Below, in pieces: positions 1 through 64,000 of a stretch of DNA of 64,000 nucleotides. This DNA comes from an uncultured Candidatus Saccharibacteria bacterium (lineage in GTDB: Bacteria > Patescibacteriota > Minisyncoccia > Phycocordibacterales > UBA6899). The notes beneath the pieces were generated by a model. It ran no database searches. It was not told the origin of the DNA and worked only from the letters and a program-made list of their open reading frames with translations. The position numbers were made by a program, and so were the translations under genes. The stretch's first letter is position 1; each line of letters opens with the position of its first letter. The stretch lies in NCBI GenBank assembly GCA_964386905.1, contig CAYLUP010000002.1:128522-192521 (forward strand), written 5' to 3'.

Positions 1-2772
1 GGCTCATCGGCATACTATGGAACTGGTTCCGGATTAAAGATCGTAGGTTCTCCAGCGGCAACGACAACAGTCCAGTCTCTTTCTGGGACATATGGACTCA
101 CGTTTGAAAACGCAACATTTGAGGCTCGGTATCTTCGCTTAAGGAACACTGATGTCTCTGGAGTTGCCTTCTTGGGTGATACTGCGATTACTGCACTTGA
201 TTATGCAGATCTTGCTACCGGTGTAGATACAGGACGAATACTGACCTTTGACGCAAGTGCTGTGAACAGAAACACTGGATCACTCTACACTGGACTTTCG
301 TTTGCCTATGATTCAGGGCATACAAGTGGAGTAAACGCCTACTTAAATGGTACGACATCAAACGCAATTACATTTACGTTGCATAGCGGAGCGATCGCCG
401 GTGAAGCATTTGATAACGACCAGAGTCCAAGTGCTTGTGGAGCGTTTCGCTGGGACGACTCATCGTGTCAGTTCATTGATCAGCGATACTATCGTTGGAG
501 AAATAATGATGGTGGGGAAGCGGTCCCTGATTCGAGTTGGTATAACGGGAGTTCTTCGTCATGGACTCATCGGCAGAAAGTCCATGTAGTGAATACCGGA
601 ACGATCGCAGCATCATCTGTTGCTATTAAGGTCGTCCTCCCATATCAGGCACAAATGCAGGCAGATTTTAGGGATATCCGTTTTACTCAGGCAGATGGAA
701 TTACCCTTATTCCGCACTGGATTGAGAAATACTCATCTGCAGGTACGGCGCATGTATGGGTAAAAATTCCTTCACTTCCAAGCAGTGGAACTGCGGATGT
801 GTATGTGTATTACGGCAACACGTCTGCGGCACAAGCATCGAGTGGCACAAGTACATTCGCGTACTTCTATGACGCAGAGTCTGGACTGACTGGAATGAGT
901 GGCGATACGAGCATGTTTACTACTGGTGCAGCTCGAGCACTCGCATCTCCATTCTCGTCGCTTGGATCAAATATGTTGAAGGCGTCTGTCGGAAATGAGA
1001 ATAATTACACGAATACTGGTATGGCAAACACTGGGGCTGGCGTATCATCAAATTCAACGATTCGCGGTCGAATGTATGTTGATGTGAATGGGCAAAATGA
1101 TGACTTTTGTACAACATTTGCGGTTGCAGGATCAATAAGTGCAAATTATGGGTATTGTCTTTCTCCGCTCGGTGTGGACGAACGTGTGCGGATAGTGAGA
1201 AATGCTACCCGCGGAGGACGTGATCAGACAACCCTCGCCGAAGAGTCACCTACTTTCAATACATCTGGTTGGTATGACTATAAGATCAATTGGGCGTCTG
1301 GCGGGAACATTACCGCAACGCTGTATGATCCGTCGGGGACTGTCATTTCAACACTTTCAACTACAGACTCGACTCATACCACTTCTGGTATCGGTTTTAC
1401 GTTCTGGTATCAACATGAAGGATGGGATGATGTCCGTGCGACGGCATTACTCGCATCTGACCCGACGGTTATTGTCTTTCCACCGCAGCAGCATGGCGGC
1501 GCGACCTGGCTCGCAAGTGAAAATGTCGCATACATGACCGCAAATCAAGGAGATATTCTCCGATTGCGTGCAGGTATTCGTAATACAGGTACAGCGCTGT
1601 CTAATCAGCAACTTCGCTTGGATTATGCAGCGAAGGGTGCATATGCAAACTGCGAGTCGGTCCCAGATGGTCATTATGGCGCGGTGCCAACGCAGGCATC
1701 TTGTACTGGCTCTCCTGTGTGTATGGCAACATCCACGCATTATGCTAATGACGCAAACACAACCCCGCTACTTTCAACTCCAAAGGGGCTTGCGTATACA
1801 GCGGGACGCATGGTTGAAGATCCATCGAACTATACGACTGCATACAACATACCAATGAATACGTATACTGAAGTTGAGTATGCGATGACGTTTACTTCTA
1901 GTGCAATGCAACCAAGTTATTGTTTCCGTGTTTCAAATAATGGAGATCGCCTGGTGTCCTACACAAAGGTAGCTGAGGCGGCAGTGCTTCAGGCTCCGAT
2001 TATTAGCAACTTTGACTGGAATGCGTCACCGATTTCGTTGGTGAATACTGGGACAACGACCCGTATCTTTGCAACAGGAACAGTGACTGACTACAATGGT
2101 GTTACTGATCTCGCATCTTCTACTGGAGTAGTGTACCGATCACTTGTTTCAGGTGGGCATACTTGCACTGCAAACGATAATAATTGTTATCGAGAAGAGA
2201 AGGTGCAATGTTCATTGTCAGATTGTGCTGGATTCTCATGTACAATATCCTGTTCAGTTGACCTCCAGTACTTTGCCGACCCTACTGATGTGGGTGATTA
2301 TGCCTCAGAAGATTGGAGGTTTCGCGTGAGTGTCTTTGATTCTCAGGGGTTGTCTGATACTGATACTGCTGTTGCCGAATTGAATTCCTTGAAGGCTATT
2401 GCACTTGGATCTGCAGTTATTGATTATGGTTCTATTGAAGTGGGAAGTAGTACCCCATCCGGATCGAATCCATCAATTGCAGTACAGAATGCTGGGAACA
2501 CCTTGTATGAAGTTCAGGTTGCAGGAACAAATCTTTCTGCTGCGGGAAGTGCTATTACCGTTGACAATCAGCGATATGCAACATCAACATTTGCTGTTGA
2601 TTCATGTACGCTATGCGGTGTGCTGAGTCCTACTCCGACCGGATTTGGTTTGATTCTTCCGAAACCCGTATCGACAGTGCCGGTGAGTGAAAACCTCTAT
2701 TGGGGTATTCAAATCCCAAATGGAACAAAGACTGTCCCACATAATGGAACAATTAGCTTGCTCGCAAGTTAA
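1..2772 (+). CDS. Large secreted/surface protein, 5'-truncated at the window edge. It has a DUF2341-like domain plus a ConA/LamG-like region and Ser/Thr/Gly-rich segments.
   Basis: Frame 1 is open from nt 1; the track start at 172 is a TTG. The motif 'DIRF...WVKIP...VYVYYGN' matches DUF2341. The rest is rich in T/S/G/N and looks extracellular. Confidence 0.6.
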   Translation, partial: GSSAYYGTGSGLKIVGSPAATTTVQSLSGTYGLTFENATFEARYLRLRNTDVSGVAFLGDTAITALDYADLATGVDTGRILTFDASAVNRNTGSLYTGLSFAYDSGHTSGVNAYLNGTTSNAITFTLHSGAIAGEAFDNDQSPSACGAFRWDDSSCQFIDQRYYRWRNNDGGEAVPDSSWYNGSSSSWTHRQKVHVVNTGTIAASSVAIKVVLPYQAQMQADFRDIRFTQADGITLIPHWIEKYSSAGTAHVWVKIPSLPSSGTADVYVYYGNTSAAQASSGTSTFAYFYDAESGLTGMSGDTSMFTTGAARALASPFSSLGSNMLKASVGNENNYTNTGMANTGAGVSSNSTIRGRMYVDVNGQNDDFCTTFAVAGSISANYGYCLSPLGVDERVRIVRNATRGGRDQTTLAEESPTFNTSGWYDYKINWASGGNITATLYDPSGTVISTLSTTDSTHTTSGIGFTFWYQHEGWDDVRATALLASDPTVIVFPPQQHGGATWLASENVAYMTANQGDILRLRAGIRNTGTALSNQQLRLDYAAKGAYANCESVPDGHYGAVPTQASCTGSPVCMATSTHYANDANTTPLLSTPKGLAYTAGRMVEDPSNYTTAYNIPMNTYTEVEYAMTFTSSAMQPSYCFRVSNNGDRLVSYTKVAEAAVLQAPIISNFDWNASPISLVNTGTTTRIFATGTVTDYNGVTDLASSTGVVYRSLVSGGHTCTANDNNCYREEKVQCSLSDCAGFSCTISCSVDLQYFADPTDVGDYASEDWRFRVSVFDSQGLSDTDTAVAELNSLKAIALGSAVIDYGSIEVGSSTPSGSNPSIAVQNAGNTLYEVQVAGTNLSAAGSAITVDNQRYATSTFAVDSCTLCGVLSPTPTGFGLILPKPVSTVPVSENLYWGIQIPNGTKTVPHNGTISLLAS

Positions 2773-2804
2773 TAAAAACATGCCTAAAGGCATGTTTTTA
2801 TTTA

Positions 2805-3932
2805 TTATAGACAAGAGCCAAGAGTGATTGTCATTCCTGCACGCTCGAGCGCATCAACTGTATCGAGGACTTTTTCAAATTTATGCTCGTGGAATAAGGA
2901 ATACTCGCTTTGAGACTTTTCTCTTATGCGTTGTAGGGTAATGCCGGTTGTACGAATCTGAGGAATATCGCTTGGGAGAGAGGCATGAAATGCAAAGACG
3001 CACGAAAGGATATCTGGTGTAAGTTGCGTTGGTGTGTGGAGGGAAAATGTCTTTTCAATAAGAGCACGTTCTTTTGTGATGACATAGAGAGTGACTTCTT
3101 GGAACAGGAGATTTTTCTTCCTTAAAGATTTTCCGAGTACTAATGCATGACGCTTGAGTTCTTGTGAGACAGTCTCGCGTGAATCCGTTGCATGGAAAGA
3201 GCGGGAAGATGTGAGGGATTGTTGATGCGCGGCTTTGGTGTTGATGGGGAACATACTGATCCCCATAAGCTCTTCTCGTGTGTGATGCACCGGGGATGGG
3301 AATATGTTGGGAAGTGGTTTTGTAATGAAGTCGTGCGCAGTAGCATATCCATGCACACGAAGCTTTATCGCGTGTGCATGGCCGATACCCCAAATGCGCT
3401 CAATTGGTGTTTCTTGAAATATGTGTAGAACGTCGCTTTCATGAGTTGGAGCTAGGCATCCGTGCGGTTTTTGGTGCGTCGAAAAAAGCTTTGCACGAGT
3501 TTTGGTGTTGCCTATGCCAACAGAGACGCTAATGTCCAGGGAGTGCTCAATGGTATTCTGTACTTCTCGTGCGAATGTATGGGGGAGTTGTTGCGTGTGA
3601 GTGAGGTATGCAGTCACATCGGCAAAACATTCGTCTACGGAATAGTGCTCTACGTACATGCTGTAGTTGCTCAGAATAGCGTACATGTGTTTTGAAAATC
3701 GAGAAAAAAGAGGGTAGTCGCCATCAAGGACAATGACTTCTGGGAAGTTTTTGAGAATGTGAAATATTGGCATTCCGCGAGTAACACCAAGGACTTTTGC
3801 TTCCTTTGACACAGCAACTGCCATTCCGCGTTCTCTCCCGACGACAATTGGCTTATTTCTGTATTTTGGGTTGTGTGCAGAAAGACATGACGCAAAGAAA
3901 TTATCTCCGTCAACATGAAGAATGTATTTCAT
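2805..3932 (-). CDS. dinB: DNA polymerase IV (Y-family, DinB/UmuC-like)
   Basis: The N-terminus 'ILHVDGDNFFASC' is the Y-family polymerase active-site motif, and the 375-aa length fits. It lies directly downstream of lexA. Confidence 0.88.
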   Translation of the reverse strand: MKYILHVDGDNFFASCLSAHNPKYRNKPIVVGRERGMAVAVSKEAKVLGVTRGMPIFHILKNFPEVIVLDGDYPLFSRFSKHMYAILSNYSMYVEHYSVDECFADVTAYLTHTQQLPHTFAREVQNTIEHSLDISVSVGIGNTKTRAKLFSTHQKPHGCLAPTHESDVLHIFQETPIERIWGIGHAHAIKLRVHGYATAHDFITKPLPNIFPSPVHHTREELMGISMFPINTKAAHQQSLTSSRSFHATDSRETVSQELKRHALVLGKSLRKKNLLFQEVTLYVITKERALIEKTFSLHTPTQLTPDILSCVFAFHASLPSDIPQIRTTGITLQRIREKSQSEYSLFHEHKFEKVLDTVDALERAGMTITLGSCL

Positions 3933-3935
3933 GGA

Positions 3936-4517
3936 CTACATGTATTTTCGTATAATACCGCGCACAATGCCGCTAATACGAAAGGACTCTTTTGGTGTGT
4001 ATGGTTGCATGTGGGCATTTGCTGGAATCAACACATGCTTTCCGCGCTCATTGCGATAATATTTCATTGTCCATGCTCCATCTACTTCTGCAATAACAAT
4101 CGCGCCATTTTTTGCCTCATGCGTTCTTTCTACTATTACTGTATCTCCTGGGAGTATGCCAGCATCCTTCATGGATTCTCCTTTTACAGTAACTAAAAAT
4201 GTTGATTCTGGTTTTTCGATGAGATATGCATCAATTGCATATGAAGTGTTTGGGATTTCAGATCCATCAAAGCCAAACCCAGCTTCTACAACTCCAAGAG
4301 GCGTGCGTTCAAAAAAAGAGGGAAGAGGAGCAAGCCGTCCCTTCATGTCTTTTGAAAGTAATTTCTTGTCTATGAGGCGCTGTATGAGTTGAAAAAGTGA
4401 TGCACGAGACGAAAGCTTTGTAAGTGTGTGTAATTCTTGATACGTTGGTAGGCGATGATGTCTCGTGTAAAATGTTTTGATATGGGCGAGGTGCGCGAGA
4501 TCGTTGTTCGTTCGCAT
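3936..4517 (-). CDS. lexA: LexA repressor (S24 peptidase)
   Basis: The cleavage site 'VEAGFG', the Ser motif 'VKGESM' and the Lys in 'MKYYR' are present, with an N-terminal wHTH. The start is placed at the internal Met 'MRTNND', since the track ORF extends upstream to 4682. Confidence 0.85.
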   Translation of the reverse strand: MRTNNDLAHLAHIKTFYTRHHRLPTYQELHTLTKLSSRASLFQLIQRLIDKKLLSKDMKGRLAPLPSFFERTPLGVVEAGFGFDGSEIPNTSYAIDAYLIEKPESTFLVTVKGESMKDAGILPGDTVIVERTHEAKNGAIVIAEVDGAWTMKYYRNERGKHVLIPANAHMQPYTPKESFRISGIVRGIIRKYM

Positions 4518-4530
4518 AAGTCTATTATAC

Positions 4531-4544
4531 CGAACAATTGTTCG
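4531..4544. promoter_or_regulatory. Cheo-type LexA operator CGAACAATTGTTCG (GAAC-N4-GTTC palindrome)
   Basis: A perfect palindrome lies 14 nt upstream of the lexA start and 50 nt upstream of the divergent gene at 4594. Confidence 0.6.
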
Positions 4545-4593
4545 TTTATACACATACAGTTGTGGATATAGGTTTTTATGAGATAATACAAGC

Positions 4594-5346
4594 ATGAAAA
4601 ACGAGCATAAAATTGGCGTGGTTGTGCTTATGGCACTCTCTGCTGTTGTGGCAATTTTGTTGACAAAGCATTTCTTTTTCACGCAAACTCGTGAGCAGGT
4701 TGGATTTCCCGTGTATGCTGTGTCGGATATCCAAGAGATGACATATGGGAAATATCAGATATCATACCCTGTGCTTGAAGCAGAGTATTCCAATTTTAAC
4801 ACTGCAATTCGGACTTTTATAGAGGAACAAAAGAATGCTTTTCTTTCTCAGGCTGAAGAAAATTGGAAGGCACGCTACGCAACTCGTTCTCTCGAAGATA
4901 GCATTCCCGAAAAACCATCCTCGGAGGAAAAGTTCCCATTTTTTGTAACATGGTCACAGGAACAGCTTAATGACCGATATGTAAGCATTGCTCTTGAGGT
5001 GTATGCGTTTTCCGGTGGTGCACACGGAAGTACAATTATAAAAACATTCAACTATGATGTAAAGAATCGAAAATTCATAAGCCTGAGCGACCTTTACGCG
5101 GGCACTCCAGGATATCTGAGTATTGTTTCTGATGCAGCAATAGCACAACTGAGGCAGCAGCAGGGGGATACGGGGATTGATGGATTCTCTGGTATGCTAG
5201 CAGATGGGGCTAGCCCGAAACCAGAAAATTTTGAAGCGTTCACGTTTTCTGATGAGTTAATCACAATTTATTTTCAACAGTATCAAGTTGGTCCTTATGC
5301 GTTAGGTATACCAAAAGTGACACTCCCAAGACAGATGCAGCAATAA
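4594..5346 (+). CDS. Membrane-anchored DUF3298/DUF4163 (RsiV/PdaC-like) domain protein
   Basis: There is an N-terminal TM helix, and the 'FSGGAHG' signature of DUF3298 is present. The gene is divergent from lexA and shares the operator region. Confidence 0.6.
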   Translation: MKNEHKIGVVVLMALSAVVAILLTKHFFFTQTREQVGFPVYAVSDIQEMTYGKYQISYPVLEAEYSNFNTAIRTFIEEQKNAFLSQAEENWKARYATRSLEDSIPEKPSSEEKFPFFVTWSQEQLNDRYVSIALEVYAFSGGAHGSTIIKTFNYDVKNRKFISLSDLYAGTPGYLSIVSDAAIAQLRQQQGDTGIDGFSGMLADGASPKPENFEAFTFSDELITIYFQQYQVGPYALGIPKVTLPRQMQQ

Positions 5347-5372
5347 AAAAACGAACCACGTGTGGTTCGTTT

Positions 5373-7280
5373 TTACATACCCAAGAGAACAGGAATAACC
5401 ATTGGTTGTTTCATTGTCTTTTGGAAAAAGTATTTTCCAACCTTATCACGAAGGTCTTCTTTGAGAAACTCAAAGTTTACCCCATGCATGTCTTTCCCAC
5501 ATGCATCCTCAATTGTTTTCTTGATAATCATACGAGCATGATTTAAGAGTTCGTGAGATTCGCGAACATAGACAAATCCTCGAGCGATAATATCTGGGCT
5601 TTTCATAATCTTTCCCGTCTGCATGTCGACAGTGGCGACAAGAACGACAATACCGTCGCTTGCAAGCATCTGACGATCTCGAACAACTGCCTCTTGAATG
5701 TTTCCGACATTGAAACCGTCGACAGCTATCATATCGTTTGGTGCAGTGACTGGAAGTTTTACAATCTTCGTTCCTTTTTCGCGAATTTCAATCAATGATC
5801 CATTGTCTGGGATGATTGCATGTTCACGGGCAACACCTGCAGTAAAGGCAATGTCTGTGTGAGAACGGAGCATGTAATGATACCCGTGGAGCGGGATAAA
5901 GAATCGTGGAGCAATCTTTGACATAATCCACAGTGATTCATCGCGGTATGAGTGTCCAGAAGAGTGCACGTCGGATGTTTCGTAGTGAACAATACGACCA
6001 CCTTGTCGCGAAAGAAGATCCTTTAACTTTTGAACTGCACGTTCATTTCCAGGTACCACAGAGGATGAGAAGAGGACCGTGTCTGTTTCCTTGATCTTGA
6101 TGTGTCGGTGCTTCTTTGTGGCAACACGCATGAGGACGGCAAATTCATCACCCTGTGCACCAGTGACGAGCATCAGAATTTTGTGTGGTGGGTATTTGTC
6201 CATGTCCTCAATAGGAATAATGGTTCCTGGCTTGAGTGTGAAAATGCCTGCTTTCTGAGCGAGCTCGATGTTCGTTTTCATTGAACGCCCATCGATAATG
6301 ACTTTCTTTCCATGCGTGTCAGCGAATTCGATGACTTTGATGATACGTTCGAGTAGTGATGCAAAGGTTGCAATGATTACTCGTCCAGGAGCATCCTTAA
6401 TAAGCTTTTCAATCGTGACATGAACGGTCGGTTCGGGGATTGAAAATCCAGCCTTCTGGCAGTTCGTTGAGTCTGACATTAACATGAGAATCTTTTCATT
6501 CTTGAACTTTCCGTAGGTTTTCTCTTCTTCTGGAGTTGGAACACCGCCAATGTGATCAAGTTTTAGGTCACCTGTATGGACAATGGTTCCATGTGGTGTG
6601 TCCACCATAACACCCATTGAATCTGGGATAGTGTGTGTGACCTTAAAAAATCGAACAGTCAAGTCTTTAAAGCGGAGAACGTCCTCCGTTTCAACGGTGC
6701 GTAAATCAAGAGGAGGAAGAGCTGGAAATTCGTCGTGACGTTTCTTAATCAACATTCCTGTTAGTTTTCGTGCAAATACAGGAGGGTTCCCGATTTTTGG
6801 GAGAATATAAGGGAGGCCACCGGTATGATCAAGGTGTCCATGTGTAACAAAAACTCCGCGAATCTTCTCTTTGCGTTCTTCAAGGTATTGAGTGTTTGGC
6901 AAAATGTAGTCAATGCCAGGAGTGCTCTCATCTTTGAACATGAGTCCACAATCGACAATGACGATATCGTCGCCAAATTCAATCGCTTGCATGTTGCGCC
7001 CAATTTCTTCGACGCCAGAAAATACGATAACACGAATATCTCCTGGTGCGAGTGCCGGGATTTCTTTTCGTTTTCGTTGCTGCTCATGCTTTTCACCTCG
7101 AACTTCATTTACGCGATCTCTCGTACGCTCAAAATGTACACCCCCGCGTGGTTGTGGCCCACGCTGGTTATGCGTGCGCATAGGAGGGCGATGTGTAGAT
7201 CGCTGGGGTGCATGTGCATGAGGGCGTGATTCAGGCATTCTGCGCGGAGTATTCCGTTGTGTCTGTGTGTTGTTGTCCAT
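5373..7280 (-). CDS. rnj: Ribonuclease J (metallo-beta-lactamase/beta-CASP) with an Arg/Pro-rich N-terminal extension
   Basis: The 'VTHGHLDHTGG' MBL motif and the overall RNase J architecture are present. Confidence 0.85.
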   Translation of the reverse strand: MDNNTQTQRNTPRRMPESRPHAHAPQRSTHRPPMRTHNQRGPQPRGGVHFERTRDRVNEVRGEKHEQQRKRKEIPALAPGDIRVIVFSGVEEIGRNMQAIEFGDDIVIVDCGLMFKDESTPGIDYILPNTQYLEERKEKIRGVFVTHGHLDHTGGLPYILPKIGNPPVFARKLTGMLIKKRHDEFPALPPLDLRTVETEDVLRFKDLTVRFFKVTHTIPDSMGVMVDTPHGTIVHTGDLKLDHIGGVPTPEEEKTYGKFKNEKILMLMSDSTNCQKAGFSIPEPTVHVTIEKLIKDAPGRVIIATFASLLERIIKVIEFADTHGKKVIIDGRSMKTNIELAQKAGIFTLKPGTIIPIEDMDKYPPHKILMLVTGAQGDEFAVLMRVATKKHRHIKIKETDTVLFSSSVVPGNERAVQKLKDLLSRQGGRIVHYETSDVHSSGHSYRDESLWIMSKIAPRFFIPLHGYHYMLRSHTDIAFTAGVAREHAIIPDNGSLIEIREKGTKIVKLPVTAPNDMIAVDGFNVGNIQEAVVRDRQMLASDGIVVLVATVDMQTGKIMKSPDIIARGFVYVRESHELLNHARMIIKKTIEDACGKDMHGVNFEFLKEDLRDKVGKYFFQKTMKQPMVIPVLLGM

Positions 7281-7298
7281 AATGTGTGTCTTTACTTG

Positions 7299-9191
7299 CT
7301 ATTCTTCTACTGTTGTCTGAATTTCAACAGGTGCAGATTGCGAGTGTTTTGATAAAAATTTCCATATGCGTTCAGAAGAGAGGTACCATTGCTCAATGTT
7401 TGCAAAACGTTCAGAAGCTGTAGTGAGAAGCGGGAGAGATACGCCACGAAGTCGTATGTCGGTGAGGTATACAAACTGTGGACTGTATGCGAATATTGCT
7501 GGGCTATCAGTGATGATTGCATGATTGATTTCACGTAAGAGCTCTCTTCGCTCTATACTATCGAGTGTCCTTGAGAGGGCGGTGATTTTTGCATCAACCG
7601 TCTTACTAGAATATTGCGCAATGTTTGCCCCATGTGTTTTTTGGCTTGAGTGCCAAAATGAATATGGATCAGGATCTCGTCCTGTTACTTGACCGAAATA
7701 TGCCGCATCGAAGTTTCGTGAAGCAAGAATGTCCGCAGTAAATGTACTCAGCTCATATGAATGAATTTCTACTGCAAAGCCGAAAGCATTCCACGTTTCA
7801 ACTATCATTTTTGCGCTTTCAAGCATGTCTGGGATATCGGGAATGGAAAGTGAGAATTGAATGAGTTGTGTGGTTTTTGTTTTTGGATCGAGCTTTTCAT
7901 AGAGCCCAGATGCGTTTTTCTTCCAGCCTTCCTTTTCAAGAAGTGCTTCCGCCTCGAGTCTTCCTGCATCATCAGCAGTTGCCGGAATGATATCGAGTCC
8001 AGAGAATGGACCGATCTCCTGTGTTGCGTAATCGCCAAATATTGTAGAAATAATTGCTTGTCTTGGAAGGGTAAGGGAGAGCGCCTTTCGAACTGGAGCA
8101 AGTGCCAGAACACTTTTTCTTGTCTGGTTGAAATAGATGCCAAAGGTGCGCGGCATTGCAGATGTGAGAACGATGGTTCCAGCCTCTTCTTGCTCACGCG
8201 CGAATACTGTTGGTGCTGAAGGCATATTCATGATTTCTCCTGTTTTGTATGCTATCACGCGATCTGCCTCGCTCCCATAAAACTTTATGTGAAATTCTTT
8301 GATAAGAGGTTTTCCATGGACGTATCCGTCAAATGCACTCAGGTGGTACTCTTTTGCAAGTCCACGTTTTGTGTCGCGGATTATTTCGTCAAGAACATAT
8401 GGTCCTGAACCAACAGGTTCAAGATTGTAGTTTGTTTGATCGAATTCACCAACAGATACTGGTTCCCATATATGTTTTGGAAGAACGCCAAAGGTGAGCG
8501 CGTCCTTAAATGCTGTGTATGGCTTTTCAAGCTCAAATACAACAGTTTTTATGTCAGGTGCCGTTGCGTGAACTCCGACAAAACTTGGTGCGAGTGGACT
8601 TTTTGATGGGAGTCCCTTGTGCTGAATACGCTCAACGGTAAATACAATATCGGCTGAAGTGACTTTTGTATTGTCATGAAAAGTGGCATTGTCCTTTATC
8701 GTCACAGTGTATGTTTTTCCGTCTTCAGAAATAGTGAGTGTCTCTGCGAGGTCAAAGGCAAGCTCTGTGCCTTCAGGACGGAAAAGCCCGGAATAGAGAA
8801 GCGCGACAAGGTCTCGGTCGACTTCCGTTTTTGCAATAATTGGATTAATGAAACGAGGGCGTCCAGTCACCCCTTCCGTAAGTACTCCTCCCGCCTTCGG
8901 TACACTGACAAAAAAGTACTTGTCTATAAGATGAACACCAAGAAAGAATGTTGCAATTGTGAGAAAAACAGCTGACAGAAAACCAATGAGTCGAATAGCG
9001 AAAGGAAGAGAAAGGATGCTTTGAAGAAGGGTGTCCTTACGTGTTGATGAAAAAGAAAATAGGGATTCGTTCACAAGCCAATTGGATTCGAATAAGAAAT
9101 GGAACGTTTTGTGCACTAGAAAATAACGCACAGACTGCGTTTTGGCATATATCCTCGAGCAAAAACGTTTAGGTGAATTCAAGAAGAACAC
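7299..9191 (-). CDS. ABC transporter substrate-binding protein, family 5 (OppA/DppA-like), with an N-terminal membrane anchor
   Basis: An SBP_bac_5-like region ('VTIKDNATFHDNTKVTSADIVFTVERI') follows an N-terminal hydrophobic segment. The start is uncertain. Confidence 0.7.
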   Translation of the reverse strand: MFFLNSPKRFCSRIYAKTQSVRYFLVHKTFHFLFESNWLVNESLFSFSSTRKDTLLQSILSLPFAIRLIGFLSAVFLTIATFFLGVHLIDKYFFVSVPKAGGVLTEGVTGRPRFINPIIAKTEVDRDLVALLYSGLFRPEGTELAFDLAETLTISEDGKTYTVTIKDNATFHDNTKVTSADIVFTVERIQHKGLPSKSPLAPSFVGVHATAPDIKTVVFELEKPYTAFKDALTFGVLPKHIWEPVSVGEFDQTNYNLEPVGSGPYVLDEIIRDTKRGLAKEYHLSAFDGYVHGKPLIKEFHIKFYGSEADRVIAYKTGEIMNMPSAPTVFAREQEEAGTIVLTSAMPRTFGIYFNQTRKSVLALAPVRKALSLTLPRQAIISTIFGDYATQEIGPFSGLDIIPATADDAGRLEAEALLEKEGWKKNASGLYEKLDPKTKTTQLIQFSLSIPDIPDMLESAKMIVETWNAFGFAVEIHSYELSTFTADILASRNFDAAYFGQVTGRDPDPYSFWHSSQKTHGANIAQYSSKTVDAKITALSRTLDSIERRELLREINHAIITDSPAIFAYSPQFVYLTDIRLRGVSLPLLTTASERFANIEQWYLSSERIWKFLSKHSQSAPVEIQTTVEE

Positions 9192-9263
9192 AATGTGCTC
9201 TCTCTATGTGAATGAAAAGACGTTCAGAAATGTATTTTGCTAAAAAACCAATTGCGGTTGATA

Positions 9264-9503
9264 TTACGCAAGTGGTAACTTTAAGAGCGCTAGGTTGATC
9301 ACGACAAAGAGAATGCCGGCCACAATGGTTGTGACAAAAAGGACCTTTTCGAATCCTCGACGAGTATATGTGATACTACCTGAAGCGTCGCCCCCACCAA
9401 AAGCTGCGCCAACATCTGCTCCAGAGCGCTGGAGAAGGACGAGGGCAATGATGAGAACTGAGAGAATGATATCTGCCAATTGCAGTAACTGCTGAAGTTC
9501 CAT
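9264..9503 (-). CDS. secG: Preprotein translocase subunit SecG
   Basis: 'LLQRSGADVGAAFGGGDASGS' with two TM segments. The start is set at the internal Met 'MELQQ'. Confidence 0.75.
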   Translation of the reverse strand: MELQQLLQLADIILSVLIIALVLLQRSGADVGAAFGGGDASGSITYTRRGFEKVLFVTTIVAGILFVVINLALLKLPLA

Positions 9504-9662
9504 GTATATAAAGTATACATAAAATACATGATTTTGCAACAATAGGCTGTGGAAATGTGTAATGAGTTCTTTCCCTCGTGCGTTCCACAATCTTGCCTAC
9601 TCTCTTTGTTATACGCTATAATACGCTCACCTTTTATAGGTAATTATTCGTATATTGTACAT

Positions 9663-9983
9663 ATGAAAAAAGACAAAAAATCACTTCAGATTTCATTGTT
9701 GGCAGACCGTGTGCTTATAGAGCCAGAGTCTGCAAAAGGAGAGGAAAAAACAGCAACAGGTATTATCGTGCCGAAAAAGGATACGGATACTAAAATGGAA
9801 AAAGGCGTGGTTGTGGCGGTTGGTATGGGAAGGAAAACGAATGATGGAACACGTATTCCGCTTGATGTAACTGTTGGGGATCACGTGTATTTCAAACGAG
9901 GATATGATGTTGAGGAAGTGTTGCTTTCTGGAACAACATATATTCTTTTGAGTGAGTCTAATGTATATGCAATTATTGATTAA
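9663..9983 (+). CDS. groES: Co-chaperonin GroES
   Basis: The 'LADRVLIEP...TATGIIVP' Cpn10 fold is present, with the start at 'MKKDKK'. The TTGCCT-N18-TATAAT promoter is upstream. Confidence 0.9.
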   Translation: MKKDKKSLQISLLADRVLIEPESAKGEEKTATGIIVPKKDTDTKMEKGVVVAVGMGRKTNDGTRIPLDVTVGDHVYFKRGYDVEEVLLSGTTYILLSESNVYAIID

Positions 9984-11645
<1,662 letters not shown>

Positions 11646-11676
11646 TGAAAAACAGCCCCCTTGGGGGCTGTTTGTA

Positions 11677-12648
11677 TTACAGTGTACTCAGGAGAAGCCT
11701 TGCAAGCGCACGGTGTTGGGGGACGACGCGCTTGAGGAGATGGTCTATGGGGTAGAATTCGACCGCATCCAGAATCCGCGAAGAAACTGTTTTTGGGTTT
11801 TCATCTTTCAGTATGCCTGTCCAGAAGTTTGTGCGGACAAGATCTCCAGCTTCTTTGTGTGGCCATTCGTTTTTTATGGTGTGTGATTCAATAAGGTGGA
11901 GGTCTGAGATTTGGGTGCATCCACATTCGTGTACTAGAATACGGTGAATTGCATCACGATCGGCCTTGTCTCTGGTTGGTCGAATCATTGTACCAGGAAA
12001 ACGAAGAAGACCCTCATCGCATTTTTTCCTTCCAAGAACGACATGGGAGTGCGATTCATTCATGATTGCAAGGTCGACTGCTGGGTGAACTCGTGGAGTT
12101 GTTGTTGCCATCGCAGCCATAAAGCCAAGTCTGAACTCGGGGTTCATTGCAAGGCGTCTCTTTACAAAACGAGGATCGGAAAGCTGGTGACTTTCTCCGT
12201 GATTCGCGCCTTGGATGTTTGGGAGCTCGATGTGTATGAGTTCATGGCGTTTTGTCGTATACCGTCGCCGTGCCATTTTCCCATGTGCGTCAACAAAAAT
12301 AATTACATCTCGACCATTTCGGTAGCGCTCGATAATGCGATCAAGCGCTCGTGAGAGTGCGTGATCATTATGTTCATTGCAGAGCGGAATGATGTGGTCT
12401 GCTGGGATGTTAAAGAAAAGGGAGAGCATGCCTTGGCGTGCATGGAAAGGTAATGGGTGATTGCGATGTTGTTTGAGCGGTGTGTCAAGGACAACAAGAA
12501 TAAGGTCAGTATTTTTTGAGAGACAGCGTGCATGTTGATACGCACGTTCGATCAATCGTTCGTGCTTCCATGTGGGGTTATCTTCTTGAAAGTGCCCGAC
12601 AATAAATGCAATCGGTCTTTGTGTATGCATGGTTCCTCCGTTCTGCAT
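11677..12648 (-). CDS. Hypothetical protein; possible zinc-dependent amidase/carboxypeptidase-like fold (M14/AstE-AspA-like)
   Basis: The 323-aa ORF has an N-terminal 'GHFQE' (HxxE) and later His residues. The call is weak. Confidence 0.4.
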   Translation of the reverse strand: MQNGGTMHTQRPIAFIVGHFQEDNPTWKHERLIERAYQHARCLSKNTDLILVVLDTPLKQHRNHPLPFHARQGMLSLFFNIPADHIIPLCNEHNDHALSRALDRIIERYRNGRDVIIFVDAHGKMARRRYTTKRHELIHIELPNIQGANHGESHQLSDPRFVKRRLAMNPEFRLGFMAAMATTTPRVHPAVDLAIMNESHSHVVLGRKKCDEGLLRFPGTMIRPTRDKADRDAIHRILVHECGCTQISDLHLIESHTIKNEWPHKEAGDLVRTNFWTGILKDENPKTVSSRILDAVEFYPIDHLLKRVVPQHRALARLLLSTL

Positions 12649-12702
12649 AAAAAGTACAGTATTTCAGAGGTTTTGCAAGCTCCTTGCACACCATAAAGAG
12701 TC

Positions 12703-13284
12703 ATGTACAATATCTATACTATGGCAATATATATACTAATTGGCGTTGTCGTCATTTTGGGCTTGTATGTAATGAGTGCGTACAATCGTTTTGTGCGATT
12801 GCGCAATAATGCAAAACAGTCATGGTCGGATATCGAAGTCCAGCTTCGTCGTCGTTACGACTTGATTCCAAACCTTGTTGAAACAGTAAAGGGATATGCG
12901 GCACACGAAGAGGGCACTCTGACAAAAGTCATTGAAATGCGCAATGCTGCGATGGCTGCGCCACACGATGCAGCACACCTCGGTCAGGCAGAAGCAGGCC
13001 TCGCAGGGGCACTGAAATCAGTCTTTGCTCTTTCTGAGTCCTATCCAGATTTGAAGGCAAATACCAATTTCGCTAAGCTTCAAGATGAGCTTTCTGATAC
13101 AGAGAATAAAATTCAAGCAGCACGAAGATTGTATAATGCAACGGTTCGTGATCTCGCTATTGCGATTCAGAGCTTCCCGGGGAATATCATTGCAGGAATG
13201 TTTGGCGTCCGGTCAGGCGAATTCGAATTCTTTGATCTCCCTGATGATGACGTGGCGCAGCAAAATGTACAAGTAAAGTTTTAG
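12703..13284 (+). CDS. lemA: LemA family protein
   Basis: An N-terminal TM helix and 'YNRFV.LRN....W.DI.VQL.RR.DLIPNLV' are present. Confidence 0.85.
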   Translation: MYNIYTMAIYILIGVVVILGLYVMSAYNRFVRLRNNAKQSWSDIEVQLRRRYDLIPNLVETVKGYAAHEEGTLTKVIEMRNAAMAAPHDAAHLGQAEAGLAGALKSVFALSESYPDLKANTNFAKLQDELSDTENKIQAARRLYNATVRDLAIAIQSFPGNIIAGMFGVRSGEFEFFDLPDDDVAQQNVQVKF

Positions 13285-13355
13285 TTAAAGAAAGGCCGCA
13301 TAAAGCGGTTTTTCTTGTTCTCGCGAAAGAAAGGAAAGTACCGTATAATATCGTC

Positions 13356-14261
13356 ATGTCATCACTATATCTTCATCAAGAAAAAAATGTTACGAAAACA
13401 TGGCTCTTGCTCGCAGTCTTTTTTGGGCTTGTTATTGGTGTTGGCTGGATATTTGCGACCATGCAGCAAAATCCATCTATTCTTTTCTTCGCCGTGATTT
13501 TTGCAGTTGTTATGAATGTGGGTGCGTATTGGTTTTCTGACACGATTGTCCTTTCTATGGTACATGCGCAGCGCATTGAAAAGAAGGAAGATGCGCCAGA
13601 GTTGTGGAATATCGTAGAAAATTTGTGTATTGCCGCAGGACTTCCTATGCCTGCTGTATACATTGTTGACGATCCTTCTCCTAATGCGTTTGCAACAGGG
13701 AGAAACCCGAAACATGCTGCGCTTGCTGTACATACTGGTCTTTTACGAATTCTTAATAAGAATGAACTTGAAGGTGTTATCGCACACGAGCTCGCACACA
13801 TTGGAAACAGAGATACGCTTATTGCAACTCTTGCAGTTATCCTCGCGGGGATGGTTGCAATTGCGTCTGACTGGATGATGCGTTCGATGATTTTTGGAAA
13901 TCGCGACAGTGAGGAGCGAGGTGGCTCACCGGTTGTTCTCATTATTGGCATTGTTATTGCATTGCTTGCGCCACTCTTTGCAACAATTCTCCGCCTTGCG
14001 GTGTCCAGAAAGAGGGAATTCCTTGCTGATGCGACAGCTGGTCTTCTCACACGGTACCCTGAGGGGCTCGCATCCGCATTAGAAAAGATATCTTCTGCTC
14101 ATATTCCGGTAAAAGATGCAAATTCAGCAACGGCGACACTGTATATTTCAAATCCTTTTGAGGGGAGTGGAAAATTCCTCAATAATCTTTTTTCGACACA
14201 CCCACCGGTAGAAGAACGTATTCACGCTCTTCGGACAGGGGGAGGGCAAATGAGCGCATAA
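13356..14261 (+). CDS. htpX: HtpX-like M48 zinc metalloprotease
   Basis: The 'HELAHIGNRD' HExxH motif and TM helices are present, and the gene is adjacent to lemA. Confidence 0.9.
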   Translation: MSSLYLHQEKNVTKTWLLLAVFFGLVIGVGWIFATMQQNPSILFFAVIFAVVMNVGAYWFSDTIVLSMVHAQRIEKKEDAPELWNIVENLCIAAGLPMPAVYIVDDPSPNAFATGRNPKHAALAVHTGLLRILNKNELEGVIAHELAHIGNRDTLIATLAVILAGMVAIASDWMMRSMIFGNRDSEERGGSPVVLIIGIVIALLAPLFATILRLAVSRKREFLADATAGLLTRYPEGLASALEKISSAHIPVKDANSATATLYISNPFEGSGKFLNNLFSTHPPVEERIHALRTGGGQMSA

Positions 14262-14282
14262 GCGCTTTTTGTTTTCATAATA

Positions 14283-14310
14283 TTGACAAAATATCAATTT
14301 ATGCTATAAT
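14283..14310 (+). promoter_or_regulatory. Consensus sigma70 promoter TTGACA-N16-TATAAT
   Basis: Seen directly. It is followed by two 5'-UTR hairpins and the RBS AGGAGG at 14393-14398. Confidence 0.5.
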
Positions 14311-14403
14311 ATACATCGTACAGTGCAGGTGCCTGTACGCAGTTCTTTCCTATTTTTTTTCAATCATACTCCGCTCAGCGGAGTTCCGCCCAGGAGGCAA
14401 AAC

Positions 14404-15555
14404 ATGAGCAGTTCCGTCCCGCAAGTCGTCACCCTGTCCCTCGCTTCTTTCAAGTCCACCCCCGTGGTCAAGAAAGAGAAGAAGGCGGTGAAGAAGTACA
14501 TGGCCTACCTCGATCCCGAGGTTTTCAAGAAGAACTGCGAAGTCGCTGATGCGGCCATCCAGGCTGGCAACTTCATCACGGCGTTTGCCGCGATGGAGAA
14601 CAACGGCTTCCGACCGCAGAGCATGGGGGAGCGCGCTGTGAAGCTCGCACTCACCAGCGGTGGTTCCGAGGCCGTCACGAAGTACCTGCAGGATTTCTGT
14701 GAGTACATCGGCATCAGTCTCGATGCTCGTGCCCTCACGGGGCGCGCAAAGCATTTCGTCGAGCTCCTCAATGTGTCGGCCGCTGCCGGCAAAGACGAGT
14801 TCGAAAAGGCCAGGGAGCTTGTGGCCGCGCATGCGATCCGTCTCCAGGTGGATGTTCCCGAGCAGGTGGCGAAGGCCGGAAAGGCCCTCGAGCGCCGCTT
14901 CGTCGAGCCCAAGGCTCTGGCCCAGAAGGATTGGAAGGTGGTTCGTGCCGAGCTCATCCAGAGCGCTGAATCCCTTCTCAACGCAGGTAGCTGTGAGCTC
15001 GCCGCTGACAAGCTGGCACGTGCCGGCTTCGCGCCGCACGTCCTGTGCATGCGCCTCATCACGGAAGACCCCAATCATGGTCAGCCGGATGCGGTCAGCA
15101 GTAAGTTCATGATGAGGTTCGCCGACTACGTCGGAAACGGCCTCACGACCCAGGACATTGCCGACAAGCGTGTCCGTCACTTGAGCTCCTTCTTGGAGCT
15201 CAAGGCGGCCCAGGATCTGGGAGGGTTCTTCCTGGAACTCAAGAAGCTTCAGGACCGGGCTTCGGAGTGCGGCTTCAGCCTGCACACCGATCTCTACCGT
15301 CTGATTTCCAAGGTCGAACGTGTCATGCGTCAGGCCTTCAGGGATCAGAAGATCTGGGAGCAGCTCGGCTTCAGTATCAAGAGCCGCAACGGCCTCGAGT
15401 GCACCATGGTCCACGAGACCACGGCGCACGTCATCGTGGTCACCCTCGATTCCGTCGAGGAGACTATCGTCGAGCCTCCTGCTCCTGCCGCGAAGGCCCA
15501 CAAGCGAGTCCGTGAGCGCAAGTCCAGGGCCGCCGCTGTCGAAGTCGAGGCGTAG
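14404..15555 (+). CDS. Hypothetical protein encoded by a high-GC, GC3-biased gene (foreign codon usage)
   Basis: ATG at 14404 lies 6 nt after AGGAGG. GC is about 60 % against about 45 % in neighbouring genes. No domain was recognised. Confidence 0.6.
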   Translation: MSSSVPQVVTLSLASFKSTPVVKKEKKAVKKYMAYLDPEVFKKNCEVADAAIQAGNFITAFAAMENNGFRPQSMGERAVKLALTSGGSEAVTKYLQDFCEYIGISLDARALTGRAKHFVELLNVSAAAGKDEFEKARELVAAHAIRLQVDVPEQVAKAGKALERRFVEPKALAQKDWKVVRAELIQSAESLLNAGSCELAADKLARAGFAPHVLCMRLITEDPNHGQPDAVSSKFMMRFADYVGNGLTTQDIADKRVRHLSSFLELKAAQDLGGFFLELKKLQDRASECGFSLHTDLYRLISKVERVMRQAFRDQKIWEQLGFSIKSRNGLECTMVHETTAHVIVVTLDSVEETIVEPPAPAAKAHKRVRERKSRAAAVEVEA

Positions 15556-15574
15556 TATTCCTCGATACAATCAA

Positions 15575-15608
15575 GGGAGGACCCACAGGGTCCTCCCGCT
15601 TTTCTTTT
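15575..15608 (+). terminator. Rho-independent terminator (GGGAGGACCC-ACA-GGGTCCTCCC followed by a T-run)
   Basis: A perfect 10-bp stem followed by GCTTTTCTTTT. Confidence 0.65.
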
Positions 15609-15861
15609 ACAAAATGTAAAAGAACAGTATAATCGGTACACAATTTCCGTATTTGAGATTGTAAATATATTGGAGATATCGCATAAGAATGGCCCTGCGG
15701 GCACCAGGCATTCTTGTCGGTTAGGGAACTGCCGCCGCAGTGCATATTTGCATGAAGCAACTGCAAGCATTTGCTTCCCCGAAAGACTCTATGCAACGCG
15801 TGCTTTCGTTTCTTTTGTGTGTTGCTGATGATTGAATGCCCACGTTCGCAAATATTTATTT

Positions 15862-15948
15862 GGAGATGTCGCATAGAGGTCTAGTGCGCCCGCCTGGAAA
15901 GTGGGTATGGTGTCAAAGCCATCGGGAGTTCGAATCTCCCCATCTCCG
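15862..15948 (+). tRNA. tRNA-Ser (anticodon GGA), type II with a long variable arm
   Basis: Manual fold gives acceptor GGAGATG/CATCTCC, a 3-bp D stem, anticodon loop CTGGAAA, a variable stem-loop and the T-loop TTCGAAT. Confidence 0.85.
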
Positions 15949-15950
15949 CA

Positions 15951-16149
15951 ACGAATCACAGAAAAGGATACTTTTCTGTGATTTTTCGTTGCGCGAGACG
16001 CGGAGATTCGAAAGGCGGAGCCGGGCACCCTCACGCATGCGAAGCATCGTGCAGGGTCGGCGAGCCCGGGCAGGAGCCACCCCGTAGATTTCGAGCAAGG
16101 CGAAGAAATATACGGAGGTGAGCTGACGCCGAATCTCCCCATCTCCGCA
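15951..16149 (+). mobile_element. tRNA-3'-end-associated repeat unit S1 (type A core)
   Basis: It contains a terminator hairpin, an inverted T-arm copy (gcggagattcgaa), a conserved core, and a terminal direct repeat of the tRNA-Ser 3' end (16131-16149). Confidence 0.5.
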
Positions 16150-16395
16150 ACGAATCACAGAAAAGGATCCTTTTCTGTGATTTTTCGTTGCGCGAGATGC
16201 GGTAATTCGAACAGGAAAGGGTCAGAAAACTGGAGTTCTTTGGGGATGGGAGCAGCGAGTCTTCGAGCGTTGAGAATGAGCCTGTCCTGAACAATGAGCA
16301 AATTACTATTTGCGACTATGATTCAGGATGTGTCCTCAAGGAGCCACGAGCCTGTTAGGTGCGAGTGGCGACATGAGATTCTCCCCATCTCCGCA
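16150..16395 (+). mobile_element. tRNA-3'-end-associated repeat unit S2 (type B core)
   Basis: Its 5' part matches S1. The core resembles the tRNA-Arg units. It ends with an 18-bp copy of the tRNA-Ser 3' end (16380-16397). Confidence 0.5.
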
Positions 16396-16455
16396 ACAAA
16401 CCAGAAAAATGTGTAAGCATTTTTCTGGCCATCTCTTCTCTTGTATACTATATTC

Positions 16456-16857
16456 ATGAGTATTTTACACTTTTCTACACCCACATATCGAAAACTTGGT
16501 TTTGCTGCTTTGTATTTTGGGCTTGTCCTACTTTTTGTCGCAAATGGGGCAGTGGGCATTATTGGAAGCGAGAATAATCCTGCAAATCTTTTATATGCGA
16601 GCGTTTTTGTTGCTGCAGTTGTTGGGTCATTATTTGTTCGTTTTTCACCATATCGAATGATGTGGGTGTCATTTCTGACTGCTATTGTTCATATGAGTGT
16701 CCCTGTGTTTGCACTTTTCATTTGGCCGGCCCAAGTGTCCTGGGGTGATGCAGGTGTGTTTGGTGTTCTTTTCTTAAATACACTTTTCTCTGGAATATTC
16801 TTCCTTTCTGGATATTTCTTCCAGAAAGCATTGAGTACTGAAAAAGCCCACCTCTAA
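16456..16857 (+). CDS. Hypothetical integral membrane protein
   Basis: About four predicted TM helices. A terminator hairpin lies at 16841-16870. Confidence 0.55.
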   Translation: MSILHFSTPTYRKLGFAALYFGLVLLFVANGAVGIIGSENNPANLLYASVFVAAVVGSLFVRFSPYRMMWVSFLTAIVHMSVPVFALFIWPAQVSWGDAGVFGVLFLNTLFSGIFFLSGYFFQKALSTEKAHL

Positions 16858-16870
16858 TCGGTGGGCTTGA
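16841..16870. terminator. Bidirectional rho-independent terminator (AGCCCACC-TCTAATC-GGTGGGCT)
   Basis: A perfect 8-bp stem with A-run and T-run flanks, between convergent genes. Confidence 0.65.
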
Positions 16871-17255
16871 TGCATTGTTCTCCGTGCGTTCCAGGAAGCT
16901 CACAGTGACTGTTTCCTTTTCCTCCGCATCGTGGGCATCGGATGCAAATGTCACATGGATGTGTGCTCTCACGAAGTCGAGTACAATCGATGATGAGTGA
17001 TTCAAGAACATTTGCTTGTCGAGTTTCAATAAGATCGAAGGTGAGAATTTCATTATACCCATGGAGCGTGTCTTGCTCACGAGCATTTGTTATTTCATTG
17101 TGCACGGTTGTAAGTACGGCAGAGATGCGTCGAGAAATTCGTGGACCGAGAATATGAGTGTTTTCAACAAGAGCTGTTTTAATTTTTCGAACGTCATTTT
17201 CTAGTTGGAATGTGGCAGTACAAAGAATGTTCAGCGCAAGAGCGGGTGCCCCCAT
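16854..17255 (-). CDS. Hypothetical protein with a C-terminal Cys4 zinc ribbon
   Basis: The C-terminus is 'CDICIRCPRCGG...HC'. No family was recognised. Confidence 0.4.
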   Translation of the reverse strand: MGAPALALNILCTATFQLENDVRKIKTALVENTHILGPRISRRISAVLTTVHNEITNAREQDTLHGYNEILTFDLIETRQANVLESLIIDCTRLRESTHPCDICIRCPRCGGKGNSHCELPGTHGEQCIKPTD

Positions 17256-17432
17256 TTCTTGTTCTTATTGCGCCTGCATACGTGCTGAATAATATGCGCG
17301 GCATGCATGTGCAATGTGTTCCATAACTATGCACGGGGGAGGTATATTCATGTCTCCTCCAATATCTCTTTCTATCCTATGGCTTCTGTGTTGGTTGTCA
17401 ATTGGGATACAAAAACGCCCAGACGGGCGTTA

Positions 17433-17828
17433 TTATGCTGCCGGAACAAACATTTCGAGCTGTCGCGAAAGAATTTCGAGACGGTTGGTGCCAAAGGCTG
17501 TCTTTGTGGACATGAGATGGAAATACGCATCAACATCATTTATTTTGAGGGCGAGAAGTGCCCTATTGGAGTGAGCGCTCATTTCTTCACAGAGAATCCG
17601 TGCGACCTCTTCATCCAAGTGAATAATGAGGGAAAGGATTTCAAGGTCGAAGAAATATGCAACGAATAAGGTACGCTTTTTGAGTGTTTCTAGTGCAAGG
17701 TCGGCGTTACCAGAATCAAGAAACGCGTGTGCGGCCTTTCCAAGAGAAACATATGTTTCTGACGCTTCTTTAAAGCATGCGACAAGCTTTTGAATGGCGT
17801 GTCCGTGTATTTTTTTTCCTGTATGCAT
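17433..17828 (-). CDS. Hypothetical protein
   Basis: A 131-aa ORF, helical by composition, with no recognised motif. Confidence 0.35.
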   Translation of the reverse strand: MHTGKKIHGHAIQKLVACFKEASETYVSLGKAAHAFLDSGNADLALETLKKRTLFVAYFFDLEILSLIIHLDEEVARILCEEMSAHSNRALLALKINDVDAYFHLMSTKTAFGTNRLEILSRQLEMFVPAA

Positions 17829-18037
17829 TATTGCACCTCAGACAGAAAGACCTTCTCTCTATAGCTTACTCCATATTTCGTTGACGTATAGTAAAAATTG
17901 TACTCAAGAGATGAAATATGTGTTGAAAAATATGAGGATATTTGCTGCCTGTGGAGAATTGAAAGTTAGTCACATTGCTTTACAAAACATAGTATACCAT
18001 GCTGTGCATTTTTTCCTTCTCTTGGTATGCTGTACCG

Positions 18038-18910
18038 ATGAGTGAGGCAAAAAGAAGAGAGCGGTTTCTTGACCTGTTGTTTACGTTTGGAGAGGACAAT
18101 TATCGCACGATGGATTGGCGCCCGAAAAAGTTTTCGGCAAAACACACTATCGATCCATATCATATCCTTGTCTCAGAGTGCATGTTGCAACAGACGCAGG
18201 TTGATCGCGTCCGTGAAAAATTTGCACAATTTATTGCACGTTTTCCTTCTGTTCACGCGCTTGCCGTTGCTCCACTGAAGGATGTGCTTCATCTCTGGTC
18301 TGGTCTCGGATACAACAGGAGGGCAGTTCATCTTCATGCCTGTGCGCAGCGGGTCGTTGGGGATTATGATGGAGTCTTTCCAAAAGATTTCGACCTCCTT
18401 TGTGAACTTCCTGGAATAGGCCCGTCAACTGCTGCAGGCATTCTCTCCTTTGCGTGGAATAAACCATACCCAATGATTGATACGAATATTCGTCGAATTC
18501 TGAAACGATGTTTTCCTGAAACAGAGAAATATACCGACAAAACACTCTTTCGCTTTGCACAAACATTGATTCCAGAGGGAAAAGGGAGGATGTGGAACTA
18601 TGCAATGCTCGATGTGGGTGCGCTGGCATGTACAGCACGAAGACATGCAGAAGGGTGTCCATTTTCTCCTCTTCATGGACCAATCGAGGAGGTTGTTTTA
18701 AAGAAAAAGGCTCTTCCATTTATAAAAACAAAACGGTATCTTCGTGGGCTGATTATGAAAATTCTTCTTCAGAAACATCGCACAACACTCTCCTCCTTGA
18801 AGAAAACATTTGCAACGTCTCCTTATGATCTTAGACAAGTCCTTGCTGAGATGCACAGTCATGGGCTTATTCGCGTCCAGGGTCAGAATATCATTCTTCC
18901 TGAAAAATAA
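18038..18910 (+). CDS. HhH-GPD DNA glycosylase (MutY/endonuclease III family) with a C-terminal wHTH-like tail
   Basis: The 'LPGIGPSTAAGIL' HhH-GPD motif and an FeS-type Cys cluster 'C..ARRHAEGCPF' are present. Confidence 0.78.
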   Translation: MSEAKRRERFLDLLFTFGEDNYRTMDWRPKKFSAKHTIDPYHILVSECMLQQTQVDRVREKFAQFIARFPSVHALAVAPLKDVLHLWSGLGYNRRAVHLHACAQRVVGDYDGVFPKDFDLLCELPGIGPSTAAGILSFAWNKPYPMIDTNIRRILKRCFPETEKYTDKTLFRFAQTLIPEGKGRMWNYAMLDVGALACTARRHAEGCPFSPLHGPIEEVVLKKKALPFIKTKRYLRGLIMKILLQKHRTTLSSLKKTFATSPYDLRQVLAEMHSHGLIRVQGQNIILPEK

Positions 18911-18927
18911 AAACGCCAAAGGCGTTT

Positions 18928-19998
18928 TTATTTTTCAAGCGTATCAACATCAACGGCTTTATCATAGCGTCTTCCTCCGAACATGATCGTTGGGATTTTA
19001 ATTGTGCGGATTTCCTCTTCAACAATCATTCTTTGCTTCTGGAGAGACTCAAGAATTTCTGGTGCTGTACTTTTTGCTTCTACACGCATGCGTTCTGCGT
19101 CTGTGAGCCCAATATCTCTCATCCACTGATTGATGATGTCTTTCATCTGATCTTTTGTATATGATGTGCGGATGAGCTCTTGTTCAAGCGTATCTCCTGT
19201 GCGTTTCGTAAACAAGATGTGCATGAACTTCCAGTCTGCTTCAGGAACAGAGTGTATTGTTGTGTCTTTGAGTGCTTCGATGTATTGAGCGAGAAGAAGA
19301 GAATGTGGGAATTTGTATTCAGATGCAGTTGTTGCGTCCGGGATAGGGTATAACGTATAGGTGACATTGTATGCCTCATCAAACTTCGCTTCAAGAATGT
19401 TTGAGTAGAGTTGTGCGCAGTATGTACAGCTTGGGTCAATAATTTCAAGCGCAACTTGCTTTGTTGAATTAAACCCGCCCTTGAATGTGTGAAATGGACG
19501 AATATACTCTTGTGGATTCCATGTTTTCATGCGGTCTGGTATTCGAGAAAGTGTTTCTGCATATGTTGTCGCGACGTCTCCTACCCAGGCGCCAAGAGTT
19601 CCTGTTTTGAGTGATAACCAAAATCCCGGTTTGTATGTTGCAACACCGCAGCCGCCGCTGCTTAATGAGCATGCCTCTGGATCTCCTGGCGTACATGTGC
19701 CATAGACATAGAAATTAAGTGCACCATTTGCAACAACCAAAAGACTCCAGATACTGAGGGCAACGAAGATCGTCGCGAACAGATTCATCCAACGATCAAT
19801 GAACTGTGCAAGACGAGGACGTCGAAAAATAAGCTTGCCTAGGAGGCGTGCCCGAATTTCTTCTTGGAGATCAATGTCGCAGGGCTTCAGTGTGATACGT
19901 TTTGATACGCAGACCCACGCCTTTTTTGCAAGACTGCGATAGCTTGCAGAGAAAATTCCGAGAATCGCAAAGGTAATAAATGCAACAATACAAAACAT
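18928..19998 (-). CDS. Membrane-anchored thiol:disulfide oxidoreductase (DsbA-like thioredoxin fold with a CxxC active site)
   Basis: Two N-terminal TM helices and a 'CTYC' active site in a soluble domain. Confidence 0.5.
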   Translation of the reverse strand: MFCIVAFITFAILGIFSASYRSLAKKAWVCVSKRITLKPCDIDLQEEIRARLLGKLIFRRPRLAQFIDRWMNLFATIFVALSIWSLLVVANGALNFYVYGTCTPGDPEACSLSSGGCGVATYKPGFWLSLKTGTLGAWVGDVATTYAETLSRIPDRMKTWNPQEYIRPFHTFKGGFNSTKQVALEIIDPSCTYCAQLYSNILEAKFDEAYNVTYTLYPIPDATTASEYKFPHSLLLAQYIEALKDTTIHSVPEADWKFMHILFTKRTGDTLEQELIRTSYTKDQMKDIINQWMRDIGLTDAERMRVEAKSTAPEILESLQKQRMIVEEEIRTIKIPTIMFGGRRYDKAVDVDTLEK

Positions 19999-20000
19999 AA

Positions 20001-21194
20001 TTATTGAATATTAGTGAATAGTGTAGTGAGAATAGAAATCAGTCGCTCGACATCGTGTTGCGTGTTGTGTGCGCCGAAAGAAAATCGGAGGAGTGGAGGA
20101 AGGTGTGCAACATCGTTGATGTAATAATGACAACAGAATGCACCGCTTCGCGCCATGATATTTTGTTCAGAACAGTATATTGCAAGTTTGTGCGAATCGA
20201 TGATATCGCTATATATCGTAACAACACTTGATTCTTGATCACCAACAATGTGAATGTGTGATTGTGTTCGAAGCCACTCTCTGAATTGTGACGCCAGAGC
20301 TTTGATGTGTGCGTGACGATAATGTTTTTCAGTCCAAATCAACGCCTCCCGAAGGCCAATAATCGCTGCGTAATCTTGAAGACCAAGCTCGAGGAGCGAT
20401 GCCGCATGTTCGCCTGAAAGAAGAGTGTAAGCATCGGCGTGGACATCCTGAACCATCCCGCCACCAAGTTGCGTAAACGTGAGTGATTGAAGGAGCGTTC
20501 TTTTGATGACAATGATGCCAATACTTGGACCATAGATTTTGTGCCCAGAAAAGAAGAGCGCATCAAAAGGGATTTTTGAAAGTGAAGAATCCTGGAGAAT
20601 CCCTTGTGCTGCATCGATAAGGAGGATGCCTCCATGAGCATGGATGTCCTCTGAAAACGTGTCGAGATTGATGCATGCTTGTCCGTCAATGTTTGAAACA
20701 TTGTTCACGAGTGCAAGAGGAGAAGAAAGCACCTCTGGTTCGTACTGAACAGCGCCTGAAGCTCGAGGGAGGATGCGTCGAGGGATGTTGAGTCTTTTTG
20801 AGAGGGCAATAGTGGGGAGAAAGACTGAGTTGTGTTCAATCTCAGACGTCAGTACTTCTTTGTATACACCAGATGGGATTTGCGAGAGCACTTGATTGAT
20901 CCCCATTGTTGTATTCAACGTAAATGAAACCACATACTCACTTTCCTTTTTTCCAAGCAAAGAAAGGATGCGACGTTTTGTGTCGGCTATTTCTTCATCG
21001 ACACGCACGCCCCATGAGTATTTTACGCGCCCTCCACATGAATTGTATGAGGTATAGTATTCGGACATTGCAGCAATAACCGAAGCTGGACGTTGTGTCT
21101 GACATGCACTATCGAAATAGAGCACATCTTCTGGGATGTGTGCAAAATCAGGGTGGCGGCTGCTTGAGGTGACATTTTTACGGGAAAATAGCAT
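20001..21194 (-). CDS. Cysteine desulfurase-like class V aminotransferase (SufS/CsdA family)
   Basis: The 'SGHKIYGP' PLP-lysine motif and a C-terminal Cys-containing loop are present. Confidence 0.78.
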   Translation of the reverse strand: MLFSRKNVTSSSRHPDFAHIPEDVLYFDSACQTQRPASVIAAMSEYYTSYNSCGGRVKYSWGVRVDEEIADTKRRILSLLGKKESEYVVSFTLNTTMGINQVLSQIPSGVYKEVLTSEIEHNSVFLPTIALSKRLNIPRRILPRASGAVQYEPEVLSSPLALVNNVSNIDGQACINLDTFSEDIHAHGGILLIDAAQGILQDSSLSKIPFDALFFSGHKIYGPSIGIIVIKRTLLQSLTFTQLGGGMVQDVHADAYTLLSGEHAASLLELGLQDYAAIIGLREALIWTEKHYRHAHIKALASQFREWLRTQSHIHIVGDQESSVVTIYSDIIDSHKLAIYCSEQNIMARSGAFCCHYYINDVAHLPPLLRFSFGAHNTQHDVERLISILTTLFTNIQ

Positions 21195-21240
21195 TCTTCT
21201 ATGGTATCACATATGAGAGACGAAGGCTGAAAAGCGCTTA

Positions 21241-21268
21241 TTGACAAGTATATTTAATATTGTATAAT
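21241..21268 (+). promoter_or_regulatory. Consensus sigma70 promoter TTGACA-N16-TATAAT
   Basis: Seen directly. The RBS GGAGG lies at 21276-21280. Confidence 0.5.
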
Positions 21269-21286
21269 TTACTTCGGAGGTTTGCC

Positions 21287-21433
21287 ATGCGCAAAGCCAA
21301 GAATGAGCAACAAACGGCTGCTCCGAACCAGAGAACAATCATTACGTTGCAGCTTCCGCCCGAGGAGAACAAGGAGAGGAAAAAGCCTCCCTCGAAGGTG
21401 CGGCACATTGAGTTCATTCATGTCAGGTTGTAA
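21287..21433 (+). CDS. Small basic protein (48 aa) MRKAKNEQQTAAPNQRTIITLQLPPEENKERKKPPSKVRHIEFIHVRL
   Basis: It is ATG-initiated 6 nt after GGAGG and terminated by a perfect hairpin at 21434-21457. It is below the ORF-track size cut-off. Confidence 0.45.
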   Translation: MRKAKNEQQTAAPNQRTIITLQLPPEENKERKKPPSKVRHIEFIHVRL

Positions 21434-21457
21434 AAAGGCCCCGTACGGGGCCTTTTG
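21434..21457. terminator. Bidirectional rho-independent terminator (AAAAAGGCCCCGTACGGGGCCTTTT)
   Basis: Perfect hairpin with flanking A/T runs. Confidence 0.7.
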
Positions 21458-21458
21458 T

Positions 21459-21812
21459 CTACTCTTCTTTTGTGTCGTCTATGAGAATGGCGTTGATAAA
21501 TGAGGAGATAATCCAGATGAGTGCTGCACCGACAATTGCAAAAAAGAAACTTTTGATGTGAAAGCCAGAGACGACTTTTGGGACAAGCGTGAGAAGAAAG
21601 CCATTCAAGACGAGCGAGAAGATGCCAAGGGTAATAATGTTGAGGGGGAGAGTCAGGAGCTTGAGGATGGGTTTGAGGAGGAGGTTGATGAGTCCGAGTG
21701 CAAGGGCTGCATAGATAACAGTTTTGGTGTCTGTAATAGTGATAATTGTAGAAAATTTCGCAAGGAGAAATATTGCGACAGAAAGCGAGAACCATTTTAT
21801 GATAAACTTCAT
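21459..21812 (-). CDS. DUF360/Phage_holin_4_2 family membrane protein (YvlD-like)
   Basis: 'MKFIIKWFSLSVAIFLLAKF...LLKPILKLLTLPLNIITLGIFSLVLNGFLL' fits the DUF360 pattern. Confidence 0.7.
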   Translation of the reverse strand: MKFIIKWFSLSVAIFLLAKFSTIITITDTKTVIYAALALGLINLLLKPILKLLTLPLNIITLGIFSLVLNGFLLTLVPKVVSGFHIKSFFFAIVGAALIWIISSFINAILIDDTKEE

Positions 21813-21893
21813 GGTATAAGTATAGTACAGATTGATTTGTCGGTATCGTTGCTCGAGAAAAACTGTGCATATCTTAACTATCTATTGTCTTTT

Positions 21894-22847
21894 ATGATTC
21901 AACTTCAATCATCATTTTCACCACAGAAAAAATTACTTTTTGTGACCCATTCGGGTTCTTTTCATGCTGACGATATTCTTGCTGCTGCGACGCTTGATCT
22001 TGTATTTTCAAAACAAGGGTATCTTTTTGAATTTTTACGTACACGAAATGCGGACGTGATTCGTTCAGCTGATATCGTGTTTGATGTCGGTGGAGTCTAT
22101 GATCCCAGTATTTATCGATTTGATCATCATCAGGTTCCAGGGCCAGAACCCCGTCCTGATACACATCTTCCATATTCATCATTTGGGCTCATTTGGAAGC
22201 ATTTTGGCATGCTTCTCTGCGATGGAGAGCAAGATGTTTGGGAGTACATTGAAAAAAATCTCGTTCTTGCAATTGATGCACAAGATAATGGTGTTGAGCT
22301 CTATGCTCCGGTTATTCCAAACATTCATCCTGTACTTCTGCACCAGCTGACACGTGTATTCGTTCCGACATGGCGCGAGCGTGAAGACGGAGATGGAGAT
22401 GATTCAGCGTTTTTCGAACTTGTTGCATTCGCAAAGCGTTTTCTCGGCCGTATGCTTATTGTTGCGCGTGATATGCGTATGGCAGAACACTATATCCGAA
22501 ACATCTATGCTAACAGTGAGAATAAGGAGTGTGTGATTCTCGATCGTGATGTGGCATGGGAAGATGTTCTCGCGCAATATCCGGAACCGCGTCTTGTTGT
22601 GTATCCTCGAATAACAGAAGAGGGTGGCGTGGCCTGGAGAGTCCAAACAGTTCGGGACGATGTGAATGGCTTTGCAAATCGCTGCCCTTTTCCTGAATCA
22701 TGGAGAGGAAAGATTGGGACAGATTTGGAAGAGGCTTCCGGTGTTTCTGGCGCGCGCTTTTGCCATAAAGCAGGATTTCTTGCAATTGCTGATACTAAAG
22801 ACGCAGCACTTGCACTTGCACACAAGGCACTTGAGCAGGGTTCGTAG
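21894..22847 (+). CDS. MYG1/UPF0160 family metal-dependent hydrolase
   Basis: The 'THSGSFHADD' signature is present. The start is set at the internal Met, because the track ORF's N-terminal extension overlaps the DUF360 gene. Confidence 0.72.
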   Translation: MIQLQSSFSPQKKLLFVTHSGSFHADDILAAATLDLVFSKQGYLFEFLRTRNADVIRSADIVFDVGGVYDPSIYRFDHHQVPGPEPRPDTHLPYSSFGLIWKHFGMLLCDGEQDVWEYIEKNLVLAIDAQDNGVELYAPVIPNIHPVLLHQLTRVFVPTWREREDGDGDDSAFFELVAFAKRFLGRMLIVARDMRMAEHYIRNIYANSENKECVILDRDVAWEDVLAQYPEPRLVVYPRITEEGGVAWRVQTVRDDVNGFANRCPFPESWRGKIGTDLEEASGVSGARFCHKAGFLAIADTKDAALALAHKALEQGS

Positions 22848-22931
22848 CTGGACTTTTTGTGTGAATTATTGTAGAATATATCTATGAAGAAAACCGCCAG
22901 TATGGCGATTTTTTCTCCTAATACATTAAAT

Positions 22932-23921
22932 ATGGCATTTATCGATGAACTAACCATACACATGTCAGCGGGCGATGGAGGTAACGGCGTTGTGCGCTGG
23001 AGACATGATAAGGGGAAGGAGTTTGCAGGTCCTTCGGGGGGAGACGGCGGCAATGGCGGTAGTGTTTTTGTTGTTGGTTCTCGTGATCTTGGCCTTCTGT
23101 ATAAATATCGTCACCAAAAAGAATTTGCAGCAGAACGTGGTGGCGACGGTGGTCGTGATTCTCTTCATGGAAAAAATGGAGAGGATCTCATTCTCCCTTT
23201 ACCAATTGGCTCCGTTGTTACAATCCTTGATACGGGAACAGTTGTAGAGGTACTCACAGAGGATGAACCTATCTGTATTCTTCAAGGAGGTCGTGGGGGG
23301 CTCGGCAATGAACGTTTCAAGAGTGCGACAAACCGCAGTCCAAAGGAATCAACTCCGGGAAAGCCGGGGGCAGAATCTGATGTGCATATTGAGCTTCGCC
23401 TCGTGGTTGATGTAGGTTTTGTCGGTTTTCCAAATGCAGGGAAGTCCTCGCTGCTCAATGAGCTGACGAATGCTTCTGCAAAAGTTGGGGCATACCAATT
23501 TACGACGCTTGAACCCAATCTTGGCGCATTCCACGGATATGTTCTTGCAGATATTCCAGGATTAATTGAAGGTGCATCTGGAGGCAAGGGGCTTGGGCAC
23601 AAATTCTTGCGTCATGTCGCGCGTACAAAGATGCTTATGCACCTCATTTCTCTTGAACATGAACATCCTCTTGATGCATACGGAGTCATCCGAAATGAAC
23701 TTGAATCGTTTGGGCACGGCTTGAGTGACAAAGAAGAAATTATTGTCCTTACGAAAACGGATGTCGTTTCTGATGACGTGGTCCAAAAGACACTTGCGCT
23801 ATTTAAAAAGAAAGGCAAGGAAGCATATGCTATTTCGATCATTGACGACGTATCGCTCAAAACATTTCAAGACATGCTGATCACACGCTTGCGTGAGGCT
23901 GATAAAAAAGATGCTGCATAG
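22932..23921 (+). CDS. obg: GTPase Obg
   Basis: The Gly-rich Obg fold 'GGDGGNGG' and G-domain motifs 'GFPNAGKSSLL' are present. Confidence 0.9.
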   Translation: MAFIDELTIHMSAGDGGNGVVRWRHDKGKEFAGPSGGDGGNGGSVFVVGSRDLGLLYKYRHQKEFAAERGGDGGRDSLHGKNGEDLILPLPIGSVVTILDTGTVVEVLTEDEPICILQGGRGGLGNERFKSATNRSPKESTPGKPGAESDVHIELRLVVDVGFVGFPNAGKSSLLNELTNASAKVGAYQFTTLEPNLGAFHGYVLADIPGLIEGASGGKGLGHKFLRHVARTKMLMHLISLEHEHPLDAYGVIRNELESFGHGLSDKEEIIVLTKTDVVSDDVVQKTLALFKKKGKEAYAISIIDDVSLKTFQDMLITRLREADKKDAA

Positions 23922-23962
23922 GCATCTTTTTTGTGTGATGGTATACTGAGTGCATAACTTCC

Positions 23963-24652
23963 TTGCATATGGCTATTAAACTTAAAATCACACGACATAA
24001 AGAGCATCCAGCGCCTTTGAAAACGAAAACGAAACTTGTTGTTGAACGCGTAAAGACTTCTCAGGCCTCTTCCCCTAAGAAAACGATAACGAAAAAGAAG
24101 ACATCGTCTTCAGAGGTGAAGAAAGAAAAAAAGACTTCCACGCTCGCTCCAGGTGTCGTGAAGAAAAAATCAATACAGCGCACGCAGGCAAAAAAATCTT
24201 CGCTTTCCCTTACTGTTGGAGATGCGTTTCCTACATTTTCGCTACCATCATCGGAGGGAGGATTCGTATCATCTGATGCACTTCGTGGTGAAAAGTATGT
24301 TCTCTATTTTTACCCAAAGGACATGACATCGGGGTGTGCCACAGAAGCCAGAGAATTTAGTTTGCTCTCTGCAGAATTTGCTCACCTGGGATATCGCATC
24401 TTTGGTGTCTCTGCTGATTCTCTCGATCGACACCAGAAGTTTATTGCCAAAGAACACATTACCTTTCCATTGCTTTCTGACGAGATGAAGGATCTCGCTC
24501 GTGCGTGCGGAGTTTTACATCCAGGCATCAGGCGCACGACGTTTATTGTTGATGGCCGTGGAAACATTGAACGCGTGTATGAAAAAGTGGTCGCAAAAGG
24601 GCACAGCGTATGTGTCTACAAGGACCTCCAGAGTCAAAAAACGTCCGCCTAG
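23963..24652 (+). CDS. bcp: Peroxiredoxin Bcp (AhpC/TSA family) with an approximately 90-aa Lys-rich N-terminal tail
   Basis: 'YFYPKDMTSGCATEA' contains the peroxidatic Cys. The N-terminus is rich in KK/TKKK repeats. Confidence 0.8.
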   Translation: MHMAIKLKITRHKEHPAPLKTKTKLVVERVKTSQASSPKKTITKKKTSSSEVKKEKKTSTLAPGVVKKKSIQRTQAKKSSLSLTVGDAFPTFSLPSSEGGFVSSDALRGEKYVLYFYPKDMTSGCATEAREFSLLSAEFAHLGYRIFGVSADSLDRHQKFIAKEHITFPLLSDEMKDLARACGVLHPGIRRTTFIVDGRGNIERVYEKVVAKGHSVCVYKDLQSQKTSA

Positions 24653-24685
24653 GCGTTTTTTTATTCTCTATGCTATACTCGGACC

Positions 24686-26101
24686 ATGTCAGCATATCGC
24701 GCAACAATTGGACTGGAAGTCCACGCAGAACTCCATACCGAGTCAAAAATGTTTTGTTCATGCAAAAATGATCCAGATGAAATAAAGCCAAATGTACATA
24801 TCTGTCCTGTGTGTACAGCACAGCCTGGAACACTCCCTGTCATCAACCTGAAGGCTGTTGAACATGTGCTTCGTGTCGGAAAGGCAGTAGGTGCAACTCT
24901 TGCAGATTTTACTGAGTGGGATCGAAAAAATTATTTCTACCCGGACATTCCAAAGGGCTACCAGATTAGTCAGTACAAGTATCCATTAGTTTCTGGAGGA
25001 GTACTCGCCGGGGTTGCACTCACACGTATTCATCTTGAAGAAGATACTGGTTCATCACGACATGACATGGGTGATTTTTCAGTTGTCGATTATAATCGTG
25101 CTGGTGTTCCTCTTATGGAACTCGTCACCGAGCCCGTTGTCCATGATGCGGAGACTGCTATGCGTTTTGGGAAAGAGCTACAGCTTCTCTTGCGCACTCT
25201 GGGCGTTTCGGAGGCAAATATGGAAAAGGGGCAGATGCGTGTGGAGGCAAATATCTCAATTTCAAAAACAGATACGTTCGGAACAAAGGTGGAAGTAAAA
25301 AATCTCAATTCATTTCGTTCTGTTGCAGATGCGATTCAATATGAAATTGCACGCCAAGAAGAAGTTCTTGAGTCTGGTGGTATTGTTGTCCAGGAAACAC
25401 GCGGGTGGGATGACAAGAATGCACGTACCTTCTCGCAGCGCAAGAAAGAGTCCGCAAATGATTATCGTTATTTTCCTGATCCAGATCTTCCGAAATTAAA
25501 ATGTAGAGAAGTGTTCGGTCTACAGTATGAAAAACTTGCGCCACTTCCAGAATTACCATGGGTAAAACGTGAGCGTATCCTTGCTCTTGGCATTGACCCA
25601 AAGGTCACGGAAATGTATGTTGCAGAAGAATTCCTTGGGACAATGTTTGATGCAATTACCGCACATTTTGGGGATTCTCTTGATGCAATTCGTCTCGCGT
25701 CAAATTATCTTTCAAGCGATTTCGTGAGCATTTGGAAGAATCAGCCAGAGAGCATTTCGTGTGTATCCGCACAGACATTTATTGATCTTGCGGCCGCAAT
25801 CATTGACGGAAAGCTTTCTTCTCGCGGAGCAAAGGACACCCTCGCGTATATATGTGCAAACGGTGGTAGGGTGATGGAGGTCGCTGAACAACAGGGCCTT
25901 ATCCAGAAAAATGATTCCGCAGAATTGGAACGGATTGCTGCAGCAATTATTGCTGCAAACACTGCACAGGCAGATGAATATCGTGCAGGGAAGGTGGCCC
26001 TCCTTCAGTTTTTTGTTGGGCAAGGAATGAAGGCAACGAAGGGTTCCGGAAATCCACAAGTGCTTGGAGGGATATTCGAAAAACTTCTCCAGTCATCATA
26101 G
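24686..26101 (+). CDS. gatB: Asp/Glu-tRNA amidotransferase subunit B
   Basis: The characteristic N-terminus 'IGLEVHAEL.T.SK.FC' and the 471-aa length fit. Confidence 0.92.
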   Translation: MSAYRATIGLEVHAELHTESKMFCSCKNDPDEIKPNVHICPVCTAQPGTLPVINLKAVEHVLRVGKAVGATLADFTEWDRKNYFYPDIPKGYQISQYKYPLVSGGVLAGVALTRIHLEEDTGSSRHDMGDFSVVDYNRAGVPLMELVTEPVVHDAETAMRFGKELQLLLRTLGVSEANMEKGQMRVEANISISKTDTFGTKVEVKNLNSFRSVADAIQYEIARQEEVLESGGIVVQETRGWDDKNARTFSQRKKESANDYRYFPDPDLPKLKCREVFGLQYEKLAPLPELPWVKRERILALGIDPKVTEMYVAEEFLGTMFDAITAHFGDSLDAIRLASNYLSSDFVSIWKNQPESISCVSAQTFIDLAAAIIDGKLSSRGAKDTLAYICANGGRVMEVAEQQGLIQKNDSAELERIAAAIIAANTAQADEYRAGKVALLQFFVGQGMKATKGSGNPQVLGGIFEKLLQSS

Positions 26102-26158
26102 CTGAATGTAAGAAAACGCCTTGAGTGTTTTCTTTTATGATATACTGAAGAAGTATTT

Positions 26159-27442
26159 ATGGAACGTACATCTTTGTATATTACTGTTGCTGAAGCAGTG
26201 CGTGTTTTTCGTATTTCCGAAGAAGACGTGCGTCGTTTTTGTGCGGAAAAAAAGATCGGATACGCACAGGAACCACAGGGCGATGAATTGTTCCCATCTG
26301 CCGATGATCTCGCGTTCGCTTTGAAGCGCGCAATGCCCGAGGACGTATCATTTGTCACACTGGATGCGACACATGTGATTACACTCCGAGAGAAAAAAGA
26401 TAAAGTAGTCACCTATACAAATGGTGCTTTGCATCACGATGATGGTCATCTTCTTCCTCCTCTTGAGAAAAAACTCCTTCTTCAACAGGAGATGCCACCG
26501 CTTCTTGATGATCCGGTGGCTGAATCGCTTTTGCATGACGGAAAAGAGGATGTTCTTCTTTCTTCGCCCGTTGTTAATCAAGAAGTTCTGTCTGTGGCCC
26601 CTGATCCCTCTTTGCTTACGGCACAAAGCGCCCCACTTCCGGAGATAATACCGCATTCACAAGAACACAATACCGAAATTACTGAAGAGGAGACGACGCA
26701 AGAGGCTGTCGTACAAGCAGAGAAGACACCCGTTTTTAATGTAAAACCCGTTTTTATTCCGAAGGACAATGGACTCTCAATCCAAGCAGCGGGAAAACGT
26801 ACTCCTCAGAATCCTCGTCCCATTGTTGCAGAGAAAAAAATCCCAGTCCCTCATGCGCCAATTTTTGCACCAATAGGAAGTATCCATCCGCTTGCGCAAC
26901 CCCCATCAGTGATTCCTTTTGCGACACCTGCCCCTGCTGCACATGTGAAAGTCGCTGCGGTGTACACACAACCACATGCGCGCGTAGTAGAATGGATGCC
27001 ATGGATGCGTACAAGCCAATGGCTCAGACGTGCGGTTTCGAAGGCGACGCGGAATCCTGATGTCTTTCATGCACACCCTGGGCTTCCTGTTGCCCCTATG
27101 CCTACCGTGGCGCCAAACCCCTCCGTTGTTCCGCTTATTCAAAACGTAAAAAATTCTTCCTCACCAGCTCCGCTTTCAGTACAGTCTGCGCCTCCTGTTC
27201 CAGACGAAAAGCAAGCACCTGTTGTGCGTATGCAACATCCTGAGGTACAAGACGCACTCGATCGCGCGTTGTTTGGGCAATTTGTCCCTCCAAAAAGTAC
27301 AGAGCAAGTTTCTTCTTCGGAAAGTGTACAAAAAGCTGATCCTCCTTCTCCTCAGTATACAGACGTTATGAGCCAGGGTAGTACAAATGTCGGTGGTTCT
27401 CCAAAAATTCAAGATTCGTGGGATGCATTATTGTTTTCGTAA
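26159..27442 (+). CDS. Hypothetical protein with an N-terminal HTH-like region and a long Pro-rich low-complexity region
   Basis: 'YITVAEAVRVFRISEEDVRRF' looks like an HTH. The remainder is P/A/V/Q-rich. Confidence 0.45.
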   Translation: MERTSLYITVAEAVRVFRISEEDVRRFCAEKKIGYAQEPQGDELFPSADDLAFALKRAMPEDVSFVTLDATHVITLREKKDKVVTYTNGALHHDDGHLLPPLEKKLLLQQEMPPLLDDPVAESLLHDGKEDVLLSSPVVNQEVLSVAPDPSLLTAQSAPLPEIIPHSQEHNTEITEEETTQEAVVQAEKTPVFNVKPVFIPKDNGLSIQAAGKRTPQNPRPIVAEKKIPVPHAPIFAPIGSIHPLAQPPSVIPFATPAPAAHVKVAAVYTQPHARVVEWMPWMRTSQWLRRAVSKATRNPDVFHAHPGLPVAPMPTVAPNPSVVPLIQNVKNSSSPAPLSVQSAPPVPDEKQAPVVRMQHPEVQDALDRALFGQFVPPKSTEQVSSSESVQKADPPSPQYTDVMSQGSTNVGGSPKIQDSWDALLFS

Positions 27443-27553
27443 AAAACACTCTCAAGAGAGTGTTTTTTTATTTTAGACTTGATAAAGAGGAAAGATGTGT
27501 GATGGTGCGTTATCCACAATTGCGTGAAATGAAATAGCACGTATGATGATTCC

Positions 27554-27680
27554 AGGGACAAGGCATTGTTCCTGTACATCATGGAAAACTGTGGTAGAGC
27601 TTAGCTCTCGCTGGGTTCTATAAAATGGGGCCAGAATGTGGTATTTGAGTAATTGAATATCACATTCTGGCCCTTTTTTA
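27554..27680 (+). ncRNA. Candidate small RNA with its own promoter (TTGCGT-N16-TATGAT at 27520-27547), three hairpins and a strong terminator
   Basis: Hairpins are CAGGGACAA/TTGTTCCTG (GU wobble), AGAGC-TTA-GCTCT, and a 12-bp terminator stem GGCCAGAATGTG/CACATTCTGGCC followed by a T-run. Confidence 0.3.
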
Positions 27681-27786
27681 CTATCAACAGGAAACTAGTA
27701 TTGAGTGTGACCAAATGTATAGTCTGGGCTCTGTCTTCATATTTATGTCGCCTCGTTAGTTTTCGTGTATGTTGTATACTTTTCAT

Positions 27787-28287
27787 ATGAAGAAGCTCAT
27801 GATCGGAGTTGTTGCTATCGCGCTTGCAAGTGTAGGTATTGCGATACTTCTGCAGCAGAACAGTGCAATAAAGAAAAATATCAGGTCTCGGGTGACTTGT
27901 GCTGATGATGCTACGTTGATTGCGCGCATTGGCCCATATGTTTTCACTCTTGACTCCGCAGATACTCCAAAGGAGCATGCACAAGGATTGTCAGGGCGAT
28001 CATTTTTGCCGCTACGTGAAGGACTCCTTTTTGTTTTTGGCGAATCGCGAGTGCAGCGTTTTTGGATGAAGGATATGTTATTTCCTATTCATATGCTTTG
28101 GATTGATCAGGATTTCGTTATCCAGGGGGTAGCAGAGCATGCTGACCCGTCGAGTTACCCAACGATATTTTCATCTCCCGTCCCTGTGCCGTATGTCCTT
28201 GAGGTACATGCAGATGCTCTACCGAACATACAGCAATACGTACACACAGTTGCTCACTTTTCTTGTATGCAAAAGCCCGCCGTATAG
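27787..28287 (+). CDS. DUF192 (COG1430) secreted/membrane-anchored protein
   Basis: An N-terminal signal/TM segment followed by 'LDSADTPKEHAQGL...GLLFVF...MLWID'. Confidence 0.62.
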   Translation: MKKLMIGVVAIALASVGIAILLQQNSAIKKNIRSRVTCADDATLIARIGPYVFTLDSADTPKEHAQGLSGRSFLPLREGLLFVFGESRVQRFWMKDMLFPIHMLWIDQDFVIQGVAEHADPSSYPTIFSSPVPVPYVLEVHADALPNIQQYVHTVAHFSCMQKPAV

Positions 28288-28298
28288 GCGGGCGTTCT

Positions 28299-28676
28299 TT
28301 ATGCAAGAGGATTCGTGTCTGTGTGGTAGGCCATAAAAAGCAAGCCTACCATGAGAATCGTCACAATTCCTGCGAGCGGACCATATCCTTCGAAGGCGCC
28401 AGAGACGAGGCTGAATGCGTACCATGTCCCTATTGAAAGAAACACAGAGTATGTCAGTTCGAAGCCGCATTTGATTGTGACGAGATAGTACGAGAGTGTT
28501 GCAATGCCTGCAATGATGACACCCAAGAGGAGGGGGGGCATAGGAAAAAGCACGCTTCTGTTTACTACAATATGGAGTAAAGAAAATACGGAACCAAAGG
28601 TGAAACCGACGGCGATACCGCCAATCAGTCCCATTGAAATCTCACCTACTACGCGCTTATGTCGCTGCCTCGGCAT
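28299..28676 (-). CDS. Hypothetical integral membrane protein
   Basis: Three or four hydrophobic helices. It shares the bidirectional terminator at 28271-28300. Confidence 0.45.
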   Translation of the reverse strand: MPRQRHKRVVGEISMGLIGGIAVGFTFGSVFSLLHIVVNRSVLFPMPPLLLGVIIAGIATLSYYLVTIKCGFELTYSVFLSIGTWYAFSLVSGAFEGYGPLAGIVTILMVGLLFMAYHTDTNPLA

Positions 28677-28760
28677 GTATAATCCTTTCAGGAAATCTGG
28701 TGAAAATGTACCATAGATAATGGTATTGTCAATGTTTCAAATCTATGTCATAATACATAA

Positions 28761-29080
28761 GCCTATTTTGATGATTGCTCCGCAAGGAGAGGAAAGTCCG
28801 AACTCGGGCGCGAAAGCGCAGCAGGGTAGCGGGTAACCCCCGTCCACAGTAATGTGCGAGGTGCGAGCAGAGACGCTTGATGACGAAAGAAGTCAAGCAC
28901 CCCTCGGGGTGAGTCATAGTGGAAACACTATGAGTGAAACGGCTAAATCCTTACTTCCGTGCAAGGTCGTGCTCTTTGGATTTCCAAAGAGAGTGCCGCT
29001 AGAGGTGTGCAGTAATGTACATTCGAGATAAATAATCATCGCTTCGCAAGAAGAACAGAATTCGGCTTACGAATAGACAA
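28761..29080 (+). ncRNA. rnpB: RNase P RNA (bacterial type A-like, reduced P3)
   Basis: 'GGAAAGTCCGAAC' is the P4 5' strand and 'ACAGAATTCGGCTTAC' the P4 3' strand, with 'GCTAGAGGTG...CAGTAATG' between them. The promoter TTGTCA-N17-CATAAT lies at 28726-28754 and a terminator hairpin at 29082-29104. Confidence 0.72.
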
Positions 29081-29142
29081 CAAAAATCGCCTTTGGCGAT
29101 TTTTGTTACAATAAAACCGCACGAACTGTGCGGCTGGTTGCG

Positions 29143-29448
29143 CTAAGTGCCCTCTGGAAGATTCTTTCGATTTGTCACAATGATTCTTTTATGTCGCTTT
29201 TCACACAATGCCTTCAATGTCAGGAGTTTTGTCTTGATGCGTGGTGTTGTCGAAATATGATCAACAAAAATGATGTCAGCAGTACGAATTGCTTGAAGGA
29301 GTGACCATCCCGGTTTGCCGATGATATCATGTGGTCGATCGGGGTGAAGTCCATATACCTCTGCACATAATCCGGCAACATTAGAGATGTTCCTTTGAAG
29401 CATGTTCATATCACAATCGACGAAAAGGACCTTGAGTGTTGGTCCCAT
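29143..29448 (-). CDS. Hypothetical protein (possibly a NYN/LabA-like small Rossmann fold)
   Basis: 'KVLFVDCDMNML ... ADIIFVDHIST' gives only a weak resemblance. Confidence 0.35.
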   Translation of the reverse strand: MGPTLKVLFVDCDMNMLQRNISNVAGLCAEVYGLHPDRPHDIIGKPGWSLLQAIRTADIIFVDHISTTPRIKTKLLTLKALCEKRHKRIIVTNRKNLPEGT

Positions 29449-29579
29449 GAGTGCTCCGTCTCTTGTGGTAGTATAACAGATAGTAACAATTTGTACAGTA
29501 GATAACTCGAATCCGGGTGTGCTGCTGGTTGCCCATATGCATATTTCACAGTATGCTTGTTATATCCAATACTCTTTAC

Positions 29580-31253
29580 ATGAAGCGCCTTATTAGTCTT
29601 TTTCATCGTGAGTGGGGAAACCTCCATGAGGCAGCATTATTGCTGGGCCTCATGTCGTTGTTTTCTCAGGCACTTGGTTTTGTTCGTGACCGCATGCTTG
29701 CGGGCGCTTTTGGTGCGTCAGGAACACTCGATATGTACTATTCTGCGTTTCGTGTTCCGGATTTTTTGTATGACACGATTGGTTCTGCCGTTGCTATTAC
29801 GGTGCTCATTCCATTCATTGCAGAGTATCTCAAAAAAGGTGAGGGTGAATTGAAGAAATTTATGAGTGCAATGTTCACTGCATTTATTTTTACCTTTACG
29901 ATTTTGTGTGTGGTGGCTTTTGTACTTATGCCAACAGTCACCCCATGGCTTGTTCCGGGGTTTACTCCTGACCAGCAGGAGACCTATACGTCTATTGCTC
30001 GTATATTATTGCTCTCTCCTATCCTTCAGGGGTTATCAAATCTCTACGGTTCTATCACGCAGTCATTGCAGCGGTTTTTCGTTTATGCATTGAGTCCTGC
30101 AATATATAACGTCGGTATTATCATCGGTATTCTCTTCTTGTCCCCACATTTTGGGGTATATGGGCTTGCCTATGGAGTTGTTTTTGGTGCCTTTCTACAA
30201 AACGTCATCCAACTGCCAGTATTATTTCGTGAGGGACTGCTCCCAGTTTTTTCATTTGCGTATATTCGAGATGTCGCACGGGTAGTCAAGACAGCAGTTC
30301 CGCGAACAATCGCACTATCTTCTTCTCATCTTGCAACCGTTGCGATTATTGGAATTGCATCGCATGTTGCTGGTGGGGTTGCTGTCTTTTCGTTTGCAAT
30401 GACACTCCAGGGTATTACCTTTACATTAATTGGGTCGAGTTACTCTGTCGCAGCATTCCCGACATTCGCAAAATATTGTGCAAATGGTGAGACAGAAAAA
30501 TTTCGCGACCATGTTCTGAGTGCATCAAGACATATTATCTTTTGGTCCCTTCCTATCATGGCACTCTTTATTGTAATCCGTGCGCAAATCGTCCGTGTCG
30601 TTCTTGGAACGGGGCAATTTGATTGGAACGCAACACGTTTGGTTGCTGCTGCACTTGCAATTTTTGTTATTTCTGTGACTGCACAGTCTCTTGTTTCACT
30701 ATTTACGCGCGCATTCTACGCCGCAGGAAACAATCGTCTCCCGTTGCTCTTGAACGCGCTCTCTGCACTTTCCATCATCGGCTTTTCTTACGCGCTGACA
30801 TGGTTCTTTGGATATTCACCAGCATTTCAATTTTTCCTTGAAGACATGCTCCGCGTCAGTGGTCTCAATGGGACAGCTGTTCTTGTCCTTCCGCTCGCGT
30901 ACTCTGCAGGAATGATTATCAATGCGACACTTCTCCTTGTGTATCTCGAAAAGCATATTCGAGGTATGTGGACTGGAATTCGACGCGCTGTAGTCCATAG
31001 TTTTTCCGTCTCTGTTATTATGGGTTTTGCGGCATATCATACGCTGCAATTTTCAGATATTCTTTTCAATCAGACACGCGTGATTGGGGTCCTTTTACAC
31101 GGGGGTCTCGCATTTGTTGTAGCGCTCATTGTTGGAATTTTCTTCTTCGCGATATTACGAAATCGCGAATATCTTGAAACAGCGGATGCTGTGAAGCATA
31201 AATTCTGGAAGAAGAAGCCACTTGTTGTCGAACAGGAGACGGTGGTTGGATAG
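29580..31253 (+). CDS. murJ: Lipid II flippase MurJ/MviN
   Basis: The multi-TM architecture and N-terminal 'LGFVRDRMLAGAFGASGTLDMYYSAFRVPDFLY' are present. Confidence 0.85.
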   Translation: MKRLISLFHREWGNLHEAALLLGLMSLFSQALGFVRDRMLAGAFGASGTLDMYYSAFRVPDFLYDTIGSAVAITVLIPFIAEYLKKGEGELKKFMSAMFTAFIFTFTILCVVAFVLMPTVTPWLVPGFTPDQQETYTSIARILLLSPILQGLSNLYGSITQSLQRFFVYALSPAIYNVGIIIGILFLSPHFGVYGLAYGVVFGAFLQNVIQLPVLFREGLLPVFSFAYIRDVARVVKTAVPRTIALSSSHLATVAIIGIASHVAGGVAVFSFAMTLQGITFTLIGSSYSVAAFPTFAKYCANGETEKFRDHVLSASRHIIFWSLPIMALFIVIRAQIVRVVLGTGQFDWNATRLVAAALAIFVISVTAQSLVSLFTRAFYAAGNNRLPLLLNALSALSIIGFSYALTWFFGYSPAFQFFLEDMLRVSGLNGTAVLVLPLAYSAGMIINATLLLVYLEKHIRGMWTGIRRAVVHSFSVSVIMGFAAYHTLQFSDILFNQTRVIGVLLHGGLAFVVALIVGIFFFAILRNREYLETADAVKHKFWKKKPLVVEQETVVG

Positions 31254-31485
31254 CATGAGTGGAGAGTGGATAGTGGATAGTGGATGGTAAGAAGAGGATA
31301 GAGGATGGAAAACGACAGAAGTGATTCATGATTTATGATTTAGGATTTATGAATGCATTCCAATAAAATCGCCTGAGTGGCGTTTTTTTTGTTATATATT
31401 CATAATTCATAATTCGTAAATCTCTCGTCTCCTTTATTTACCCCATACCCTATTTTGCTATTTCGTGTTAGTATCCGAACATTAT

Positions 31486-33291
31486 ATGAGCCAATCGCAC
31501 ATCCGAAACTTTAGTATTATCGCCCATATCGATCACGGAAAATCAACACTTTCTGATCGTATGCTCGAAGTCACTCGTACGGTGAGTGCACGTGAAATGC
31601 AAAATCAAGTTCTTGATTCGATGGAACTCGAGAGAGAACGTGGAATCACAATCAAGATGACGCCTGTCCGTATGCGTCACAAAAAAGATGGAGTGGACTA
31701 CATTCTGAATCTTATTGATACTCCGGGGCACATTGATTTTTCTTATGAAGTCTCTCGCGCGCAAAAAGCCGTCGAGGGATGTATTTTGCTTGTCGACGCA
31801 ACGCAAGGTGTGCAGGCACAGACACTTTCAGTACTTGGTATGGCACGAGAGCAGGGGCTTTCCATTATTCCGGTTCTGTCAAAGATCGACTCACCTCTCG
31901 CAAATGTTGAAGAAGTGAAAGATGAAGTAGTTCAACTTTTGGGGTGCGCACATGAAGACATCATGACGGTATCAGGAAAGACTGGCGCAGGAGTGCCAGA
32001 ACTCCTCGACGCTATTGTTGATCGCGTTCCTTCTCCACGACAAGAATACGCTGGAAAACAAGGGGCTCGCGCGCTTATTTTTGACTTTGCATACTCGAAC
32101 CATCGTGGTGTCATTCTCTACGTCCGTGTGCTTGATGGCGTCATTGCAAAGGGAGTAGAGCTTTCATTCGTTGCTGCTGGGGAAAAGTTTTTCGGTATTG
32201 AGGTTGGGCACTTCCTTCCTGCGCAAAGTCCTGTTCCCGAACTCAAAGCGGGAGAGATTGGATATATCGTGACAGGGATTAAGCGGCCAGGAGTTGCAGG
32301 TGTTGGTGATACAGTGACACTCACAAAACAACCGCTTCCTGCACTTCCAGGATATGCAAAACCTCGTCCTGTTGTGTGGGCATCCGTTTTCCCTGAAAGC
32401 CAGGATGATCTCGATGTGCTCCGCCAGGCATTACAGCGTCTTCAGCTTTCAGATTCTGCGCTTACATTCGAGGAAGAAGCATCAGGAACCTTGGGGCGCG
32501 GTTTTCGCTGCGGATGTCTCGGAATGTTACACTTGGAAATTGTTACAGAGCGCTTAAAGCGCGAGCACCAGCTTGCACTTGTGGTGACGAGTCCGTCGAT
32601 TACGTATGATGTGCAGCTTCGTAAAAAAGAAGAGCATGTCATTGTGTATTCTGCTGCACTTTTCCCGGATGATGGTGATATCGTCAAAGTTCGCGAGCCA
32701 TGGATTGATGGGTCAATCATTACTCCTCCAGACTATGTTGGACCAGTCACTCAGCTTCTCTTTGAGCATGAAGCAGAAACAGGGGACTCTGATATTTTTG
32801 GTGACAACCGCTTCCAGGTAAAGTTTGTTATGCCTCTCCGTGAGCTCATGCGAGGATTCTTCGATCGACTGAAGTCAGTCAGTTCCGGATATGCATCACT
32901 GTCGTATGAAATTGCGGGTATGCGTGATGCAGATGTTGTGCGCATGGATCTTCTTGTTGGTGGCGATCCGGTTCCTGCGTTTGCACGTGTCGTCTCGAGA
33001 AGGAGACTTCAAGATGACGCTGAGTCAGCAGTTGAGAAGTTGTATAAAGTGCTCCCTCGACAGCAGATTAAGATCAAGATCCAAGCAAAGGCGATGGGGC
33101 GCATTGTTGCCTCAAAGGAACTCTCTGCCTTTCGAAAGGATGTGACAGGGTATCTCTATGGTGGTGACATCACTCGTAAGATGAAGTTGCTCGAGAAACA
33201 AAAGAAGGGAAAGAAAAAGATGCAGGAGTCAGCGAATGTGCATATCCCTCAAGATGTGTTCGTAAAGATGATACGAGCGGATATGGATTAG
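31486..33291 (+). CDS. lepA: Elongation factor 4 (LepA)
   Basis: 'NFSIIAHIDHGKSTL' and the full-length LepA architecture are present. Confidence 0.93.
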   Translation: MSQSHIRNFSIIAHIDHGKSTLSDRMLEVTRTVSAREMQNQVLDSMELERERGITIKMTPVRMRHKKDGVDYILNLIDTPGHIDFSYEVSRAQKAVEGCILLVDATQGVQAQTLSVLGMAREQGLSIIPVLSKIDSPLANVEEVKDEVVQLLGCAHEDIMTVSGKTGAGVPELLDAIVDRVPSPRQEYAGKQGARALIFDFAYSNHRGVILYVRVLDGVIAKGVELSFVAAGEKFFGIEVGHFLPAQSPVPELKAGEIGYIVTGIKRPGVAGVGDTVTLTKQPLPALPGYAKPRPVVWASVFPESQDDLDVLRQALQRLQLSDSALTFEEEASGTLGRGFRCGCLGMLHLEIVTERLKREHQLALVVTSPSITYDVQLRKKEEHVIVYSAALFPDDGDIVKVREPWIDGSIITPPDYVGPVTQLLFEHEAETGDSDIFGDNRFQVKFVMPLRELMRGFFDRLKSVSSGYASLSYEIAGMRDADVVRMDLLVGGDPVPAFARVVSRRRLQDDAESAVEKLYKVLPRQQIKIKIQAKAMGRIVASKELSAFRKDVTGYLYGGDITRKMKLLEKQKKGKKKMQESANVHIPQDVFVKMIRADMD

Positions 33292-33623
33292 GGGTAGTCA
33301 TGAGAGATAAGTCGTTAGAAATTAAAGACCGCAGAGCAATGCTCTGCGGTTTTTGCGTGCATCAGAAAGTGATTTCGGTTGAAAGTGGTCTCTGCATGAG
33401 ATTTTCCCCGTCGTTCTGTGAGGTGTTAACCAAGGACTTCAGTGGAAATACGTATTACTTCGCGATGCATATAGATCCTCCTTTCTCCCACACATGCGGG
33501 TAAGCTGGATTCCTGTGTTTCTTTAAAGAGTATATCATAAAAAGTGCTCCACGATGTGGAGCACAGAGACAAGGGTTTTGCTATTTCTCGATTCCCTCAA
33601 TCCATCCACGACGGGTCCTTGTG

Positions 33624-33860
33624 TCATACCACCCATGAGCCTTCTCTTCGTACGTGTTCATTCGTCCTTCGAAGAGGAAGCTTTCTCGAGATCCATCTTC
33701 GAGAGACGTTGCTGACGGGGACGCGATGGTTTGTTCCGGGCTCTGTCATAAAGTCAACTGTACGCGATGTCTTGTCGTCGTTATTGACAAACAAGGCAAG
33801 CATGAGGTCGAGCTTGCTGGGGCCGTTTGTGATTCGAGTGCGAGAGAGCATACGCTCCTC
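33624..33860 (-). CDS. Possible small hypothetical protein (79 aa) with its own terminator
   Basis: A minus-strand ORF 'MEERMLSRTRITNGPSKLDLM...' is followed on the minus strand by the perfect hairpin GTGCTCCAC-GAT-GTGGAGCAC (33546-33566) and a T-run. The coding status is uncertain. Confidence 0.25.
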   Translation of the reverse strand, partial: EERMLSRTRITNGPSKLDLMLALFVNNDDKTSRTVDFMTEPGTNHRVPVSNVSRRWISRKLPLRRTNEHVRREGSWVV

Positions 33861-34119
33861 CATGAATGAACATGCGCATGATGAGGGGCGCAGTACCCTC
33901 CTTACATCGTGATCTGCATCCACGGGGAGGTGACTTGGTCATACAACCAAGGATTTGTCTCATTGTGCATTGAAATTTGGTTTAGTCAATCTGTGTTCTG
34001 ATTCAGATCAATAATCAGTCACAAGGGTATGGATGTAGCCGTTATATGCAAAGTTGACAGATGTGCACAGTATTTCCACAGTTCACTATACCAATGCCCC
34101 AAAAAGTCAATATTTTGGC

Positions 34120-34149
34120 TTGACAAAGCTGTGGACGATGCATTATAAT
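34120..34149 (+). promoter_or_regulatory. Consensus sigma70 promoter TTGACA-N18-TATAAT upstream of rpoB (about 190-nt leader)
   Basis: Seen directly. Confidence 0.5.
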
Positions 34150-34346
34150 ACCTTGCATATCCTCGCGATTGTGTACCTGTTGGAGGGTGAGTAATTTTCT
34201 ACCTGTGAAGAGCTCAACATAAACAAGGAACGGAAACAGGGAACCTGTAGGTGTGGAACACTGCGGGTCTTTTTGCGTCATGCACGTCTCCGTTGTTTGT
34301 TATGTCGAGATCTTCAAGTAGATCTTATTAGAAAATCATACAATAC

Positions 34347-37300
34347 ATGTCGAAACATCTTCAAAAGAAGACATTTAGTTTGTATCGCGCACCGCTGGTG
34401 GAAGCACCGGATTTGGTTGCAGCGCAGAAGGAGTCATATCAGTGGCTTATTACAGAAGGATTGAAAGAGCTCTTTGCAGAGTTTAGTCCAATCCAAGATT
34501 ACTCGAAGAAAAAGTTTGATCTCGAATTCACAGGTTTCGAGCTCTTACCTCCACGTTTTGATGAGCACTATGCTCGTGAGAACAAAATCTCTCTTGAAAC
34601 TCCACTTCGCGCAGAGGTGAAGTTGACGAATAAAGCTCTTGGTATTGATAAGACCCAGGAGATCTTCATGGCAGATTTTCCTGTCATGACTGTTCGTGGA
34701 ACATTTATTGTGAATGGAGTGGAGCGTGTGGTTGTTCCACAGCTCGCTCGCTCATACGGTATTTTCTTTACGGATCAGGAGCTCAAGTCTGGCCGTTTCT
34801 TTGGTGCAAAAATTATTCCTTCACGTGGTGCATGGATTGAGATTGAGTCTGACGCCGATGATATTCTTTGGGCAAAGATCGATCGTAAGCGTAAATTCCC
34901 AGTCACGGCATTGCTTCGCATTTTTGCGCAGTGTTCAGATGAGAAGTTGCTTGCGTTGTTCAAACACAATCGCGACGCACAACTTGCAATTGAAAAGACA
35001 CTCGCAAAAGATCCAGCAAAGAACCTTGAAGATTCATATGTCGAAATCTACCGCAAGATCCGCGATGGCGATGTGACAACAACGACAAACGCCGCAGAAT
35101 TGATTGGTGCATTGTTTGAGAAGGAGCGCTATGACCTTTCAACAGTTGGTCGCTTCCGCTTCAACAAGCGCTTCAACCTCCCAATGGATGAAAAAGCAGT
35201 TGCACAACGTTTGCTCACCATCGAAGATTTAGTGTTGACAATAACTCACATTATTGGATTGAACCACAATCCAGAGGCACGTGCAGACGATATTGACCAC
35301 CTTGGCTCGCGCCGTGTTAGATACGTTGGAGAAATGCTTCTTCAGAAGCTCCGTGTTGGTATGACGCAGATGAAGCGAAACATCCAGGATCGCATGTCAA
35401 CAGCAGAGGCAGACACAACACTTCCAGTGAACTTTGTTTCTCCTCGACCGCTCCAAGCACGTTTGAAAGAATTCTTCACAACGAATCAGCTCTCACAGCT
35501 CTTAGGTCAGGCAAATATTCTTGATGAGGTGGAGCAGCTTCGTACATGTTCTGCGATGGGTCCTGGAGGTCTCACAAAAGAGCGTGCGGGTCTTGAGGTG
35601 CGTGATGTTCATCCGTCACACTATGGACGCCTATGTCCAGTGCATACCCCGGAAGGCCAGAACATCGGTCTTGTGCTTCGCTTCTCAACCTATGCGCGCA
35701 CAAATGAATTCGGTGTTATTGAGACTCCATATGCAAAGGTTGTTAAAGGACGCATTACAGGAGAAATTGTTCACTTGAATGCGCTCGAGGAAGAGCGCGT
35801 GACTATCGCGCACGCTGCGGTTCCATACGATGAAGACTGGAAAATTACTGCAAATCGTATTGAGGCACGTGTTGGAGGAAACCCATCAATCGTTGACCCA
35901 AAGCAGGTGGATTACATCGACGTTTCAACGAATCAGGCATTTTCTGTTGCAACGTCATCGATTCCATTCTTGGAGCACAATGACGCAAACCGTGCACTCA
36001 TGGGTTCAAACATGCAGAAGCAGGCAACTCCACTGATTGCCCCTGAGGCCCCAGTCGTTGCAACAGGTATCGAAGGACGTATTGCACGTGACTCTGGACG
36101 CGTTGTGCTTGCAGATCGCGATGGAACAATTAAGGCAGTCGATGCTCGTCATATCGTATTGAAGGACTCGAAGGGAAATGAGGTGGATTTCCCATTGATG
36201 AATTTCTTGATGACAAATGACGCAGGATGTTTTCATCAACGACCAATTGTCTCAGTTGGAGATAAGGTAAAGAAGGGCGACGTACTCGCAGACACATCAA
36301 CCTCAGATCAAGGTGAAATGGCGCTTGGACAAAATCTTCTTGTCGCATTTATGTCATGGGGCGGAAACAACTACGAAGACGCAATCATTCTTTCAGAGCG
36401 CCTTGTTCGCGAGCAGTATTTGACATCAATTCACATTGAGAAATTCATTGTCAACGTTCGTGATACGAAGCTTGGACCAGAATCAACGACGCCAGATATT
36501 CCAAATGTTGGTGAGGCAAAGTTGAAGGATCTTGACCATGAGGGTATTGTTCGCATTGGTGCTGAGGTTCGTGCTGGTGACATTCTCGTTGGTAAAATTA
36601 CGCCAAAGGGAGAGGCCTTGTTGACTCCAGAGGAACGACTCCTACGTTCCATCTTTGGAGAAAAAGCTCGTGACGTGAAGGATACTTCACTCCGCATGGA
36701 ACATGGAAAGCGTGGTCGCGTGATTGGCGTTAAAGTCTTTTCTCGCGAAAAGGGTGATGCACTCGAAAGTGGCGTCATTAAGCGCATCTACATTGAGGTT
36801 GCACAGCTTCGAAACATCTCTGTCGGTGACAAGCTCGCTGGTCGCCATGGAAACAAAGGTGTTATTTCAAAGATTCTTCCGATGGAAGAGATGCCATATA
36901 TGGACGATGGAACACCAGTGGATGTTATTTTGACCCCTCTTGGTGTGCCAAGTCGTATGAACCTGGGTCAGATTTTCGAATTGCATCTTGGTATGGCAGC
37001 AAAGAAGCTTGGCTATCAAGCAATCACCCCATCATTCCTTGGTGTGACAGAGGAAGAAATTCGAGAAGAATTGAAATCTGCAGGACTCCGCGAGGATGGA
37101 AAACAAATGCTTCGCGACGGACGTACTGGTGAATATTTTGAACAGCCGGTTTCGGTTGGCGTGATGTACATTTTGAAGTTGCACCACATGGTGGAAGACA
37201 AGATCCACATGCGATCTATTGGTCCGTACTCTCTTATTACCCAGCAGCCTCTTGGAGGTCGTGCGCAGGGTGGAGGTCAGCGTTTCGGAGAAATGGAAGT

Positions 37301-37580
37301 GTGGGCACTGCAAGGATATGGCGCAGCGCACATTCTTCGAGAAATGCTTACCTATAAGTCTGATGATATCCTTGGGCGATCAGCAGTCTTTGACTCGATT
37401 GTTCGTGGAAAGGAAATCAAGGAGCCTGGTCTGCCTGCAACCTTCCACGTCTTACTCTCGACGTTGCGTGGTCTTGCGCTTGACGTGCAATTGAAGCAAC
37501 GTATTAATGGTGAAGAGTTTATTTACAAAGCACCGTCACTTGCTGCATCGGAAAATACCAATAATCCGAGCATGAATTAA
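34347..37580 (+). CDS. rpoB: DNA-directed RNA polymerase subunit beta
   Basis: Full-length RpoB (1077 aa) with conserved blocks. Confidence 0.97.
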   Translation: MSKHLQKKTFSLYRAPLVEAPDLVAAQKESYQWLITEGLKELFAEFSPIQDYSKKKFDLEFTGFELLPPRFDEHYARENKISLETPLRAEVKLTNKALGIDKTQEIFMADFPVMTVRGTFIVNGVERVVVPQLARSYGIFFTDQELKSGRFFGAKIIPSRGAWIEIESDADDILWAKIDRKRKFPVTALLRIFAQCSDEKLLALFKHNRDAQLAIEKTLAKDPAKNLEDSYVEIYRKIRDGDVTTTTNAAELIGALFEKERYDLSTVGRFRFNKRFNLPMDEKAVAQRLLTIEDLVLTITHIIGLNHNPEARADDIDHLGSRRVRYVGEMLLQKLRVGMTQMKRNIQDRMSTAEADTTLPVNFVSPRPLQARLKEFFTTNQLSQLLGQANILDEVEQLRTCSAMGPGGLTKERAGLEVRDVHPSHYGRLCPVHTPEGQNIGLVLRFSTYARTNEFGVIETPYAKVVKGRITGEIVHLNALEEERVTIAHAAVPYDEDWKITANRIEARVGGNPSIVDPKQVDYIDVSTNQAFSVATSSIPFLEHNDANRALMGSNMQKQATPLIAPEAPVVATGIEGRIARDSGRVVLADRDGTIKAVDARHIVLKDSKGNEVDFPLMNFLMTNDAGCFHQRPIVSVGDKVKKGDVLADTSTSDQGEMALGQNLLVAFMSWGGNNYEDAIILSERLVREQYLTSIHIEKFIVNVRDTKLGPESTTPDIPNVGEAKLKDLDHEGIVRIGAEVRAGDILVGKITPKGEALLTPEERLLRSIFGEKARDVKDTSLRMEHGKRGRVIGVKVFSREKGDALESGVIKRIYIEVAQLRNISVGDKLAGRHGNKGVISKILPMEEMPYMDDGTPVDVILTPLGVPSRMNLGQIFELHLGMAAKKLGYQAITPSFLGVTEEEIREELKSAGLREDGKQMLRDGRTGEYFEQPVSVGVMYILKLHHMVEDKIHMRSIGPYSLITQQPLGGRAQGGGQRFGEMEVWALQGYGAAHILREMLTYKSDDILGRSAVFDSIVRGKEIKEPGLPATFHVLLSTLRGLALDVQLKQRINGEEFIYKAPSLAASENTNNPSMN

Positions 37581-37603
37581 TAACCTCATTCGCATACATA
37601 TAT

Positions 37604-40600
37604 ATGAAACAACCACAAAATGATTTCAATGCGATGACCATCACGCTTGCGTCTCCGGAGCAAGTGCGTGCATGGTCATATGGTGAGGTCACAAAGCCAG
37701 AAACAATCAACTACCGTACACAGCGCTCAGAGCGTGGTGGTTTGTTTGATGAACGTATTTTTGGCCCAGAAAAAGATTTCGAGTGTTACTGTGGAAAGTA
37801 TAAGGGCATTCGCTATCGCGGAATTGTGTGTGAAAAGTGTGGCGTTGAGATTACTCGTTCTGTTGTGCGTCGTGAGCGCATGGGACACATTGAGCTTTCT
37901 GCTCCAGTGTCACATATTTGGTTCCTCCGTGGTGTACCAAGCCGTATCGGTTTGCTACTCAACACTCCGATGGCAGACATTGAGCGCGTGATTTACTTCG
38001 CTGCGTACATGATCACTGAGGTCAACCAAAAAGAGAAACAGGCATTGCTTGATGAGCTGGATCGTGAGTATAAGTCTCGTGTGAAGAGCTTGAATGATCA
38101 GCGTGCAAAGGATCGCATCAAAGAGGCTCTCACGAATGCAAAGAAAGAGATCGAGTCACTTGCTGTTGGTCTCGTCATGGACGAGCTTACCTACCATAAA
38201 TACTCTTTGAAGTATTCATCTGCATTTGATGCAGCAATTGGTGCGGAGGCAATTTACAACCTCTTCCGTCGCATGAATATGCAGGAGTACAAGGAGAAGG
38301 TAGAGTTGCAGTTGGAAAAAGCAAATGCAACTGACCGCCCAAAGCTCTTTAAGCGCTTGTCTTTGATCAAGGCCATGTTGCGCTCCGGGGTACGACCAGA
38401 ATGGATGTTTATGACAGTTCTTCCCGTGATTCCTCCGGGAGTGCGCCCAATGGTTGCACTCGAAGGTGGACGACACGCAACAAGTGACGTGAATGATTTG
38501 TATCGTCGAGTTATTAACCGCAACAATCGTTTGCGCAAGTTGCTCGAGATTGATGCCCCAGAAGTTATTCTTCGTAATGAGAAGCGTATTCTTCAGGAGG
38601 CAGTCGATGCGTTGATTGATAATTCAATCCGTCACAATACTGCAAGTGCGGCAGCAAGTCCTGCTCGTAAGCGTGAACTCAAGAGTCTATCAGACATGTT
38701 GAAGGGAAAGAGTGGCCTCTTCCGTCAAAACCTTCTCGGAAAGCGCGTGGACTATTCAGGACGCTCTGTTATCGTGGTGGGTCCAGACTTAAAGCTCCAT
38801 CAATGTGGTCTTCCAAAGCACATGGCGCTTGAGCTCTTCCGTCCATTTGTTATTGCAAAGCTCATCGACCAGGGACTTGCGTTCAATATCCGTGGCGCAA
38901 ATCGGTTGATTGATGAAGGGATTCCAGAGGTGTGGGCTAATCTTGAAGAGGTGATCAAGGGAAAGTTTGTTCTCTTGAATCGTGCTCCAACATTGCACCG
39001 TCTCGGTATTCAAGCATTTCAGCCAATTCTTATCGAAGGAAATGCAATCCAGGTCCATCCGCTCGTTACACCAGCATTCAATGCAGACTTCGACGGTGAC
39101 CAGATGGCTGTTCACGTCCCACTTTCCGATGAGGCACAAGCAGAAGCTCGTGAGTTGATGGCAGCAAACAAAAATCTTTTGAAGCCAGGTTCCGGTGATC
39201 CAGTGGTGAACCCATCACAGGATATCGTTCTAGGATGTTACTGGATGACGAAGATTGTAGAAGGCGAACGAGGTGAAGGAAAGATTTTTCCAACTCCGAA
39301 CTCAGCAATTACCGCATATGATTTTCACGTCGTAGGATTTCGTGCAAAGATTCGCGTGATGCCAAGTTCGAGCGTAAAGTATGCCGCATTCGAAGGAAAG
39401 CCATTCGAAACGACTGTTGGCCGCTTGCTCTTCAACTCTGTTCTTCCAAAGGATTTTCCTTACATCAATAAAGATATTACAAAGAAGGATTTGTCTAATC
39501 TCGTTGATGATTTATTGACCCGATACGGCGTTGATGCAACACCAGATGTGCTTGATAAGGTAAAGTCATTTGGTTATAAGTATGTCACAAAGTCCGGTAT
39601 TACATGGTCTCTCTCTGACGTGAATGTTCCGTCAGAAAAGGAAGCTATCGTACAAGATGCATATGCGAAAGAACAGGAAGTCTTTGGGTATTACAATCAA
39701 GGTCTTTTGTCTGCAGAAGAGAAATATGAAGCAGTAAAGGATATTTGGAATGCAGTTGAGTCACAGGTGCAAAAGGTTGTTCCTGGTGGACTTCCAAAGA
39801 ATGGTCCTGTTGTCGACATGATCACTTCAGGTGCTCGTGGGTCCATTGGACAGGTGACAAAGATGGTTGGAATTAAGGGGTTGGTGCAGGGTCCATCTGG
39901 ACGCGTTATTGACTTCCCAGTCGTTCCGTCATTGAAAGAAGGATTAACACCGCTTGAGTATTTCGTCTCAACGCACGGTTCTCGTAAGGGTATGACAGAC
40001 ACCGCATTGAACACTGCAAAGGCGGGATACCTGACGCGACGTCTTGTTGATGTATCTCAGGATGTCGTAGTATCTGAAGAAGATTGTGGCGACAAGTCTG
40101 GCATTCCGCTAACAATGGAAAACGCTGGTGGTATCGAGATTCCGTTATCTCGACTCTTGCGTGGACGTGTTGCGGCAAAAGATATTGTTACGCCAGATGG
40201 AGAAGTGATTTTCAAGAAGGGAACCCTTCTTGGTCGTGATGAAGCTCATCGTGTTGAAAAAGCTGGTGTTATTGAGGCAGACGTACGATCGCCACTTACG
40301 TGTAAGACGCTTCGTGGAGTCTGTCAGCAATGCTATGGTATGGATCTTGGTCGCGGTCGTTTGGTCGCACTCGGTGAGACTGTTGGTATCGTTGCAGCAC
40401 AGGCTATTGGTGAGCCGGGTACACAGCTTACTATGCGTACCTTCCATGCCGGTGGAGCTGTTGGTGAAGACATCACTGCGGGTCTCCCACGCGTTGAAGA
40501 TATTTTTGAACGTCAAACACCGAAAGCGGAAGCCGCAGTTGCAAAGATCGATGGTATTGTTACTGAGGTCCGTCGTGGAGACAAGGAAGATCTCGTTATC

Positions 40601-41233
40601 GTGGTTGCCGGTGAAGGTGGGAAGAAAGGGAAGAATGAGGTAGAACATTCCGTTTCATTCCGTAGACAACCACGAGTGAAGCCAGGAGAAACGGTGACTG
40701 CTGGTCAGATTATGACCGATGGATATGCAGATATCGATGCACTATTCAAGTATGGAGGAAAAATTCACGCTGAAAAGTACATTATCTCAGAAGTCAACCG
40801 TATCTACGAAAGAAATGGTGTGTCGACATCTCGAAAGCACCTGGAAATCATCGTGCGCCAAATGTTTTCACGCATGCGCGTGCGCAATCCTGGAGACACC
40901 CGCTTTGCCCCAAGCGATATTGTTGAAGAGGCAGCATTTGTTGATGAAAACACTGCTGTTGCTGAAAAGGGTGGTGAGCCTGCTCAGGCGGAGCGTCTCG
41001 TACTCGGAATCACTGATGTAGCATTGACGAAAGAATCATTCTTGTCTGCAGCATCTTTCCAGAGCACATCGCGTGTATTGATTCGTGCGGCGACCGAAGG
41101 TGCGACTGATCACCTCCGTGGCCTGAAAGAGAATGTTATTTTGGGACGCTTGATTCCTGCTGGAACAGGATTCCCTGTAAACATGATCGATCAGGTGGAG
41201 GAGGAAGAAGTTGTGGCTGAGGAAGCACTATAG
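37604..41233 (+). CDS. rpoC: DNA-directed RNA polymerase subunit beta'
   Basis: The 'NADFDGD' catalytic motif and the Zn-binding Cys cluster are present. Confidence 0.97.
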
Positions 41234-41383
41234 TCCTGTTCTTTCATCGCACACACGAGCTCCTTGTGAGCTTGTGTGTGTCATTGAGGGAATTGAATGG
41301 TTTTTAGTCGTGAGTCATGATGAATGGTGCTTGTAGCGTGTGTTGATTTTCTGCAAGCTCATGACTCATCACTCTTTATTATC

Positions 41384-43156
41384 ATGGATCATATCTCACA
41401 AATAAAAGCTCGTCTTCCTATTACAGACGTTGTCGGGACATACATCAAGCTTGAACGCGCTGGTGGGAATTTTCGTGCGTTGTGTCCATTCCATAAAGAA
41501 AAAACTCCTTCATTCAATGTCTCGCCCGCGCGCGATGCATACTATTGTTTTGGGTGTGCGAAAGGGGGAGATATTTTTACTTTTGTTCAGGAAATAGAAG
41601 GTATGAGTTTTCCGGAGGCAATGCGTATGCTTGCTGACCGCGCAGGCGTTGTTATCCCAGAGAAAAATACACAGCTCCTTGAGCAGCAAAAAACATTAAG
41701 AGATAAACTTATTGATTTGATGCATGTTGCAAGTGATGTGTTCCAGGCTGAGTATCGAAAACAACCGGAAGTAGCTGCATACCTCCACGGAAGGGGGCTT
41801 ACCGATGAAACAATCTTCCAGTTTGGAATTGGTTTTGCTCCACTGGCATGGAGGAATCTCTATGAGGCATTGCGCGCGAAGGGATTCGGGGATCAACTCA
41901 TTGAACAGGCACGCCTCGTAAAAAAAATTGAAGGAAAGGGGTATTATGACACATTCCGTGGAAGGGTGATGTTCCCTATTTGGGATAGTGCTGGCCGCAT
42001 TGTTGCGTTTACTGGGAGGGTGTTTGGTGATCAGAAGGCGCCAGATGGGACACCTGTTGCAAAGTATTTGAATTCACCAGAAGGAGAGCTCTACCATAAA
42101 TCCCGTATCCTCTTTGGTTATCATTTCGCCAAAGTCCCTATTCGAAAAGCAGATCAAGTTATTGTTGTTGAAGGACAAATGGATTGCATCATGTCTCATC
42201 AGGCTGGATACGCGCATACTGTCGCGATATCAGGAACAGCACTCACTATTGAACAATTGGATCTCTTGAAGCGTCTCACAAACAACATTACATTTGCGTT
42301 AGATGCCGATTCGGCTGGGATAATAGCGACATTGCGTAGCGCTAGGCTTGCTCTTGCAGAAGGTATGGTTGTGCGTGTAGCAGCAATCCCTGATGGAAAA
42401 GACCCTGCAGATTTCATTGCGGCGCACCCCAAAGCATGGGGGGACGTACTCAATCGTTCTGAAACTATCGTTCCATACGTATTGAAGCAGTATGTCAAAC
42501 AAGGTCTGACAAAAGATTCCCTCCGGGAGAAAATTTTGAAAGATGTTTTTCCTCTTATTGCTGTGTATCCAAGCAAGATCGCTCAAGCGCAAGCTGTATC
42601 AGAAGTAGCCCGCCTTCTGAATGTACGAGAAGAAGTGGTGTTTGAGGATCTCAAAATAGCTCTGGCGCAGGCAGAACATACTGCTATAGAGCAACTCCAA
42701 AACGCATCTTCGTCAACACTTGAGGAGCGTACCCCAACAGTGGTAGGATCGGAATTGAAGCATTTTGAAGAGGATCTTTGCGCAATTCTTTCTTGGCAGG
42801 GGGCACTTTCTCAACAACGTGTTTCCGTTGAAGAGATGCAGGAAAAGTATGTGCAACTGTGTATAGAATTCGGAAGAACGCCATTGGTATTGACTCCAGA
42901 AATGCAGAATCAGTATTGCATCATTGCAGAAACAAAATATGCAGATATTGAGCATATTCAAGATATTATCGATGAACTGTTTGATCGTATAGAGCGAACC
43001 TGGGTAAAAGCTCAGCAGGAGTCACTCGTCAGTACTATTCGGGAGCGTGAGCAAAAAGGAGAAGATGTGTCTCTATTGATACGCGAATATGGGGCACTCA
43101 CTCCAAGAATTATTCAAATTGAGGATCGTATGAGGGCGAGAAGCGTTATATTGTAA
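41384..43156 (+). CDS. dnaG: DNA primase DnaG
   Basis: The CHC2 zinc finger '[11 protein letters not shown]...CFGC', a Toprim domain, and the start at 'MDHISQIK' are present. Confidence 0.9.
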
Positions 43157-43164
43157 AACTCATT

Positions 43165-44529
43165 ATGGCAACTGTAAAAAAAGGAACAAAAACAACGAAA
43201 AAGCCTCAGTTGAAGAAGGCTGTGTTAAAGAAACCTACATCAAAGAAGGTTACGAAAAAAAAGATTATCGTGAAAAAACCTGCATTGAAAAAAAATATTG
43301 CAAAGAAGGTTGTATCAAAAAAACCTGTTGCGAAAAAGGTGGCAGCAAAAAAAGTTGTTGTGAAAAAAGTGGTTTCAAAAAAAATAACACCGCAGAAAAA
43401 AACGTCAGCAGTTAAGCTTCCGAAGGTAAAACTTGCACCCCCACCACCAAAAACCACTGATAAGGCACGCAAGCACCTTGAAGACAAATTGTCACATCTG
43501 GTTCAGCGTGGTCGGGAGCGTGGTTTTGTGACCTATGATGAGATCCTTCGCACATACCCAGAGATTGAAACAAATGTAGACTTTCTCGATGATGTATATG
43601 AGCGCTTCTCTCAACTTGGCATTGATATTATTGAATCGGGTGGTTTGCTTGATGTCCACACAGAGGATGAGCTTGTTTCAAGAAAAATTGGAAAGGGTGC
43701 GGGTGGTGATTCCACACAAATGTACCTTCGTGAAATCGGTCAGTATCCGCTCCTTACTGCAAAGGATGAGCGTGAACTTGCACAACGCATTGCGTCTGGT
43801 GATGAAGAGGCTATGAGCTTGCTTGCACGCGCAAACTTGCGTCTCGTGGTCTCTATCGCAAAGAAGTATGTTGGGCGTTCGCCTGATCTTACGCTTCTTG
43901 ATTTGATTCAAGAGGGAAACCTCGGTCTCTTTCGTGCTGTTGATAAGTTTGATTGGTCTAAGGGTTTCAAATTTAGTACATATGCAACATGGTGGATTCG
44001 ACAGGCAATTACACGTGCACTTGCAGATCAGTCACGCACGATTCGCATCCCTGTGCACATGGTGGAAACGATTGCGAAGTACAAACAAGTGCACCGTCGC
44101 TTGACGCAAGATCTCGGACGTGAGCCAATGGCAGAAGAAATTGCGATGGAAATGGGTCTTGAGGTTGAACGTGTTCGGAATATTCAAAATATTGATCAGG
44201 ATACAGTTTCTCTCGAAAAGCCGATCGGTGATGATGAAGATAAATCTACTCTTGGTGAATTTATAGCGGATGAACGCATATTATCTCCTGATCAGGAAGT
44301 CTCACGACGCATTCTTTCTGAGCAGATTCAGGAGGTTCTTGGCGAGCTTTCTCCGAAGGAGCGAAAAATTCTTGAAATGCGCCACGGCCTTGAGGATGGT
44401 GTACAGCACACTCTTGAAGAAGTTGGAAAGGAATTTGGTGTTACACGCGAGCGTATCCGTCAGATTGAAGCAAAGGCACACGAAAAGATCCGCCAGCATG
44501 AAAATATCAATAAATTAAGAAATTACTAA
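43165..44529 (+). CDS. rpoD: RNA polymerase sigma factor RpoD with a Lys-rich repetitive N-terminal tail
   Basis: Regions 2-4 ('[18 protein letters not shown]', '[15 protein letters not shown]') are present. The N-terminus has about 12 'KKxVxKK' repeats. Confidence 0.92.
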
Positions 44530-44828
44530 AAGAGTATTAGGTGTTGAAAAAAGAGAATAAGAAAAACCAGGCACAGTGTGGCTGGTTTTTTGGTTAACGA
44601 AATAGCGACCCTCGAAAGGGTCGCGGCGAGAACGTGGGGAGCAAGCTCTACACACGTTCTCGTGGAAGGAACAGAGGGCCTACCCGGACAGCACCAGCAA
44701 GGCATCCTCTATATATAACAGTGTACACTAAATTTTATATTTGTCAAGTATATTGAGGTTGCTTGGGATATGCTTTGTAGTGTGGCTTAGAATAGACAGA
44801 AAACAAAAACACCGCAAATAATGTGGTG

Positions 44829-46247
44829 TTAGTGTTTTTGTGCACGAAGATAGAGAAAGAGAGGTATTTCTTTACGTGCTTTGTTTTCAGCTTCTGCGCG
44901 AGGTCCGGAGTCGCTCTTTTTGTGAGAGATCCATTCTTCAAGGCGATCTACAGAAAGGCCAAATTTTGCCAGTTGTTTGAAGTACGTTTGCAGTGGACGG
45001 TGGAATGACAGTGTCTGTGGAGAGTGTATCATTCCTGGGTGCATATCCATTGATACTTTTGCTTCTGACATGTATGCATCGATACGTCGTGCTTGAGTGT
45101 TCTTTTCGTCGACATACTCCCACGATGTTTCTTTTGGGATACGGAAGACAGGATGATTCATAACAATATGAAATGTCCCTTGAGGCTTCAGAATGCGAGA
45201 GACTTCAGAGATCAGCGCATCAAGATGTTCAATGTTTTGGATTGCGAGGACTATGTAAACAATATCAAACGTTGCATCTTGATACTGAGCACAATCTTCA
45301 GCATTTCCAACGGAAAATTTCATTTCTGGAGCACGCTTTTTTGCAATCGCAATAAGATCTTCTCCGAGATCAACTCCTTCAATCTGCGACTGCGGCACAG
45401 CTCTCTGAAGACGTCGGGCGAAAAACCCTTGCCCGCATGCAAGTTCAAGTACCCTTTCGTGTGCCTTCGGTGCAATGAGGCGAAGAAGGTTTGGAAGGAT
45501 AACCGCATTATGATAGGTGTCCTCATTTTGTTCAAGGTGGGCATCATACCATTCTGCAACCTCGCCCCACGATGTTTGAGGTGAGTTTGACTGCGTCTTA
45601 CCTGGTGTTGTTCGAACGTATGCCTTTTGTTTGTTGGGTTTTACGGCGTCCATTGACTCCATCGCTCCGGACATCGCGTGTTCCATATGGTTTTTTGATG
45701 GGGCCTTGCTTGGCTTTTGCGAATCAAAATCTGAAGAGAAATCGCGAGAGACACGTCGAGGTGATTCTTGTGGAAATCTTTCTGTTTTGTCGCCCCCTTG
45801 TCGTTCACGAGAGCGAAAATCATTCCCAAAGGGCTTTCTTGGTCCACGATCACCAAAAGATTTCCTATCGCCAAACGATGGTCTGTCTCCAAAAGATTTT
45901 CGAGGCCCACGATCGCCGAATGATAGACGATCACCGAATGGTTTTCGGTCACCAAAAGATTTTCTTGGACCACGGTCTCCAAAAGAAGGCCTGTCAGTGA
46001 AAGATTTTCGAGGCCCACGATTGCCGAATGATGGACGATCACCGAATGGGTTTCGGACACCAAAAGAGTGTCTATCGTCAAGCGATTTTCTTGGTCCGCG
46101 ATCCTCAAATGATGTTTTGTTGCTAAAGGGCTTTCTTTCTCCAAAAGACTTTTTAGTGCCAAAGGAGCTACGGTCACCGGAAAGCTTTCTTCCGAAGCCT
46201 CCGCGAGGGGAGGGAGAATATGGTGTCATATCGGGAAATTGTAACAT
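44829..46247 (-). CDS. Class I SAM-dependent methyltransferase with an N-terminal R/G/F/D-rich tandem-repeat tail
   Basis: The C-terminal 'VLELACGQGFF' is motif I. The N-terminus has about 12 repeats of 'FGDRGPRKSFGDR[KP]SFGDR'. Confidence 0.7.
   Translation of the reverse strand: MLQFPDMTPYSPSPRGGFGRKLSGDRSSFGTKKSFGERKPFSNKTSFEDRGPRKSLDDRHSFGVRNPFGDRPSFGNRGPRKSFTDRPSFGDRGPRKSFGDRKPFGDRLSFGDRGPRKSFGDRPSFGDRKSFGDRGPRKPFGNDFRSRERQGGDKTERFPQESPRRVSRDFSSDFDSQKPSKAPSKNHMEHAMSGAMESMDAVKPNKQKAYVRTTPGKTQSNSPQTSWGEVAEWYDAHLEQNEDTYHNAVILPNLLRLIAPKAHERVLELACGQGFFARRLQRAVPQSQIEGVDLGEDLIAIAKKRAPEMKFSVGNAEDCAQYQDATFDIVYIVLAIQNIEHLDALISEVSRILKPQGTFHIVMNHPVFRIPKETSWEYVDEKNTQARRIDAYMSEAKVSMDMHPGMIHSPQTLSFHRPLQTYFKQLAKFGLSVDRLEEWISHKKSDSGPRAEAENKARKEIPLFLYLRAQKH
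45740..46190. repeat. Tandem 21/42-nt coding repeats encoding the FGDR/RGPRKS motif array
   Basis: Visible periodicity of 'ccaaaagattttc...cgaatgat...' units at the DNA level. Confidence 0.6.
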
Positions 46248-46361
46248 TGAAACTGAAAAATGTAAAGTATTGTTTTAAACGGTGCTCGTCGCCTTGCAAA
46301 ATATACAAACGCGTGATATAATTTCCTCACTTCGCGCTAGAGCGCTTTTATTTTTTACATT

Positions 46362-48146
46362 ATGGATATTCGAAATATCGCTATCATCGCACACGTCGAC
46401 CACGGTAAAACAACACTTACCGATGCCTTGATGCGTCAAACAGGAATGTTTGAAGAGGGTGAATCAATGGATTCAAATTCACTCGAGAAAGAACGAGGGA
46501 TTACCATTTACTCAAAAAACACCGCTGCGTACTATAAGGACACAAAAATTAACATCGTTGATACGCCGGGACACGCAGATTTTGGTTCAGAAGTTGAGCG
46601 TGTTTTGCGGTCCATCGACTGCGTGCTTCTTGTTGTTGATGCACAAGAGGGGCCTATGCCGCAAACGCGTTTTGTGCTCAAAAAGTCGCTCGAACTCGGA
46701 TTGAAACCGATTGTGGTGATTAATAAAGTAGATAAGCCTGCTGCTGACCCGCATCGTGTCGAGGAAGAAGTCCTTGAACTTTTTATGGACCTCGGTGCAA
46801 CACAGGAACAAATGAATTTTCCTGTCTGTTACGCTATCGGTCGTGAAGGTGTTGCAATGCGCACGCTTGACGATGAGAGAAAAGATCTGACCCCGCTTCT
46901 TGATATGGTATTGGAGCATGTTCCTGTTGCAAATGGAAACATTGAGGCACCATTTCGCGCACAGCCTTTCAATCTTGCATATGATAATTACCTTGGCCGC
47001 CTTGCTGTCGTCCGTATTGTGGATGGCGTAGTTAAGGATGCAGATCAGGTTGTTGTTGTGAATGATGGTGTTGTTCGTAAGGCAAAGATTACTAAGATGT
47101 TTGCCTTTCGAGGCATTAAGCGCGTTGAGGTTACAGAACTTGTTTCTGGTGATATTGGTATTATTGCGGGTATCCCAGACATCTTTATTGGAGAGACTAT
47201 CGCACATTCTAGCGATATTGTTCCTCTCCCAATGATTACTGTTGATGAGCCAACCATCGAACTGAACTTTCTGGTAAATAATTCACCATTTGCAGGTCGT
47301 GAGGGAAAGTACGTTACTGGCCGACAGATTCGAGAGCGACTCGAGAAGGAACTTGAAGTTAATGTCGGTTTGCGTGTCGATTTTGAGTCTGCGTCTGGTG
47401 AATCATTTCGTGTCGCTGGCCGCGGTGAGTTGCATATCGCAATTTTGCTCGAGAACATGCGTCGCGAGGGATTCGAGGTGCAAATATCACAGCCACACGT
47501 GATCGTCAAAGATGTTGATGGAGTAAAGAGTGAGCCTTTTGAGGAGGTGACTATCGATGTTCCTTCAGAGTCTCAGGGTGCAGTCATTGCTCGTCTTGGT
47601 GAGCGTGGTGCGATTATGACCCATATGGTGCAACACGACAATATGGTTCGTATGGTGTTCGAGGGACCAACGCGAGGTCTTCTTGGTTACCGCATGCAGT
47701 TTGTTGTTGATACTCGTGGAGAGGGTATTATGGCATCACGTGTTATTGGTTTCCGACCATGGGCTGGTGAGATTAACCACAAGAATGCGGGTGCAATGAT
47801 TTCAATGGAATCTGGAAAAGCTCTTGCATTTTCATTGTGGAATCTGCAAGAGCGGGGTCAGATCTATATCTCTCCAACTACAGAAGTGTATGAGGGAATG
47901 ATTATCGGAAACACAAGCAAGGGTGAACAAATGCTTGTGAATCCGACAAAGGGTAAGCAGCTGACAAATATGCGCGCTTCTGGTTCAGATGAGGCAATCA
48001 ATCTTGTCCCGCCAATTATTATTGGCATCGAAAATGGTATGGAAATAATGGATGATGACGAATTTTTGGAAATTACACCAAAGTCTATTCGGCTCCGTAA
48101 AAAACTTTTAACTGAAACCGAGCGTTCACGCGCAAAACGAAAATAA
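46362..48146 (+). CDS. typA: Translational GTPase TypA/BipA
   Basis: 'IAIIAHVDHGKTTL' and the 594-aa length fit. Confidence 0.93.
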   Translation: MDIRNIAIIAHVDHGKTTLTDALMRQTGMFEEGESMDSNSLEKERGITIYSKNTAAYYKDTKINIVDTPGHADFGSEVERVLRSIDCVLLVVDAQEGPMPQTRFVLKKSLELGLKPIVVINKVDKPAADPHRVEEEVLELFMDLGATQEQMNFPVCYAIGREGVAMRTLDDERKDLTPLLDMVLEHVPVANGNIEAPFRAQPFNLAYDNYLGRLAVVRIVDGVVKDADQVVVVNDGVVRKAKITKMFAFRGIKRVEVTELVSGDIGIIAGIPDIFIGETIAHSSDIVPLPMITVDEPTIELNFLVNNSPFAGREGKYVTGRQIRERLEKELEVNVGLRVDFESASGESFRVAGRGELHIAILLENMRREGFEVQISQPHVIVKDVDGVKSEPFEEVTIDVPSESQGAVIARLGERGAIMTHMVQHDNMVRMVFEGPTRGLLGYRMQFVVDTRGEGIMASRVIGFRPWAGEINHKNAGAMISMESGKALAFSLWNLQERGQIYISPTTEVYEGMIIGNTSKGEQMLVNPTKGKQLTNMRASGSDEAINLVPPIIIGIENGMEIMDDDEFLEITPKSIRLRKKLLTETERSRAKRK

Positions 48147-48180
48147 AAAATATCGCACAGATGATGTGCGATATTTTTTA
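48146..48180. terminator. Bidirectional terminator between typA and the response regulator (ATATCGCACA-GATGA-TGTGCGATAT)
   Basis: A perfect 10-bp stem flanked by A-runs and T-runs. Confidence 0.65.
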
Positions 48181-48855
48181 TCGTTGTGTACTGAGTTTGT
48201 ACCCATATTTGGGAACAGTGTGGATGAGCTTGTTCTGTCCCGGAAAATCAATTTTTCTTCGGAGCGATAATATGTGTGCTTCTATTGTATTTGAGAGGGG
48301 GTCGATTTGCATTCCCCAGACATGCTCTAAGAGGTCTGATCGGGGAACAGCCTTGTCCTTGTTTCGAAGCAAGAAAAGAAGAAGGGAAAATTCCTTTTTT
48401 GTGAGAGTTACTTCTTTCCCATCACGAGTAACGAGATGGTTTTTGGGATGTATAGACAATGTATCGATAAAGAGTTCGCCGGTATGTGCTGCGTCCTTTG
48501 TTAACAATTGTTGTGCTTCACGTGTGAGTTGTTGAAAAGGGAAGGGCTTAAAAAGAACATGTTCAAGGTTGAGTTTCCTCATGTCTTCTTCTGTTTGTTT
48601 TGCTGAGTGTTCTGAGAGTATAAGAATTTTTGCATCCGGTCGATCTTTTCGAATTGTCCGAATGAGATCTGTGGCATCTTGGGAAGGGAATACACGATCG
48701 AGAATGATAAGCTTCCAGTCTTCTGCGCTTAAAAAACGAGCAACAGCATGTACTGAAGTTGTTGTGATATGAAAACCATCTTCCTCGAGTGTCCGATGGA
48801 TGTACGGCGCAAGCGGACTATGGTCTTCGATGAGAAGAATATGTATGCTACGCAT
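48178..48855 (-). CDS. OmpR-family response regulator (receiver domain plus winged-helix DNA-binding domain)
   Basis: 'ILLIEDH', 'LIILD' and the C-terminal 'LTKKEFSLLLFL...GYKL' are present. No histidine kinase is adjacent. Confidence 0.85.
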   Translation of the reverse strand: MRSIHILLIEDHSPLAPYIHRTLEEDGFHITTTSVHAVARFLSAEDWKLIILDRVFPSQDATDLIRTIRKDRPDAKILILSEHSAKQTEEDMRKLNLEHVLFKPFPFQQLTREAQQLLTKDAAHTGELFIDTLSIHPKNHLVTRDGKEVTLTKKEFSLLLFLLRNKDKAVPRSDLLEHVWGMQIDPLSNTIEAHILSLRRKIDFPGQNKLIHTVPKYGYKLSTQR

Positions 48856-49031
48856 ACTGTAAGGATAGCACTCTGGAGATGAAATGCTAGGAAGTTTATA
48901 GTTGTCCGTGACGCTACTTCAAAAAAAGCTTGATATATATAAATAATTAATGATTTGACAACACACAAACAATATTTCTTTATTTTCTTTATCTTTCTCT
49001 CATCGCATTCCGTATATGTTATGCTTTTTGT

Positions 49032-50138
49032 ATGGAACCGCTCGCACACACGCTTCGCCCCAAAACGCTCGACGATTTTGTTGGTCAACATCATCTTGTT
49101 GGAAAAGGAAAGCCGATTGCCGTTGCCATCGAGCAGAAGAAAATATTTTCATTTATTCTGTGGGGGCCTCCGGGTGTAGGAAAAACAACGCTTGCACGTA
49201 TTTATGCTTCATGTCTTGACGCTGATATTTTTGAGCTCTCAGCTGTTGCTGCGGGCAAGGCAGATGTTGCCAAGATAGTTGACATCCAATCCAAGAAAAA
49301 GAAAATTCTTTTTCTTGATGAAATTCATCGCTTCAATAAGGCACAACAAGATTTTCTTTTGCCATATGTTGAGAGTGGTGCTCTTTTTCTCATCGGTGCA
49401 ACAACAGAGAACCCATCGTTTGAAGTAAATAAGGCGCTCCTTTCCCGATGTCGCGTGTTCATCCTTGAACAGCTTGGCGCAGAAGACCTCGAGTCAATTA
49501 TTAAACGAACCCATGTGCCATACACTGACGAAGTGTTACCATTTCTTCTTCGGGCATCTTCTGGAGATGCGCGGCAATTGCTCTCGATAATTGATGCAAC
49601 AGTATCATTGTATGGAACACTTACTCTTCAGGCAGTAAAAGATACTGTATCGTCACTCCACATTGCTTACGATAAAGATGGAGAAGAACATTATAATCTT
49701 ATCTCCGCATTGATTAAAAGCATGCGTGCGAGCCAAGAGGATGCTGCGTTGTATTATCTCGCACGTCTGGTTGCTGGTGGTGAGGACCCGCTGTTTATTG
49801 CACGAAGACTTGTAATTTTTGCTAGTGAAGATGTTGGGAACGCACAGCCAACAGCTTTGGTCGTTGCGAATGCAGTTTTTGATGCATGCAAATCTGTTGG
49901 ATACCCTGAGTGCGGTATTTCCCTAGCTCATGCGGTAAGCCATCTCTCGCGAGCAAAGAAAGATCGTGGAGCATATGATGCATGGAGAAGGGCTGAACAC
50001 CAAGTTTCTGTCCACGGAAAGCTGCCCGTCCCTCTTAAGCTAAGGAATGCACCGACAAAACTCATGAAAGAGCTCGGGTACGGAGATGGGTATGATATGT
50101 ACGACGCAAGGTCATTCCTCCCAGAAGAACTTCAATAA
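49032..50138 (+). CDS. rarA: Replication-associated recombination protein A (RarA/MgsA AAA+ ATPase)
   Basis: 'LWGPPGVGKTTLARI', 'FLDEIHRFNKAQQD' and 'IGATTENPSF' are present. Confidence 0.85.
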   Translation: MEPLAHTLRPKTLDDFVGQHHLVGKGKPIAVAIEQKKIFSFILWGPPGVGKTTLARIYASCLDADIFELSAVAAGKADVAKIVDIQSKKKKILFLDEIHRFNKAQQDFLLPYVESGALFLIGATTENPSFEVNKALLSRCRVFILEQLGAEDLESIIKRTHVPYTDEVLPFLLRASSGDARQLLSIIDATVSLYGTLTLQAVKDTVSSLHIAYDKDGEEHYNLISALIKSMRASQEDAALYYLARLVAGGEDPLFIARRLVIFASEDVGNAQPTALVVANAVFDACKSVGYPECGISLAHAVSHLSRAKKDRGAYDAWRRAEHQVSVHGKLPVPLKLRNAPTKLMKELGYGDGYDMYDARSFLPEELQ

Positions 50139-50255
50139 TAGGGCTTTAAATAGCCATATTATTGAAGTTTTTGTATTGTTGTGTTATGTCACAAAACCTC
50201 ACGATGTCTGTTATATAGGTGAACATAGGATGAATCAGGCGCCTGAACGATAAAA

Positions 50256-50816
50256 ATGGTGTATAATGAAGAAATGGACTTCGAGCAATTAGTTCTACGT
50301 GCAAAAAACGGAGACAATGGCGCGAAAGCAATCCTTTATGAGGAATATGCTACGCCTTTGTATCGTTTCGTGTACGTACGAATTACCGATAAGACCGAAG
50401 CTGATGACATCGTTCAGGATACGTTTATCCGCGCTTTTTCTGCACTTGATCGTTACGAAAGTCAGGGTAAAGGAATGCTTCCGTACCTTTTCACAATTGC
50501 TCGAAACTTGATTATCAATCGAGCAAAAAAGAAAAAAACAGACACAATTGACGTTGATTTCTTGAATGCACATGACAGTGGAGATCGGGCTGATGCTGAA
50601 GCATTACACCAGGACATTCGTGAAGACCTCTTACGAGCGATGGAATCTCTCTCTGATATGGAAAAAGAAATAGTTGCTCTTCGCTTTTATGGAGAGCAAA
50701 CATATACAGAGATTGCCGAGGCTCTAGGAAAAAGAGAAGATGCTGTGCGGCAACATATTGCTCGTGCAATAAAAAAAATGCGTCACGCACTTACGGAACA
50801 GGCTTATGAAAAATAA
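50256..50816 (+). CDS. ECF-type RNA polymerase sigma factor
   Basis: Sigma70 region 2 ('DDIVQDTFIRAF') and region 4 ('EKEIVALRFYGEQTYTEIAEALG') are present. Confidence 0.88.
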   Translation: MVYNEEMDFEQLVLRAKNGDNGAKAILYEEYATPLYRFVYVRITDKTEADDIVQDTFIRAFSALDRYESQGKGMLPYLFTIARNLIINRAKKKKTDTIDVDFLNAHDSGDRADAEALHQDIREDLLRAMESLSDMEKEIVALRFYGEQTYTEIAEALGKREDAVRQHIARAIKKMRHALTEQAYEK

Positions 50817-51528
50817 ACACATCACACAACTTGATGAAGAGATGATCATCTCACTCGTTGACGCATATGACCAATGTGTGGATTTTTCTGCTGCGATTAT
50901 TTCTGCTGCAGTTCCTGATGATGCGATTAGTGACGCGCGTGCGTATTGGGATATGCTTGATCGTCAAAAGAATTTTGTTTCGACATTGAAACCAAAAAAC
51001 ACCCTTCTTGATGAAGTTCTTGCTCACCCAACAGTCTTTCGATCGGGAGAACTTCTTCAGCATTCAGCGCCTTCTCCTTACATGAAATATATTATCGCAT
51101 TTGCCGCTCCTGTCGCAGTTGCGGTTCTTGTTGTTGGAGCTATTGTGAGAACATCTCATCCTATCCAATTTTCTTCTCGCGTACAGTCAAATCACACTGA
51201 CACTACAGAAATTTCCTCTTTTGTTGCACGCGACATGAATATAGTCGACTCACCAGAGGTTACTGTACCTGCGCCTGCACTTGCGAAAATGTCTTCACCA
51301 GTAGCTGGTGCTGCACCAGAGGCTCGCATGATGATGGCAACTTTTGTAGAGGATGTACCTTTATCGAGTGACCCAAATCAGCTTTTTGCTATGTTGCAGA
51401 GTGCTGGTACAAAAGAATCACAATCCGATGCTGTTGTTGATGACGTTTATGAAGCACGTTTGTCTGAACTTGATACCATTGTTACAAGCCCAGAAACACT
51501 TATTGACGCGTATGTCCAAATTCCGTAA
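50806..51528 (+). CDS. Putative anti-sigma factor (single TM), translationally coupled to the ECF sigma gene
   Basis: It overlaps the sigma gene stop, and the TM helix 'YIIAFAAPVAVAVLVVGAIV' is present. Confidence 0.5.
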   Translation: MKNKHITQLDEEMIISLVDAYDQCVDFSAAIISAAVPDDAISDARAYWDMLDRQKNFVSTLKPKNTLLDEVLAHPTVFRSGELLQHSAPSPYMKYIIAFAAPVAVAVLVVGAIVRTSHPIQFSSRVQSNHTDTTEISSFVARDMNIVDSPEVTVPAPALAKMSSPVAGAAPEARMMMATFVEDVPLSSDPNQLFAMLQSAGTKESQSDAVVDDVYEARLSELDTIVTSPETLIDAYVQIP

Positions 51529-58592: not shown

Positions 58593-60772
58593 GGTGTGAT
58601 GATGAGGGGTAATGTGTCCTTGTCCATCAGTGTCCAGATTTCTTCAGTGACAAATGGCATGTATGGATGATGAAGCTTCAGTATTGTCTCAAGTATTGTG
58701 ACCAGTACATAAGCAGCAGATGACTTTTCATGCGAGTCAGTGTCAAGAAGGATCTCTTTTCTTTCTTCGATACGGACATCAGCAAGCGTGTGCCACGTGT
58801 AGTGATACAGATGCTCAGCGGCGAGATGGAGCTTGTACTCTGATGTATGTTTGTCTACATATGCAACGACAGCATCAAGTTCGTCCAATGCTTCTTTGTC
58901 TTTTTCTGTTAAAGATTCGCGCTGTAATGCAGAGATATCAATTCCTTCGGTTCGCTCAAGAATAAAGCGTGCAATATTCCATATTTTATTTGCGTACTTT
59001 CTGTATGCACGGACTTTATCTTCTGAAAAATTCGTATCCGCTCCGGGTCCTGCTCCGATAATGAGGGACATACGAACAGCGTCTGCCCCATATTTTTGAA
59101 TCATGTCGAGAGGGTCTGTCGCATTTCCTTTGCTCTTGCTCATCTTTTGTCCTTTTGCGTCACGAACGAGGCCGTGCAGGTATACGGTCTTGAATGGAAT
59201 GTCTCCAACAAGATAGGTGCTCATGAGGATCATACGTGCAACCCAGAAAAAGAGAATATCGTATCCAGTCTCAAGAAGATTTGTTGGATGATAATCGACA
59301 AAATCTTTTGCCTGCTCGTCAGGCCAGCCAAGCGTTGAAAATGTCCACAAGCCTGATGAAAACCATGTATCAAGTGTATCTGTGTCTTGAACCCAACCTT
59401 CTTCTGATGGTGCAGTAATGTCACAATAAATATTATCGTCCTTGTACCACACTGGGATTCGGTGACCATACCAGATTTGGCGAGAAATACACCACGGGCG
59501 AAGGTTATCGATCCATCTGAAGTATGTTTGGTTAAAACGGTCAGGAAGAATTTCGATATGGTTCTCACGAACAACAAACTGCATGAGTTCTTTAAGTGAC
59601 CATTCTGACCCTACGTCTATTCCTGGGATGTGAGAATTTCGGATACGGAATTTTTTATCGACAGCAACAAACCACTGGAGCTTTGGGAGGGGTTCAATGA
59701 TTGCTCCGGTGCGTTCAGCGGTAGAGACATTTTGTGTTACCTCTTCTTCTTTTTCGATTAATCCAGAATCCCTCAAGTATTGTGCGATGATTTCGCGTGC
59801 TTCCGCAGCCTTTTTTCCGAGGATACGTTCATCTCCTGCAGTCATGCGTCCTCTCTCGTCAATAACTTGCACCATCTTGAGGTTGTGTCTTTCAGCAATT
59901 TCAGCATCTATCGCTGAGTGCGCAGGGGTGACACCAAGAGCGCCGGTTCCAAAATCCTTTTCTACAGAGTGGTCTGCGACGATGGTGATGTGAAGCTGTG
60001 CGCCACAAAAATCAACATCATATGTTTCACCGATAAATTCTTTATAGCGTTCGTCGTCTGGATGGACTGCGACTGCAGTATCGCCAACTTTTGTTTCAGG
60101 GCGAGTTGTGGAAATCGAGATAGGGAAGTCCTTACTGTATTTAAAAGTATAGAACTTTGCCTTTCGTTCCTCGTAAATAATTTCATCATCAGAAATGACG
60201 GTTTGTCCTTTTGGGTCCCAGTTTACGACGCGAAAGCCGCGGTAAATCAGTCCGTCATCATACATGCGTTTGAATGCAGTACGAACAGCGAGATTGCGTT
60301 TTTCATCAAGAGTGAACGCCTCTCGAGACCAATCGACAGAAGCGCCCATTTTTTTCATTTGGGTGACAATGGTGTCATGTGATGTTTGTGCAAATGCATT
60401 AACTCGTTCAAGGAATGCCTCGCGACCTAAGTCGTATTTATTCACCTTCTCTTTTTCGAGGAGCTTTTCGACTTTTGATTGGGTCGCAATTGCTGCGTGG
60501 TCCGTCCCCGGAAGCCAAAGGGTCCGATATCCTTTCATGCGATTGTAGCGAACGATAATATCCTCAATGGCGAGCATGACAGCGTGACCCATATGGAGAA
60601 CACCGGTAACATTTGGGGGAGGTAGGACGATGGAATAGGTCGGTGCGTTTGGTGTTGTTGCTCCGTGTTCAATACAGATATCTGGATTAAAATACCCTGC
60701 ATTCATCCAATGTGCATATATCGTGTCTTCGGTTGCTTCAGGATTGTACGGGGTCAGGAATTTTTCATTCAT
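58577..60772 (-). CDS. valS: Valyl-tRNA synthetase (short form lacking the C-terminal coiled coil)
   Basis: 'PPPNVTGVLHMGHA' (HIGH region) and 'KMSKSKGN' are present. The start is set at 'MNEKFL'. Confidence 0.85.
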   Translation of the reverse strand: MNEKFLTPYNPEATEDTIYAHWMNAGYFNPDICIEHGATTPNAPTYSIVLPPPNVTGVLHMGHAVMLAIEDIIVRYNRMKGYRTLWLPGTDHAAIATQSKVEKLLEKEKVNKYDLGREAFLERVNAFAQTSHDTIVTQMKKMGASVDWSREAFTLDEKRNLAVRTAFKRMYDDGLIYRGFRVVNWDPKGQTVISDDEIIYEERKAKFYTFKYSKDFPISISTTRPETKVGDTAVAVHPDDERYKEFIGETYDVDFCGAQLHITIVADHSVEKDFGTGALGVTPAHSAIDAEIAERHNLKMVQVIDERGRMTAGDERILGKKAAEAREIIAQYLRDSGLIEKEEEVTQNVSTAERTGAIIEPLPKLQWFVAVDKKFRIRNSHIPGIDVGSEWSLKELMQFVVRENHIEILPDRFNQTYFRWIDNLRPWCISRQIWYGHRIPVWYKDDNIYCDITAPSEEGWVQDTDTLDTWFSSGLWTFSTLGWPDEQAKDFVDYHPTNLLETGYDILFFWVARMILMSTYLVGDIPFKTVYLHGLVRDAKGQKMSKSKGNATDPLDMIQKYGADAVRMSLIIGAGPGADTNFSEDKVRAYRKYANKIWNIARFILERTEGIDISALQRESLTEKDKEALDELDAVVAYVDKHTSEYKLHLAAEHLYHYTWHTLADVRIEERKEILLDTDSHEKSSAAYVLVTILETILKLHHPYMPFVTEEIWTLMDKDTLPLIITPWPQK

Positions 60773-60864
60773 ATGTGAACAGTATAACATAAAATTTAAC
60801 CTGAAAAGTGTGTATTTACTATGTTTTAAGCCAATATTTGTGAAGTAGCATTACCTATATTCTC

Positions 60865-61983
60865 GTGTATGATAGAGATATGAGCAATATTCCTTATTCT
60901 CTCATGCACAGAATGCTCCATATTGGTATTTTCTTGCTTCTCTTTCTTGCACAGGGAGCTTTTCATGCACACGCTGAGGATGTTGAAATAACACAGGGGA
61001 CGTTTTCGGGAAAGGTCTTTCTTTCTGATCAGGGGGCTTCGCTTCCTTTTGAACAAGGGGAAATTACCTTACTCACTACAGGGACAAGCACTGAACCAGT
61101 CATGTTTCACGCGTACACAGATGCGAGTGGAACATACAGCATTCCCGTTCCATTTGGTGTATATGATATCTGTATCGCTCCTGACGCTTCGCATTTTGTT
61201 CAGCAAGATACTCCAACCTGTTATGAGCAGATTGCCATTCAAGTTGAGCAGGGTATAGAACCTATAGAAATATCACCATTTGTTCTTGAAAAAAAGTACG
61301 AACTTCGTTTGCTTGGTGAATCTCCTTTGGTTCTTGAATTTGGACAGGATTTCTATGAACTTGATCCAGGCGCTGAATGCTATGACCGCGAACTGCAAGC
61401 AACAACATCTGACTTCATTATTGATATGAGCACGGACTTTGATGCTTCTGTCCCATCACCTTCGTATTCCGCTCAGTATTCAATAAGTCAAAAAACGTAT
61501 GAGGGAGTCGTGATTGCTCCAGTTATCAGGAGCATCATATTAAAAGAAGAAGTCATCCCAGTTCCTGAAGTAAAGGAACCAGAGAAAAAACATACGTCGC
61601 GAGTAATAGGGAGTTCGGGTTCTTCGGGTGGCGGACGGAGTGTTGTCCAAGTACAAGACGCCCCTTCTCTTGGTGAGGTTGCGGGAGCGTACGATGAACA
61701 ATTTTCCTGCGAACTTCTTGCGAACAATCCAACTACTTTTCTTTCAAGCCCTCTAGAAATTTTTAAGATGCAGCTTTTTCTTTCGCTCTTTGAGGATGCG
61801 GGTCCATTGTCTCTCACGGGAATCTATGATGGGGCGACGAAGCGGGCAGTAGAACTTTTTCAAAAAAAATACCGTACGATCATTCTTGAACCACTTGGAC
61901 TCTCCATTCCGACTGGGTATGTTGGTGTACGGACAATAGCAAAAATAAATGATCAATTTTGTAAAATTGTAAAAAATCGTTAA
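60865..61983 (+). CDS. Secreted protein with a C-terminal peptidoglycan-binding-like domain
   Basis: A signal peptide 'LLLFLAQGAFHAHA' and C-terminal 'LSLTGIYDGATKRAVELFQKKY' are present. A perfect terminator hairpin lies at 62010-62041. Confidence 0.55.
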   Translation: MYDRDMSNIPYSLMHRMLHIGIFLLLFLAQGAFHAHAEDVEITQGTFSGKVFLSDQGASLPFEQGEITLLTTGTSTEPVMFHAYTDASGTYSIPVPFGVYDICIAPDASHFVQQDTPTCYEQIAIQVEQGIEPIEISPFVLEKKYELRLLGESPLVLEFGQDFYELDPGAECYDRELQATTSDFIIDMSTDFDASVPSPSYSAQYSISQKTYEGVVIAPVIRSIILKEEVIPVPEVKEPEKKHTSRVIGSSGSSGGGRSVVQVQDAPSLGEVAGAYDEQFSCELLANNPTTFLSSPLEIFKMQLFLSLFEDAGPLSLTGIYDGATKRAVELFQKKYRTIILEPLGLSIPTGYVGVRTIAKINDQFCKIVKNR

Positions 61984-62009
61984 AGGACAAATTGTCTTAT
62001 ACTAATTTT

Positions 62010-62041
62010 AAAGGACATGCACGAATTCGTGCATGTCCTTT
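62010..62041 (+). terminator. Rho-independent terminator (AAAGGACATGCACG-AATT-CGTGCATGTCCTTT)
   Basis: A perfect 14-bp stem with a T-run. Confidence 0.7.
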
Positions 62042-62183
62042 AAAAATATCTATAGTTAGCAAGGTGAATTTTGACTCGGTGGATATCGTGCGTTTCTTGA
62101 CTCCAATTTTCTGAAAGCGTAGCTTGAATATACACAAATGCATTGACCCAATACCAATCATTGTGCTTATTATTCAAAAAAAT

Positions 62184-64000
62184 ATGCAATATACATTTAT
62201 CAAACGATTGTCAGTATCGCTCGTCCTCACTATGCTTGCGGTCCTTTCGCCATTTGATGTATTGTCGCATGTTACGCAACAGCTTGGTGTTCCGTATGTG
62301 TTTGCTGCAGATCCAGTAAGTGTGACCGGGTATGTTCAGATTGGAGATAGCTTTATGACTCCCCAAAGTGGAGCGCATAACGCTACTGTAGAATTGAAAG
62401 ATCAAGCAAATGGGTTTCTTGCGTCAACAGTGACAGATCAAGATGGTTTGTTTACGTTTAGTGTTTCAGAAGGGCAGTATAAAGCATGCCTGATTATGCC
62501 AGATGGGTATGGTGCCACAACTGGTTCCCCCTCTGGTTGTCAGACTTTTTCTGTAGGGACAGAAAATACTACTGTGCCAACCTATGTTATTACCACTTTC
62601 CCCGTCATCACTCTCCAGGGAGACCCGGTAATTAACATTTATCAAAATGCGACCTATGTCGATGCTGGGGTTGTGGCAACGAAAGATGGTACGCCGATTC
62701 CGGCTCAAGACATATCGGTATCCGACACAGTTAATACTGCAGTAGTTGGTGACTATGTTCTTACCTATACTGCATTTCACTCACCCTCAGGGCTTTCTAC
62801 GTCTACGTCGCGAACTGTTCATGTTCTTCCCGCAATTACAACTCCAGTTCATATCTCTGGATTTGTGAGAGTTGGGGATGATCCGAGCGTGTCAAATCCT
62901 GGCTATGACGGTGCGACTATTTCTCTCAAGGACACCGCATCATCGACGGTCGCCTCGACAACGGTGACCGCTGCCGATGGTTCGTATGCATTTAATATTA
63001 TTCCTGGAGCGTATGAAGTGTGTATCGATGTTCCGGCTTTGTATTCGACCATTGTTGCACAACCTTTGTGTCAAACCGTCCTCTTTGAAGGTGAGAATCC
63101 GGTTGAAATGAATGACTATACGATTGCACTCCTTCCCGTGATTGTACTTGTTGGGGATGCAACAGTTACAGTCACTGAAGGTGATCTCTATACCGACCAA
63201 GGTGCAATCGCTTCTCGAGATACGCCAGGAGATCTTACGGGTTCAATTCAGACCGTGAACCCGGTCAACACCAGTATCCCTGCAACGTATACTGTCACCT
63301 ATACTGTGACGCACGCTGCAAGTGGACTTGTTGCTTCAACATCACGAACAGTGGTCGTGGAAAGTTTATTGCCTCAACCAGTGATTGTTTCTGGTTTTGT
63401 TCGAATCGGCGACGTTGCTTCAACAACAAATATAGGTTTTTCAAACGCAATACTTGAGTTGCGGGATACCGCTTCGTCTACTATTGCATCAACAACACAA
63501 TCAGATTCAAGCGGAGCATATCAGTTTACTGTACTACCGGGAACTTATGCTGTGTGTTTGGATGTACCTGATATATACGGTTTAGTTTCATCACAGTCTG
63601 TTTGTCAAACTGTGGAGTTTTCTGGTGAGGATCCCGTATCCATGAATGACTTTACGGTCTCTCTTCTTCCGACGATTAGTCTTAAGGGAGATAATCCGAT
63701 GACACTCGAGCTTGGATCCTCATATGAAGAACCAGGGTATGTTGCTGATAAGGGGGGTATTGATATCTCAGATCTAGTTATTGCAACAGGAACGGTTGAT
63801 GTAAATACCCTTGGATCATATTCTGTCGTGTATTCTGTGACGCACGCACTTTCTGGACTGAGTGCAACCGTGACGCGTACGGTCAATGTGGTATCTGTCC
63901 CGCCTCCCCAAGAAGTGTACATTCGAGGGTTTGTCCTTGAGAGCGATGTCCTTGATTCTAGCGCGCCGGGAAAACAGGGTGTAATTGTATCGCTCCTCTC
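62184..64000 (+). CDS. Large repetitive cell-surface protein, 3'-truncated. It has tandem units of about 160 aa, alternating a CarboxypepD_reg-like domain with a DUF5011/Ig-like domain. It is not in the supplied ORF track.
   Basis: Frame 3 is open from ATG 62184 to the window end by manual translation. The start is signal-peptide-like (MQYTFIKRLSVSLVLTMLAVLSPF). The repeat motif is 'SGFVR.GD...A.I.L.DTASST.ASTT....G.Y.F...PG.Y.VC.DVP...' then '...Y.V.Y.VTHA.SGL.A...RTV.V'. Confidence 0.7.
   Translation, partial: MQYTFIKRLSVSLVLTMLAVLSPFDVLSHVTQQLGVPYVFAADPVSVTGYVQIGDSFMTPQSGAHNATVELKDQANGFLASTVTDQDGLFTFSVSEGQYKACLIMPDGYGATTGSPSGCQTFSVGTENTTVPTYVITTFPVITLQGDPVINIYQNATYVDAGVVATKDGTPIPAQDISVSDTVNTAVVGDYVLTYTAFHSPSGLSTSTSRTVHVLPAITTPVHISGFVRVGDDPSVSNPGYDGATISLKDTASSTVASTTVTAADGSYAFNIIPGAYEVCIDVPALYSTIVAQPLCQTVLFEGENPVEMNDYTIALLPVIVLVGDATVTVTEGDLYTDQGAIASRDTPGDLTGSIQTVNPVNTSIPATYTVTYTVTHAASGLVASTSRTVVVESLLPQPVIVSGFVRIGDVASTTNIGFSNAILELRDTASSTIASTTQSDSSGAYQFTVLPGTYAVCLDVPDIYGLVSSQSVCQTVEFSGEDPVSMNDFTVSLLPTISLKGDNPMTLELGSSYEEPGYVADKGGIDISDLVIATGTVDVNTLGSYSVVYSVTHALSGLSATVTRTVNVVSVPPPQEVYIRGFVLESDVLDSSAPGKQGVIVSLL

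What the first reader, a model, noticed from the sequence alone, without database searches (positions are those of the whole stretch)
15862..16397. tRNA-Ser followed by two tandem non-coding units that each end with a copy of the tRNA 3' end
The last 18-19 nt of tRNA-Ser (GAATCTCCCCATCTCCGCA) recur as direct repeats at 16131-16149 and 16380-16397. They bound two units of 199 bp and 246 bp. Each unit begins with a terminator hairpin (CACAGAAAAGGAT(A/C)CTTTTCTGTG plus T-run) and then carries an inverted copy of the T-arm segment (gcggagattcgaa). This is the att-site-like architecture expected from serial site-specific integration at a tRNA 3' end. But the inserts are tiny and non-coding, and no integrase is present in the window. 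The same architecture recurs at two other tRNAs in this window.
Basis: seen in the sequence. Interest (0 to 1): 0.8.

Follow-up and report, generated by a model that had tools for sequence, protein, structure and literature searches.

The report
tRNA-tail-capped structured RNA cassettes
Behind three of the four tRNA genes in this window lie small non-coding cassettes, each closed by an inverted and a direct copy of that tRNA's own 3' end; the commonest type belongs to a strongly structured RNA-like family that I found behind tRNA and tmRNA genes across Patescibacteria and did not find in Rfam or the literature.

Summary
tRNA-Ser (15862-15949) is followed by two units of 199 and 246 bp. Each ends with a copy of the tRNA 3' end. 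tRNA-Arg and tRNA-Gly carry the same architecture.

These are not simple integrase scars. Unit 1 of Ser and both Gly units contain "core A". This is a ~120-nt three-way junction with strong covariation (116 copies in 80 Patescibacteria loci; 23 of 25 pairs show double changes). Rfam has no match. In other genomes core A sits 55-300 nt behind tRNAs of at least 15 amino-acid identities, and behind tmRNA. The 18 nt after it almost always equal C56-N73 of the local tRNA. An upstream inverted copy pairs with this tail.

A second family (core B) and further types use the same format. Relatives carry one unit where the window has two. They also lack a ~975-bp stretch of the Arg array. Cores at different tRNAs of one genome reach 97% identity, while their arms stay local.

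No recombinase is linked to the units.

Best reading: non-autonomous structured-RNA cassettes that are spread and homogenised by recombination at tRNA 3'-end repeats. The enzyme and the RNA's function are unknown.

The parts
15862..15949 (+). tRNA-Ser(GGA). Its 3' portion from C56 (15931) to N73 (15948), plus the following CA, is the repeated segment 'A'.
   Evidence: ARAGORN; Rfam tRNA 54.2 bits; repeat family D1/D2
15952..15988 (+). Terminator-type hairpin T1 of tRNA-Ser (stem-loop 15954-15983 plus a T run). It continues into a longer palindrome with the tRNA 3' end on one side and the mirror arm on the other.
   Evidence: Inverted repeats I2 and I6; sequence
15989..16012 (+). Mirror arm of Ser unit 1 (TTGCGCGAGACGCGGAGATTCGAA). 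It is an imperfect reverse complement of T54-N73 plus CAA.
   Evidence: I2, I5; RNA fold pairs it with the tail
16010..16130 (+). Core A of Ser unit 1. It is a three-way junction: GAAAGGCGGAGCC-hp1-GGCGAGCCCG-GGCAGGAGCCAC-hp2-GTGAGCTGACGCC.
   Evidence: Covariance model R1 hit 16002-16138, 102.5 bits, E 2e-32; fold z-score -4.2; covariation across the family
16130..16150 (+). Tail of unit 1. It is an exact copy of the tRNA-Ser 3' end (C56-N73 plus CAA).
   Evidence: D2, 100%
16151..16211 (+). Second copy of T1 (hairpin 16153-16182) plus the mirror arm of unit 2 (16188-16211). It shares the derived imperfections of mirror arm 1.
   Evidence: 82-nt repeat, 95% identical
16212..16376 (+). Body of Ser unit 2. 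It holds core B (AGGAAAGGGTC...GGGAGCAGCGAGTCTTCGAGCGT), an extra module shared with Arg unit 2, and a degenerate core-A-like 3' hairpin (AGGAGCCAC...GTGGCGAC).
   Evidence: Alignments; blastn against Arg unit 2; not hit by R1
16377..16431 (+). Tail 3 (GATTCTCCCCATCTCCGCAAC, 1 mismatch) plus a diverged terminator T3. This is the oldest, most distal copy.
   Evidence: D2, 85%
54845..54949 (+). tRNA-Arg(CCT) and its terminator hairpin (54921-54947).
54950..55075 (+). Arg unit 1: mirror arm (54950-54968, complement of G53-N72), core B (54969-55052) and tail (55053-55075, starting at G53).
   Evidence: I2, I3; orthologous units in L106 and L107; hairpin covariation
55076..55345 (+). Arg unit 2 (core-B-like start plus extra modules), tail 2 (55293-55315, 1 mismatch) and a degenerate terminator copy (55316-55345). 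The relative L106 lacks all of this.
55346..56077 (+). Cargo stretch inside the Arg array. It has a promoter-like site (55422-55450) and a 91-aa ORF with no Pfam hit (55532-55807). It ends with a partial tail (AGGGCA) and a terminator copy (56051-56077) whose loop is flipped.
   Evidence: I1; absent in L106
56641..56742 (+). tRNA-Gly(CCC) with its 3' segment and terminator (56694-56742).
56743..57109 (+). Two identical core-A units (208-nt period). Each has the acceptor-complement TGCGGGTAG, the conserved hairpin hp0, the T-arm complement GGAGAATCGAA, core A, the tail and a terminator copy.
   Evidence: D1, 100%; R1 hits 56780-56910 and 56988-57118, 104.8 bits; fold z-score -9.1; the relative L107 has a single unit
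57110..57160 (+). Third copy of the tRNA-Gly 3' end plus terminator. It closes the array and abuts the convergent Hsp20 gene.
   Evidence: D2, 96%

Best explanation
The units are small, non-autonomous cassettes. Each carries a structured RNA-type module.

**Families.**
- Core A is a ~120-nt three-way junction.
- Core B is a second family.
- Other module types exist in other genomes.

**Position and format.** Each cassette sits directly behind the terminator of a tRNA or tmRNA gene. It is bracketed by an inverted copy ('mirror arm') and a direct copy ('tail') of that gene's own 3' portion, running from the T loop to the discriminator. The two arms pair and close the module.

**How I think it works.**
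1. The tail is a duplication of the tRNA 3' segment, made when a cassette was placed there.
2. The 20-60-nt direct repeats then let arrays expand, contract and homogenise by recombination.
3. Cores are copied or converted between the tRNA loci of one genome through their conserved ends, while the arms stay local.
4. Further material, including small ORF cargo, accretes at the same repeats.
5. The module is functional on the tRNA-sense strand. It is most likely an RNA made by read-through from the tRNA promoter.

**Shown:** the family, its structure, the strand, the tRNA/tmRNA linkage, the local matching of arms, copy-number differences between relatives, and intragenomic similarity of cores.

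**Inferred:** the insertion chemistry, the trans-acting enzyme if there is one, transcription, and any cellular function.
For: **Family and structure**
- A genome-collection scan with the two core motifs gave 104 loci. About 80 are Patescibacteria MAGs.
- Covariance model R1 finds 116 copies in 80 loci.
- 89.5% of cells are paired, against 73.8% in shuffles. 23 of 25 pairs show double changes. The covariation score is 0.419, against 0.137 for shuffles (0 of 500 reach it) and at most 0.074 for slid controls.
- Rfam gives nothing but tRNA.

**Strand**
- In the core helices there are 23 G-U pairs against 5 A-C pairs.
- The top strand folds better in 74 of 84 units.

**Linkage to tRNA and tmRNA genes**
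- In about 55 copies the core lies 55-300 nt behind a same-strand tRNA. The identities seen are Tyr, Pro, Leu, Glu, Thr, Trp, Ser, Ile, Ala, Met, Asp, Gly, Arg, Cys and Val.
- The 18 nt after GAGCTGACGC equal C56-N73 of that tRNA with 0 mismatches in 35 of 47 cases and at most 1 in 38 of 47.
- The core also lies behind tmRNA genes (SmpB neighbours).

**Mirror arm**
- The eight P1 pairs covary with the local T stem.

**A general format**
- Core B and other modules use the same mirror-X-tail layout in other genomes.

**Dynamics**
- L107 has one Gly unit and the window has two.
- L106 lacks the ~975-bp stretch of the Arg array.
- The repeats inside each genome are identical, although they differ between genomes.
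- Proximal tails are mostly perfect and distal tails decayed.

**Intragenomic copying**
- Core identity averages 0.79 within genomes and 0.68 between genomes.
- Identity reaches 0.97 between cores at tRNA-Asp and tRNA-Thr of one genome, with local arms.
- Some units are mosaics.

**Non-autonomy**
- No recombinase or reverse transcriptase is in the window.
- None is consistently near 150 units.
Against: - No enzyme is identified, and no truly empty orthologous tRNA site was recovered. Insertion is therefore inferred, not seen.
- The arms match the local tRNA even where a conserved hairpin (hp0) interrupts the mirror arm. A simple cut-and-paste or target-site-duplication mechanism does not explain this.
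- Junction positions differ between core A and core B. This argues against a single fixed crossover point.
- Module types share no terminal sequences.
- The units persist at the same tRNAs in relatives whose flanking FtsB-like protein is 77-83% identical. They are therefore not highly mobile, and concerted evolution of old resident genes could mimic 'spread'.
- No transcription data exist. There is no room for a promoter between the terminator and the mirror arm.
Confidence: 0.45

Rival explanations
1. Classical serial site-specific integration. Each unit is the remnant, or a satellite, of an integrative element whose attP carries the tRNA 3' end. A tyrosine or serine integrase encoded elsewhere inserts it at the T loop. 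The conserved core is simply the attP-proximal arm of one widespread element family.
For: - Direct repeats run from the T loop to the tRNA end.
- tmRNA is also a target.
- Tandem arrays have decayed distal copies.
- Some arrays carry ORF cargo: the window's Arg array, L015 with HicAB, and L078.
- This is the pattern described for additive tRNA islands and tycheposons.
- In loci such as L001 the terminator before the unit differs from the one after the tail, as expected if the element brought its own 3' end and terminator.
Against: - The same core lies behind at least 15 tRNA identities, with arms matched locally. Integrase families are tRNA-specific.
- No T-stem 5' strand or core-type site lies left of the tail; the conserved GAGCTGACGCC is there instead.
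- The junction differs between core A and core B.
- No integrase was found in the window or among the commonest families in 150 neighbouring ORFs.
- IMG/VR, phage and plasmid collections gave 0 hits.
- RNA-type covariation with a G-U bias is not expected of protein-binding arm sites.
Confidence: 0.15
2. Resident host RNA genes that are not mobile. Core A, core B and the others are functional small RNAs co-transcribed with tRNAs. Their closing helix copies the neighbour's acceptor/T-arm, so that tRNA-processing enzymes (RNase P, RNase Z, CCA-adding enzyme) cut them out. The tails stay identical to the tRNA, and cores stay alike within a genome, through gene conversion alone.
For: - Covariation is strong and internal-loop sequences are conserved.
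- The strand bias favours the tRNA-sense strand.
- The units are inherited vertically at the same tRNAs in relatives.
- Several unrelated modules share the same tRNA-like closing helix.
- In the hp0 subfamily the extra hairpin sits exactly at the acceptor/T-stem junction, giving a tRNA-like topology.
- Two orthologous non-tRNA copies (L051, L084) keep the closing stem through G-U and compensatory changes.
- Mosaic cores fit gene conversion.
Against: - The mirror arm pairs with the discriminator and trailer as well, so the helix is not a faithful pre-tRNA end.
- Tails decay in distal copies, so exact identity is not required.
- Only about 25-45% of tRNAs in the sampled loci carry a unit.
- The model does not explain how the format arose at so many different tRNAs.
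- No promoter is evident and a terminator lies upstream.
Confidence: 0.2
3. Origin by copying errors, either RNA-mediated or through template switching. A polymerase or reverse transcriptase folds back at the tRNA terminator hairpin and copies the tRNA 3' end in reverse, which makes the mirror arm. It then switches into another unit's core at the T-loop microhomology (TTCGAA is a palindrome). Finally it switches back at C56, which makes the tail. Alternatively, cDNA is made from tRNA transcripts' natural 3' ends and joined to a core RNA.
For: - tRNA 3' end, terminator and mirror arm form one contiguous palindrome in W-Ser, W-Gly, L001 and L103.
- The junctions lie at the conserved, palindromic T-loop sequence.
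- The right boundary of the duplicated segment varies: N73 plus a few nt, the end of the terminator, or N73 plus CCA. In 4 of 47 cases the tail carries CCA although the gene itself lacks it.
- Cores within a genome are similar while the arms are local.
Against: - It does not explain loci where the terminators on the two sides differ.
- It does not explain mirror arms interrupted by the conserved hairpin hp0.
- The CCA cases are equally explained if the distal copy is the original gene end with CCA encoded.
- It needs three coordinated switches per event.
- No reverse transcriptase was seen in the window.
Confidence: 0.12
4. Chance similarity or an assembly artefact. The repeats are collapsed or chimeric assembly products, or random matches.
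For: Short-read contigs do break at these repeats; the Logan contig L105 starts inside unit 1.
Against: - The motifs occur 3 times, against 0.00-0.01 expected.
- The same architecture appears in about 80 independent assemblies, including complete chromosomes, and in orthologous loci of two relatives.
- The covariation statistics are strong.
Confidence: 0.01

Closest known systems
Additive tRNA-gene islands and tycheposon-type integrative elements (Hackl et al., bioRxiv 10.1101/2020.12.28.424599)
   Same: - They integrate at the 3' part of tRNA and tmRNA genes.
- Partial tRNA copies flank each insert.
- Arrays are tandem, with newer elements next to the tRNA and decayed remnants distally.
- Small cargo genes occur.
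   Different: - Those elements carry tRNA-specific integrases and are kilobases long.
- Here the inserts are 150-250 nt and no recombinase is linked to them.
- One conserved structured core serves at least 15 tRNA identities.
- Each insert also carries an inverted copy of the target.
Integron gene cassettes with folded attC sites, and hairpin attP elements that use host Xer recombinases (CTX phage type). This comparison rests on my own knowledge.
   Same: - An imperfect inverted repeat folds on one strand.
- Its structure rather than its sequence is conserved in the stem.
- Cassettes form arrays at one anchor site.
- Toxin-antitoxin cargo occurs (HicAB in L015).
- The mobile unit itself carries no recombinase.
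   Different: - No intI was seen, there are no R/L boxes (GTTRRRY), and the anchor is a tRNA T loop rather than attI or dif.
- The central part (core A) is highly conserved and covaries like an RNA. The variable terminal structure of attC does not.
TnpB/IscB omega-RNAs of IS200/IS605 elements. This comparison rests on my own knowledge.
   Same: A conserved ~120-nt scaffold is followed directly by ~20 nt that equal the flanking target. The T-loop TTC lies where a T-rich adjacent motif would be.
   Different: - No tnpB or iscB is adjacent.
- There is no match to Rfam omega-RNA or HEARO-type models.
- An extra inverted copy masks the 'guide'.
- The upstream tRNA is intact rather than split.
Miniature inverted-repeat elements (MITEs, REP-type repeats)
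   Same: They are small and non-coding, present in many copies per genome, have inverted-repeat ends, are more alike within than between genomes, and depend on functions supplied in trans.
   Different: - The inverted ends are copies of the local target, not of the element.
- The duplicated target is 19 to more than 60 nt and variable in length.
- Location is strictly behind tRNA/tmRNA terminators and in the tRNA orientation.
tRNA-like processing handles on other RNAs (tmRNA upper half, mascRNA of MALAT1, herpesvirus tRNA-miRNA units). This comparison rests on my own knowledge, plus the tmRNA reviews listed.
   Same: A helix imitating the acceptor and T stems closes a non-tRNA RNA, so tRNA enzymes could define its ends.
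   Different: - The T loop is replaced by the module.
- The helix also pairs the discriminator and trailer.
- The helix copies the specific neighbouring tRNA.

Membership tests
Integrase-mediated tRNA-integrating element (genomic island, prophage or tycheposon type) | Insert flanked by direct repeats of the tRNA 3' part | tested here: met
Integrase-mediated tRNA-integrating element (genomic island, prophage or tycheposon type) | Tyrosine or serine recombinase gene in the element or array | tested here: not met
   No recombinase in the 64-kb window (Pfam). Among 150 ORFs within 2.5 kb of units in other genomes, 2 are large serine recombinases, and no integrase family is among the commonest hits. 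The L074 recombinase family lacks core A at 80 further loci.
Integrase-mediated tRNA-integrating element (genomic island, prophage or tycheposon type) | One element family is tied to one tRNA target through its attP | tested here: not met
   The same core lies at tRNAs of at least 15 amino-acid identities and at tmRNA, with tails matching the local gene.
Known RNA families (Rfam 15, 4227 models, including tRNA, tmRNA, group I/II introns, self-cleaving ribozymes and HEARO/omega-type RNAs) | Covariance-model score at or above the family's gathering score | tested here: not met
   Only the four tRNAs pass. At E up to 10 the units give only chance-level hairpin (miRNA-type) matches.
Integron cassette / attC | Imperfect palindrome with R/L boxes (GTTRRRY core site) and an integron integrase nearby | tested here: not met
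   The junction sequences are TTCGAA|AGG and GCC|GAATC. No integrase is in the window. Folding on one strand is present, but that alone is not diagnostic.
MITE | Element-specific terminal inverted repeats and a fixed-length target-site duplication | tested here: not met
   The inverted ends equal the local tRNA 3' end and differ between loci. The duplicated length ranges from 19 to more than 100 nt.
IS200/IS605 omega-RNA (TnpB/IscB guide) | Scaffold at the transposon's right end, next to or overlapping tnpB/iscB, with the flank serving as guide | tested here: not met
   The layout of scaffold plus flank-identical 3' segment is present. But the upstream neighbour is a tRNA 55-300 nt away, and no TnpB/IscB was found in the window.
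Structured non-coding RNA (generic) | Helices supported by compensatory changes, with a strand-specific G-U bias | tested here: met
Structured non-coding RNA (generic) | Evidence of transcription and defined ends | not testable with these tools
   No transcriptome data are available. The promoter scan shows only a promoter upstream of tRNA-Ser.
tRNA-like structure or tmRNA-type mimic | Acceptor stem with a free discriminator/CCA end, plus a T arm with a T loop | tested here: not met
   ARAGORN does not call the units. The T loop is replaced by the core. The mirror arm pairs with N73 and the trailer.

The most novel reading that the evidence does not exclude
Core A, and analogously core B, is the active RNA of a new class of tRNA-homing elements. 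On this reading it is a guide or ribozyme RNA. Its mirror arm reads the T-loop-to-acceptor segment of a tRNA or tmRNA gene, or of its transcript. It directs its own copying into the space behind that gene, and in doing so regenerates both arms from the target. That would make it an RNA-programmed mobile element with no protein gene of its own in cis.
Probability: 0.1. Interest if true: 0.92.

Novelty: new variant of a known kind. Interest (0 to 1): 0.72.

Why it matters
Patescibacteria have tiny genomes with little spare DNA. Even so, in the sampled loci a quarter or more of tRNA genes drag along one to three of these cassettes. That implies either a strong selfish drive or a real function.

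The family gives RNA biologists a new, deeply covarying fold of about 120 nt. It has conserved GA-rich internal loops and no assigned function.

It gives mobile-element biologists a case where both ends of an insert are copies of the target, one of them inverted. No standard recombinase or transposase model predicts this.

There are also practical consequences:
- The repeats break short-read assemblies at tRNA loci.
- They create spurious ORFs, for example 15789-16142 (-) and 56655-57101 (+).
- They can mediate rearrangements between tRNA loci; in L111 the mirror arm matches tRNA-Arg but the tail is tRNA-Gly-like.

Model R1 can now be used to annotate these units.

Tried and rejected
1. **Known RNA families.** Rfam at gathering and at permissive thresholds gave only tRNAs.

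2. **Primer-binding-site reading.** I considered the mirror arm as a retroviral-type site complementary to mature tRNA. It complements the gene-encoded trailer (CA/CAA) rather than CCA, so I rejected this.

3. **Units as degenerate tRNA gene copies.** The mirror arm fits the reverse complement of the 3' strand, including the T-loop positions and discriminator. It does not fit the tRNA's own 5' strand. The informative positions were too few to be decisive.

4. **Phage or plasmid origin.** The IMG/VR pattern scan gave 0 hits, and blastn against phage and plasmid collections gave no match.

5. **Large serine recombinase as the mobiliser.** In L074 such a gene sits between tRNA-Ser and a core-A unit.
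   - Its family (at least 573 metagenome relatives) is always next to tRNA-Ser.
   - In the four loci examined it is flanked by 134-158-bp inverted repeats.
   - 80 such loci contain no core A.
   - I rejected it as the general enzyme.

6. **Empty sites.**
   - The FtsB-like neighbour gave two informative relatives.
   - More distant Hsp20 relatives have no tRNA-Gly at that position at all.
   - The gene downstream of tRNA-Ser has no close orthologue.
   - The Ser locus could therefore not be compared across strains.

7. **The 222-nt leader upstream of tRNA-Ser as a third element.** Its fold is no better than shuffled sequence (z -0.34) and it has no relatives in the held loci.

8. **Literature.** Seven full-text searches found no description of this architecture.
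Full report
**1. The observation**

tRNA-Ser(GGA) lies at 15862-15949. Its last ~19 nt recur at 16131-16149 exactly, and at 16377-16397 with one mismatch. The spacings are 199 and 246 nt.

The first two copies belong to an 82-nt repeat (15931-16012 / 16130-16211, 95% identical). This repeat is itself one long imperfect palindrome made of three parts:
- the tRNA 3' end;
- a terminator-type hairpin;
- an inverted copy of the tRNA 3' end, which I call the mirror arm (15989-16012 and 16188-16211).

The same layout is present at tRNA-Arg (54845-54917) and tRNA-Gly (56641-56712). The Gly locus has a perfect 208-nt tandem duplication. tRNA-Phe has none.

**2. Anatomy**

I read each unit as mirror arm - module - tail, sitting after the tRNA's own terminator.

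Ser unit 1 and the two Gly units share a module I call core A:
- GAAAGRCGGAGSC-hp1-GSCGAGYCCG-GGCAGGAGCCAC-hp2-GTGAGCTGACGCC.
- Both fold into the same three-way junction, closed by mirror arm and tail (z -4.2 and -9.1).
- There are compensatory changes between the two loci.

Ser unit 2 and the Arg units carry a different module, core B, plus extra pieces.

Both the tail and the mirror arm match the local tRNA (Ser, Gly or Arg).

The window is a housekeeping stretch of a Patescibacteria chromosome. It encodes rpoB/C, groEL, sigma factors and aminoacyl-tRNA synthetases. It has no integrase, transposase or reverse transcriptase.

**3. Core A is a widespread, structured family**

A scan of one genome per species with GGCAGGAGCC-N25-55-GTGAGCTGACG returned 104 loci. 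About 80 are Patescibacteria MAGs: Saccharibacteria, Kaiserbacteria, Paceibacteria, Spechtbacterales, Peregrinibacteria and others. The rest are chance hits in high-GC genomes.

A covariance model (R1, 121 positions, 25 pairs) finds 116 copies in 80 loci, including diverged ones that the pattern had missed. On that alignment:
- 89.5% of cells pair, against 73.8% in shuffles.
- 23 of 25 pairs show changes on both sides.
- The covariation score is 0.419, against 0.137 for shuffles (0 of 500 reach it).
- Slid controls score at most 0.074.

In the core helices G-U outnumbers A-C 23 to 5. The tRNA-sense strand folds better in 74 of 84 units. The functional strand is therefore the tRNA-sense strand, as expected for an RNA.

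Rfam 15 has no match. IMG/VR, phage and plasmid collections have none. Seven literature searches found no description.

**4. Linkage to tRNA and tmRNA genes**

In about 55 copies the core lies 55-300 nt downstream of a same-strand tRNA. The identities are Tyr, Pro, Leu, Glu, Thr, Trp, Ser, Ile, Ala, Met, Asp, Gly, Arg, Cys and Val.

The 18 nt after ...GAGCTGACGC equal C56-N73 of that tRNA with no mismatch in 35 of 47 cases, and at most one in 38 of 47.

Copies that ARAGORN left without a tRNA turned out to follow tmRNA genes or intron-bearing tRNAs. SmpB is the commonest neighbouring protein.

The duplicated segment starts at a fixed point (C56/R57). It ends variably: at N73 plus a few nt, at N73 plus CCA, or after the terminator.

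The mirror arm is complementary to the T-loop 3' half and the T-stem 3' strand in nearly all units, and it covaries with them. Its acceptor-complement part is often decayed. In a large subfamily a conserved hairpin, hp0 (GAGCAAGCAAACTGCTTTGCTTGCGT), interrupts it exactly at the acceptor/T-stem junction.

About a quarter of bystander tRNAs in the same loci also carry a downstream copy of their 3' end.

**5. The format is general**

Core B units with a mirror arm and a tail occur behind tRNA-Met (L083), tRNA-Tyr (L092) and tRNA-Arg (L111, L106, L107) in other genomes. Its first hairpin covaries.

Further, unrelated modules use the same format (L015 Trp, L059 Arg, L104 Arg).

The module types share no terminal sequences, and they join the tail at different T-loop positions: core A at C56/R57 and core B at G53. 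What is common is the pair of arms derived from the local tRNA.

**6. Dynamics**

Orthologous loci were recovered through the FtsB-like neighbour.
- L107 (FtsB-like protein 77% identical) has tRNA-Gly with one core-A unit where the window has two.
- L106 (83% identical) has tRNA-Arg with one core-B unit, followed directly by the tail and terminator.
- The window therefore carries an additional ~975 bp (55076-56050). This stretch holds unit 2, a second tail, a degenerate terminator, a promoter-like site and a 91-aa ORF. It ends in a partial tail.

The terminator sequences differ between genomes, but their copies within a genome are identical. The repeats are therefore homogenised.

In arrays the proximal tail is usually perfect and the distal one decayed. 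There is one counter-example, L090.

Cores are more alike within genomes than between them (0.79 against 0.68). Pairs at different tRNAs reach 0.97 (Asp/Thr), 0.93 (Arg/tmRNA) and 0.92, while their arms remain local.

Mosaics are common. Window Ser and Gly share hp2 but not hp1. The L106 Gly unit switches to a core-B-like sequence after hp1.

Cargo-bearing arrays exist: L015 with HicAB, and L078.

**7. Search for an enzyme**

Among 150 ORFs within 2.5 kb of units, almost all are housekeeping genes. Two are large serine recombinases.

In L074 one of these lies between tRNA-Ser and a core-A unit, inside ~150-bp inverted repeats that run on into the tRNA 3' end and a perfect 22-nt mirror arm.

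Its family is abundant in metagenomes (at least 573 relatives). Wherever the held contig reaches past the gene, it converges on a tRNA-Ser. In the four loci examined it is flanked by 134-158-bp inverted repeats. But 80 such loci hold no core A. It is a separate tRNA-Ser element and not the general mobiliser.

**8. Interpretation**

The data establish a new family, or rather a format with several families, of structured and probably RNA-level modules lodged behind tRNA/tmRNA terminators and closed by target-derived arms.

My best-supported account (confidence 0.45) is that these are non-autonomous cassettes:
1. The tail is a duplication of the tRNA 3' segment made at placement.
2. Arrays grow, shrink and homogenise through those repeats.
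3. Cores are copied or converted between tRNA loci through their conserved ends.

The rivals are:
- a classical trans-integrase model (0.15), disfavoured by the multi-tRNA range, the junction sequences and the absence of integrases;
- purely resident RNA genes with tRNA-like processing handles and concerted evolution (0.20), disfavoured by decaying tails, patchy occupancy and a helix that also pairs the discriminator and trailer;
- fold-back or template-switch or reverse-transcription origin (0.12), which neatly explains the contiguous palindrome and the variable right boundary, but not loci with different terminators on the two sides, nor hp0;
- artefact (0.01).

These accounts overlap. None explains how both arms come to match each new tRNA. 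That is the truly odd feature, and it leaves room for an RNA-programmed mechanism (probability about 0.1).

**9. Verdict**

The object is new relative to Rfam 15 and to the literature I could search, and it is widespread. Interest 0.72.

Noticed in passing
L074:100-2400 and L114-L193 (for example L143:3737-5600, L158:1-1940): A large serine recombinase family with at least 573 metagenome relatives. Wherever the held contig reaches past the gene, it converges on a tRNA-Ser. In the four loci examined the gene is flanked by 134-158-bp inverted repeats (94-99% complementary) that run into the tRNA 3' end. The far side carries a pseudo tRNA 3' end (GGTTCGAAT...AAAAGGTACCGCCA) or, in L158, a second complete tRNA-Ser in inverted orientation. 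Many contigs end at this gene.
   Followed up: partly
window 15606-15861: A near-consensus promoter-like site (TTTACA-16-TATAAT, 15606-15633) lies ~225 nt upstream of tRNA-Ser. The intervening leader contains a 21-nt look-alike of the tRNA's 5' end (GGAGATATCGCATAAGAATGG, 15672-15692). The leader folds no better than shuffled sequence and has no relatives in the held loci.
   Followed up: partly
window 54921-54947 and 56051-56077: The two copies of the tRNA-Arg terminator hairpin have identical stems, but their 4-nt loops are reverse complements (ATAC against GTAT). This is a 'flipped' loop, as after an inversion or template switch within the palindrome.
   Followed up: no
window 55422-55807: Inside the tRNA-Arg array there is a promoter-like site (TTGACT-17-TATAAT with a TG extension) followed by a 91-aa hydrophobic ORF with no Pfam match. 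The whole stretch is absent from the relative L106.
   Followed up: partly
window 15948-15951, 54916-54919, 56711-56714, 54138-54141; also L001-L104: tRNA genes in these genomes mostly do not encode CCA. Instead the discriminator is followed by CA(A), a pattern shared by tRNAs with and without cassettes. In 4 of 47 units the tail is followed by CCA although the adjacent gene has CAA, CTG or TAA.
   Followed up: partly
L111:4650-5020 (- strand): A chimeric core-B unit. Its mirror arm matches the adjacent tRNA-Arg(TCG), but its tail is a tRNA-Gly-like 3' end (TTCTCTCTACCCGCA). This suggests a rearrangement between units at two tRNA loci. In this relative, tRNA-Gly is missing from the FtsB/Hsp20 interval where the window has it.
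   Followed up: partly
L051:5631-5756 and L084:4361-4482: Two orthologous core-A copies that are not next to a tRNA. They follow the terminator of a topoisomerase-type zinc-ribbon gene and precede a RelA/SpoT gene. Their closing stem is kept by G-U and compensatory changes rather than by tRNA sequence.
   Followed up: partly
L015:666-2975 and L078:5597-7540: Gene cargo lies between two near-identical core-A units that carry the same tRNA tail. L015 has a HicA/HicB-like pair plus a 226-aa protein. L078 has three small proteins, one of which looks SET-domain-like by eye. These identifications come from reading the translations, not from a family search.
   Followed up: no
window 15789-16142 (-), 15836-16087 (+), 56655-57101 (+), 54856-55188 (-): Long spurious ORFs (83-148 aa) run through the GC-rich cassettes and the tRNAs. 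Gene callers are likely to annotate them as hypothetical proteins.
   Followed up: no
L105:1-330: An independent short-read assembly of the same organism (Logan SRR27710297) breaks exactly inside the tRNA-Ser array. The repeats therefore fragment assemblies at tRNA loci.
   Followed up: no

What the first reader, a model, noticed from the sequence alone, without database searches (positions are those of the whole stretch)
16020..16130. Conserved structured core with a compensatory base change shared by the Ser and Gly units
S1 and G units share 'CGAAARGCGGAGCCRGGC', a variable hairpin, then 'CGGCGAGCYCGGGCAGGAGCCACCCCGTA', a long imperfect hairpin, and 'TATACGGAGGTGAGCTGACGCC'. The central stem is GTATATTTG/CAAATATAC in G and GTAGATTTC/GAAATATAC in S1. 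The closing pair changes G-C to C-G, a compensatory change, and the variable hairpin keeps its structure but changes its sequence. This pattern of conservation suggests selection on secondary structure. The structure could be an RNA, or a DNA cruciform or hairpin site such as is used by recombinases or ssDNA transposases, rather than junk.
Basis: partly seen in the sequence, partly recalled or inferred. Interest (0 to 1): 0.7.

Follow-up and report, generated by a model that had tools for sequence, protein, structure and literature searches.

The report
tRNA-framed structured cassette family in Patescibacteria
The flagged sequence is one copy of a large, uncatalogued family of folded non-coding elements that sit just after tRNA genes in ultra-small (CPR) bacteria, each closed by a stem built from a copy and an inverted copy of that tRNA's own 3' end, and the conserved part has evidently moved between different tRNA genes.

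Summary
The Ser unit core (16013-16130) and the two Gly unit cores (56791-56902, 57009-57110) are about 82% identical and occur nowhere else in the window. The G-C to C-G swap is real.

A loosened pattern and then a covariance model recovered 147 homologues, all in Patescibacteria-like contigs and none in about 30 non-CPR control loci. They share a three-way junction. In a MAFFT-only alignment 97.8% of cells pair, against 75% when shuffled and 28-42% when slid. G.U pairs outnumber A.C pairs 98 to 14, so the tRNA-sense strand folds. No Rfam 15 family matches.

The anatomy is constant: tRNA, hairpin P0, reverse complement of tRNA positions about 54-74 (X'), core, direct copy of positions about 56-74 (X).

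Cores that are 90-94% identical sit at different tRNAs, and X' and X match each local tRNA. Similarity begins and ends at the T-loop-derived borders. Units form arrays and their order differs between related contigs. Distribution among CPR relatives is patchy. Two copies bound 1-3 kb inserts.

Best reading (about 0.5): a non-coding, probably RNA-level, mobile cassette that uses tRNA 3' ends as its frame or attachment site, with any helper acting in trans. The mechanism is inferred. The main rival is a host ncRNA processed with the tRNA.

The parts
15862..15948 (+). tRNA-Ser(GGA). Its last ~19 nt (15931-15949, T-loop C56 to position 74) form segment X, which is repeated downstream.
   Evidence: ARAGORN and Rfam; coordinates of X
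15950..15990 (+). P0: terminator-like hairpin (A-run, stem, T-run). It is the centre of an ~83-nt palindrome X-P0-X'.
   Evidence: Palindrome 15929-16011 at 84% complementarity; sequence. The simple terminator scan does not call it because the T-run pairs with the A-run.
15991..16012 (+). X': inverted copy of the tRNA-Ser 3' end, ending in the reverse complement of the T-loop (..GGAGATTCGAA). 16000-16010 is the 5' strand of closing stem P1.
16013..16066 (+). S1 core, P2 arm. It runs GGC/GCC (covarying R-Y pair), a GGA/GA internal loop, GCC/GGC, then the variable hairpin 16023-16058.
16067..16130 (+). S1 core, P3 arm.
   Evidence: (covariance-model hit 15998-16142, 106 bits, E=7e-29)
16131..16149 (+). 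X: first direct copy of the tRNA-Ser 3' end and the 3' strand of P1. It also begins the next unit (S2).
16150..16394 (+). S2 unit. It has a second copy of P0 and X' (95% identical to the first), a different (type B-like) core, and then a third copy of X at 16377-16394 followed by a diverged terminator.
56641..56711 (+). tRNA-Gly(CCC); X = 56694-56712.
56713..56790 (+). Gly unit 1 frame. It comprises P0 hairpin 56713-56740, the outer part of X' 56741-56753 (complement of the acceptor 3' strand), an extra hairpin P1a 56754-56776, and the inner part of X' 56777-56790 (complement of T-stem and T-loop).
56791..56902 (+). Gly unit 1 core (P2 56791-56838, P3 56839-56902). This is type A, homologous to S1.
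   Evidence: (hit 56776-56914, 102 bits)
56902..57110 (+). Gly unit 2, an exact 208-bp tandem copy of unit 1: X 56902-56920, P0, X', P1a and core 56999-57110.
   Evidence: 100% identity; covariance-model hit 56984-57122
57110..57156 (+). Third copy of X plus a third copy of P0. The sequence then diverges into the flank.

Best explanation
The flagged stretch is the conserved core of a ~190-210-bp non-coding cassette from a large family found next to tRNA genes in Patescibacteria (CPR).

Shown. The core (~105-120 nt) folds on the tRNA-sense strand into two arms, P2 and P3, of a three-way junction. The third arm, P1, is made from X', the reverse complement of tRNA positions ~54-74, pairing with X, a direct copy of positions ~56-74 of the same tRNA. 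A hairpin P0 usually separates the tRNA from X'. Cores are exchangeable between these tRNA-specific frames. The borders of the exchanged segment are the T-loop-derived sequences ..AWTCGAA | core | CGAWTC...

Inferred. The cassette is a selfish, non-autonomous mobile element that uses the 3' end of tRNA genes as a safe attachment site. It is transcribed with, or read through from, the tRNA. Its folded RNA, closed by a mini-helix that looks like acceptor plus T stem, is the cis-acting signal for a factor encoded elsewhere. New insertions are made by breakage or template switching at the near-universal, partly palindromic T-loop sequence TTCGAA/TTCGAT. X' would be produced by fold-back copying of the target's own 3' end across the P0 hairpin, which would explain why it always matches the local tRNA and always stops in the T-loop. 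Arrays then grow by repeated insertion and by unequal crossing-over between X copies.
For: Family and structure:
- 102 of 119 pattern hits in metagenomes are full-length members.
- The covariance model gave 147 hits, and none in about 30 non-CPR loci.
- Covariation is strong: 97.8% of cells pair against 74.8% shuffled and 28-42% slid, and 23 of 32 pairs have double changes. In the larger alignment 30 of 32 pairs have them.
- Strand: G.U plus U.G is 98 against A.C plus C.A at 14 in P2 and P3.

Location:
- 71 of 110 hits have a same-strand tRNA no more than 120 nt upstream, covering 29 anticodons.
- X matches the 3' end of an upstream tRNA in 77 of 139 hits.
- X' equals the reverse complement of the 3' strand, not the tRNA 5' strand, in every clear G.U-informative case.

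Mobility:
- The nearest relative of a core sits at a different anticodon in 88 of 98 cases. Examples are 94% identity between Gly(tcc) and His(gtg), and 93% between Trp and Gln.
- Similarity stops exactly at the T-loop-derived borders, while X' and X follow the local tRNA.
- L083 has 94%-identical cores at tRNA-Gly and at the end of a tRNA-Phe-linked insert, with different stems.
- Unit order differs between related contigs L054 and L066.
- The window has an exact tandem duplicate.
- Relatives L004, L006 and L007, with 11 tRNAs, lack the element.
- The window's tRNA-Phe is empty whereas L003's is occupied.
- X'-core-X closes a 3.2-kb insert (L131) and a 1.1-kb insert (L083) that start at a tRNA.

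Co-transcription: some members have no terminator between tRNA and element.
Against: - No recombinase, transposase or reverse transcriptase is linked to the elements. Neighbouring genes are housekeeping genes, cargo proteins are not recurrent, and only one HNH homing endonuclease was seen.
- Co-resident copies are mostly old, at 55-73% identity, so there is no sign of recent bursts.
- tRNA-Gly(CCC) carries a type A core both in the window and in the closest relative L003, with a compensatory C-G to U-A change. This could mean selection in situ for a host function.
- No empty and filled pair of otherwise identical sites was found.
- Nothing shows transcription. P0 looks like a terminator placed in front of most units.
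- The fold-back and template-switch steps are pure inference.
- The seed pattern biases the apparent invariance of CGGAGCC and GGCGAG.
Confidence: 0.5

Rival explanations
1. The element is a host non-coding RNA gene family, not a mobile element. X'-core-X is transcribed with the tRNA. The P1 stem mimics the acceptor/T-stem mini-helix, so RNase P, RNase Z and the CCA-adding enzyme would trim it like a tRNA. The P2/P3 domain would perform a cellular function, such as binding a protein through its tandem G.A motifs. Copies at different tRNAs would exchange cores by gene conversion.
For: - Structure is strictly conserved over deep divergence, with many intact but highly diverged copies in one genome.
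- Orientation is always tRNA-sense, and each unit ends with the tRNA's own 3' end and trailer.
- Some members have no terminator between tRNA and element.
- A core is retained at tRNA-Gly(CCC) in two species, with a compensatory change.
- A bulged A opposite the discriminator region recurs in many members.
- No mobility gene lies nearby.
Against: - The distribution is patchy: related CPR loci with 11 tRNAs have none.
- Copy number and order vary, and exact tandem copies occur.
- A processing handle has no need to equal the local tRNA, yet X' is re-specified at every tRNA while cores stay 90-94% identical.
- P1 is a perfect duplex that erases G.U identity pairs such as G3.U70 of tRNA-Ala.
- X'-core-X also marks the far end of 1-3 kb inserts.
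- Many units lie behind a terminator-like hairpin.
Confidence: 0.27
2. The element is a single-stranded-DNA recombination site. The tRNA-sense DNA strand would fold, as integron attC sites, CTX-phage attP or IS200/IS605 ends do. A recombinase or HUH enzyme encoded elsewhere would exchange cassettes at the T-loop sequence, and the arrays would be cassette arrays anchored at the tRNA.
For: - The fold is strand-specific, with conserved structure and variable sequence.
- Units form arrays of variable order at a fixed anchor.
- The long palindromes X-P0-X' and X'-core-X would give hairpins or cruciforms.
- G.T wobbles and GNA triloops closed by sheared G.A are also stable in DNA (the stability is from my own knowledge).
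- The borders fall at GTTCGA-type sequences, reminiscent of the attC core G|TTRRRY.
Against: - No integron integrase, Xer-type, Y1 or HUH gene is linked.
- The sequences flanking the core are inverted, not direct, so simple site-specific excision of the core is not possible.
- IS200/IS605 elements make no direct repeats, whereas here 19-45-bp repeats flank each unit.
- Primary sequence is strongly conserved in junctions and loops, unlike the variable centre of attC.
- Within 1 kb in L068, orientation follows the tRNA on both strands rather than the replication direction.
Confidence: 0.13
3. The elements are decayed scars (attL/attR remnants) of ordinary integrase-borne islands or prophages that targeted tRNA genes. 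The resemblance between copies would reflect common descent from one phage attP region, with no selected structure.
For: - Direct repeats of the tRNA 3' end starting in the T-loop are the classic signature of integrase-mediated insertion (Williams 2002, from my own knowledge).
- Two copies flank 1-3 kb inserts.
Against: - Compensatory changes occur at 23-30 of 32 pairs, with a 7:1 G.U to A.C bias. Decaying double-stranded att sites would not show this.
- The same core occurs at 29 different anticodons with matched X', whereas integrases are specific to one tRNA sequence.
- No integrase was found in any locus examined.
- There were no hits in 2.9 million viral contigs.
Confidence: 0.05

Closest known systems
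tRNA-gene-targeting integrative elements (genomic islands, prophages and CIME-like non-autonomous elements of tyrosine integrases)
   Same: Insertion is at the 3' part of a tRNA gene and the gene is kept intact. Direct repeats of the tRNA 3' end start in the T-loop. Elements accumulate in tandem, and some copies carry cargo.
   Different: There is no integrase in or near the elements, and most are only ~200 bp. They carry an inverted copy of the target as well. The conserved part is a strand-specific folded structure with covariation. One core family serves at least 29 different tRNAs.
Integron gene cassettes and attC sites
   Same: Cassettes form arrays at one anchor point. The sites are defined by the folded structure of one strand rather than by sequence. 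Cassette order varies, and the borders lie at a short GTT-type sequence.
   Different: No IntI, attI or Pc was seen, and the R''/L''/L'/R' boxes are absent. Junction and loop sequences are highly conserved, and the cassettes hold no ORF. The stem sequence is copied from the neighbouring tRNA.
Guide-RNA-bearing mobile elements (IS200/IS605 omega/reRNA with TnpB or IscB, IS110 bridge RNA, type V-K CAST homing spacers against tRNA genes)
   Same: A conserved structured non-coding scaffold lies next to ~20 nt that match the insertion target. tRNA genes are used as homing sites.
   Different: No TnpA, TnpB, IscB, IS110 recombinase or Cas gene is linked. The target-matching segment is paired with its complement inside the same molecule (P1). 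Direct repeats are present. There is no Rfam hit to HEARO, omega or other known scaffolds.
Small structured bacterial repeats (MITEs, REP/BIME, Correia, ERIC, RUP)
   Same: They are short, non-coding and multi-copy, and they fold into stems through terminal inverted repeats. They can be co-transcribed with neighbouring genes.
   Different: The terminal inverted repeat is not a fixed transposase site but a copy of the adjacent tRNA end. Location is strictly site-specific. The element has a three-way junction with conserved non-helical motifs. Within a genome, copies are few and diverged.
tRNA-like or tRNA-framed RNAs (tmRNA, YrlA, mascRNA, viral TLS)
   Same: The 5' and 3' ends pair into an acceptor-like stem. 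The molecule would probably depend on tRNA-processing enzymes and is linked to tRNA transcription units.
   Different: P1 is a perfect complement of the 3' strand and loses the tRNA's G.U pairs. There is no T arm or elbow. The copies are multi-copy and variable. Neither Rfam nor ARAGORN recognises them.
tRNA-targeting retrotransposons of compact eukaryotic genomes (Ty3, TRE5-A, DGLT-A) and R2/SIDE elements co-transcribed with their target
   Same: tRNA flanks are used as a safe haven in gene-dense genomes. The duplicated target is 19-21 bp long. One end is conserved and structured while the other is variable.
   Different: The hosts are bacteria. No reverse transcriptase is linked. Insertion is inside or at the 3' end of the gene rather than up- or downstream by a Pol III ruler. 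An inverted copy of the target is present.

Membership tests
Any Rfam 15 RNA family | Score at or above the family's gathering threshold | tested here: not met
   Only tRNAs and one rRNA passed in the window and 13 related loci. At E<=10 the core region matched nothing; only the long hairpins hit miRNA-precursor models well below threshold.
Integrase-mediated tRNA-targeting island | Direct repeats of the tRNA 3' segment flanking the element | tested here: met
   The repeats are X copies at 15932-15949, 16131-16148 and 16377-16394, and at 56694-56712, 56902-56920 and 57110-57128. X matched an upstream tRNA in 77 of 139 family members.
Integrase-mediated tRNA-targeting island | Tyrosine or serine recombinase gene within or next to the element | tested here: not met
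   Units of ~200 bp have no ORF. Neighbour clustering shows only housekeeping families. Cargo ORFs of L083 and L131 gave no recombinase in Pfam. Not every neighbouring ORF was scanned.
Integron attC / cassette array | IntI integrase with attI nearby, and attC with R''-L''...L'-R' boxes (RYYYAAC ... GTTRRRY) and extrahelical bases | tested here: not met
   No integrase was found. The borders are ..AWTCGAA(C) and (GTT)CGAWTC, which do not fit RYYYAAC/GTTRRRY. A recurrent bulged A exists, but its role is untested.
IS200/IS605 ends, PATE or omega RNA | Subterminal hairpins at both ends, insertion 3' of a fixed tetra- or pentanucleotide without target duplication, and linked or genomic TnpA/TnpB | tested here: not met
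   Target duplication of 19-45 bp is present. There is no linked tnpA or tnpB and no Rfam omega or HEARO hit. Genome-wide presence of TnpB could not be tested.
MITE | Fixed terminal inverted repeats shared by all copies, short target-site duplication, and many near-identical copies | tested here: not met
   Only the inner ~7-10 bp, derived from the T-loop, are shared. The rest of the inverted repeat changes with the tRNA. Co-resident copies are 55-73% identical.
Hammerhead and other small self-cleaving ribozymes | Conserved catalytic core (for example CUGANGA ... GAAA around a three-way junction) | tested here: not met
   There was no Rfam hit at E<=10. By eye, GAAA follows P1, but no CUGANGA lies between P3 and P1; the window has CUGACGC and the family consensus has CGUGACC.
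tRNA-like RNA (tmRNA, TLS, YrlA) | Acceptor stem plus T arm or elbow recognisable by tRNA or tmRNA models | tested here: not met
   ARAGORN found no tmRNA or extra tRNA. The Rfam permuted-tmRNA model gave E=9.4. The T-loop is replaced by the core, and P1 copies the 3' strand rather than the tRNA 5' strand.
Structured RNA under selection (generic) | Compensatory covariation beyond shuffled and slid controls, and strand asymmetry of G.U pairs | tested here: met
Structured RNA under selection (generic) | Evidence of transcription and defined ends | not testable with these tools
   No expression data are available for this organism or these metagenomes.

The most novel reading that the evidence does not exclude
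The element could be a new kind of protein-gene-free mobile RNA cassette. In this reading a conserved three-way-junction RNA is carried in a programmable stem, and both strands of that stem have the sequence of the target tRNA gene's 3' end. The stem would be rewritten at each move by copying the new target. This could happen through fold-back or reverse-transcriptase template switching at the palindromic T-loop TTCGAA, or through RNA-duplex to DNA-duplex strand swapping by an unknown RNA-guided recombinase. The family could then colonise any tRNA gene without damaging it.
Probability: 0.25. Interest if true: 0.9.

Novelty: new variant of a known kind. Interest (0 to 1): 0.8.

Why it matters
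CPR/Patescibacteria genomes are among the most streamlined known. In this window, however, three of four tRNA genes carry arrays of these ~200-bp units, and a family of more than 140 members with a strongly conserved fold went unrecognised by Rfam and by the literature searches done here.

The architecture is constant scaffold, then a ~20-nt segment complementary to the adjacent tRNA end, then constant scaffold, bounded by copies of that tRNA end. No described bacterial repeat, att site or guide RNA has this arrangement.

If the cassette is mobile, it would be a new way of using tRNA genes as safe havens. It would also give a natural example of a target-matched segment that is re-specified at each site, which makes the mechanism of re-specification directly testable.

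If it is instead a host RNA, it is a new abundant ncRNA class tied to tRNA processing in a poorly understood bacterial radiation. In either case it affects how tRNA loci, terminators and pseudo-tRNA fragments should be annotated in CPR genomes.

Tried and rejected
- The exact two-block core pattern GGAGCCACCCCG..CGGAGGTGAGCTG found nothing in the genome, metagenome or viral collections. The window's sub-lineage is rare and the source genome is not in the collections.
- The loosened pattern found nothing in viral contigs.
- Rfam was tried at gathering and E<=10 thresholds and gave nothing for the cores.
- Hammerhead and group II domain V resemblances were considered by eye. Both were rejected because the covarying R-Y pair supports a different pairing and the catalytic consensus is absent.
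- I tested whether X' is the tRNA's own 5' acceptor/T-stem strand, which would make the element a deleted tRNA copy. G.U-informative tRNAs show it is the complement of the 3' strand.
- I looked for a helper gene in cis. Neighbour ORF clustering gave only housekeeping genes. The cargo ORFs of L083 and L131 gave no Pfam hit or a single HNH homing endonuclease, and none recur.
- The GC-rich 410-aa ORF upstream of tRNA-Ser was considered as a helper. It has no Pfam hit and no homologue.
- Vertical inheritance with the tRNA was tested by nearest-neighbour analysis. Only 10 of 98 nearest relatives share the anticodon.
- Six literature searches, one of which was rejected for term syntax, found no description of such elements.

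Full report
**1. What is in the window**

tRNA-Ser(GGA) lies at 15862-15948 and tRNA-Gly(CCC) at 56641-56711. tRNA-Arg(CCT) at 54845-54916 and tRNA-Phe at 54141-54214 on the minus strand are the only other tRNAs.

BLASTN gives 81.6% identity over 142 nt between 15999-16138 and the two Gly copies. The alignment shows two invariant blocks of 20 and 27 nt separated by hairpins of different sequence.

The cores fold far better than shuffles, with z about -4.7, but they do so on both strands, so energy alone does not give the strand.

**2.

After each of the Ser, Gly and Arg tRNAs the same order of parts recurs:
- P0, a hairpin with an A-run before and a T-run after.
- X', the reverse complement of the tRNA's own 3' end. 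It runs back through the acceptor 3' strand, the T-stem 3' strand and the whole T-loop, and ends ..AWTCGAA.
- A GC-rich core.
- X, a direct copy of the tRNA 3' end from T-loop position ~56 to position 74.

X-P0-X' is therefore a long palindrome; at the Ser locus it is 83 nt at 84% complementarity. X' can also pair with the downstream X to close the core.

At the Gly locus the 208-bp unit is present twice, 100% identical, followed by a third X plus P0. At the Ser locus the type A unit S1 is followed by a unit S2 with the same P0 and X' but a different core. That core is shared with the two units after tRNA-Arg. tRNA-Phe has only a terminator.

**3. Relatives**

- The exact two-block core pattern found nothing in any collection, and the source genome is not on record.
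- Loci fetched through the neighbouring ValRS place the window in Paceibacteria-like CPR bacteria. The closest relative is L003, with 80% ValRS identity.
- L003 has a type A unit at the orthologous tRNA-Gly(CCC). The same architecture with this or other cores occurs at several tRNAs of L003, L044, L010, L017, L040 and L042.
- A loosened pattern, TCGAAARRCGGAGCY-N25-55-GGCGAGYC, gave 119 metagenome stretches.
- A covariance model built from 24 of them plus the window copies confirmed 102 of the 119. The other 17 are chance matches inside GC-rich ORFs.
- The model gave 147 hits in all. These include extra copies in the same contigs and hits in the CPR MAG loci L003, L009, L044 and L049.
- It hit none of the ~30 non-CPR ValRS loci that serve as a negative control.
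- Viral contigs gave nothing. No Rfam 15 family matches. Six literature searches, one of which failed on term syntax, found no description.

**4. Structure**

RNAalifold on a MAFFT alignment predicts a three-way junction.
- P1 is X' pairing with X.
- P2 starts with G-R-C/G-Y-C. Next comes an invariant GGA/GA internal loop that could form tandem G.A pairs, then GCC/GGC and a variable hairpin.
- P3 starts with GGN/NCC. Next come a 3x3 internal loop and a 6-bp helix with a bulged A. In most members a UUAG/UUAG segment follows, flanked by G.U pairs, and then a variable hairpin.

23 of the 32 pairs show double compensatory changes. On that alignment, which was not fitted to any model, 97.8% of cells pair. 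The figure is 74.8% after shuffling (0 of 500 shuffles reach the observed value) and 28-42% when partners are slid by 1-3 columns.

On 100 distinct model-aligned members the figures are 91.5% against 67.9%, with 30 of 32 pairs showing double changes. That alignment is fitted to the model and so leans towards the structure.

In P2 plus P3, G.U and U.G pairs number 98 and A.C and C.A pairs number 14. The tRNA-sense strand is therefore the one under structural selection.

Hairpin tips very often carry CGAG..CGAG around GNA, UCUU or CUUG loops. One caveat applies: the invariance of CGGAGCC and GGCGAG is partly an artefact of the search pattern, although model-only hits keep GAAAGRCGGA.

**5. Link to tRNAs**

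- 71 of 110 hits have a same-strand tRNA at most 120 nt upstream, typically 43-77 nt, and 18 more within 1 kb. 29 anticodon types are represented.
- X matches the 3' end of an upstream same-strand tRNA, with at most 3 mismatches in 18, in 77 of 139 hits.
- Where the tRNA has G.U pairs or mismatches, X' follows the complement of the 3' strand and not the tRNA's 5' strand. Examples are L095, L079, L060, L122, L110 and the window's Arg unit. X' is therefore copied from, or selected to pair with, X.
- The direct repeat ends just after the discriminator plus one C.
- One sub-group, which includes the window's Gly units, has an extra hairpin P1a splitting X'. Several of its members have no terminator between tRNA and element, so those at least must be co-transcribed with the tRNA.
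- In L068, elements lie on both strands within 1 kb, each following its own tRNA.

**6. Evidence that the core moves**

- Co-resident copies at different tRNAs are usually only 55-73% identical, and their closest relatives lie in other contigs.
- For 98 cores with an assigned tRNA, the nearest relative in another contig sits at a different anticodon in 88 cases; random expectation is about 95. Identities reach 94% for Gly(tcc) against His(gtg), 93% for Trp against Gln, 90% for Arg(tct) against Gln(ctg), and 89% for Ala against Gly.
- Pairwise alignments with flanks show that similarity begins at ..WTCGAAAG and ends at ..GACC/CGCC-GAWTC. X' and X differ between partners and each matches its own tRNA. 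The ends of P0 are shared in some pairs and not in others.
- In L083, 94%-identical cores lie at tRNA-Gly(CCC) and at the far end of a 1.1-kb insert that starts at tRNA-Phe, with different stems.
- In L131, X'-core-X closes a 3.2-kb insert that starts at tRNA-Ser(GCT). The insert carries three co-oriented ORFs, one of them an HNH homing endonuclease.
- Related contigs L054 and L066 carry the same two unit types after tRNA-Ser(TGA) in different order and number.
- Related CPR loci L004, L006 and L007, with 11 tRNAs, have none.
- No protein family recurs next to the elements.

**7. Interpretation**

Three things are shown:
- A large, uncurated family with a selected fold on the tRNA-sense strand.
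- A frame built from the local tRNA's 3' end in both orientations.
- Cores that are exchangeable between frames, with borders in T-loop-derived sequence.

I infer, at about 0.5, that the units are non-autonomous mobile cassettes using tRNA 3' ends as attachment sites. On this reading they act most likely as RNA and depend on a factor encoded elsewhere.

A fold-back model would explain three facts at once: why X' always matches the local tRNA, why it includes the complement of the trailer, and why it stops in the T-loop. In this model the target's 3' end, or the terminated pre-tRNA 3' end, folds at P0 and is extended back to the T-loop. Template switching then occurs at the partly palindromic TTCGAA. 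This model is not tested.

The main rival, at about 0.27, is a host ncRNA processed like a tRNA, with gene conversion between copies. It is favoured by the deep divergence of intact copies and by retention at tRNA-Gly(CCC) in two species with a C-G to U-A compensation. It does not explain the patchy distribution, the arrays, the cargo-bearing copies, or the need for a stem identical to the local tRNA.

A folded-ssDNA recombination site of the attC or CTX type cannot be excluded (about 0.13). Plain integrase scars are very unlikely (about 0.05).

**8. Verdict**

It does not fit any known family tested here (see the membership table). It most resembles tRNA-targeting integrative elements combined with a structured, target-matched non-coding scaffold. 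I rate it a new variant of a known kind, with a substantial chance of a new mechanism, and high interest.

Noticed in passing
window 16150-16376, 54918-55075, 55076-55315: A second core family (type B) sits in the same tRNA-3'-end frame after tRNA-Ser and tRNA-Arg. It folds as a four-way junction with three hairpins. Relatives were found only in L003 (tRNA-Phe) and L044 (tRNA-Ile, tRNA-Phe). The type A model hits R1 only weakly (19.8 bits).
   Followed up: partly
window 15606-15861: The first ~17 nt of tRNA-Ser(GGA) and its AT-rich leader are duplicated at 15664-15692. The ~160-nt insert between the copies holds a partial inverted copy of the tRNA 5' end, and a strong promoter-like site lies at 15606-15633. 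This may be a mirror-image arrangement at the 5' side of the gene. BLAST found no relative in the fetched loci.
   Followed up: partly
window 14262-15555: A stretch of 54% GC lies in a 44% GC genome. It has a 410-aa ORF, and an equally long ORF on the opposite strand. It has no Pfam domain and no homologue among 5.8 billion proteins. It is either a foreign orphan gene or non-coding DNA.
   Followed up: partly
window 54918-54947 and 56049-56077: The same 27-29-nt terminator hairpin (caaataaaacaggcRtaYgcctgtttta) follows tRNA-Arg and recurs 1.1 kb downstream in both orientations.
   Followed up: no
L131 1046-4430: A 3.2-kb insert lies between tRNA-Ser(GCT) and an X'-core-X copy. It carries three co-oriented ORFs, including an HNH_repeat+HNH homing endonuclease. 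The cargo proteins do not recur in other loci.
   Followed up: partly
L003 15172-15700: tRNA-Arg(CCT) of the closest relative is followed by a tandem array of ~130-nt repeats with an assembly gap inside, then a second, diverged tRNA-Arg-like copy and another framed unit.
   Followed up: no
family-wide, e.g. L125 4661-4802; window 16090-16105: The tips of the P2 and P3 hairpins usually carry 5'-CGAG...CGAG-3' (tandem sheared G.A) closing GNA, UCUU or CUUG loops. Many members also have a single bulged A between the complements of the discriminator and the acceptor strand (TTTTGT-A-GCGGG). These could be protein-binding or extrahelical recognition features.
   Followed up: no
L003 6289-6340; L017 4850-4907: Some tRNAs carry the palindrome X-P0-X' with no type A core and no recognised right-hand X. 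The inverted copy can therefore exist on its own, or may outlast loss of the core.
   Followed up: no
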